Source of the DNA: Opitutales bacterium
Lineage (GTDB): Bacteria > Verrucomicrobiota > Verrucomicrobiia > Opitutales > PNEW01
Assembly: GCA_965219535.1 (NCBI GenBank)
Contig: CBDCNV010000001.1
Span: 960,001 to 992,000, forward strand
Length of the DNA stretch: 32,000 nucleotides
Reading direction: 5' to 3'
Numbering within the stretch: position 1 is the stretch's first letter; every line of letters begins with the position of its first letter. Below are positions 1 through 32,000 of the stretch, piece after piece. A model generated the notes under the pieces. The model saw only the letters and a program-made list of their open reading frames with translations, did no database searches and was not told where the DNA came from. The position numbers and the translations under genes are program-made.

Positions 1-1
1 G

Positions 2-826
2 CTGGCTGAGATCTTAAACGGTGGCCAAGCCTTTCGTTGGAATCAAACGAAAGACGGAGATTGGCTTGGACAATGGTCACAATGCATTGCTCGCGTGAGG
101 TTAGATAGTAGTGGTGTCTTGGAATGGTCCTGTCCCCGGAAATTAAAAAGGCGAGTTGCTTCAGAAATTTCACATTACTTTGCGCTCGATATTAATTACC
201 CCGCTATCATTGACCAGCTACCGCATCGAAGTGATGAAGTTATCGCTAATGCACTTGTTCGCTGGGAGGGTTTACGTTTATTACGTCAGCCATTAGCTGA
301 AACCCTTTTGGCTTTCCTCTGCAGTTCTACAAAACGGATCGCACAAATAAAAGTTATTTGTGAAACACTTGCGAATAAATTTGGTGCAGTGGTGATAGAT
401 CAATATAGGACTCTCCCTACTTGGGCTGTGCTTAATGAATTATCTGAAAGTGCATTGCGCACCTGCAAAATGGGTTACCGAGCACGCTATATAAAAGAAA
501 CGGCTAAGATCTTAGCGGAGCAACCGAATTACTTATCGGAGATTGAAACGCTGTCTTTTTCTGAAGCCAGGCGTGCACTCATTGCATTGCCGGGCGTCGG
601 TGAAAAAATAGCTGATTGTGTGCTTCTATTCGGCGTCGGGCGCCTCGAAGCATTTCCTGTGGATGTATGGATGCTTCGAGCGATGGCTAGACTCTATGGA
701 CTTGAAGGATGGAAGCCAAAACAAGTTACTCATTTCGGGAGCACTCACTTTGGGCCTTATGCTGGACTTGCTCAGCAGTATTTATTTGCCGGTGAACGGC
801 GGAGCGCGGACGCGAAAAAGCGATAA
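2..826 (+). CDS. 8-oxoguanine DNA glycosylase (OGG1-type, HhH-GPD superfamily); N-terminus lies outside the window
   Basis: The frame is open to the window edge. In-frame upstream translation reads LAEILNGGQAFRWNQTKDGDWLGQW, which is OGG N-terminal-domain-like. The helix-hairpin-helix/GPD region is LPGVGEKIADCVLLFG...FPVDVW. The stop is at 824-826. Confidence 0.8.
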   Translation: MAEILNGGQAFRWNQTKDGDWLGQWSQCIARVRLDSSGVLEWSCPRKLKRRVASEISHYFALDINYPAIIDQLPHRSDEVIANALVRWEGLRLLRQPLAETLLAFLCSSTKRIAQIKVICETLANKFGAVVIDQYRTLPTWAVLNELSESALRTCKMGYRARYIKETAKILAEQPNYLSEIETLSFSEARRALIALPGVGEKIADCVLLFGVGRLEAFPVDVWMLRAMARLYGLEGWKPKQVTHFGSTHFGPYAGLAQQYLFAGERRSADAKKR

Positions 827-1070
827 TGCGTGAATGTGAAAAAACGGATAGTACGGTGGGATGCAACTATGAGTAAAATTTTTTTCTTATCTTCTTAATC
901 ATCTATTTTATTTCACTTCCGACTTGGAAGATATCGTTGCGCGACTGCGGAACTCGGAACTGGTTATCTAACCTCCTCCATTGTAAATTCAGCATCTTGT
1001 ATCCCGTGTTTTATATCAGTGTTGTTTGATCGCCATTGCTTTAATCTCTAAATTAATGATTTAATTCATA

Positions 1071-2066
1071 ATGAAGAAGACGTTATATCCGATTTTAATG
1101 GTAGGAATAATTTTGGTCATAGGGCTGGGTATTCTCTATCTTCCCCGGGTAATAACGGAAACGAAAAAAGAGACCGTTGAATATAAAAAAACTGACTTAA
1201 GTATCGCAGGATTTCCTCTAACGGTCGTCGACACAATCGGGCGTGATATACTGATAAAAGAAAGACCGAATCAGATCATCTCATTAGCTCCAAGTTTGAC
1301 CCAGACAGTTTTTGCACTCGGTGCTGAAGATCGTCTTGTTGGGAGAACCCGATTCTGTCTCTGGCCACCGGAAGCTGTGGCGATAAAAAGTATTGGAGGC
1401 CCGGCAGTTCCCGAGATCGAGTCGATGCTGGCGTTAAAACCGGACCTGATTCTCGCTACGACATTGACTCCGATCGAGGTTGTGCGACAAATCGAAGCGC
1501 TTGGGGTGCCAATCGTTATTTTTAAACAAGAGGGAGTTGAAGGAACCTTTAGTGATATGCAAGTGATTGGCCGTCTTACTGGAACGGCCGCGCAAGCAGA
1601 CGCGGCAATCCAAAAATTAGAAAAACGCAGGCGTGATCTATCGGAAAAAGTTGACGCGATTGGTCTGCGACCGCGGACCTTATTGCTCTACGGAGTTGAC
1701 GGTTTGTACAGCGCTAAAGTCGGCACATTTCCCAGCGATATGATCGAGTTGGCGGGAGGAGATAATGTCGTCAAGACTACAGCGTCCGATTGGCCTCAGT
1801 TATCGATGGAAAGCATTATTGAGTGGAATCCCGAAATCATTTTAGTTACTTTGCGTATAAGTGGAGAAGAGAATAAACTTGTTGATAATGTTATAGCGGG
1901 TTGGAAAGAAGATACGCGATGGACGACAGTTTCAGCCGTTATAAATCAAAGAATATACATTTTGGATGATACACTTATGTCTGTTCCCGGACCGTTAATG
2001 ATTGAAACGGCAGAGACTATAGCGAAGGTAATTCATCCCGATTTATTTCCACAACATCACCAATGA
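1071..2066 (+). CDS. Periplasmic substrate-binding protein of an iron-siderophore/cobalamin (BtuF/FhuD-type, class III) ABC importer
   Basis: It has an N-terminal hydrophobic anchor or signal (ILMVGIILVIGLGILYL) and a PBP pattern (IISLAPSLTQTVFALGAEDRLVG, LKPDLIL, NPEIILV). Its stop overlaps the ATPase start (ATGA overlap at 2063-2066). Cobalamin specificity is inferred only from the neighbouring riboswitch-controlled receptor. Confidence 0.75.
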   Translation: MKKTLYPILMVGIILVIGLGILYLPRVITETKKETVEYKKTDLSIAGFPLTVVDTIGRDILIKERPNQIISLAPSLTQTVFALGAEDRLVGRTRFCLWPPEAVAIKSIGGPAVPEIESMLALKPDLILATTLTPIEVVRQIEALGVPIVIFKQEGVEGTFSDMQVIGRLTGTAAQADAAIQKLEKRRRDLSEKVDAIGLRPRTLLLYGVDGLYSAKVGTFPSDMIELAGGDNVVKTTASDWPQLSMESIIEWNPEIILVTLRISGEENKLVDNVIAGWKEDTRWTTVSAVINQRIYILDDTLMSVPGPLMIETAETIAKVIHPDLFPQHHQ

Positions 2067-2872
2067 GCAAATCTCTATTGTATAAAGGGAACGGTTTGGT
2101 GGCAGGATACGGCGCTGATCCTGTACTCCATGATTTGAACATTGAGCTTCATGCAGGGGAAATTCTGGGTGTTCTCGGTCCTAATGGATCGGGGAAAAGT
2201 ACACTCATCCGCACATTAACAGGGGCATTGCCTCTTAGCAGTGGAGAAATTTATTTGGATGATCGAAAGGTATCCGATTTCAGCAGACAGGAGCAAGCGC
2301 AACGCGTTGCCGTGGTACCCCAGGCCAGTCCCGTTCTTTTCTCATTTTCGGTTCGCGAAACCGTGGAGATGGGTCGCTATCCGCATGCTGGGTCGTTGAG
2401 TGCCATGCGTGCGAAAGACAATGATGCCGTCACCACAGCCATGCGAGAGGTCGATATCTATCATCTCCAGGACCGTGCAATAGATCAGCTAAGTGGAGGT
2501 GAATGGCAGCGGGTGATGTTGGCGCGTGCTCTCGCCCAACGTTCAAAAGTGCTTCTCCTCGATGAGCCCACCGCTCACCTCGATTTGTCCCACCAGTTAC
2601 AGGTTTTTAAGATAGTGGAAAAGTTGTGCCATGATGATGGAACGGGCGTTCTCTGTGTCTTGCAGGATTTAAACCTGGCGGCTGAATTTTGTGGACGTCT
2701 CATCCTCATGACAGAAGGGCGTATTCTTTTTGAGGGTAAACCTGAAGAGGTAATAACAATAGAAAATTTACGAAAGGTTTATGGAGTTGAGGTTGAGATC
2801 GAGCAAAACCCCTATAGTAATCGACCGATGGTGATTTTTCGCAGCCGCAATGAGAGAGGGGTTACGCAATGA
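2063..2872 (+). CDS. ABC transporter ATP-binding protein (BtuD/FecE/HmuV-type)
   Basis: It carries Walker A GPNGSGKST, ABC signature LSGGEWQR and Walker B LLLDEPTAHLD. It is translationally coupled on both sides by 4-nt ATGA overlaps. Confidence 0.9.
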   Translation: MSKSLLYKGNGLVAGYGADPVLHDLNIELHAGEILGVLGPNGSGKSTLIRTLTGALPLSSGEIYLDDRKVSDFSRQEQAQRVAVVPQASPVLFSFSVRETVEMGRYPHAGSLSAMRAKDNDAVTTAMREVDIYHLQDRAIDQLSGGEWQRVMLARALAQRSKVLLLDEPTAHLDLSHQLQVFKIVEKLCHDDGTGVLCVLQDLNLAAEFCGRLILMTEGRILFEGKPEEVITIENLRKVYGVEVEIEQNPYSNRPMVIFRSRNERGVTQ

Positions 2873-3918
2873 AAGAGGGAAAAACATCTCTAGGAGGTGG
2901 AATCGCATTCTTTACTTTATTTAGCCTCTTACTTCTGTTTTCGATTTGGTTTTCTCTCAGTCTCGGTCAACTGGGTTTCACGCAACCCTCTGAATTGATT
3001 CAAATTTTAAAGGCTCATATGGGGAAGGGACAATTGGAAGGTCCGATGAAAGATCTATCGATTATACTCTGGAAAATACGTCTGCCTCGTATTGCTCTTG
3101 CACTGCTCGTCGGCGCAAATCTCGCTGTCGCTGGGGCCTTAATGCAGGCATTATTTTATAATCCACTGGCTGAACCCTATATCGTCGGTGTCTCAGCAGG
3201 TGCCGCACTCGGCGCGGTAGTCGCGATGATACTTGGATTAGAGGCCGCTCTTTTTGGATTAAATGGGGTCGCGATATTTGCCTTTATCGGAGCAACAGGT
3301 ACTACATTTATTGTTTATCGCGTTGCACAACGCGCGGGTAAGGTATCGATCAGCACCCTGTTGTTAACCGGCATAGCTGTAGGGGGATTAATGCAGGCAC
3401 TTACTACTTTGCTGATTTTACAAGCTGAGCCCTACCATATCCGGAACGTTCTAGCATGGCTCATGGGCAGCCTGGCCTACCGCGATTGGGATTATGTGAT
3501 CGTCCTGCTGCCCTATACACTAGTTGGATTGACTGTAGCCTGTTATCATTACCGCACATTAAACGCACTGGCAACCGGTGAAGAGTCAGCCCATTACCTG
3601 GGAGTAAATGTAGAACGGGCTAAACTCATTCTTCTGTTGGTCGCCTCCTTACTTGCCGCTTCAGCGGTGGCGGTCAGTGGGATAATAGCTTTTGTCGGAT
3701 TAATTGTCCCCCACCTTGTGCGTATACTGCTTGGAGCGAATCATCGTATTCTTATACCTGCTTCTATTCTTGTCGGATCGTTTTTAGTTATGTGGGCAGA
3801 TATTATGGCGCGAACAATAGCTCCAGGTCAGGAGATCCCGATTGGTGTCGTAACAGGTGTTTTAGGTTGCCTCTTTTTCCTGTATTTATTGCGACACTAT
3901 AAAGGCCGTGCTTTATAA
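2869..3918 (+). CDS. FecCD/BtuC-family ABC transporter permease
   Basis: It is a polytopic membrane protein with typical FecCD motifs (IRLPRIALALLVGANLAVAGALMQALFYNPLAEPYIVGVSAGA; IPIGVVTGVLGCLFFLYLL). It is the third gene of the coupled operon. Confidence 0.85.
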   Translation: MKEGKTSLGGGIAFFTLFSLLLLFSIWFSLSLGQLGFTQPSELIQILKAHMGKGQLEGPMKDLSIILWKIRLPRIALALLVGANLAVAGALMQALFYNPLAEPYIVGVSAGAALGAVVAMILGLEAALFGLNGVAIFAFIGATGTTFIVYRVAQRAGKVSISTLLLTGIAVGGLMQALTTLLILQAEPYHIRNVLAWLMGSLAYRDWDYVIVLLPYTLVGLTVACYHYRTLNALATGEESAHYLGVNVERAKLILLLVASLLAASAVAVSGIIAFVGLIVPHLVRILLGANHRILIPASILVGSFLVMWADIMARTIAPGQEIPIGVVTGVLGCLFFLYLLRHYKGRAL

Positions 3919-3990
3919 TATTATGATCCCTGTCTTAGGCTAGTGGACAGGGAAAAATCGAGGGAAAAGTGAAGGGGAGTCCGGTTCTAC

Positions 3991-5814
3991 TTAAAAATTA
4001 TATTTTACACCGGTAAATAGACTTACGTCCGTGGCGGGAAACCCTGCTATGGGTTCGTAATGATCATTAAGGAGATTAACTCCTCGCACCCAGAATTCGA
4101 AATCATTCCAGCTAAGTGTAGCCGACGCTCTAACTGCCAGGTAGTCCTCATGATCACCCTGGATGAAAGTGTTGGGGTTGAGATCTTCCCGGTCAAGAAT
4201 CCAGGTTACGCCAAGATTCAAGTATAGAAAGTCTGTCGGTTGAGCAGTGGCAATTGCATCAAATTGATGTCGTGGGCGACGCAACAGTCGCTTATCGTTG
4301 GCTTCGTCATTGGCTTCCGTATAGGTGTAGTTTAATTGGGTCTGAAGTTGTTTACCTTCATACGCGGTGCTAAGCTCAAGGCCATAGGTTCTGGCAAGTG
4401 CTACATTTTCTACTCGTCCGGTAAATTCAATTTCAGGATCGGGTACAAACTGGATTAAGTCGTCGATCTCATTCCAAAAAACAATACCGGAAAGCTTCCA
4501 GGCTCCGCTATGTATTTTTACCCCGCCTTCCCAGGAGAGACCTCTTTCCGGATTCACATCGGGATTAGAAGATCCCGGGAAGTATAGATCCTGAAAAGTT
4601 GGGATGGAATAGGCTTCACTGACACTGGTATGCAGGTCCAATCCCGCTCTCGGTTGGAAACTGAGACCTGTTCTCCAGGACCAGGCATCCTTAAAGTCGC
4701 TGTAAGTGTCATAACGCACCGCGGTCAGCAAATTCCATTGTTTGTTTGGTTGATACTGACTATGGAGGAAAAAGCCGGCATTGTCCTGGTTTTCATCGAT
4801 AGGTGAAAATCCCTCTCCCAGCACTTCGGTCGTATAAGCTTCTGTTCCCGCAAGTAAAATTAAGGATTCGAATCCGGTGTATGTTGCACTATAGTCTAGC
4901 CGCCAGGTCTTCATTTCCTGTTTATTACCGAAGAATGGACTGATAAAGTCTTGTATCTGCTGGTCGTATGAAAGGTATATTTTATGTTTCCAACTTTCTG
5001 ATGGCTGCCATTCCAACCCTGGTGAAACGATTACACTTTTGGTATCAATATTATCTTCAGGGCTGGGAAAAGAAGTGATTCCCGGAACACCTGCATTTAC
5101 TTCATACCAACCGAATAACAAATCAGTATGGAGTTGGTCACTTTCATAATCAAGTTTCCCTCTGATACCCGTCTGTTTATAGCTGTTATTGGGTCGTTGG
5201 AAATCGGATTCTTCATGCGTAAATGATGCGGTGTAGGATAAATTATTTATCTTCCTCGCACTTGAACCCGAGATTCGGTAAGCGCCATAGGAACCGAATT
5301 CCCCTTCGATATTATGGGTTGGTTCTTCTGAGGGGTCTTTGCTTATAAGATTTACGACACCCCCAATGGCATCGGCGCCATGGGTTGCGGATGAAGGGGA
5401 CTTTACCACCTCTATCCTCTTAATATTATCCATATTTAAATTGGTGTAGTCATAACCTCCCGCTAAATTGGGGGATAATTTTCTTCCATCAATTTGAAGC
5501 TGGGTGTGGTTCGACTCCGTCCCGCGAATAAAGAGGGAAGTCGTTTGTCCTTTCGTCCCTGATTGTGCTATGTGCAGACCTGGAACTGACTGCATAACAT
5601 CGGCAAGCGTAATTATTTTTTTCTTATCTATCTCTGAAGATGTGATGACATCAACTGAAGCTGCAACTTCATCGCTTGGTTGAAGAATGCGTGTAGCGGT
5701 TATAACCATTTCTTCAATTTCGATCGGTTTATCCTGCGCGGATATATCTGACTCCAGTTTGAAAAGAACGGTGATGAATAATCCTACGATGAGTATTTTA
5801 ACTATCTTTATCAT
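3991..5814 (-). CDS. btuB: TonB-dependent outer-membrane receptor, cobalamin (BtuB)-type
   Basis: It has a signal peptide, a TonB-box-like EEMVITATR, plug-domain motifs (IEVVKSPSSATHGADAIGGVVNLISK) and a beta-barrel ending in the terminal aromatic ...GVKYNF. Its length of 607 aa is similar to BtuB. A cobalamin riboswitch sits directly upstream on the same strand. Confidence 0.8.
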   Translation of the reverse strand: MIKIVKILIVGLFITVLFKLESDISAQDKPIEIEEMVITATRILQPSDEVAASVDVITSSEIDKKKIITLADVMQSVPGLHIAQSGTKGQTTSLFIRGTESNHTQLQIDGRKLSPNLAGGYDYTNLNMDNIKRIEVVKSPSSATHGADAIGGVVNLISKDPSEEPTHNIEGEFGSYGAYRISGSSARKINNLSYTASFTHEESDFQRPNNSYKQTGIRGKLDYESDQLHTDLLFGWYEVNAGVPGITSFPSPEDNIDTKSVIVSPGLEWQPSESWKHKIYLSYDQQIQDFISPFFGNKQEMKTWRLDYSATYTGFESLILLAGTEAYTTEVLGEGFSPIDENQDNAGFFLHSQYQPNKQWNLLTAVRYDTYSDFKDAWSWRTGLSFQPRAGLDLHTSVSEAYSIPTFQDLYFPGSSNPDVNPERGLSWEGGVKIHSGAWKLSGIVFWNEIDDLIQFVPDPEIEFTGRVENVALARTYGLELSTAYEGKQLQTQLNYTYTEANDEANDKRLLRRPRHQFDAIATAQPTDFLYLNLGVTWILDREDLNPNTFIQGDHEDYLAVRASATLSWNDFEFWVRGVNLLNDHYEPIAGFPATDVSLFTGVKYNF

Positions 5815-5857
5815 TTCTTATATTATTAAAATCGTTAGTCGCCGTAGAAATGAAGCC

Positions 5858-5894
5858 AACAAAAAGCCTCCATTCCTCAAAGGAGAATGAAGGC
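5858..5894 (-). terminator. Intrinsic terminator forming the expression platform of the cobalamin riboswitch
   Basis: The minus strand reads GCCUUCAUUC-UCCUUUGAG-GAAUGGAGGC followed by UUUUUGUU. This is a 10-bp stem including one G-U pair. It lies 44 nt upstream of the btuB ATG. An alternative imperfect hairpin (5882-5925) overlaps the terminator 5' arm. Confidence 0.7.
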
Positions 5895-5952
5895 TATAAA
5901 AATCATGAATTATAGCTCCTTCTCCTTCTTCGCGAGAGAGAACATGAGCATA

Positions 5953-6087
5953 AAGAAACACGTCTTCTGACTTCCGGCTTTAATCCTACTACCCGTCCTT
6001 CCCCATTTACAGGTGGACAATTGGGTTTCGTATCCGGTTACAGCGGCGCGGCCGCGTCCGATTTTCACGGACTTCCGTTTGTTTCTT
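5953..6087 (-). promoter_or_regulatory. Cobalamin (B12) riboswitch aptamer
   Basis: The minus strand has P1 AAGAAACA...UGUUUCUU. The core is AAACGGAAGUCCGUGAAAAUCGGACGCGGCCGCGCCGCUGUAA, followed by GUCCACCUGUAAAUGGGGAAGGAC. The B12-box-like element is AAGCCGGAAGUCAGAAGAC. The order and spacing of these elements match the cobalamin riboswitch consensus as I recall it. Confidence 0.8.
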
Positions 6088-6212
6088 CACTACATACTGT
6101 TGTAGCAATCAAAGAACTAAAGACAAGCAATCGAAAGAGAGATTATTTGTCAAGAGAAACAATAGGTATTTACAGAATCGGTGCGGTCATCGAGCGGGTA
6201 ATTAATTCTTTT

Positions 6213-6773
6213 TTAAAATACCTCCTTATACCTCGCCATGATAAAAAGCGCATCGCTCAAACGATTTAAATACTGGGTAAGGGTATTTCTAACTTCATGC
6301 CCCTTACTCTTTAAATCGAGAACAAGAATTTCTGCTTCTCTGCATAGTTTGCTGGAAAAATCCAAATGAGCAGCGGCAGCGTTGGAAGAGCCGTATAAAA
6401 TCCACCCCTTAATCTCGTAATTTTCTTTTTCTAAATCATTTGTTAATAGTTCCGCACTCTTTTCCACAAAGTCTAAATCATCATTTTTTAAACAATCGAA
6501 TTTTTCTTGATACTTAACTTTTTCATCATCAGCGGTCGCGATTTCTCCCATAAACTTGATTAAAGATTTTTGAATTTTAAAAAGGATTTCCGAAATATTC
6601 TGATCGGAACACTGCTGCTTATCCAATTGTTGGTGAACGAGCCCCAGAGAAGCGTGCAAGGTGTCTATTTTGCCATTGGCAATGACGCGACAATCATTTT
6701 TTGGAACGCGACCACCCATTAAGAGTGAAGTTTCTCCCTCATCGCCCGTTTTCGTTATTATATTAATGGTCAT
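6213..6773 (-). CDS. ATP:cob(I)alamin adenosyltransferase, PduO/MMAB-type
   Basis: The N-terminal signature is TKTGDEGETSLLMGGRV, followed by a helical-bundle body ending in LNRLSDALFIMAR. The length (186 aa) is typical of stand-alone PduO-type ATR. Confidence 0.85.
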   Translation of the reverse strand: MTINIITKTGDEGETSLLMGGRVPKNDCRVIANGKIDTLHASLGLVHQQLDKQQCSDQNISEILFKIQKSLIKFMGEIATADDEKVKYQEKFDCLKNDDLDFVEKSAELLTNDLEKENYEIKGWILYGSSNAAAAHLDFSSKLCREAEILVLDLKSKGHEVRNTLTQYLNRLSDALFIMARYKEVF

Positions 6774-6874
6774 GACCTTCGATGGTACATTCTAAACTGA
6801 TACAGGATACAGGATGCACGTAATGAATTATGGTCTGGAATAACCATTTTCTAAATCGGCAATCGCAAATCGAA

Positions 6875-7813
6875 TCAGGGCTTCCAGGTCTTCAGCAGCT
6901 TGGCATATTCCCTGGACTGGCCAATGATATCGACCCCGACTTCGTCGGACCAGGCTTTAAGCACTTTCTTATAGATGGGCCCTGGTTTTCCATTGCCTAT
7001 AGGATGAAAATCAAACCGTGTAACAGGGATCATACTGATGGTCGTCGACGTTGACCAGGCTTCATCTGCGGCTCGCACATCATAAGGTTCAAGGTCTGCT
7101 TCGTGGACAGGTATATCGAGTTTAGCGGCCATATCGATGCACATTTGGCGCGACACTCCGCGCAGGATGTGATGCGGTTTCGAGGTGAAAATCTCCCCAT
7201 CCTTGGCGATGAAAAAATTGTTACCTGTCCCCTCCGTTATGAATCCATGTTCATCGGTAAGTAACGCGCCCGCTTTTTTATCCATTTGATTAGCTTGAAA
7301 TCCGGCAATCGCGTAAAATATTCGACTGCGATTTTTGCATTTTGGATCAATGTAGCGCGAGGGAACAGATTGCTGCGCGGGGACAACAACATGCCCTCCC
7401 TTCTCATAGGATTCTACCTGGTTACCGAGATGGCGAATGAGGGGAATCACATTAATGGACACAATGGGATCTGTGCCTTCTTTAATCAGGCTGTCGTAGA
7501 TAGCTAACCCACCTCGGGTGACGTCATGCATGATCTGAAAATCGTAGCCCTCGAGCATGGGTAAATTGCGCTCAATCGTTTGATTGGTGGCATCTTCCAT
7601 TTCGTCAATAGTTAAGGGGCAATCGATATGAGCGTAACGGATAGAGGCATAAAGCCGCTCTAAGTGTTCGCGCAGCCGAAAAGGTACCTGATTAAAAGTG
7701 CGTGTAATTTCAAACACCATATCCCCAACCATCAGCGCACTGTCGAAAATAGATATTCGCGCTTCGGTTTCAGGAATATATGACCCGTTAAAATAGACTA
7801 AACGTTTAGACAT
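6875..7813 (-). CDS. Class IV (fold type IV) PLP aminotransferase (branched-chain / D-amino-acid aminotransferase family)
   Basis: The N-terminus YFNGSYIPETEARISIFDSALMVGDMVFE, the motif ITEGTGNNFFIAKDGEIFT and ILRGVSR are typical of the family. Substrate is not assignable. Confidence 0.75.
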   Translation of the reverse strand: MSKRLVYFNGSYIPETEARISIFDSALMVGDMVFEITRTFNQVPFRLREHLERLYASIRYAHIDCPLTIDEMEDATNQTIERNLPMLEGYDFQIMHDVTRGGLAIYDSLIKEGTDPIVSINVIPLIRHLGNQVESYEKGGHVVVPAQQSVPSRYIDPKCKNRSRIFYAIAGFQANQMDKKAGALLTDEHGFITEGTGNNFFIAKDGEIFTSKPHHILRGVSRQMCIDMAAKLDIPVHEADLEPYDVRAADEAWSTSTTISMIPVTRFDFHPIGNGKPGPIYKKVLKAWSDEVGVDIIGQSREYAKLLKTWKP

Positions 7814-8043
7814 GATTTTCTCCGTTATGTGATAGGATTAATAATTAAAAAGATATAAATTATTTAAAATGTGTATGGCGATCTTTAAAACAGATCGCAA
7901 ATGATTCGGATTATTCTATTATTTATAATTATTATAAATGGTTTCATCATTGTTATTCAATGACTGAATCAAATGAGCTAGTCGACAATACTCTCCATTG
8001 TAGTATACACGTATCAGACTCTAACCCTTATTAACCCTGTCGC

Positions 8044-8916
8044 TCAGATCTCTACCCCTAAGAAGGAACGAATTAAATAACCGATAACGAAGCTAATCAC
8101 GGCCACGATAAGGCTCAGGCTGGCCATTTCAATGAAACGTTTTTTAAATGATACATCATTCACGACCGAGATATAGTAATTAAAAATGGCGATAATCAGA
8201 AATGCCAACCCTAAGGTGCAAGCTAAACAGAGGTATAAATTTTCTAAAATAAGATAGGGAAGGATCAGTATAAACACCGTTATAATATAAGCAATTCCTG
8301 TATATATCGAGGCGGTTACAGGATTTCTGATGTTACCTTCAGTCTTTTTGGATAGATACTCCGATGCTCCCATGGACATGGCTGCAGCGATACCCATGAT
8401 TAAACCCGCGAGAGCGATGAGTTTGGTGTTTTGAAATGCCAGAGTAAGACCCGCTAATGCTCCAGTTAATTCAACGAGTGCGTCATTGAGACCTAATACC
8501 ATGGAACCTAAATAGCGAAGCCGTTCTTCCTCCAGAAGCGTGATCAATGAATTTTCATGTTCTTTCTCATCCTGAATCATGGCATCCACTTCTTGAAAAG
8601 TCCCACGCAAATGTTCGTAGCTATCAATGGCGCGAACTTCCTCCTTCTCCATGAGTTTGATGCCGAAAGTCATCCCAAATATTCTGCTGATTAATAAATA
8701 TCTCCAAACTTTCAGTTTATCAGGCGAAACTTCCTGCTCGGTATGTGTCCGCCAGTCCCGGTAATGGCTCAGTTCATCGTCCGCTATCTTACCTAAAATA
8801 CGCTGATTTTCAGGAGATTTGGCGGTCTTGGCTAATCGCCTGTAAACATGGTGTTCAGTAATCTCATCTCTCTGGTAAACCAGCAACTTTTCACGCGTCT
8901 CTTCACTAATACTCAT
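8044..8916 (-). CDS. MbfA-like membrane-bound ferritin: N-terminal ferritin/erythrin-like domain fused to a VIT1/CCC1 iron/manganese transporter domain
   Basis: The N-terminal di-iron-type motifs are EITEHHVY and DDELSHY. The VIT1 signatures are VLGLNDALVELTGALAGL and MGASEYLS, followed by TM helices. An AGGA RBS sits upstream of the ATG. Confidence 0.7.
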   Translation of the reverse strand: MSISEETREKLLVYQRDEITEHHVYRRLAKTAKSPENQRILGKIADDELSHYRDWRTHTEQEVSPDKLKVWRYLLISRIFGMTFGIKLMEKEEVRAIDSYEHLRGTFQEVDAMIQDEKEHENSLITLLEEERLRYLGSMVLGLNDALVELTGALAGLTLAFQNTKLIALAGLIMGIAAAMSMGASEYLSKKTEGNIRNPVTASIYTGIAYIITVFILILPYLILENLYLCLACTLGLAFLIIAIFNYYISVVNDVSFKKRFIEMASLSLIVAVISFVIGYLIRSFLGVEI

Positions 8917-9062
8917 TTCAATCCTAAATATTGACGATTACCTATGGACAAGCAAACAAGAAGGTGATCTGTCTCGATAAAAATATGAATTTATCCCTTT
9001 CCCTCTCGGCGAATAATGCTTAGATTGGAACGACAATAATAATCTAACTTGGAAGGTATACG

Positions 9063-9449
9063 ATGCTGGACGTAGTTAAAAAAACCATCCTGGCGGGAAT
9101 AGGTGCAACCGTCACGACTAAGGAAAAAGTAGAAGTTGTACTTAAAGAACTCGTTGACAAGGGTAGTATCACTGCCAAGGACGCGCGGGTGATTGGGAAA
9201 AAAATTGTCAAGGGCAGCAAGAAAGAATTTGATAAGAATCGGAAAAAGCTGGAAATTCAAATTCAGGATACGATCAGCAAAGCCAAAGAGAGAAAAAATA
9301 AAGTGGCAGAGCTGGAGAAACGCGTGCGCGTACTTGAAGCAAAATTAGGGATTAATAAGACTACCCGAAAGTCTACTAAAAAGGCCGCTCCTAAAAAGAA
9401 GAAAACTGCCAAAAAGAAAACTGCTACTAAAAAGAAAAGAGTGCGTTAG
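9063..9449 (+). CDS. Small phasin-like (COG3937-type) coiled-coil protein with a Lys/Ala/Thr-rich histone-H1-like C-terminal tail
   Basis: The N-terminus MLDVVKKTILAGIGATVTTKEKVEVVLKELVDKG resembles phasin-family / PHA synthesis regulator proteins. The C-terminus is TRKSTKKAAPKKKKTAKKKTATKKKRVR. Confidence 0.5.
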   Translation: MLDVVKKTILAGIGATVTTKEKVEVVLKELVDKGSITAKDARVIGKKIVKGSKKEFDKNRKKLEIQIQDTISKAKERKNKVAELEKRVRVLEAKLGINKTTRKSTKKAAPKKKKTAKKKTATKKKRVR

Positions 9450-9667
9450 CACGAGTTAGGCGCTCAGAAATGCGTGAGACGCTAAGAATACAATATCAGA
9501 ATTAGCGTGTGAGGATTGGTATGACTATGACTCACTTAAGTGAAGTTAAGAATTGAGTCGCATCAATAGTTAGTGGCTGTTGATTTAATAGTTATTGGTA
9601 GTTTTTATATAATATGTTGAATTAGATAAACCTGAATAATAGTTATTTCCCAGGCCAAAAATTGTAA

Positions 9668-11119
9668 TTGAAAAAATCCATGCTGCCGTCCGACCTTGAG
9701 GCTTTGCTGAAACGTGTAAAATTTTCTAATCTAGCTGAAGCACAGAAGCGATTGGGTAATTTAGCAGGTGAACCAACGGAAACGCTTGCCCTGGTCCACA
9801 TATCTCAAGCCCTGGGTGATTTACTTGCTGAGTCACCTGACCCCGACGCCACACTGATACATTTAGAGCGTTTCGCTCAAGCGCGCGGTTCGCATTGGGA
9901 ATTATACAATCATTTCTTAGAGCACCCAGCCGCGTTAGAATCGTTTATCGGGGTCGTCTCAACGAGCAACTATCTTGCTGACGTACTCGTTCGCAATCCG
10001 GAATATTTACCGATCATTTACGATAGTCCACTTTTGGAAAAGGTAAAAACCGATGAGCAATTCCAGAAAGAGTTAGTGGATATTAGTAAAGCATTCCATA
10101 CGGTTACATCGAGAATTGATTCCATTCGAAGATATCGGCGTCAGGAGATTCTTCGGATTGGGGCCGCTGATATCCTGGAGTATTACAATTTACAAGAAAT
10201 TACTGAGCAACTCTCCCGTCTTGCAGATGTTGTCGTAGCTAATTGTTTAGGTGAGGTATCCATTAAAGCTAACGATTCTGGATTTTTTGTTTTAGGATTA
10301 GGTAAGTTAGGGGGGAATGAACTGAATTACAGCTCAGACATTGATTTGATTTTCGTGACGGAAAATATTGATTGTCTCGATTCTTCAACACAAGTTGCGA
10401 GGGAATTGACTCAGTTTTTGGGTGAGTTTACAGCTGAAGGGTTTCTTTACCGTGTTGACTTACGCTTGCGGCCTTATGGTTCGGCTGGACCCCTTGTCGT
10501 TTCGACCGCGATGTTGGAAGATTACCTGGCCACTAAGGCGGATCCCGCTGAAAGGCAAGCGATGTTGAAAGCACGTCCCATTGCGGGTGACATTGAGGTG
10601 GCAAACGCGTTTCTGCAACGTATCAGACCGGTACTCTACGCAGATTATTTAAAAGCGCGCAGTCTGGTTAGGAAATTGAAAGAACGTATTGAGCGCCAAC
10701 TTAAAAGAAATAGGAACACCATAGGAAACGTAAAGCTCGCGCCCGGAGGTATTAGGGATATCGAGTTCATTGTTCAAGCTCTTCAATTGGAAGCAGGGCA
10801 TCATCAATCTAAGTTACAAACGGGTAATACCCTTGAAGCGATTTCCCGTTTAACTAAAGCGGAATATCTTAGGGAAGCTGATGCCGCAGTGCTAGTTGAG
10901 GTATATAAGTTTCTTAGAATTATTGAACATCGAATGCAGATGATGAACAACCGCCAAGTGCACCAATTGCCTGAAAATGAGGATGCATGTCTTACTTTAG
11001 CTCGAACTCTGGCTTATAAAGGACCTGACGAAGTTAAACAACTTCGAGAGGACTACAATGAGCAAGCAGGTAAAGTGAGAGAGATTTTCGACCGCATCCT
11101 TCCTGCAACTGAAGATTAA
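9668..11119 (+). CDS. glnE: Glutamine synthetase adenylyltransferase (GlnE) homologue, first nucleotidyltransferase module (by order, equivalent to the adenylyl-removing half)
   Basis: The GlnE NTase motif is GLGKLGGNELNYSSDIDLIFV, then YRVDLRLRPYGSAGPLV, AERQAMLKARPIAGD and KLAPGGIRDIEFIVQALQL. The called start is TTG at 9668, with an in-frame ATG at 9680 as an alternative. Confidence 0.8.
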   Translation: MKKSMLPSDLEALLKRVKFSNLAEAQKRLGNLAGEPTETLALVHISQALGDLLAESPDPDATLIHLERFAQARGSHWELYNHFLEHPAALESFIGVVSTSNYLADVLVRNPEYLPIIYDSPLLEKVKTDEQFQKELVDISKAFHTVTSRIDSIRRYRRQEILRIGAADILEYYNLQEITEQLSRLADVVVANCLGEVSIKANDSGFFVLGLGKLGGNELNYSSDIDLIFVTENIDCLDSSTQVARELTQFLGEFTAEGFLYRVDLRLRPYGSAGPLVVSTAMLEDYLATKADPAERQAMLKARPIAGDIEVANAFLQRIRPVLYADYLKARSLVRKLKERIERQLKRNRNTIGNVKLAPGGIRDIEFIVQALQLEAGHHQSKLQTGNTLEAISRLTKAEYLREADAAVLVEVYKFLRIIEHRMQMMNNRQVHQLPENEDACLTLARTLAYKGPDEVKQLREDYNEQAGKVREIFDRILPATED

Positions 11120-11123
11120 TACA

Positions 11124-13298
11124 ATGTCAATTGAGTCAGAATCGAATATTAGCGGCTTGTTTCGATCTCAACATGGGGACTCTTATAATCGATTTAAAGA
11201 TGAAGATCAGGTTAGACACGCTAATTTACTCGAACAGATCGTTAAACCTGGTGATTTAAAGTTAAACGCTCAGCGTAAGGACAACCTTCAATGGATAATT
11301 ACCGTATCTACTACAGATTCGGTGGGTGTTCTTTCGATAATTTCTGGTTTATTTGCCGCGCATCGAATCGATATTACAAGTGGAGATTTATTCACGATTC
11401 ATATTAAATCGGCAGCCGAGTCCAGGCGTTCTAACCGGTTTAAACACCTTCGAAACTCACTTCAGCATCATCGGCAACGAACCGTTTATCGAAAGATATT
11501 GGATGTATTCGAAGTCCGCACAGAACAGGGTGTGAATGAAGAATTTTGGAAAGCATTTGGTGATGAGCTGACTTCACTGATAGCATTGATTGCGGAGGGA
11601 AAATTAGAACAGGTACGCGAAGATATAATTTTTCGGGTAACCGCTGTTTTTCGAGAGAATTTGAATTTCGATGAACGCCTTCTGCCGATTTCAATTTCCA
11701 TGGATAATGAGAGTTCACCCAATTTTACCGGTTTAAGCATTCAAACTTTAGATACAACCGGGTTTATTTTTGAATTTGCTAATGCCTTAGCGATGCTAAA
11801 TGTAAATATTGAAAGAGTTGAAATACGTTCTGTTAACAGTGAGGTTCAGGATTATTTCTGGGTGAGTGATTCACACCGGCGAAAGATTGAAGAAAGCAAT
11901 CGACTAAATGAGCTCCGGCTTGCTGCTACCTTAATCAAACAGTTTACCCATTTGCTTCCACGCGCTCCCAATCCAGCACAGGCACTCAGTCAGTTTAGTG
12001 CACTGACACTCCAGATGCTATCTAATCCGGATTGGATTCAAGAGGTTCAGGCGCTTCAGTCCAGCGTTATCTTACGCACGATTGCAGAACTAATGGGTGT
12101 CAGTCAGTTTCTATGGGAAGATTTTCTGCGCATGCAACATGAAAATTTATTTCCCGTTATCAGTGATGTATCAGGTTTAGATCGTGATAAAACAAAAGAC
12201 GATCTCTTAAAAGAAATAGAAGAAAGCATAGCTATCATTGAGGAGGAAACTGAGCGGATCAATCAATTGAATAAATTTAAAGACCGTGAAATGTTTCACA
12301 TTGATCTTCGACACATTACCCAGCGGATAGATATTATGGCATTCTCGGATGCCTTGTCCGACCTTGCTGAAGTGATCGTCACTTATGCGAGTGAACACGC
12401 CCACTCAACGCTCGAAAAACAATTTGGACGTCCACTTAGGACTAATGGCAAGGTGTGTCCCTGGTCTATTTGTGCATTGGGTAAATTCGGTGGACGTGAA
12501 TTGGGTTTCGCTTCAGATATTGAACTTATCTTTATCTATGAAGGAGGGGGACAGACAGATGGAGATCAGAGCGTTGAAAACTCTTATTATTTTGAAGAAT
12601 GGGTCTGTATATTTCTACGCACGATAACAGCCCGCCAGGAAGGTATATTTCAGATTGATCTGCGCTTAAGACCCTACGGTAAAAATGGAAGCCTGGCTTC
12701 TACATTTGAAGGATTCCAAAAGTATTTTTCAGAGAGTGGCGATGCTTTACAATTTGAACGTATGGCTCTGGTCAAATTGCGTCCCGTTGCGGGTGATCAA
12801 CAGCTTGCCAATCAAATTCTTCAAGCGCGTGACCAATTTGTTTACACGGGTAAAGCTATAGATTACAATGACATATTGCACTTCCGTTACCGACAGGCTT
12901 CAGAGTTGGTTCCGCGTAATGCGATTAGCGCAAAACTGAGTAATGGGGGCCTGGTCGATGTAGAATATTTTATACAGGCACTACAAATAAAGACGGGGAT
13001 GAAAGTCCCGAAAATACGTGTAGCTAATATAGAGGAAGCAATTAACCAGTTGGAAGATTCAGGAAGTATTAGTGCGTTTCAAGCGGAAGAATTGCGAAAG
13101 ACATACGCTTTTCTCCGCCGATTGATCGACGCATTACGATCCGTCCGCGGTAACGCCAAAGATTTGACCCTCCCCGCAATAGATTCTCTTGAGTATGAGT
13201 ATCTGGCTCGGCGGCTCGGATACGATTCAGGCTTTTACTTGCAAAAGGAAATTTCACTGCGCATGGATTTTGCGGGCAAATTGTGGGACACCGTCTGA
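11124..13298 (+). CDS. glnE: GlnE homologue, second nucleotidyltransferase module (adenylyltransferase-like) preceded by two ACT-like domains
   Basis: The second motif set is ALGKFGGRELGFASDIELIFIY, FQIDLRLRPYGKNGSLA, FERMALVKLRPVAGD and GGLVDVEYFIQALQI. The N-terminal ~260 aa contains two ACT-like beta-alpha-beta-beta-alpha-beta signatures: ITVSTTDSVGVLSIISGLFAAHRIDITSGDLFT and LSIQTLDTTGFIFEFANALAMLNVNIERVEIRS. It starts 4 nt after the preceding stop. Confidence 0.75.
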   Translation: MSIESESNISGLFRSQHGDSYNRFKDEDQVRHANLLEQIVKPGDLKLNAQRKDNLQWIITVSTTDSVGVLSIISGLFAAHRIDITSGDLFTIHIKSAAESRRSNRFKHLRNSLQHHRQRTVYRKILDVFEVRTEQGVNEEFWKAFGDELTSLIALIAEGKLEQVREDIIFRVTAVFRENLNFDERLLPISISMDNESSPNFTGLSIQTLDTTGFIFEFANALAMLNVNIERVEIRSVNSEVQDYFWVSDSHRRKIEESNRLNELRLAATLIKQFTHLLPRAPNPAQALSQFSALTLQMLSNPDWIQEVQALQSSVILRTIAELMGVSQFLWEDFLRMQHENLFPVISDVSGLDRDKTKDDLLKEIEESIAIIEEETERINQLNKFKDREMFHIDLRHITQRIDIMAFSDALSDLAEVIVTYASEHAHSTLEKQFGRPLRTNGKVCPWSICALGKFGGRELGFASDIELIFIYEGGGQTDGDQSVENSYYFEEWVCIFLRTITARQEGIFQIDLRLRPYGKNGSLASTFEGFQKYFSESGDALQFERMALVKLRPVAGDQQLANQILQARDQFVYTGKAIDYNDILHFRYRQASELVPRNAISAKLSNGGLVDVEYFIQALQIKTGMKVPKIRVANIEEAINQLEDSGSISAFQAEELRKTYAFLRRLIDALRSVRGNAKDLTLPAIDSLEYEYLARRLGYDSGFYLQKEISLRMDFAGKLWDTV

Positions 13299-13474
13299 AG
13301 CTTATTCCATCCTTCTCATAACCCAAAATATGCACTGAGTCAGGACTTTACACATTTACCGGGTCCGCTCATGTAATATCTTTACTCGATAGAATTCCTT
13401 GTCCAATATTAGCTAATTCATCGAGGAAACAATCCCACCTTTTTAGTTAATAATCAGACCAGGATGCTAATATA

Positions 13475-14329
13475 ATGAGTTTAACCGCACCTGATCCGAT
13501 GGAAGAATACCTGTTTGACCTTCATGGGTATACGATGATCGAGCAAGCCATCGACAGGGACCATCTTAGCGCAATGAACGACTGGCTCGATGCACTGCCA
13601 CCTTTAGAGCCAGACCAGTGGTATGGTAATATCGATGTTCATACTTATGGGTCTGTCGACGGGATCAACCTTCAGAACATTATTGAAGGAGGTGAAATAT
13701 TTGAGCGGTTAATTGATCACCCCTCCTGGATCGAACGTGTGCGCCATTACATTGGAAAAAAATATCAACCATTTATTAATGAATCTTTCATCAATCTGCG
13801 TGGCCCGGGTGGTTATATCGGTGTTCACTCCGGTGGCGATATTGGGTTTTTTTATAAGGGAAGCGGACGAAGGCGTGGGGAGTGGTGCTGTGGGTATCTC
13901 ACTTTGATGGTAGCATTGAATGCTGTTGGGGGAGGCGACGGTGCGACGATCCTTGTACCCGGTAGTCATAAGTCAGATATTCAGCATCCTTCACAAGCGG
14001 AACATGGAACCAAATGGCTTAAAGATGCCGACCCGATGAAGGTTGACGCAGGGGCCCAGACTAAAGGTCATCATGTTGAAGGGGGAATTGAAATACACTT
14101 AAACGCAGGGGACGGTATTTTGTTTAACGATTCACTCTGCCATGGATCCGGGGAGAGAACGAATCCTGGTGAAAGGCGGATGATCGTCTTTCGTTATTTG
14201 CCATCACCCATGGCTCACCGGTTTCGCTATGAACCTTCTCAAGAGTTACTCGCGCGTTTAACCCCGGAACGCAGGGCGTTAGTTCAGCCGGTAGAACCAC
14301 GCCGGCGACCGTTAGCAGTTGAAAGCTGA
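13475..14329 (+). CDS. Phytanoyl-CoA dioxygenase (PhyH) family Fe(II)/2-oxoglutarate-dependent oxygenase
   Basis: The N-terminus EEYLFDLHGYTMIEQAIDRDHL is typical of the PhyH family. There is a distal His region (FNDSLCHGSGER). It sits 15 nt upstream of the enolase-superfamily gene. Confidence 0.7.
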   Translation: MSLTAPDPMEEYLFDLHGYTMIEQAIDRDHLSAMNDWLDALPPLEPDQWYGNIDVHTYGSVDGINLQNIIEGGEIFERLIDHPSWIERVRHYIGKKYQPFINESFINLRGPGGYIGVHSGGDIGFFYKGSGRRRGEWCCGYLTLMVALNAVGGGDGATILVPGSHKSDIQHPSQAEHGTKWLKDADPMKVDAGAQTKGHHVEGGIEIHLNAGDGILFNDSLCHGSGERTNPGERRMIVFRYLPSPMAHRFRYEPSQELLARLTPERRALVQPVEPRRRPLAVES

Positions 14330-14344
14330 ATTAAAAGCAGAATT

Positions 14345-15496
14345 GTGAAAATTTCCAAGATTGAAACTTTTCCTGTTAATATTCCTTATAAACATCCTGA
14401 GGTCAGTTACCTTATCTCGCGCCCTGGAATCACCGATATCATTGTAAAAATTACAACCGACAATGGACTTGTCGGTTGGGGGGAATGCACACGAGCCGGT
14501 GATGCGGCGGGAATTGAGAGTGCGGTAAAGGCGATGGCACCGATAATAACAGGGCGCGACCCCTGGGACAAAGAGGCCATCGCGCGCGATATACAGATTG
14601 CCGGTCTATGGATGATCCAGCCGATGACCGGAAACTTTGCCTATGCCGGTGTCGACATCGCCCTATGGGATATCTGTGGTAAAGAATGTGGCCAGCCGCT
14701 TTATCGTTTATTTGGCGGTGCGGTGCGTGAAGAGGTTGATTACTTTTATTACATGCGCTGGGGAACGGTGGATGAGATCGTGACACAGGCGCAGGACGGG
14801 GTTGATCGCGGGTATACCGTTTATTATATTAAAGCCGGGGTTGATCAAAAAAAAGAAGAGGCGATGCTTGAGGCCCTGCGCTCCACCATCGGTCCGGAAG
14901 GAAAAATTCGTATCGATGCGAATATGGCCTGGTCGGTGCCTGATGCCATTCGCATTATCAATGACTGGCACAAGCGATATACGATCGATTTCGCTGAAGC
15001 GCCAGTCGATTTCGATCCCATTGAAAATATGCTCGATGTGAAATCTAAAGTAGAAACGGCACTTTGCGTGAACGAAGGATTATGGAAAGAACAGGATGTA
15101 GCGAGAATCATAAAGAGCCGTGCGGGAGAATATCTGTGCTATAGTGTCTATTCGGTAGGTTCAATGCGGCGGTTCCATACTACCATTCATGCCGCTAACG
15201 TGGAAGGGATGCTGGTTTGCAAGCACACACACGGTGAATTCGGCATAACCGCCGTAGCCGGTCAGCACATGATGCTCACCGCGCCAAACGCGTGCGATGG
15301 ACATCAGCAAACGGCTCAATTTATGAAAGATGATATTCTCAAAGAGCCGATACCGATTACCGAGGGGCCTAAGTGGGGGCGTATCGAAGGTCCCGGCCTG
15401 GGTGTTGAAGTCGATGAAGACAAAATGATGACCTACCACGAAGATTATTTGCATAACGGGATGTTTCCCCCTTACGGTGATTTATATAATCCATGA
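14345..15496 (+). CDS. Enolase-superfamily enzyme (mandelate racemase/muconate lactonizing enzyme family; probable acid-sugar or amino-acid-derivative dehydratase/epimerase)
   Basis: The capping domain is KIETFPVNIPYKHP...GLVGWGEC, followed by ALWDICGKECGQPLYRLFGG. The barrel metal-ligand regions are IRIDANMAW, FAEAP and VNEGLW. The start codon is GTG. Confidence 0.8.
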   Translation: MKISKIETFPVNIPYKHPEVSYLISRPGITDIIVKITTDNGLVGWGECTRAGDAAGIESAVKAMAPIITGRDPWDKEAIARDIQIAGLWMIQPMTGNFAYAGVDIALWDICGKECGQPLYRLFGGAVREEVDYFYYMRWGTVDEIVTQAQDGVDRGYTVYYIKAGVDQKKEEAMLEALRSTIGPEGKIRIDANMAWSVPDAIRIINDWHKRYTIDFAEAPVDFDPIENMLDVKSKVETALCVNEGLWKEQDVARIIKSRAGEYLCYSVYSVGSMRRFHTTIHAANVEGMLVCKHTHGEFGITAVAGQHMMLTAPNACDGHQQTAQFMKDDILKEPIPITEGPKWGRIEGPGLGVEVDEDKMMTYHEDYLHNGMFPPYGDLYNP

Positions 15497-15536
15497 TTAA
15501 ACATATAACCAAACTTATACTGAAAGGATAGATTGT

Positions 15537-16241
15537 ATGACTGAACTTGAAATGCTGGAAAAGCTAAAGGATTTTGACACACCCTCGATAACCAATGTCG
15601 TCGCGACATACCCGGGCTCCCCGCTCTGCCTCGATCTTTATGATCCCTGGTATGATAACTGGTATACCGATCAAAGCATTCGTTGCATGTATCCGGAACT
15701 TGGTAGGACCGTAGGTTACGCGGTCACAAGTGTGCACGGTTTACCTGATCCGGATAATAAGACGACAATGGCGGATTTGTTCGATGCTGTGGATACCTCC
15801 AAAAAACCATCGATTCTCGTATTCGAGCAAAGATTTCCCCCGGAAATCGCGGGAAAAGTAGGTCTTGCCGGCGGTATGTTTACGACCTCATTGAAGGCAT
15901 TGGGTTGTGTAGGCGCGATTTCTAACGGACCGTCAAGAGATCTCGATGAAATCCGGCCGATGAAAGTTCAGTATATGCTGAGCGGAGTGACAGCCGGTCA
16001 TGGGAATATGGCTGTTCACGAGGTTAATGTCCCGGTAAAAGTGGGGGGCATGGAGGTCAATCCCGGAGAGATTATTCACATGGATGAATCCGGTGCCTGT
16101 AAATTTCCCGCCGACAAACTGGAAGAAGTACTGGATTTGGTAATTAAACTTCAAAAGGAAGAAGCGTTGAAAATGGCCGATCTACAGAAGGCCAATTCGG
16201 CCGCCAAACTTAGGGAATTAATGGGAAAGAGCTATTCGTAA
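15537..16241 (+). CDS. RraA-family protein (class II HMG/CHA-type aldolase / oxaloacetate decarboxylase-like)
   Basis: It has RraA-like fold cues (FDTPSITNVV..., GGMFTTSLKALGCVGAISNGPSRDLDEI, GEIIHMDESGA) and an AAAGGA RBS upstream. Confidence 0.65.
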   Translation: MTELEMLEKLKDFDTPSITNVVATYPGSPLCLDLYDPWYDNWYTDQSIRCMYPELGRTVGYAVTSVHGLPDPDNKTTMADLFDAVDTSKKPSILVFEQRFPPEIAGKVGLAGGMFTTSLKALGCVGAISNGPSRDLDEIRPMKVQYMLSGVTAGHGNMAVHEVNVPVKVGGMEVNPGEIIHMDESGACKFPADKLEEVLDLVIKLQKEEALKMADLQKANSAAKLRELMGKSYS

Positions 16242-16477
16242 AGGTTTATTAAAACAAGAGAATGGTAATTGCTCGCACAATTTTTTTAAACGCGAGAACT
16301 TACCTGTGAGCGCTGCTGTGGTGAATGATGGTAAAAATCATGAAACGGACTTAACCGGAATTACTGACGTAAAGGATAAACCGATAGAAAGAGGTGTGAC
16401 CGCCCTTATAGCCGAAATTCCAAACGGTTAATCAACCCTATTGTAAGAATGTAACGAATTAATTAAAAGAGGAGAGA

Positions 16478-17506
16478 ATGATGAGACTTAATAAACGACA
16501 ATTTTTCATGATTAGTTTAACTTGTCTACTGACCGCAACCTTAAGCGCGGCACCTAAGGGCTGGAAGGAAGGTAAAGGATGGGGTTGGGTCTGGGGTGCT
16601 GAAGACGAAGTGGGGTCACTAAACGAAATGACCCCAAAAAGTATCTTAAAAGCGCTCAATCTAGTGAAAAAAGGGGAAGTCCGGGATATGGGGATTCTCT
16701 ACGATCGCACTTCCTTTAAATGGCCAGGCCACTCACCGGCTGAAATTATAACCTTTCGCAGTCCCGAGGGAGTCAGACGCCAGAAAGATCTCGATTTTAC
16801 ACTGCCCGAAAATGGTAACACTTCCTTAACGACATGGCATAGCAATGCGCTATTTATGAATGATAATGTCGCTACCCAGATTGACAGCCTCGGCCACATC
16901 GCGGTCGGTGAAGACAATCATTGGTACAATGGCTTTACCGAAGGTGAATGGGGTGGTAACTGGGGTATACGCAAAGCCGGCGCTGAAACCATACCACCGG
17001 TGATCGCGCGCGGTGTGCTTATTGATGTTGCCGGGGATAAAGGGTTACAGGCATTACCCAGTCAATATGTAATCACCGTGGATGACTTAAAGAGTGCGCT
17101 TGGAAGTCAAGGTACGAAACTGAAGTTCGGTGATGTGGTTCTAATCCGCACTGGAACATTGAGCTACTGGGGGGAGACGGGAGCCGATCTTGAAAAAGTT
17201 GGAGAGCATGATTCTGCGGGAATACAATTGCCCGCTGCGAAGTGGCTCGTTGAAGAGAAGGGTTCAATTATGATCGGTTCAGACACTTCAGGCTTAGAGA
17301 TGGTGCAACCCCCTCACGAGGGAAGTGATAGTTTTGTCCCCGTTCATAAATATCTCTTAGTTGAGCAGGGAGTGCATATCGCCGAATTTCATTATCTGGA
17401 AGATCTGGCCAAAGAAGAAATCTATGAATTTCTATACATCGGGGTAACCAATAAAATCAAGGGTTCGACCGCTGGGTTTACCATGCGGCCCCTGGCACTA
17501 TTTTGA
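16478..17506 (+). CDS. Exported cyclase-family protein (kynurenine formamidase-like metal hydrolase, PF04199-type)
   Basis: It has an N-terminal signal peptide (KRQFFMISLTCLLTATLSAAP, possibly Tat-like KR-QFF). The cyclase-family core is TQIDSLGHIAVGEDNHWYNG, then RGVLIDV, GDVVLIRTG and IGSDTSGLE. A strong AGGAGAG RBS is present. Confidence 0.65.
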   Translation: MMRLNKRQFFMISLTCLLTATLSAAPKGWKEGKGWGWVWGAEDEVGSLNEMTPKSILKALNLVKKGEVRDMGILYDRTSFKWPGHSPAEIITFRSPEGVRRQKDLDFTLPENGNTSLTTWHSNALFMNDNVATQIDSLGHIAVGEDNHWYNGFTEGEWGGNWGIRKAGAETIPPVIARGVLIDVAGDKGLQALPSQYVITVDDLKSALGSQGTKLKFGDVVLIRTGTLSYWGETGADLEKVGEHDSAGIQLPAAKWLVEEKGSIMIGSDTSGLEMVQPPHEGSDSFVPVHKYLLVEQGVHIAEFHYLEDLAKEEIYEFLYIGVTNKIKGSTAGFTMRPLALF

Positions 17507-17522
17507 GCGTGGTTATGCGTCT

Positions 17523-17594
17523 ATGAGAAGATGCGGGAATGCGTGTATGAGATGATGCGGGAATGCGGAGATGAGATGATGCGGAGATGACGTA
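17523..17594. repeat. Tandem repeat, about 3 copies of a 24-bp unit
   Basis: The three units are ATGAGAAGATGCGGGAATGCGTGT, ATGAGATGATGCGGGAATGCGGAG and ATGAGATGATGCGGAGATGACGTA. The third copy is diverged in its second half. Confidence 0.85.
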
Positions 17595-17595
17595 G

Positions 17596-17743
17596 ATTCG
17601 TCTTCCTCTGCGTCCTCGTCTTCATCCCAGTTAAATTATTGAAATAATAATACAGTAATATGTTTAATATTAATCATTCCTTTAAGAAATATCTGGATAT
17701 AAGGAAAATAATGACGAAGACGATGAGGCAGACGTAGACGAAG
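17596..17743. repeat. Inverted pair of a ~30-nt purine-rich (ACGAAG hexamer-based) element flanking an AT-rich spacer, directly downstream of the Nramp-like gene stop
   Basis: Copy A at 17714-17743 is ACGAAGACGATGAGGCAGACGTAGACGAAG. The reverse complement of 17596-17626 is GATGAAGACGAGGACGCAGAGGAAGACGAAT, which matches A at 23 of 29 aligned positions by hand alignment. The 87-nt spacer is very AT-rich. Confidence 0.8.
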
Positions 17744-17744
17744 A

Positions 17745-19115
17745 TTATAATATTTTAAAAATACCATAGACGCCGATGAGAATAATCACGATGGCGCTCA
17801 GCCAGAATGCAGTATCATAGAATTTATTTGGCCTTAGTTTTTCATGGAGCCTCCAGTAACGGAAATGAAATGCCGCAAATACCACAACGAGCAAAATAAT
17901 TGATGTAGAGACCCCGCCGATAAGAACCATTAATACCGGAAGTTTTATAAAAAGAAAGAGTAGGGACCAGATAACAGGAAAGACCCACGCTAAAATGGCA
18001 ATCGTTCGTTTGCGGATTACCGGGTCATAGAAGTTTATCAGACCCATCTGGCCAAAGGTGTCAGCAAATACTCGGGTCCATGCAGCCAGTCCCGCAAAGA
18101 GGGTAGAATACAGAACAATAAATGCACCTAAGAGATAAATAGCTTTGGCATTAGCGCCTAAGGTTTCAGTGTACATTTTTGAGAGTGTTTCAACCATCGC
18201 GTATCCTTGAGGAACTTCGCTTTGCGCGTGCAGTACCGCTGCACCGAGAAGATAAAAAGCCGCGGTGACTAAGGTGTAAACGATCATCGCGAGAAGAGCG
18301 TCAATATACATTACTTTAATCCAACCTTTTGCTCTCCTTATCCATTCCTCGTTTTCTTCCCGAGGACCCGTGTAAGCGGCATACCCTTTTTCAAGACACC
18401 AATAATTGTAATACATGATTTCATCTCCACCCACCCCGGTAATACCAAAAGCCGCGATGGCGAAGACGACAGTTTCTGGAGGGAGTTTAAATTGGAGACC
18501 TTCAACGATGTTAAACCAGGATAGTGCGTAGGGAGTGTATTGGAGATAAGCTAATGAGATAAAGGTGAAGATAGTGAAGAGGCCAATCATGATAAGTGAA
18601 AATTTTTCCACAAACTGATAGTAGCCTCGAAAAATTAATAATGACACAGAGAACGCCACAATCCAGGTCCAGTAAGAGACACTGATCTGATTAAAAGCTA
18701 AGTTTAAGGTTAGAGCTACACCCCCGACAATACCGCCAACCTGCAGAACCTTGAAGATCATGAGAAACAACCAAGTGCATATTGACCAATTAACTTTGCC
18801 CAGTTTCGGGCCAGGTAGCTTGTTAAGTGAGGCCATCGTCGATTCACCCGAATTGATTGCATGCTTTCCAAATTCTAACTGAAGGGCGACTTTGACAAAA
18901 CAGCTGACTAAAATAACCCAAAAAGTGACAAACCCGGCTTTGGCACCCAGGGTAGTGGTAGCTATCAATTCGCCGGATCCTACAATGCCGGCTGATAATA
19001 TAAATCCCGGACCGAGATACTGAAATGTTCCCCTTAAAGATTGGGGAGGATCTTTAATTGTCGATTTAGACAAGAGGTAAGGATTGTCATTCTCGATGCT
19101 TGAAGATTTATCCAT
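17745..19115 (-). CDS. Nramp-related (APC/LeuT-fold) membrane transporter, divergent: canonical metal-site motifs not conserved
   Basis: The TM1 region LGPGFILSAGIVGSGELIATTTLGAKAGF aligns with MntH [28 protein letters not shown]. About 11 TM helices are present. DPGN is replaced by GSGE, and the TM6 A-x-x-MPH region is replaced by GITGVGGDEIMYY. Confidence 0.6.
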   Translation of the reverse strand: MDKSSSIENDNPYLLSKSTIKDPPQSLRGTFQYLGPGFILSAGIVGSGELIATTTLGAKAGFVTFWVILVSCFVKVALQLEFGKHAINSGESTMASLNKLPGPKLGKVNWSICTWLFLMIFKVLQVGGIVGGVALTLNLAFNQISVSYWTWIVAFSVSLLIFRGYYQFVEKFSLIMIGLFTIFTFISLAYLQYTPYALSWFNIVEGLQFKLPPETVVFAIAAFGITGVGGDEIMYYNYWCLEKGYAAYTGPREENEEWIRRAKGWIKVMYIDALLAMIVYTLVTAAFYLLGAAVLHAQSEVPQGYAMVETLSKMYTETLGANAKAIYLLGAFIVLYSTLFAGLAAWTRVFADTFGQMGLINFYDPVIRKRTIAILAWVFPVIWSLLFLFIKLPVLMVLIGGVSTSIILLVVVFAAFHFRYWRLHEKLRPNKFYDTAFWLSAIVIILIGVYGIFKIL

Positions 19116-19126
19116 ACAATAATGAG

Positions 19127-19209
19127 CGTTTTCGTCTTTCTCAAAATTAATGTAAAAAAATAGAATAATTAAATTATTTACGAAGACGAAGAAGCAGACG
19201 AAGACGAAG
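19127..19209. repeat. Second copy (B) of the 30-nt purine-rich element plus a short inverted partial arm, upstream of the Nramp-like gene start
   Basis: Copy B at 19180-19209 is ACGAAGACGAAGAAGCAGACGAAGACGAAG. It is identical to copy A (17714-17743) at 27 of 30 positions and lies in the same orientation. The partial arm at 19127-19142, CGTTTTCGTCTTTCTC, is partly complementary to it across a 37-nt AT-rich spacer. Confidence 0.8.
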
Positions 19210-19259
19210 ATCTATAACCTATCTTAGCGTACTTCATATAGGTTCCGAATCGCAAACGC

Positions 19260-19682
19260 TTAAAAGTCCACTGGTGGCTTTAGCGAACACCAAGGTTCCT
19301 CCTTACTCACATCAATCAGTGCCGGACCATCAAATTTAGCGGGTGAGAGTATAGCTAGAAATACCAGGTCCTCTTTTCCAGGATTGTATGTACCATGAAC
19401 CCTGTTGACAGGTATATGTGCCAATTCACCCGGGCCTAAAATTTGGTGCTCCCGCTCAACCCATTGTTCCGCACGCCCCTCGAGGATGTAAATGATCTCC
19501 TCCATCGCGGGATGCCGATGAAACTGATGCGCTTTGCCCGGGGGCATGTTAACACGCACGAGCAGAAGACCTTCTGCATCAGTCAACCCGGGCCGGCACA
19601 GCCAATGATGCGGGCCCCATGGCAATTGTTCTACTTGAATATCGTGATTGGAGACAAAGCTTAGTAGCTGATCATTGCTCAT
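19260..19682 (-). CDS. Cupin-domain protein (cupin_2 type), function unknown
   Basis: Cupin motif 1 is GKAHQFHRHPAMEEIIYILEG and motif 2 is GELAHIPVNRVHGTYN. Confidence 0.7.
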   Translation of the reverse strand: MSNDQLLSFVSNHDIQVEQLPWGPHHWLCRPGLTDAEGLLLVRVNMPPGKAHQFHRHPAMEEIIYILEGRAEQWVEREHQILGPGELAHIPVNRVHGTYNPGKEDLVFLAILSPAKFDGPALIDVSKEEPWCSLKPPVDF

Positions 19683-19773
19683 AGAGGCAGTATATCCCGC
19701 TCGGCCTCGTGATAGATCGATTCCGTCTCTTAAAGACTGGCGATGGTCTATGACCTGAAAATAAAGCTATTAT

Positions 19774-19971
19774 TTAGTCACCCGACGAAAAATCTCTATC
19801 CTTAACGGTTTTACGGCGATCATTGCGTGCGTTTTCGATGGCTTGGTCGCATAGACCACGAACAATACCTGACAGCGCTGATGCTGCACTTGCCGATGTG
19901 TTCATTGAGGCCTTTTCTTTAATGTATTTTTTCAGCTTCGATACAACTACCAATAGTTCAGAGTTACTCAT
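19774..19971 (-). CDS. Bacterial histone-fold protein (singlet histone with truncated alpha-3, Bd0055/HBb-like)
   Basis: The 65-aa ORF has a GGAG RBS 7 nt upstream of its ATG. By eye it aligns with archaeal HMfB. Helix 1 is ELLVVVSKLKKYIKEK, loop 1 is ASMNTS and the long helix 2 is ASAASALSGIVRGLCDQAIENARN. The L2 signature DRRKTVKDRDF corresponds to HMfB [11 protein letters not shown]. The protein ends just after this signature. Confidence 0.7.
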   Translation of the reverse strand: MSNSELLVVVSKLKKYIKEKASMNTSASAASALSGIVRGLCDQAIENARNDRRKTVKDRDFSSGD

Positions 19972-20050
19972 ATTTTGTCTCCAATTACTTTATTTATATT
20001 TTGGGTTAACAAGAACGGTTACTTTAAAACAATAGATTTTATTGCTTTCA

Positions 20051-20074
20051 CCTTTAATTCCTAGGGATTAAAGG
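20051..20074. repeat. Near-perfect 24-bp palindrome about 80-100 bp upstream of the histone-fold gene
   Basis: The sequence is CCTTTAAT-TCCTAGGG-ATTAAAGG. It has 8-bp perfectly complementary outer arms and a CCTAGG core. Confidence 0.6.
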
Positions 20075-20724
20075 CCTTCCAGTCAACCTTTGAGCATAAA
20101 ATTATTTTTCCGGTATTCTCTCTATAAATTATTTTTTTGAATTGCGAATAGCCTTGGTGAAAGAGGTAATGTTAATCTTTTTTGAAAATTATTTCATATT
20201 ATATATAGCAGTGCATGAAACCGACTGACTTAGTTCTCATCACTCAAACAACTGATGATATTTTTTTAATCAGTTGATGAATTGTATTAAAAATCGAGGA
20301 TCATCACTTTGTCTGTGATCGGGTAGTATACCCAGAATATTCGTTAATTTAGCCGTTTAAATCCTTGTTTCCCCTTTTTTAATGATAATTTATTATTAAT
20401 ATAATGAATTAAACAGTGGAATTTATCGTTCTTCCAAGGCTAGTTTAATAACGTAATTTGTCACCTGAGAACTGCCGCTGTCACAGCCGTGCGGGATGAT
20501 TCTTCCCCGCGTATGCAAAGGTTTTAAAAGCAAGTTATAATCTTTATCTGAGCGAATGTCTTCGTCCCCAGTTGATTTTTTCGAAATGTAGAACCCGCTA
20601 TATTTAAAAAAATATATTAATTGTTTACAGAATAAAGGGGTATTAGGTTAAAAAAGTCGCAGATGATGGGGTAGATATAGACGAATGTTTATTGCATGAA
20701 AAAATCTGCAAGCGATGGATTAAA

Positions 20725-21756
20725 TTATTCTTTCCATTTAAAAATCACACCGAGCATTGATTTTTCTCGATGGTAAGCCATCTCATAGGCTTTGACTAAT
20801 TCAGTATAATTAAAGCGATGAGTAATTAGACGTTTGGGTTCGAGAAGACCGTCGGCCATTAATGAAAGCATATGTGAACAAGCTCGATCCGCGGATAATC
20901 TTTCAATGTCAAGATCACGTTGATCGCTCTCATTTGGGAACATATATCCGGCAGGTCCAGAGACAGCGATTAACGATACACCTTTAAAATAAAATAACTC
21001 CGTGGGTAGCGGGTTACCTTCGAGGGGAGGTTCTCCCCGTCCGAGAAGGCTGACATTCGCTATACGACCGTTTGGACGAACGACATCCAAAGCAGTTCTC
21101 AATGCCGGCCATGGATTAGCTGCAAGTATGACCAGATCAATTCCGTTGCCATCCGTAAACGCATCCAGTTTTTCTTTTAGATTGGGATCATCTGATAAGA
21201 GAGAGGCGTGAGCGCCCATTCGATCAGCCATCTCCATTCGAGTAGAGCTGTTGCCTAAAGCCACGACCCGTCCACCAAAGAGGGGGCATAGAGCAACTGC
21301 TCCCAGGCCGAGAACACCTAAACCAATAACCGCTATGTATTCTCCCGGGTGAAATTGACCTTTTTGATAACAATGCGCGCTAAGTCCATAGAGATGGGCA
21401 TAAACCGCATCTTCGGAATGAACAGCGGCAGGAACTTTAACGATACTTGCCCCCTGGTTGGTTATATACTCCGATTGATGGTGTTGTCGGGTTACGACGC
21501 GATCGCCGATTTGAAAACGGGTAACCGCGCTTCCCAATCCACGAACAATACCCAAGTTACTGTCACCGACTGATCGAGGATACATCGCAACACCCGGAGT
21601 ATATTCCGCCCCTTCGTAATTTCCACGATCGGTCCCAATTTTAAAAGCGCTGATTTCTGTTTCAATCCAGAGTTCGTCTGGCTTTAAATTGCTTGTGTCG
21701 AGATTATGCTCTTCCAAGTGTAAATCACGGGGGCCGCGCAAAATAGCAATTTTCAG
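20725..21756 (-). CDS. Medium-chain dehydrogenase/reductase (MDR, zinc-type alcohol dehydrogenase-like) family oxidoreductase; start codon uncertain (TTG 21741 or non-canonical CTG 21756)
   Basis: It has the Rossmann motif VIGLGVLGLGAVA and MDR-like N-terminal GroES-fold cues (RGPRDLHLEE, FQIGDRVV). The in-frame sequence upstream of the TTG reads ...LKIAIL-RGPRDL, matching the usual MKxxVLxGPxDL N-terminus. An in-frame TAA lies at 21781-21783. Confidence 0.7.
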   Translation of the reverse strand: MKIAILRGPRDLHLEEHNLDTSNLKPDELWIETEISAFKIGTDRGNYEGAEYTPGVAMYPRSVGDSNLGIVRGLGSAVTRFQIGDRVVTRQHHQSEYITNQGASIVKVPAAVHSEDAVYAHLYGLSAHCYQKGQFHPGEYIAVIGLGVLGLGAVALCPLFGGRVVALGNSSTRMEMADRMGAHASLLSDDPNLKEKLDAFTDGNGIDLVILAANPWPALRTALDVVRPNGRIANVSLLGRGEPPLEGNPLPTELFYFKGVSLIAVSGPAGYMFPNESDQRDLDIERLSADRACSHMLSLMADGLLEPKRLITHRFNYTELVKAYEMAYHREKSMLGVIFKWKE

Positions 21757-21825
21757 AATGGTGTCTTCAAGCGTTTGAAATTAAATGAAATATTAATTGA
21801 AAAGTAAAGGGGATCGGTTCTGTTT

Positions 21826-24411
21826 CTATGACTGATTTTTTGATCGAATTACTTTTATTCTGCTTTTCATCACCTTCATTTCTTGCTTGTTGCCCAGAGC
21901 CTTGGTGAGGTTGACCATCAACTCCAAAGTGGGAAGTAGGTTAATGTTTTCATTCCCAAAAAAATTTTCTTTAATAAGCAAAGACCGATTGAGAAAGTCT
22001 ATGGCTTTATTATAATTTTCTTTCATATAATACATCTCAGCCATTTTGTATAATGATTCTCCCGTTTCGGGATGGTTGGGACCTAGAGCTTTTTCAATGC
22101 TCGCCAATACCTGTTTATTAAACTGTTCAGCTTTAGGATATTTTTCTTCAATCGTATAGAGATCTGCAAGGGCACGCTGGATTAATGCCACTTGTGGATG
22201 ATCTGGCCCGAAAGCAATAACTGCAATTTCCATGGCTTGTTTGTAAAGTCGTTCCGCTTTTATAGCGTTATTCTGAAGTTTATAAAGATCAGCCAGATTG
22301 ATCTGTGATAAAGCAACCTGCACGTGATCGACCCCCAGTGCCTTTTCTAAAATTGAAAGTGAACGTAGATATAGAGGTTCCGCTTCAGCGTACTTACCTT
22401 CAGCAGTTAAATGTTCCGCTAAATCGTTAAGTGACTTAGCAACAAAAGGATAATTGGCACTCTGAGACTTTTCTCTGAGCGTATGGACCCGATTATAAGC
22501 AGTTTCTGCTTCAGCATATCTACCTTGAAGTGAATAGATAACGGCCAAGTGATTAACAATTGAACCCACTTCGAGGATATCAGAATTATTCACTTTCTCA
22601 GCAATTTCGAGGGCGTAGTTAAATAGGTTTTCAGCCTCTTTATAATTACCGGTAATCTGGTAGAGGTCAGCTAACTCATATAAGGTTTTCCCAAGCTCAG
22701 GATGGTCAGGCCTTAATGTTTGTTTTTCTATTGCGAGCGTTCGTTGGAACAATAACTCAGCTTGTTGGAAAATATCCTGGCTTTTATAAAGTATAGCGAG
22801 GCGTTTCAGAATCTGGCCAAATTGAGGATGGTTGGGCCCATAAATGGCTTCCATAATTTTCAGCACCTGATTATAGAGCGGTTCAGCTTTGGAATAATTG
22901 CCATGTGTGGAATAAAACTCGGCAAGTTTAAACAGTGAATCCGCTATTTTTGGATTCTCATTTTGATAGATTTTTTTACTTACTTCCAAAGCCTGTAGAT
23001 AAAGATTTTCCGCAATTTCAATATTCCCCCGCGCATCATTTAACGCAGCTAAATGACTGAGAGATTTCACGACCAAGGGGTGATTTGGCCCATAGGCTTT
23101 TTCCCTGATTTCCAATGAACGTTTAAATAATAGTTCTGCTTCTTCATACTTTTCCTGCATCAGTAAAACAATAGCCAAATTGTCCAGAGAGAGGGAAACT
23201 TGCGGATGAAAAAGCCCAAGTGATTTTTCTAGTATTTCCAGTGAGCGTTGAAAAATAAGTTCAGAAGAAGTGAACTTGGCTTGAGATAAATATAGGTCGC
23301 CTAATTTATTCAGATAAATTACGCAATCCGGATGTTCCGCGCCATAGGTATTTTCAATTATTGACAACCCCCGCTTTAACTGAGGTTCAGCTTTATCGTA
23401 TTTGCCTTCAGTAGAATAAAGGGCAGCTATATTTTTTAAAAAAGTAGCAACCGTTGGATGATCCGGTCCAAGTTTTGTTTCAAGAATTGTGAGCGCACGC
23501 AAATATAACTTTTCCGCTTCTTCATACTTACCCTGTAATTTATAAAGATCGGCTAAATTATTTAAAGAAGCCCCTACCTCGGGATGGCTGGAACCCAATG
23601 TTTTCTCTCTAATATCCAACGCACGCTGATGAAGATGCTCGGCTTCACGATACTCACCCTGGACTTTATAAAGTTCACCTAAATTGTTGAGAGATTGGGC
23701 GACTTCAGGATGCACGGCGCCCATTGTTTTCTCCCTAATCGCTAAGGCCTTCATGAATAAAGGTTCCGCTTCAATATATTTTCTCTGATAAAAATATATT
23801 CCCGCAAGATTGTTTAGCGATGTGGCTAACTTCGGGTGTTCTGGACCCATCGTCACTTCCTCTATCTTTAAGGAGCGTAAAAAAAGAGGTACAGCTGCGG
23901 TAAAATTACCTTGTGCTTTATAAAGTTCAGCCAGGTTATTAAGTGATTGGCCGATATCAGGGTGATTGGGTTCATGAGTGTTTTCTCTAATTTCCAAAGC
24001 ACGCTTGAAGAGAGGTTCGGCCTTAGAATAATTTTTTTGAATTCTGTAAAGTTCTCCTAAATTATTCATAGATTGCGCGACAAAGGGATGATCCGGGCCC
24101 AGTGTTATTTCACGCATACGAAGCGCTTGCTTGTAGAAATTCTCTGATTCCTTATTTTTCCCTATAGAAAAATAAAAGACCCCAAGGTTATTGAGGGCAG
24201 TAGCCACTTTTGGGTGCTCGGGCCCAAATGTTTCCTTTGCTACTTTGAGCACTTCCTTGGTGACTTTTATCGCCTCCAAAGATTGTCCATCCTGGTATAG
24301 AGCCACCGCTTGTGAATTTAGCTGTTCCCACAATGCCTCCTGGGCAATGGAGGGTGATGAAAACAATAATAGCAGTCCAATAAATATTACCTTAATAGCT
24401 AGCGTCTTCAT
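21826..24411 (-). CDS. Exported tetratricopeptide-repeat protein (TPR_12 / kinesin-light-chain-like), 19 tandem 42-residue units
   Basis: The signal peptide is MKTLAIKVIFIGLLLLFSSPSIAQEA. It is followed by 19 consecutive units of the form NNLAxLYxxQGKYxEAEPLYxRALxIxEKxLGPxHPxVAxSL. No other domain is recognisable. Confidence 0.9.
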   Translation of the reverse strand: MKTLAIKVIFIGLLLLFSSPSIAQEALWEQLNSQAVALYQDGQSLEAIKVTKEVLKVAKETFGPEHPKVATALNNLGVFYFSIGKNKESENFYKQALRMREITLGPDHPFVAQSMNNLGELYRIQKNYSKAEPLFKRALEIRENTHEPNHPDIGQSLNNLAELYKAQGNFTAAVPLFLRSLKIEEVTMGPEHPKLATSLNNLAGIYFYQRKYIEAEPLFMKALAIREKTMGAVHPEVAQSLNNLGELYKVQGEYREAEHLHQRALDIREKTLGSSHPEVGASLNNLADLYKLQGKYEEAEKLYLRALTILETKLGPDHPTVATFLKNIAALYSTEGKYDKAEPQLKRGLSIIENTYGAEHPDCVIYLNKLGDLYLSQAKFTSSELIFQRSLEILEKSLGLFHPQVSLSLDNLAIVLLMQEKYEEAELLFKRSLEIREKAYGPNHPLVVKSLSHLAALNDARGNIEIAENLYLQALEVSKKIYQNENPKIADSLFKLAEFYSTHGNYSKAEPLYNQVLKIMEAIYGPNHPQFGQILKRLAILYKSQDIFQQAELLFQRTLAIEKQTLRPDHPELGKTLYELADLYQITGNYKEAENLFNYALEIAEKVNNSDILEVGSIVNHLAVIYSLQGRYAEAETAYNRVHTLREKSQSANYPFVAKSLNDLAEHLTAEGKYAEAEPLYLRSLSILEKALGVDHVQVALSQINLADLYKLQNNAIKAERLYKQAMEIAVIAFGPDHPQVALIQRALADLYTIEEKYPKAEQFNKQVLASIEKALGPNHPETGESLYKMAEMYYMKENYNKAIDFLNRSLLIKENFFGNENINLLPTLELMVNLTKALGNKQEMKVMKSRIKVIRSKNQS

Positions 24412-24470
24412 GGATTGCTCGATACATTATTGGCTAAATTTCAGGGTGGAAAACAAAAAAAGTCTCCCCA

Positions 24471-24504
24471 TAAGTAAATATCATTTAGTCATGATGTTTA
24501 CTTA
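24471..24504. repeat. Inverted repeat (14-bp arms, 1 mismatch, 6-nt spacer) between the amidohydrolase stop and the TPR gene start
   Basis: The sequence is TAAGTAAATATCAT-TTAGTC-ATGATGTTTACTTA. On the minus strand a T-run (TTTTTTTGTTTT) follows about 10 nt later. It could be a weak terminator or an operator. Confidence 0.5.
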
Positions 24505-24513
24505 AATGATTAA

Positions 24514-25356
24514 CTAAGAGATTTTATTATTTACTCCGTAAAAATTTGCGGCATTCATCCCTAGAATTTTTTCTTGTACTTGTGCCGGATACTGCTGGAT
24601 ATAATCCCAGACTATAGAGTGAACTTGACTGTAGCTAGCCGAGAGAGTGGATACCGGCCAGTCAGAACCAAACATCAGTCTATCCGGACCAAAACAGTCA
24701 AAGACAATGTCCAGATAAGGTTTAAAATACGCAGCCTTCCATTGTTTCCAAGAGGCTTCCGTCACCATTCCTGATACTTTGCAATAAACATTTTCTAATT
24801 TCGCAAGTTCTCTAATATCCACGTCCCAGGGAGCGATGGTTCCGTCTTTGATCAGGGGTTTTGCAATATGATCGAGAACGAATTTCTGCTCTGGAAATTG
24901 TTTTACCGCATCCACTGCATAGGTCAGATGATTGGGATAGAGGAGTAAATCATAGGTTAAATCAAAGGCCTGCAGTGAGCCAAGACCACGAAGAAAATCG
25001 GGATTTAGGATATAGCGTTCATCTGGCTCATCATGAATCAAATGGCGGACCCCTTTCAATTTTGGGTGCTGAGAGAGTGCTTCAAGCGTATCTTTGACCT
25101 CGGGAGACATTAAATCAACCCAACCGACAACCCCCTTAATAAAGTCATTGGAATCGGAAAGTTCCAGCAGCCATTCTGTCTCCTCCAGTTTTTGTCGGGC
25201 CTGAACCGCAATGGTCCCATTAATTCCGGTTTGACCGATCAGAAGCTTAAGGTCATCGGGAAGAAAATCGCTTTGCAGGTCTGACATGGAGTCGGTCATC
25301 CAATCATACTCCGTTTGATTGTATTTCCAAAAATGCTGGTGAGAATCAATATGCAT
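24514..25356 (-). CDS. Amidohydrolase_2 family metal-dependent hydrolase (L-fuconolactonase / LigI-like lactonase type)
   Basis: The N-terminus MHIDSHQHFWKY is the classic amidohydrolase_2 start, followed by ...VLDHIAKP and FGSDWPV. I prefer the ATG at 25356, which has a GGAGAG RBS 6 nt upstream, over the ORF-track start at 25392. Confidence 0.75.
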   Translation of the reverse strand: MHIDSHQHFWKYNQTEYDWMTDSMSDLQSDFLPDDLKLLIGQTGINGTIAVQARQKLEETEWLLELSDSNDFIKGVVGWVDLMSPEVKDTLEALSQHPKLKGVRHLIHDEPDERYILNPDFLRGLGSLQAFDLTYDLLLYPNHLTYAVDAVKQFPEQKFVLDHIAKPLIKDGTIAPWDVDIRELAKLENVYCKVSGMVTEASWKQWKAAYFKPYLDIVFDCFGPDRLMFGSDWPVSTLSASYSQVHSIVWDYIQQYPAQVQEKILGMNAANFYGVNNKIS

Positions 25357-25472
25357 AAATGTCTCTCCTATATCATCAATGGATATTATCAAGCATCAAC
25401 ACCTTTCCGATGTTGGGAGTCTGCTATCAGCCAGTTGGGCACTATAGTTTTCAGGTGCGAAACAGCGGTAGA

Positions 25473-25557
25473 TGGTGCCCGGGAAAGGACTCGAACCTTC
25501 ACGCCTTGCGGCACTAGAACCTAAATCTAGCGTGTCTGCCAATTCCACCACCCGGGC
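25473..25557 (-). tRNA. tRNA-Leu (anticodon UAG), class II with long variable arm, CCA encoded
   Basis: The minus strand reads GCCCGGG-UG-GUG-GAAUUGGCAGA-CAC-G-CUAGA-UUUAGGU-UCUAG-UGCCGCAAGGCGUG-GAAGG-UUCGAGU-CCUUU-CCCGGGC-ACCA. The full cloverleaf was folded by hand. The anticodon loop is UU-UAG-GU. Confidence 0.9.
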
Positions 25558-25948
25558 ACGATTTATAAAGTAGCGGAGATAATTTAAACATAAGCACTAT
25601 TGCGAACTAAACGTATGTAGACAATCGAAAAAATAAGAGGACAATTTATCCCTTGTGAATGAAAACTGGAGCAGTGAAATCTGGAAGTTAACGCCTTAAA
25701 TACTTCAATTTTTCTTTAATGAGGAACCGCCCTGGAATAAAATTGTCTTGGGCAGTGTATTTACATTTATCAGACGAAGGGAGAGGGGGTGCATTGAAGG
25801 ATATCTGAACTGTGTATAATGAAATTGTTATATTGACATATTATAGAAAGCTTTTGTTATATTAAGCTACTTACTACTTAAAATATAAGTTCTTCTTCTT
25901 TAATAAAATACAACGCGTATTTAACTTTAAAATTTTTAGAATAATCAC

Positions 25949-26914
25949 ATGAGTAATCTAAATAATGACATTTTACAGACGATCGGAAATACCCCGATCA
26001 TAAAGCTCAACCAGATTGCGGAAGGATTGCCCGCAAACCTTTATCTGAAATGCGAGTTTTTTAACCCCTTATTCAGCGTTAAGGATCGTATTGGTATGGC
26101 GATGATCGAAACGGCTGAAAAAGATGGTTCTCTCAAACCAGGCAGCTTGGTGATTGAACCCACTTCGGGAAACACCGGTATTTCGTTAGCTTTTGTCTGC
26201 GCAGCCAAAGGGTATAAATGTCTTCTTACAATGCCTGAAACGATGTCTGTCGAGCGTCGGGTATTACTGCGTATGCTGGGCGCGGATATCGTGCTGACGC
26301 CAGGACCTAAAGGGATGTCTGGGGCCATCGCAAAAGCGGGAGAGCTTTTGGATGAGCATGGGGACGGCGCCTTTATGCCTCAACAATTTAACAATCCAGC
26401 AAATCCTGAAGTTCACCGTCGGACCACGGCCGAGGAAATTTGGGATGCGACTGAAGGTAAAATCGATGTGCTCGTTTCCGGTATCGGAACGGGTGGCACT
26501 ATCACTGGAGTATCTGAAGTCATCAAATCACGTAAACAATTGACCACGATTGCAGTTGAGCCAAAAGACAGCCCTATCCTCTCGGGGGGTAAACCTGGAC
26601 CGCATAAAATCCAGGGTATTGGCGCGGGTTTTGTCCCAAATGTTCTCAATGTCGATATTATTGATGACATTGTCCAAGTGAGTAATGACGATGCTTTTGA
26701 AATAGCGCGCAATGTAGCAATAACCGATGGAATACCAGCGGGTATATCTACTGGTGCAGCAATAAGTGCTGGTATTGAAGTTGCAAAGCGTCCGGGAATG
26801 GAGGATAAAATGATTGTCATTATCGGACCCAGCCCAACAGAGCGTTATCTCAGCACACCACTCGCGGAAAAGGCGCGAGAAGAGTCAGCCGCGTTGACAG
26901 CGGTGGAGATGTGA
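25949..26914 (+). CDS. cysK: Cysteine synthase A (O-acetylserine sulfhydrylase)
   Basis: Motifs present are IGNTPIIKL, the PLP-lysine motif NPLFSVKDRIG, the PTSGNTGISLA loop and GIGTGGTITG. The length is 321 aa. Confidence 0.85.
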   Translation: MSNLNNDILQTIGNTPIIKLNQIAEGLPANLYLKCEFFNPLFSVKDRIGMAMIETAEKDGSLKPGSLVIEPTSGNTGISLAFVCAAKGYKCLLTMPETMSVERRVLLRMLGADIVLTPGPKGMSGAIAKAGELLDEHGDGAFMPQQFNNPANPEVHRRTTAEEIWDATEGKIDVLVSGIGTGGTITGVSEVIKSRKQLTTIAVEPKDSPILSGGKPGPHKIQGIGAGFVPNVLNVDIIDDIVQVSNDDAFEIARNVAITDGIPAGISTGAAISAGIEVAKRPGMEDKMIVIIGPSPTERYLSTPLAEKAREESAALTAVEM

Positions 26915-26986
26915 TCATAATACTTTAGGGCAAAAATTATTCAGCGTGGTTTTTGCCCGATAAAACAGGTAGTAGTAGTAATAAAG

Positions 26987-27019
26987 AGCCGCCAACTTCG
27001 GTTGGCGGCTTCTTTTTTT
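26987..27019 (+). terminator. Rho-independent terminator of cysK
   Basis: A perfect 10-bp GC-rich stem, AGCCGCCAAC-TTCG-GTTGGCGGCT, is followed by TCTTTTTTT. Confidence 0.85.
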
Positions 27020-27092
27020 ATACTTTTTACACGCTTCCCTTTGAGGAATATTCTGGTCTGTGCTTAGATAATTCGGATAACCTATTGCTTTG

Positions 27093-27986
27093 ATGAATAT
27101 TTTGCTTACGGGCGCTACGGGTTTGATTGGAAGTGCACTTTTTCGTCATTTTCAATCGTATGGTCACCAGGTATACCCATTGACTCGGTACCCAAAGGGG
27201 GATCATGACATAGGTTGGGACCCTGATTCGGGTCAGCTTAATTTAACTCACCTCGAGGACTTGGACGCTGTTGTTCACCTGGCCGGTGAAAGTATTACCG
27301 GTGGGCTTTGGACCCTAAAGCGTAAAAATAAGATTTTTAATAGTCGCGTAGAAGGTACTCGGCTTTTATGCAATAAATTAAATGAACTCGATCGTCCTCC
27401 CCGGGTTCTCCTAAGTGCGTCGGGTATTCATTACTATCCGTTCATGGGTGGAGGAGAGTTTGATGAATTGGGACCGGAAGGTGAGGGATTCCTTTACGAA
27501 GTTTGTAAAAGCTGGGAAAAGATGACTGAACTTGCCGGAGAGAAAGGCATGCGGGTTGTCAATTTACGTTTTAGTGTAGTATTGAGCCCAAAGGGAGGGG
27601 CCTTAGCGCTCATGCTACCGGCCTTTAAATATGGGTTAGGCGGTCGCCTTGGTCGGGGTCAACAGTATATGAGTTGGATAGCTATTGATGATGTCGTCGA
27701 CATTATTGATCATTGTTTACTCAATGACCAATTAACAGGTCCGGTCAATGTTTGCGCACCTGAATCTGTCACGAATACGGATTTCACACGAATTTTAGGT
27801 GAGGTTTTGCGGCGTCCTACCATTTTACCGCTGCCAGAAATAGTCGTGAAATCATTGTTTGGTCAAATGGGTAGAGAAACAATGTTGGCTGACTTTCGCA
27901 TTGTCCCGCGAAAACTATTAGAGGGAAACTACACTTTTAAATACCCCTCGCTTCAATCTGCATTATCACATTTACTGGACCGTTGA
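27093..27986 (+). CDS. TIGR01777-family (YfcH-like) SDR epimerase/dehydratase with DUF1731 C-terminus
   Basis: The N-terminus MNILLTGATGLIGSAL carries the NAD-binding motif. Further cues are VVHLAGESI, LGGRLGRGQQYMSWIAIDD and the C-terminal F+YP motif. I prefer the ATG at 27093 over the TTG at 27090. Confidence 0.8.
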   Translation: MNILLTGATGLIGSALFRHFQSYGHQVYPLTRYPKGDHDIGWDPDSGQLNLTHLEDLDAVVHLAGESITGGLWTLKRKNKIFNSRVEGTRLLCNKLNELDRPPRVLLSASGIHYYPFMGGGEFDELGPEGEGFLYEVCKSWEKMTELAGEKGMRVVNLRFSVVLSPKGGALALMLPAFKYGLGGRLGRGQQYMSWIAIDDVVDIIDHCLLNDQLTGPVNVCAPESVTNTDFTRILGEVLRRPTILPLPEIVVKSLFGQMGRETMLADFRIVPRKLLEGNYTFKYPSLQSALSHLLDR

Positions 27987-28084
27987 GTGAGCTATCCCCC
28001 TTTGCTAATAAGCTTGCGCAGGTTTATCGTAAATAAGTTATTGACTAAACATTTATCGAAACGTCCGATGATTTTTACCTGAGA

Positions 28085-28540
28085 ATGAGAGTAGTTGTAC
28101 AGCGAGTATCTCAAGCTTCTGTCTCAATTAACGGAAAGGTAAAATCAACGATCGGTGTCGGTTTATTGATCTTTGTCGGCATCATGAATGATGACGGGAC
28201 AGAGGACATAGACTGGTTGAGCAGGAAGATTCCACAAATCCGCATTTTCCCTGATAATGATGGATTAATGAATCAGTCGGTGGTCGACGTTAATGGGGAG
28301 ATCCTCTTGATAAGCCAATTTACACTTTATGGAAATTTAATTAAAGGCTCGCGCCCCTCCTTTAATCGATCCGCTCCACCCGACATAGCAGTGCCGCTTT
28401 ATGAAGCGTTTATCCGTGCGCTCTCCGACAACTGTGAAAAACCTGTCGCAACCGGAGAATTTGGCGCAATGATGAAAATTGACGCGCTGAATGATGGTCC
28501 GGTTACACTAATCATCGATAGTAGAGAGAAAAAATTCTAG
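28085..28540 (+). CDS. dtd: D-aminoacyl-tRNA deacylase
   Basis: It is collinear with E. coli Dtd: MRVVVQRV, GLLIFVGI, ISQFTLYGN..KG.RPSF, GEFGAMM and NDGPVT. Confidence 0.9.
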   Translation: MRVVVQRVSQASVSINGKVKSTIGVGLLIFVGIMNDDGTEDIDWLSRKIPQIRIFPDNDGLMNQSVVDVNGEILLISQFTLYGNLIKGSRPSFNRSAPPDIAVPLYEAFIRALSDNCEKPVATGEFGAMMKIDALNDGPVTLIIDSREKKF

Positions 28541-28555
28541 CGAAGCTGATTCATC

Positions 28556-29095
28556 ATGTTAAAGACAGCTAGTCCCGTGCTGGACGCCCAGTTTTTTAAT
28601 CGTCCAACGCTTAAAGTGGCGCGCGACCTACCCGGTAAATACCTATGCCGCCGAATTAATGGGAAGATATTATCCCAGCCATTAGTCGAAGTTGAAGCCT
28701 ATGACGGATTTGATGATAAAGCTTCACATGCTCATCGCGGACTGACACCGCGCAATGCAGTAATGTTTGGTCCCGCGGGCTATTGGTACGTCTATCTATG
28801 CTACGGTATGCATTGGATGCTGAATATTGTCACGGGTCCTAGAGAATATCCCGCGGCCATCTTAGTACGGGGTGCGGGTGAATACTCTGGTCCGGGGCGA
28901 TTAACAAAAGCATTGCAGATTAATAAAACATTCAATGGCAAACAAGTCACCCGTGCCAATGGTCTCTGGCTGGAGGATCGGGGAGTGGCTGTATTGGCAA
29001 AGGAGGTAATGCGATTGCCGCGCGTTGGGATCGGCTATGCGGGACCAGTCTGGACAAAAAAACTTTATCGATTCGTTTGGAATGCGAGCGCATGA
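28556..29095 (+). CDS. DNA-3-methyladenine glycosylase (AAG/MPG family)
   Basis: Family cues are FFNRPTLKVARDLPGKYL, EVEAYDGFDDKASHAHRG.TPRN..MFGPAGYWYVYLCYGMHWMLN and AILVRG. Confidence 0.85.
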   Translation: MLKTASPVLDAQFFNRPTLKVARDLPGKYLCRRINGKILSQPLVEVEAYDGFDDKASHAHRGLTPRNAVMFGPAGYWYVYLCYGMHWMLNIVTGPREYPAAILVRGAGEYSGPGRLTKALQINKTFNGKQVTRANGLWLEDRGVAVLAKEVMRLPRVGIGYAGPVWTKKLYRFVWNASA

Positions 29096-29142
29096 AGTAA
29101 TAAATTTATTGTTATAATCACTAAAAAAGATATATTTCGCTT

Positions 29143-30081
29143 ATGGTTTCTCACTTATCACCTCAACTTTATAGTAGTGGTCATCAATTAGACACTTCGC
29201 CGGATTCTTTTGGGGACTTATGCTCCTCAATAGATATTAAAGACGATAAGTATGCGCTTCACGCCCGAATAAAAAGAGATGGTTACCTGTATTTACCGGG
29301 TTTCTGGCCGCGTGAAGAGGTATTAAAACGGCGAATTATGATTACGGATCAATTGGCGAAAAAAGGGTTTTTGAATTTGGATTACCTGATAATAGAAGCG
29401 GTAGCGAAAGAGAATGTAGAGCTTAAATCTTTCAGTTCCCATTTTAAGAATAAAGATAGACGGGATAGCATGTTTCTTGAAATGAGTCACTTGCTGTTTT
29501 CAGGTAAAATTATGAATTTCCTTGAATCGTATCTTGGAGGAGAAGTTCAAGCTTATGAGTACACTTGGTTTCTTGTACATAAACGGGGCACGGGAACTAA
29601 ACCACACTGTGATATCGTCTTTTTTAACCGGGGGACACACAATATCTTCAGTGCTTGGGTTCCCTACGGTGATATCGATCAGGAGTTGGGCGGACTGATG
29701 ATTCTCGAGAACTCTCATAATAAACGACACCGCTTAAAAAATTACCTGGCACGCGATTCGGATACATACTGTAGAAACAGAAAAGGTGCTGAACAATACG
29801 CGTCACAGGAGACTAAAGTTTGGAGTGGCATGCTTACTAACAACCCGGTGACGTTGCGAGAAAAGTTGGGGGGTAGATGGCTTAGAGCAAATTATCGTAT
29901 GGGTGATCTGTTGCTCTTCCCCCCCTATACCGTTCATTGCAGTCTAGATAATAAATCAGATCGCCTTCGTATCTCCACGGATACGCGCTACCAATTGGCT
30001 TCTGACCCTTATGACGAGCGCTGGATAGGAACCAACCCAGTGGGCCATGGAGCGGGTGGCAAGCGGGGATTAATATGCTGA
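29143..30081 (+). CDS. Phytanoyl-CoA dioxygenase (PhyH) family Fe(II)/2OG oxygenase, second paralogue
   Basis: It has the HxD facial-triad motif KPHCDIVFF, the distal His in YTVHCSLDN, and RISTDTRY (a 2OG-binding Arg region). Confidence 0.65.
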   Translation: MVSHLSPQLYSSGHQLDTSPDSFGDLCSSIDIKDDKYALHARIKRDGYLYLPGFWPREEVLKRRIMITDQLAKKGFLNLDYLIIEAVAKENVELKSFSSHFKNKDRRDSMFLEMSHLLFSGKIMNFLESYLGGEVQAYEYTWFLVHKRGTGTKPHCDIVFFNRGTHNIFSAWVPYGDIDQELGGLMILENSHNKRHRLKNYLARDSDTYCRNRKGAEQYASQETKVWSGMLTNNPVTLREKLGGRWLRANYRMGDLLLFPPYTVHCSLDNKSDRLRISTDTRYQLASDPYDERWIGTNPVGHGAGGKRGLIC

Positions 30082-30111
30082 TATTCAGTTTAAGTTTTAT
30101 CGTCGGTATAC

Positions 30112-31395
30112 TTGAGTTCAATTAAGTTGAACAACTATCTTATATTACTATCTCTCGCGTATTTTTGTCGGCTGGCACTCGATGTTTACGGGGAGCGATT
30201 GACATCACTGGGGCAAACTCCGGACTGGTCTCAATTGGAGGGGTATCAGGAAACTATTACCGGAGTCAGATTTAAACGTCTGCTCGATGAAGTCTATGCA
30301 CCCGACAAAGCCTATGCCGATACGATTACACTCAATAATAATCACGCACGTATAAATACCCGTAATGGTGATCCCAATTCTATTTTTCTGCTTCGCTTTG
30401 CCAGCGATGAAAGTTCTCTACGTGTAGGTCCAGCTAACTACTGGCGCCGGCGGACTTCATTACCAAAAGCATCCGAGGAAAAACCACTCGATAATTTAAA
30501 GATCGTCCTTGATCCAGGGCATATCGGCGGCGAATTTGCCATTATGGAGAATCGCTCCTTTAAAATTGGTGAGAGTAAACCAGTACGAGAGGGCGATCTT
30601 ACATTAATCATCGCGAAAAGATTAAAAGTCAGGCTGGAAGAACTGGGAGCAAAAGTTTGGTTAAGCCGAGAGACAACCGCGCCCACGACGGAAGAGACGC
30701 CTTCAAGTTTAAAAATAATTGCCGAGAGACTTCTCCTGGAAAAGGGGGACAACCCATCTATGCTTTTAACGCTTAATAAAATAGACGCAAAAGAAGTACA
30801 GCGTTTAAGCGAGTTGCTTTTTTATCGCGTGAGTGAAATACGTACCCGCGCCAATCGTATCAATGATCATTTTCAACCGGATATCGTCATTGCCCTTCAT
30901 TTCAATGCTGCTCCCTGGCCGGATAAAGATAAAAAGACACTCGTGGATATAAACCACCTGCATGTTCTGATTAATGGCGCATACAGTACGGATGAATTAA
31001 CCTATGATGATATTCGGTTTCAAATGTTAAATAAGCTGCTTAGTGGAGCGGCAAAAGAGGAAATGGCTTTAGCACGCGTTATCATTTTGGCAATGGCTGA
31101 TAAAACAACACTCCCCGCGTATCGCTATCCGGGGAGAAACGCGGTGAGGGTTGACGATAATCCCTATGTTTGGGCCCGCAACCTGATTGCCAATCGGCTT
31201 TACCAATGTCCTGTTATTTTTCTTGAACCTTATGTGATGAATAGCAGGGAAGTATTCACACGCATTCAAGTGGGTGATTATGAAGGAGAGCGTTTCGTTG
31301 CCGGATCTAAAAGAATTAGTATTTTTCAAGAATACATCGAAGGGGTAATTACCGGCATGCTAAAGTATTACACCAAACGAGATGATCCCGATTGA
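30112..31395 (+). CDS. N-acetylmuramoyl-L-alanine amidase-like protein (Amidase_3 / MurNAc-LAA fold) with a long N-terminal extension
   Basis: Cues are IVLDPGHIGGE, EGDLTLIIAKRLKVRLEELGAKVWLSRE and IVIALHFNA. The start codon is TTG, and the N-terminal hydrophobic segment is LILLSLAYFCRLAL. Confidence 0.65.
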   Translation: MSSIKLNNYLILLSLAYFCRLALDVYGERLTSLGQTPDWSQLEGYQETITGVRFKRLLDEVYAPDKAYADTITLNNNHARINTRNGDPNSIFLLRFASDESSLRVGPANYWRRRTSLPKASEEKPLDNLKIVLDPGHIGGEFAIMENRSFKIGESKPVREGDLTLIIAKRLKVRLEELGAKVWLSRETTAPTTEETPSSLKIIAERLLLEKGDNPSMLLTLNKIDAKEVQRLSELLFYRVSEIRTRANRINDHFQPDIVIALHFNAAPWPDKDKKTLVDINHLHVLINGAYSTDELTYDDIRFQMLNKLLSGAAKEEMALARVIILAMADKTTLPAYRYPGRNAVRVDDNPYVWARNLIANRLYQCPVIFLEPYVMNSREVFTRIQVGDYEGERFVAGSKRISIFQEYIEGVITGMLKYYTKRDDPD

Positions 31396-31421
31396 TGAAT
31401 AACGCTGTGTGGAGCAGAGCG

Positions 31422-32000
31422 TTAAGCGACCAGAATCAGGAAGAGTAATGCCAGACCTATTCGATAGTAAGCGAAAAGGCTCAACCCGTGTTTTGTCAGG
31501 TAATTGACGAGCCATTTAACCGCAATCGCCGCAGAGACAGCCGCGACGACACAACCGAATAAAATCGGAGCCCACCCAAAAGCTTCAAAGAGTAGGGGTC
31601 CGTTTCTAACTCCTTTGTAAAGTGCGGCCACAGTTAAGGTGGGCAGACCGAGGAGAAAACTGAACTCTGCCGCACGCCGCGGGCTCAGGCCGACACAATA
31701 GCCACCGACGATAGTCATCATGGATCGACTTGTTCCCGGCCACATCGCTACACATTGCATTAAACCGATAAGTAAAGCATTGCCCGGAGTTAACTCGTGA
31801 AGATCAGGTCCACCATCGTAATTGGGGTAATGTTTATTGCGCCAATATTCTACACCAAGCATGAGCACGGCACCGGCGATGAGCGCACAGATAACGGGCC
31901 AGTGATTAAAAAGATAGTTATCAATCCATTTTTCCAGAGCTAGTCCAATAATTGCTGCGGGGATAAATGCTATGAGCAGGTTTCGGCCGAGGTATAATCC
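31422..32000 (-). CDS. uppP: Undecaprenyl-diphosphate phosphatase (UppP/BacA); N-terminus outside the window
   Basis: Motifs present are PGTSRSMMTIVGG and GLSPRRAAEFSFLLGLPT. The frame stays open to position 32000, where in-frame translation gives GLYLGRNLLIAFIPAAIIGLALEKWIDNYLF.... Confidence 0.85.
   Translation of the reverse strand, partial: GLYLGRNLLIAFIPAAIIGLALEKWIDNYLFNHWPVICALIAGAVLMLGVEYWRNKHYPNYDGGPDLHELTPGNALLIGLMQCVAMWPGTSRSMMTIVGGYCVGLSPRRAAEFSFLLGLPTLTVAALYKGVRNGPLLFEAFGWAPILFGCVVAAVSAAIAVKWLVNYLTKHGLSLFAYYRIGLALLFLILVA

What the first reader, a model, noticed from the sequence alone, without database searches (positions are those of the whole stretch)
19774..19971. 65-aa histone-fold gene: a bacterial histone (HBb/Bd0055-like)
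The ORF has a good GGAG RBS.

Its translation is MSNSELLVVVSKLKKYIKEKASMNTSASAASALSGIVRGLCDQAIENARNDRRKTVKDRDFSSGD. This threads onto the archaeal histone fold of HMfB ([59 protein letters not shown]). The pattern is a short helix 1, loop L1, a long central helix, and then the diagnostic R-K-T-(V/I)-K-x-x-D L2 motif.

The protein stops right after L2, so alpha-3 is truncated. That is the hallmark of the singlet bacterial histones characterised in Bdellovibrio bacteriovorus (Bd0055/HBb) and Leptospira. From memory, the N-terminal half (LVV.SK.KK.IKEK..MNTSA) is also very close to Bd0055.

Such genes are usually annotated as hypothetical. They appear to be abundant, possibly essential nucleoid proteins with a DNA-binding mode that is still debated. 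A new lineage carrying one is worth following up.
Basis: partly seen in the sequence, partly recalled or inferred. Interest (0 to 1): 0.75.

Follow-up and report, generated by a model that had tools for sequence, protein, structure and literature searches.

The report
HBb-type bacterial histone gene in Opitutales
This small gene really does encode a bacterial histone of the kind first characterised in Bdellovibrio, here in a Verrucomicrobiota (Opitutales) genome, but the family is known and a near-identical orthologue is already listed in a published catalogue.

Summary
The 65-codon ORF at 19774..19971 is real, but it lies on the minus strand. Its GGAG Shine-Dalgarno sits 7 nt before the ATG, and the gene is under purifying selection.

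It is a singlet, alpha3-truncated histone-fold protein of the "bacterial dimer" (HBb/Bd0055) class:
- It is 52% identical to HBb without gaps (PDB phmmer E=3e-12; family profile E=1.4e-21).
- The five best Foldseek hits are all HBb structures.
- Nine of ten HBb DNA-contact residues, the RD clamp and the RKTV loop are identical.
- The residues that make Leptospira HLp or archaeal histones tetramerise are absent.

The window is 96% identical to an Opitutales MAG. It is an ordinary chromosomal region, with no conserved operon partner across phyla and no viral relatives.

The "new lineage" point does not hold. Hocher et al. 2023 (Table S1) already list the 94%-identical orthologue and its paralogue from Verrucomicrobia bacterium Opi.OSU.00C. 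The family has more than 1,100 clusters at 50% identity across many phyla.

The most likely function is inferred by homology: an abundant, sequence-nonspecific nucleoid protein that acts as a dimer and bends or coats DNA. The dimer state, abundance and HU/IHF co-occurrence could not be tested here.

Verdict: interpretation correct; new member of a known kind; modest interest.

The parts
19774..19971 (-). CDS of a 65-aa (7.06 kDa, pI 9.6) singlet histone-fold protein of the HBb/'bacterial dimer' alpha3-truncated class. It has alpha1 at about residues 3-21, L1 at 22-26 (MNTSA), alpha2 at 27-50, L2 with the RKTV motif and RD clamp (R53...D60), a one-turn alpha3 remnant and a short acidic tail (SSGD).
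19979..19982 (-). Shine-Dalgarno GGAG, 7 nt upstream of the ATG. It lies within AATTGGAGA, which is invariant in four Opitutales orthologues.
19972..20143 (-). The only part of the 753-bp upstream spacer that is conserved among Opitutales orthologues. Inferred to be the 5' leader plus promoter region.
20080..20096 (-). Invariant block TGCTCAAAGGTTGACTG containing a -35-like TTGACT (20086..20081). An invariant TA follows 17 nt downstream (TAGGAA at 20063..20058), which is only a weak -10. Candidate promoter, inferred and not shown.
   Evidence: not picked up by the consensus scan
19683..19773 (-). 91-nt spacer between the histone stop and the downstream cupin gene. It is about as conserved as the coding sequence and has no intrinsic terminator, so co-transcription with the cupin gene is possible.
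19260..19682 (-). Downstream cupin-domain gene (140 aa). Its adjacency to the histone, followed by Nramp and cyclase genes, is conserved in three Opitutales genomes but not in other phyla. It is context, not an established functional partner.

Best explanation
The gene encodes a chromosomal, stand-alone bacterial histone of the HBb (Bd0055) 'bacterial dimer' class, in an uncultured Opitutales bacterium (Verrucomicrobiota).

Shown here: it is a real gene under purifying selection; it is homologous to HBb over its whole fold; and it keeps HBb's DNA-contact and fold-stabilising residues while lacking both known kinds of tetramerisation residues.

Inferred by homology with HBb:
- Two 7-kDa chains form a handshake homodimer through antiparallel alpha2 helices (L33, V37 and L40, plus L13 and F61).
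- The protein acts as an abundant nucleoid-associated protein that compacts DNA by bending it dimer by dimer, like HU. It does not wrap DNA into nucleosome-like particles.

A second, roughly 70%-identical paralogue in the same lineage may give homodimers and heterodimers.
For: Homology:
- phmmer against the PDB puts HBb 8cmp/8fvx first (E=3e-12, gapless over residues 4-61, 30/58 identical).
- The family profile scores HBb 1.4e-21, HLp 4e-12, HTkC 2e-8 and HMfB 0.004.
- The AF2 model (pLDDT 77) has two helices, 3-21 and 27-50, and no long alpha3. Foldseek ranks 1-5 are all HBb (probability 0.99-1.00, TM 0.51-0.56), followed by HTkC and eukaryotic histone-fold chains.

Residue map onto the HBb crystal contacts described in PMC11317129:
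- Nine of ten DNA contacts are identical (S9, K10, K12, T23, S24, A25, K52, T53, R57). The exception is T8 to V.
- The RD clamp R51/D58 and the auxiliary D49 are identical.
- The dimer-interface residues are identical or conservatively replaced.

Oligomer class:
- The HLp tetramerisation residues R49 and N53 align to N47 and D51 (alignment).
- The archaeal tetramerisation histidine position (HBb A48; the A48H/S45F/I61L mutations confer wrapping) is N50.
- Natural tandem doublets of HBb-like folds exist, which supports the dimer as the working unit.

Real gene: 18 synonymous versus 4 non-synonymous, and 26 versus 11, changed codons against orthologues, with an invariant SD.

Stand-alone chromosomal gene:
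- No neighbour family recurs in more than 7 of 80 loci.
- The window holds housekeeping and metabolic genes and no mobile-element genes.
- There are no viral relatives.

Function of the reference protein: HBb is abundant, apparently essential, binds genome-wide without specificity and bends DNA (PMC10627809).
Against: - No expression, abundance, oligomer or DNA-binding data exist for this protein. Everything functional is transferred from a 52%-identical relative.
- The dimer could not be modelled. The tandem-fusion model had pLDDT 49. The monomer Foldseek E-values are weak (0.014-0.043), although the ranking is clean.
- Pfam and NCBIfam histone models score below their curated cut-offs.
- HBb's own DNA-binding mode is disputed: bending (PMC11317129) versus an end-on sheath on straight DNA (PMC10627809).
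- T8, a DNA-contact residue in the second HBb interface, is Val here.
- Whether HU/IHF coexist in this genome is unknown.
- Conserved adjacency to the cupin gene without a terminator leaves room for a more local role.
Confidence: 0.8

Rival explanations
1. Same protein family, but a different architecture on DNA. At physiological density the dimers bind end-on and polymerise into a protein sheath around straight DNA (the nucleohistone filament proposed for Bd0055), instead of bending DNA as isolated dimers.
For: Hocher et al. 2023 crystallised Bd0055 with 35-bp DNA as an end-on sheath on straight DNA. The L1-L2 contact residues used in that mode are all conserved here.
Against: Hu et al. 2024 report compaction by bending in solution assays, and MD simulations that support bending. 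They argue that the FRET data give only limited support for straight filaments. Nothing in the sequence discriminates between the two modes. The N-terminus, which Hocher proposed promotes dimer-dimer contacts, differs (MSNSELL versus MAEVL).
Confidence: 0.2
2. It is a face-to-face (FtF) type alpha3 histone, like Leptospira HLp or archaeal HTkC. It would form a stable tetramer and wrap about 60 bp of DNA.
For: HLp (9qt0) and HTkC (9f2c) are the next-best PDB relatives (E=1e-5 and 0.014 with the single sequence; 4e-12 and 2e-8 with the profile). They share the truncated alpha3 and the shorter alpha2.
Against: The match to HBb is about ten orders of magnitude better at profile level. The residues that build the HLp tetramer interface and are conserved in bacterial FtF histones, R49 and N53, are N47 and D51 here, as they are S45 and D49 in HBb.
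Confidence: 0.05
3. It is a histone-fold protein recruited to a local or conditional role, not a global nucleoid organiser. It could be a regulator or partner linked to the downstream cupin and Nramp metal-transport genes, or one of two sub-functionalised paralogues expressed only in some conditions.
For: The histone-cupin-Nramp-cyclase order is conserved in three Opitutales genomes. The histone-cupin spacer is as conserved as the coding sequence and has no terminator. The lineage carries a second paralogue elsewhere in the genome. Schwab et al. caution that not all prokaryotic histones need be global organisers.
Against: The adjacency is lineage-local. Across 80 loci from many phyla no neighbour family recurs in more than 7 loci. 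The paralogue sits in an unrelated neighbourhood. The nonspecific backbone-contact residues are conserved, and there is no extra domain to confer specificity.
Confidence: 0.1
4. It is a chance ORF or mis-called gene with no protein product.
For: The ORF is short, and several decoy ORFs of similar length overlap the region. Pfam does not reach its gathering score.
Against: 123 homologues at E<=1e-3 in the word-indexed search and 1,134 clusters at 50% identity in the exhaustive search. The codon substitution pattern shows purifying selection. The SD is invariant. The protein is 52% identical to a crystallised protein.
Confidence: 0.01

Closest known systems
HBb / Bd0055 of Bdellovibrio bacteriovorus (PDB 8CMP, 8FVX, 8FW7, 9EZZ, 9F0E); the 'bacterial dimer' category of alpha3-truncated histones (Schwab et al. 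2024)
   Same: Singlet of about 65 aa with a gapless alignment over residues 4-61 and 52% identity. It has the same short alpha2 and one-turn alpha3, the S-K motif at the start of alpha1, the MNTSA L1 loop, the RKTV L2 loop, and the RD clamp plus auxiliary Asp. It has no tetramerisation residues, is a stand-alone gene, and is basic (pI 9.6).
   Different: The host is a Verrucomicrobiota (Opitutales) bacterium, not a predatory Bdellovibrionota. T8 is replaced by Val, and much of the solvent face of alpha2 differs (SASAASALSGIVRG versus AETIDVLSKAIEQ). The C-terminal tail is acidic (SSGD) instead of hydrophobic (VIDHL from my memory of the sequence; I61 is confirmed). The lineage has two paralogues. 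There is no experimental data.
HLp of Leptospira perolatii (PDB 9QT0-2) and HTkC of Thermococcus kodakarensis (9F2C); face-to-face (FtF) alpha3 histones
   Same: Truncated alpha3, alpha2 one turn shorter than in HMfB, RD clamp and similar size. Significant sequence similarity.
   Different: The FtF tetramer-interface residues R49 and N53 are absent here (N47 and D51). HLp is a stable tetramer that wraps about 60 bp, which is not expected for this protein.
Archaeal nucleosomal histones HMfA/HMfB (PDB 1A7W, 5T5K)
   Same: Histone fold, the L2 RKT motif and RD clamp, and DNA contact through paired L1-L2 loops. The family profile reaches HMfB at E=0.004 over alpha2-L2.
   Different: HMfB has a three-turn alpha3 and His49, which build the four-helix-bundle tetramer and hypernucleosomes. 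Here alpha3 is truncated, the His position is N50, and alpha2 is about one turn shorter. The single-sequence match is not significant (E=0.68), and Pfam PF00808 is below its gathering score.
HU/IHF family (functional analogue, unrelated fold)
   Same: If it behaves like HBb, it is a small, basic, abundant dimer that binds genome-wide without sequence specificity and compacts DNA by bending.
   Different: The fold and evolutionary origin are entirely different. No HU/IHF gene lies in this window. Whether one exists elsewhere in the genome was not testable.

Membership tests
Bacterial dimer (HBb-type) alpha3-truncated histones | Significant sequence similarity or clustering with Bd0055/HBb. Schwab et al. 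defined this category by sequence clustering. | tested here: met
   HBb is the best PDB hit (E=3e-12 single sequence, 1.4e-21 profile), about 10 orders of magnitude better than HLp at profile level. 30/58 residues are identical without gaps.
Bacterial dimer (HBb-type) alpha3-truncated histones | Histone fold: alpha1-L1-alpha2-L2-alpha3 topology | tested here: met
   The AF2 model (pLDDT 77) has helices 3-21 and 27-50. Foldseek top 5 are all HBb, followed by HTkC, MHF and H2B-type chains. The E-values are weak (0.014) because the model is a small isolated monomer.
Bacterial dimer (HBb-type) alpha3-truncated histones | alpha3 truncated to about one turn (3-4 residues), and alpha2 4-5 residues shorter than in nucleosomal histones | tested here: met
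   Only 5 residues follow the clamp residue D60, and DSSP finds no third helix. The gapless alignment to HBb gives the same alpha2 length. Against the archaeal histone profile, 50 residues span 54 model positions.
Bacterial dimer (HBb-type) alpha3-truncated histones | RKTxxxxD L2 motif with RD clamp; conserved S-K motif and lysines on alpha1 | tested here: met
   R53-K54-T55-V56...D60 and D51; S11-K12, K14, K15 and K18. These positions are invariant or nearly invariant across 30 family members (definitions).
Bacterial dimer (HBb-type) alpha3-truncated histones | Singlet with no additional domain | tested here: met
   The ORF is 65 aa and is bounded by an upstream in-frame stop. No other Pfam domain is found.
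Bacterial dimer (HBb-type) alpha3-truncated histones | Dimer as the largest oligomer, with no tetramerisation | tested here: inconclusive
   At sequence level the FtF R49/N53 and archaeal His49 equivalents are absent (N47, D51, N50). The dimer itself could not be modelled (tandem model pLDDT 49), and the oligomeric state needs SEC-MALS.
Bacterial dimer (HBb-type) alpha3-truncated histones | Nonspecific DNA binding and bending; high abundance; essentiality | not testable with these tools
   This needs biochemistry and omics. Only the conservation of 9 of 10 HBb DNA-contact residues is shown.
Face-to-face (FtF) histones (HLp/HTkC) | Conserved tetramer-interface residues R49, N53 and R55 (HLp numbering) | tested here: not met
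   R49 aligns to N47 and N53 to D51. Only R55, which is also the RD-clamp Arg, is present as R53.
Archaeal nucleosomal histones (Pfam PF00808 CBFD_NFYB_HMF; NCBIfam NF043032) | Score above the curated family threshold; three-turn alpha3; tetramerisation His49 | tested here: not met
   Pfam gives 15 bits against a gathering score of 21.4, and NCBIfam gives 24 bits against 50. alpha3 is truncated. The His position is N50.
DUF1931 pseudodimeric (doublet) histones | Two histone folds in one chain | tested here: not met
   There is a single fold in 65 aa.

The most novel reading that the evidence does not exclude
Opitutales carry two diverged HBb-type paralogues. Type A, the window gene, has L1 = MNTSA. 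Type B has L1 = MSTGS and is about 70% identical. They probably arose by duplication within the lineage and may assemble into A2, B2 and AB dimers with different DNA-contact loops. This would be an unlinked two-gene counterpart of the natural tandem HBb-like doublets seen in other bacteria, and would be analogous to HU alpha/beta or HMfA/HMfB. A combinatorial histone system of this kind, possibly acting as the main nucleoid organiser of this verrucomicrobial lineage, has not been described.
Probability: 0.3. Interest if true: 0.45.

Novelty: new member of a known kind. Interest (0 to 1): 0.3.

Why it matters
Bacterial histones were established experimentally only in 2023-2025, and only two have been characterised: the HBb dimer and the HLp tetramer. 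The DNA-binding mode of the HBb class is still disputed. An additional HBb-class member that is 52% identical to HBb, comes from a different phylum (the PVC group) and has a paralogue could serve as an independent test case for the bending versus sheath question and for heterodimer formation.

That said, the family's existence, its fold, its broad and patchy distribution, and even this lineage's orthologue are already in the literature. The finding confirms known biology and does not extend it.

Tried and rejected
1. Dimer modelling. A head-to-tail tandem of the window protein, mimicking natural doublets, was folded without an MSA. It gave pLDDT 49 and pTM 0.32, which is uninformative.
3. A conserved operon partner across phyla was not found. 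The best neighbour family occurs in 7 of 80 loci, and all recurrences are clade-local.
4. Phage or mobile origin was not supported. There is no PHROG match, no relative in IMG/VR, and no mobile-element genes in the window.
5. No terminator was found after the histone gene. The spacer fold is no better than shuffles (z=-0.13).
6. The consensus scan found no more sigma-70 promoter-like sites than chance (7 versus 5.3 expected). The candidate promoter rests only on conservation.
7. The 753-bp AT-rich upstream spacer holds no Rfam match worth noting (best E=0.51), no ORF of 40 aa or more lying entirely within it, and no direct repeats.
8. Long-range SD:anti-SD pairing with the cupin 5' CDS is predicted at P=1.0 in the window and in the near-identical L003. 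It falls to 0.1 and 0.06 in L004 and L023, so it is not robustly conserved and I rejected it as an established feature.
9. HU/IHF presence in the same genome could not be tested.
10. Hocher's supplementary files held no further table mentioning the Opi.OSU.00C genome, so they gave no information on HU in it.

Full report
OBSERVATION. The ORF is at 19774..19971 as stated, but on the minus strand. The plus-strand reading is full of stops. ATG 19971..19969 is the first start codon after the upstream in-frame stop, so the N-terminus is fixed. GGAG occupies 19982..19979, 7 nt upstream of the ATG. In this window only 7 of 28 ORFs have any SD-like 4-mer at the right distance. The AATTGGAGA motif is invariant in four orthologous loci whose coding sequences differ by up to 22%.

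A 65-codon ORF is not remarkable in itself. What makes this a gene is conservation. There are 123 homologues at 60-94% identity in the word-indexed search. The exhaustive profile search finds 1,134 clusters at 50% identity with E<=1e-3 and 520 with E<=1e-10. Synonymous changes outnumber non-synonymous ones: 18 versus 4 changed codons against L004, and 26 versus 11 against L023.

WHAT IT IS. Against all PDB sequences, the best matches are 8cmp and 8fvx (E=3e-12, gapless over residues 4-61). Foldseek's descriptions identify these as the histone HBb (Bd0055) of Bdellovibrio bacteriovorus. Identity is 30/58.

Lower-ranked hits are Leptospira HLp 9qt0 (1e-5), viral HmvA, archaeal HTkC and, not significantly, HMfB (0.68). 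With a profile of 30 family members (A1) the ranking sharpens: HBb 1.4e-21, HLp 4e-12, HTkC 2e-8, HmvA 1e-5 and HMfB 0.004. Curated library models do not reach their thresholds. Pfam CBFD_NFYB_HMF gives E=0.031 and 15 bits against 21.4, and NCBIfam archaea_histone gives 24 bits against 50. This probably explains why NCBI records call these proteins 'hypothetical', while JGI calls them 'histone H3/H4'.

An AlphaFold2 model built with the family alignment (mean pLDDT 77) has helices at 3-21 and 27-50, an extended C-terminal segment, and no long third helix. Its five best Foldseek matches in the PDB are all HBb entries (probability 0.99-1.00, TM 0.51-0.56). They are followed by HTkC and then eukaryotic histone-fold chains. 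The E-values (0.014-0.043) are weak, as expected for a small monomer taken from an obligate dimer.

RESIDUE-LEVEL TEST. The window numbering is the HBb numbering plus 2. Hu et al. 2024 (PMC11317129) list two sets of DNA contacts: K12, T23, S24, A25, K52, T53 and R57 (interface 1), and T8, S9 and K10 (interface 2). They also list the RD clamp R51-D58 with auxiliary D49, and the dimer interface V11, L31, I35, L38 and I59.
- Nine of the ten DNA contacts are identical here. T8 is Val10.
- All three clamp residues are identical.
- The interface residues are identical or conservatively replaced (L13, L33, V37, L40, F61).
- The S-K motif and alpha1 lysines that Hocher et al. and Schwab et al. describe as typical of bacterial singlets are present and invariant in A1.

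DIMER TYPE VERSUS TETRAMER TYPES. HLp tetramers depend on R49, S52 and N53, and on R55. R49, N53 and R55 are conserved in bacterial face-to-face histones (PMC12701072). In the alignment these positions are N47, N50, D51 and R53 here. Only the clamp Arg is kept, exactly as in HBb.

Archaeal-type four-helix-bundle tetramerisation needs His49 and a full alpha3. Hocher et al. showed that A48H, S45F and I61L give Bd0055 the ability to wrap DNA. The corresponding residues here are N50, N47 and S63. So the protein belongs with the 'bacterial dimer' category of the alpha3-truncated histone family of Schwab et al. 2024.

The family also contains natural single-chain tandem doublets of HBb-like folds, and ZZ-domain fusions. 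This is consistent with the dimer being the functional unit. I could not model the dimer directly, because a tandem fusion folded without an alignment gave pLDDT 49.

SOURCE AND CONTEXT. The window is 96.4% identical over 7.2 kb to chromosome OY829953.1 of an Opitutales MAG (L003). It is collinear, at 75-85% identity, with two further Opitutales/Verrucomicrobia genomes (L004 and L023). The lineage is Verrucomicrobiota, Opitutia, Opitutales. The exact protein also occurs on ENA and Logan contigs with the same gene order.

The window is ordinary chromosome. It encodes OGG and MPG glycosylases, a B12 uptake cluster with a cobalamin riboswitch, GlnE, CysK-like, Dtd and BacA proteins and a tRNA-Leu, among others. 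It has no HU/IHF gene and no mobile-element genes.

On the minus strand the local order is TPR protein, Zn-dehydrogenase, a 753-bp AT-rich spacer, the histone, a 91-nt spacer, cupin and Nramp. The histone-cupin-Nramp-cyclase part is kept in all three Opitutales genomes. The region upstream of about 20143 is variable, with a 3.7-kb insertion in L023 and loss of the TPR and dehydrogenase genes in L004.

The conserved 140-170 bp upstream holds an invariant TGCTCAAAGGTTGACTG block with a -35-like TTGACT, and an invariant TA 17 nt further on. This is a plausible promoter, but it is only inferred. No terminator separates the histone from the cupin gene, and that spacer is conserved, so co-transcription is possible.

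Across 80 loci from about 15 phyla, no neighbouring gene family recurs in more than 7 loci. There are no relatives on viral contigs or in PHROGs. The gene therefore behaves like a stand-alone housekeeping-type gene.

DISTRIBUTION AND PRIOR KNOWLEDGE. The best 80 come mainly from Planctomycetota (18), Bdellovibrionota (17), Pseudomonadota (9) and Verrucomicrobiota (6), plus many candidate phyla.

The main texts of Hocher et al. 2023 and Schwab et al. 2024 do not name Verrucomicrobiota. [quoted passage not shown]
- Its 68-aa paralogue, PNEW01000170.1-2.

So the 'new lineage' element of the finding does not hold. A literature search found no paper that discusses these verrucomicrobial histones.

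PARALOGUES. Opitutales MAG OY829953.1 and Opi.OSU.00C each carry a second copy about 70% identical to the first (L005 and L018). Its L1 loop is MSTGS instead of MNTSA, and it sits in an unrelated neighbourhood. In a neighbour-joining tree, the window protein and both paralogue types form one exclusive clade, but with only 27/49 bootstrap support. This is compatible with a duplication within the lineage but does not prove it.

MECHANISM. The steps shown here are homology, the fold, conserved contact residues, the absence of tetramerisation residues and purifying selection.

The steps inferred are these. The protein forms a handshake homodimer. [quoted passage not shown] It binds without sequence specificity, is abundant, and compacts DNA by bending, as Hu et al. 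report for HBb.

The main mechanistic rival is Hocher's end-on sheath on straight DNA. The sequence cannot discriminate between these two modes.

VERDICT. The gene is a new, uncharacterised member of a known kind, and its near-identical orthologue is already catalogued. Interest is modest at 0.3. The residual value lies in an independent, non-predatory PVC-group representative of the HBb class, and in the two-paralogue arrangement.

Noticed in passing
L005:4992-5192 (+) and L018:261-440 (+); genomes OY829953.1 and PNEW01 (Opi.OSU.00C): The closest genomes to the window each carry a second HBb-type histone paralogue (66-68 aa, about 70% identical, L1 loop MSTGS instead of MNTSA) in an unrelated neighbourhood. 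An NJ tree groups both types in one exclusive Opitutales clade, with weak bootstrap support (27/49). Heterodimer formation is possible but untested.
   Followed up: partly
proteins P0135, P0136, P0138, P0140, P0142, P0153 (tandem doublets) and P0137 (ZZ domain plus two folds): The top-scoring relatives include natural single-chain tandem doublets of HBb-like histone folds joined by linkers of about 8-12 residues, and a ZZ-finger protein with two such folds. These would be pseudodimers of the 'bacterial dimer' class. I did not check whether they are real genes or fused gene calls.
   Followed up: partly
window 19638-19658 (inside the cupin 5' CDS) versus 19974-19994 (histone SD region): A 21-nt inverted repeat, with 12 nt exact (ATTGGAGACAAA / TTTGTCTCCAAT), would pair the histone's Shine-Dalgarno with codons 9-12 (F-V-S-N) of the downstream cupin gene on a bicistronic RNA. 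The TTTGTCTCC element is kept in all four orthologues, and a C-to-U change on the SD side keeps a G·U pair. The predicted pairing probability is 1.0 in the window and L003, but only 0.1 in L004 and 0.06 in L023. It may be a coincidence of SD conservation and protein constraint.
   Followed up: partly
window 20054-20077 (-): An 8-bp perfect inverted repeat, CCTTTAAT-N8-ATTAAAGG, overlaps the spacer and weak -10 of the candidate histone promoter. It is only partly kept in L004 and L023, which have a CCCTAGGG-type palindrome there. It could be an operator or nothing.
   Followed up: no
window 20144-20724: A 34% GC, roughly 580-bp non-coding stretch upstream of the conserved histone leader. It is a variable spot among Opitutales genomes, with a 3.7-kb insertion in L023 and loss of the TPR and dehydrogenase genes in L004. 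It has no ORF of 40 aa or more and no Rfam hit.
   Followed up: partly
window 9063-9449 (+): A 128-aa protein with a weak phasin-related N-terminus (NCBIfam NF047773 at 4.6e-6 and TIGR01837 at 1.9e-4, both below cut-off). Its C-terminal tail is extremely lysine-rich (KSTKKAAPKKKKTAKKKTATKKKRVR) and reminiscent of PhaF or histone-H1-like DNA-binding tails. It is a second candidate nucleoid-binding protein in the window.
   Followed up: partly
window 9668-11119 (+) and 11124-13298 (+): Glutamine synthetase adenylyltransferase (GlnE) appears split into two adjacent genes of 483 and 724 aa. Each has a GlnE nucleotidyltransferase domain and a GlnD_UR_UTase domain, and the second also has an ACT domain.
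   Followed up: no
window 5940-6109 (-), with 3991-5814 (-), 1071-3918 (+) and 6213-6773 (-): A cobalamin riboswitch (Rfam RF00174, 68 bits) lies ahead of a TonB-dependent receptor, next to a periplasmic-binding/ABC/FecCD transporter trio and a cobalamin adenosyltransferase. This is an ordinary B12 uptake cluster.
   Followed up: no
window 21826-24411 (-): An 861-aa secreted-looking protein made almost entirely of TPR_12/TPR_10 repeats (NPHP3-like, 16 repeats). It is present in L003 but absent from the syntenic position in L004.
   Followed up: no
window 25473-25557 (-): A tRNA-Leu (anticodon TAG) gene lies just upstream of the amidohydrolase gene.
   Followed up: no
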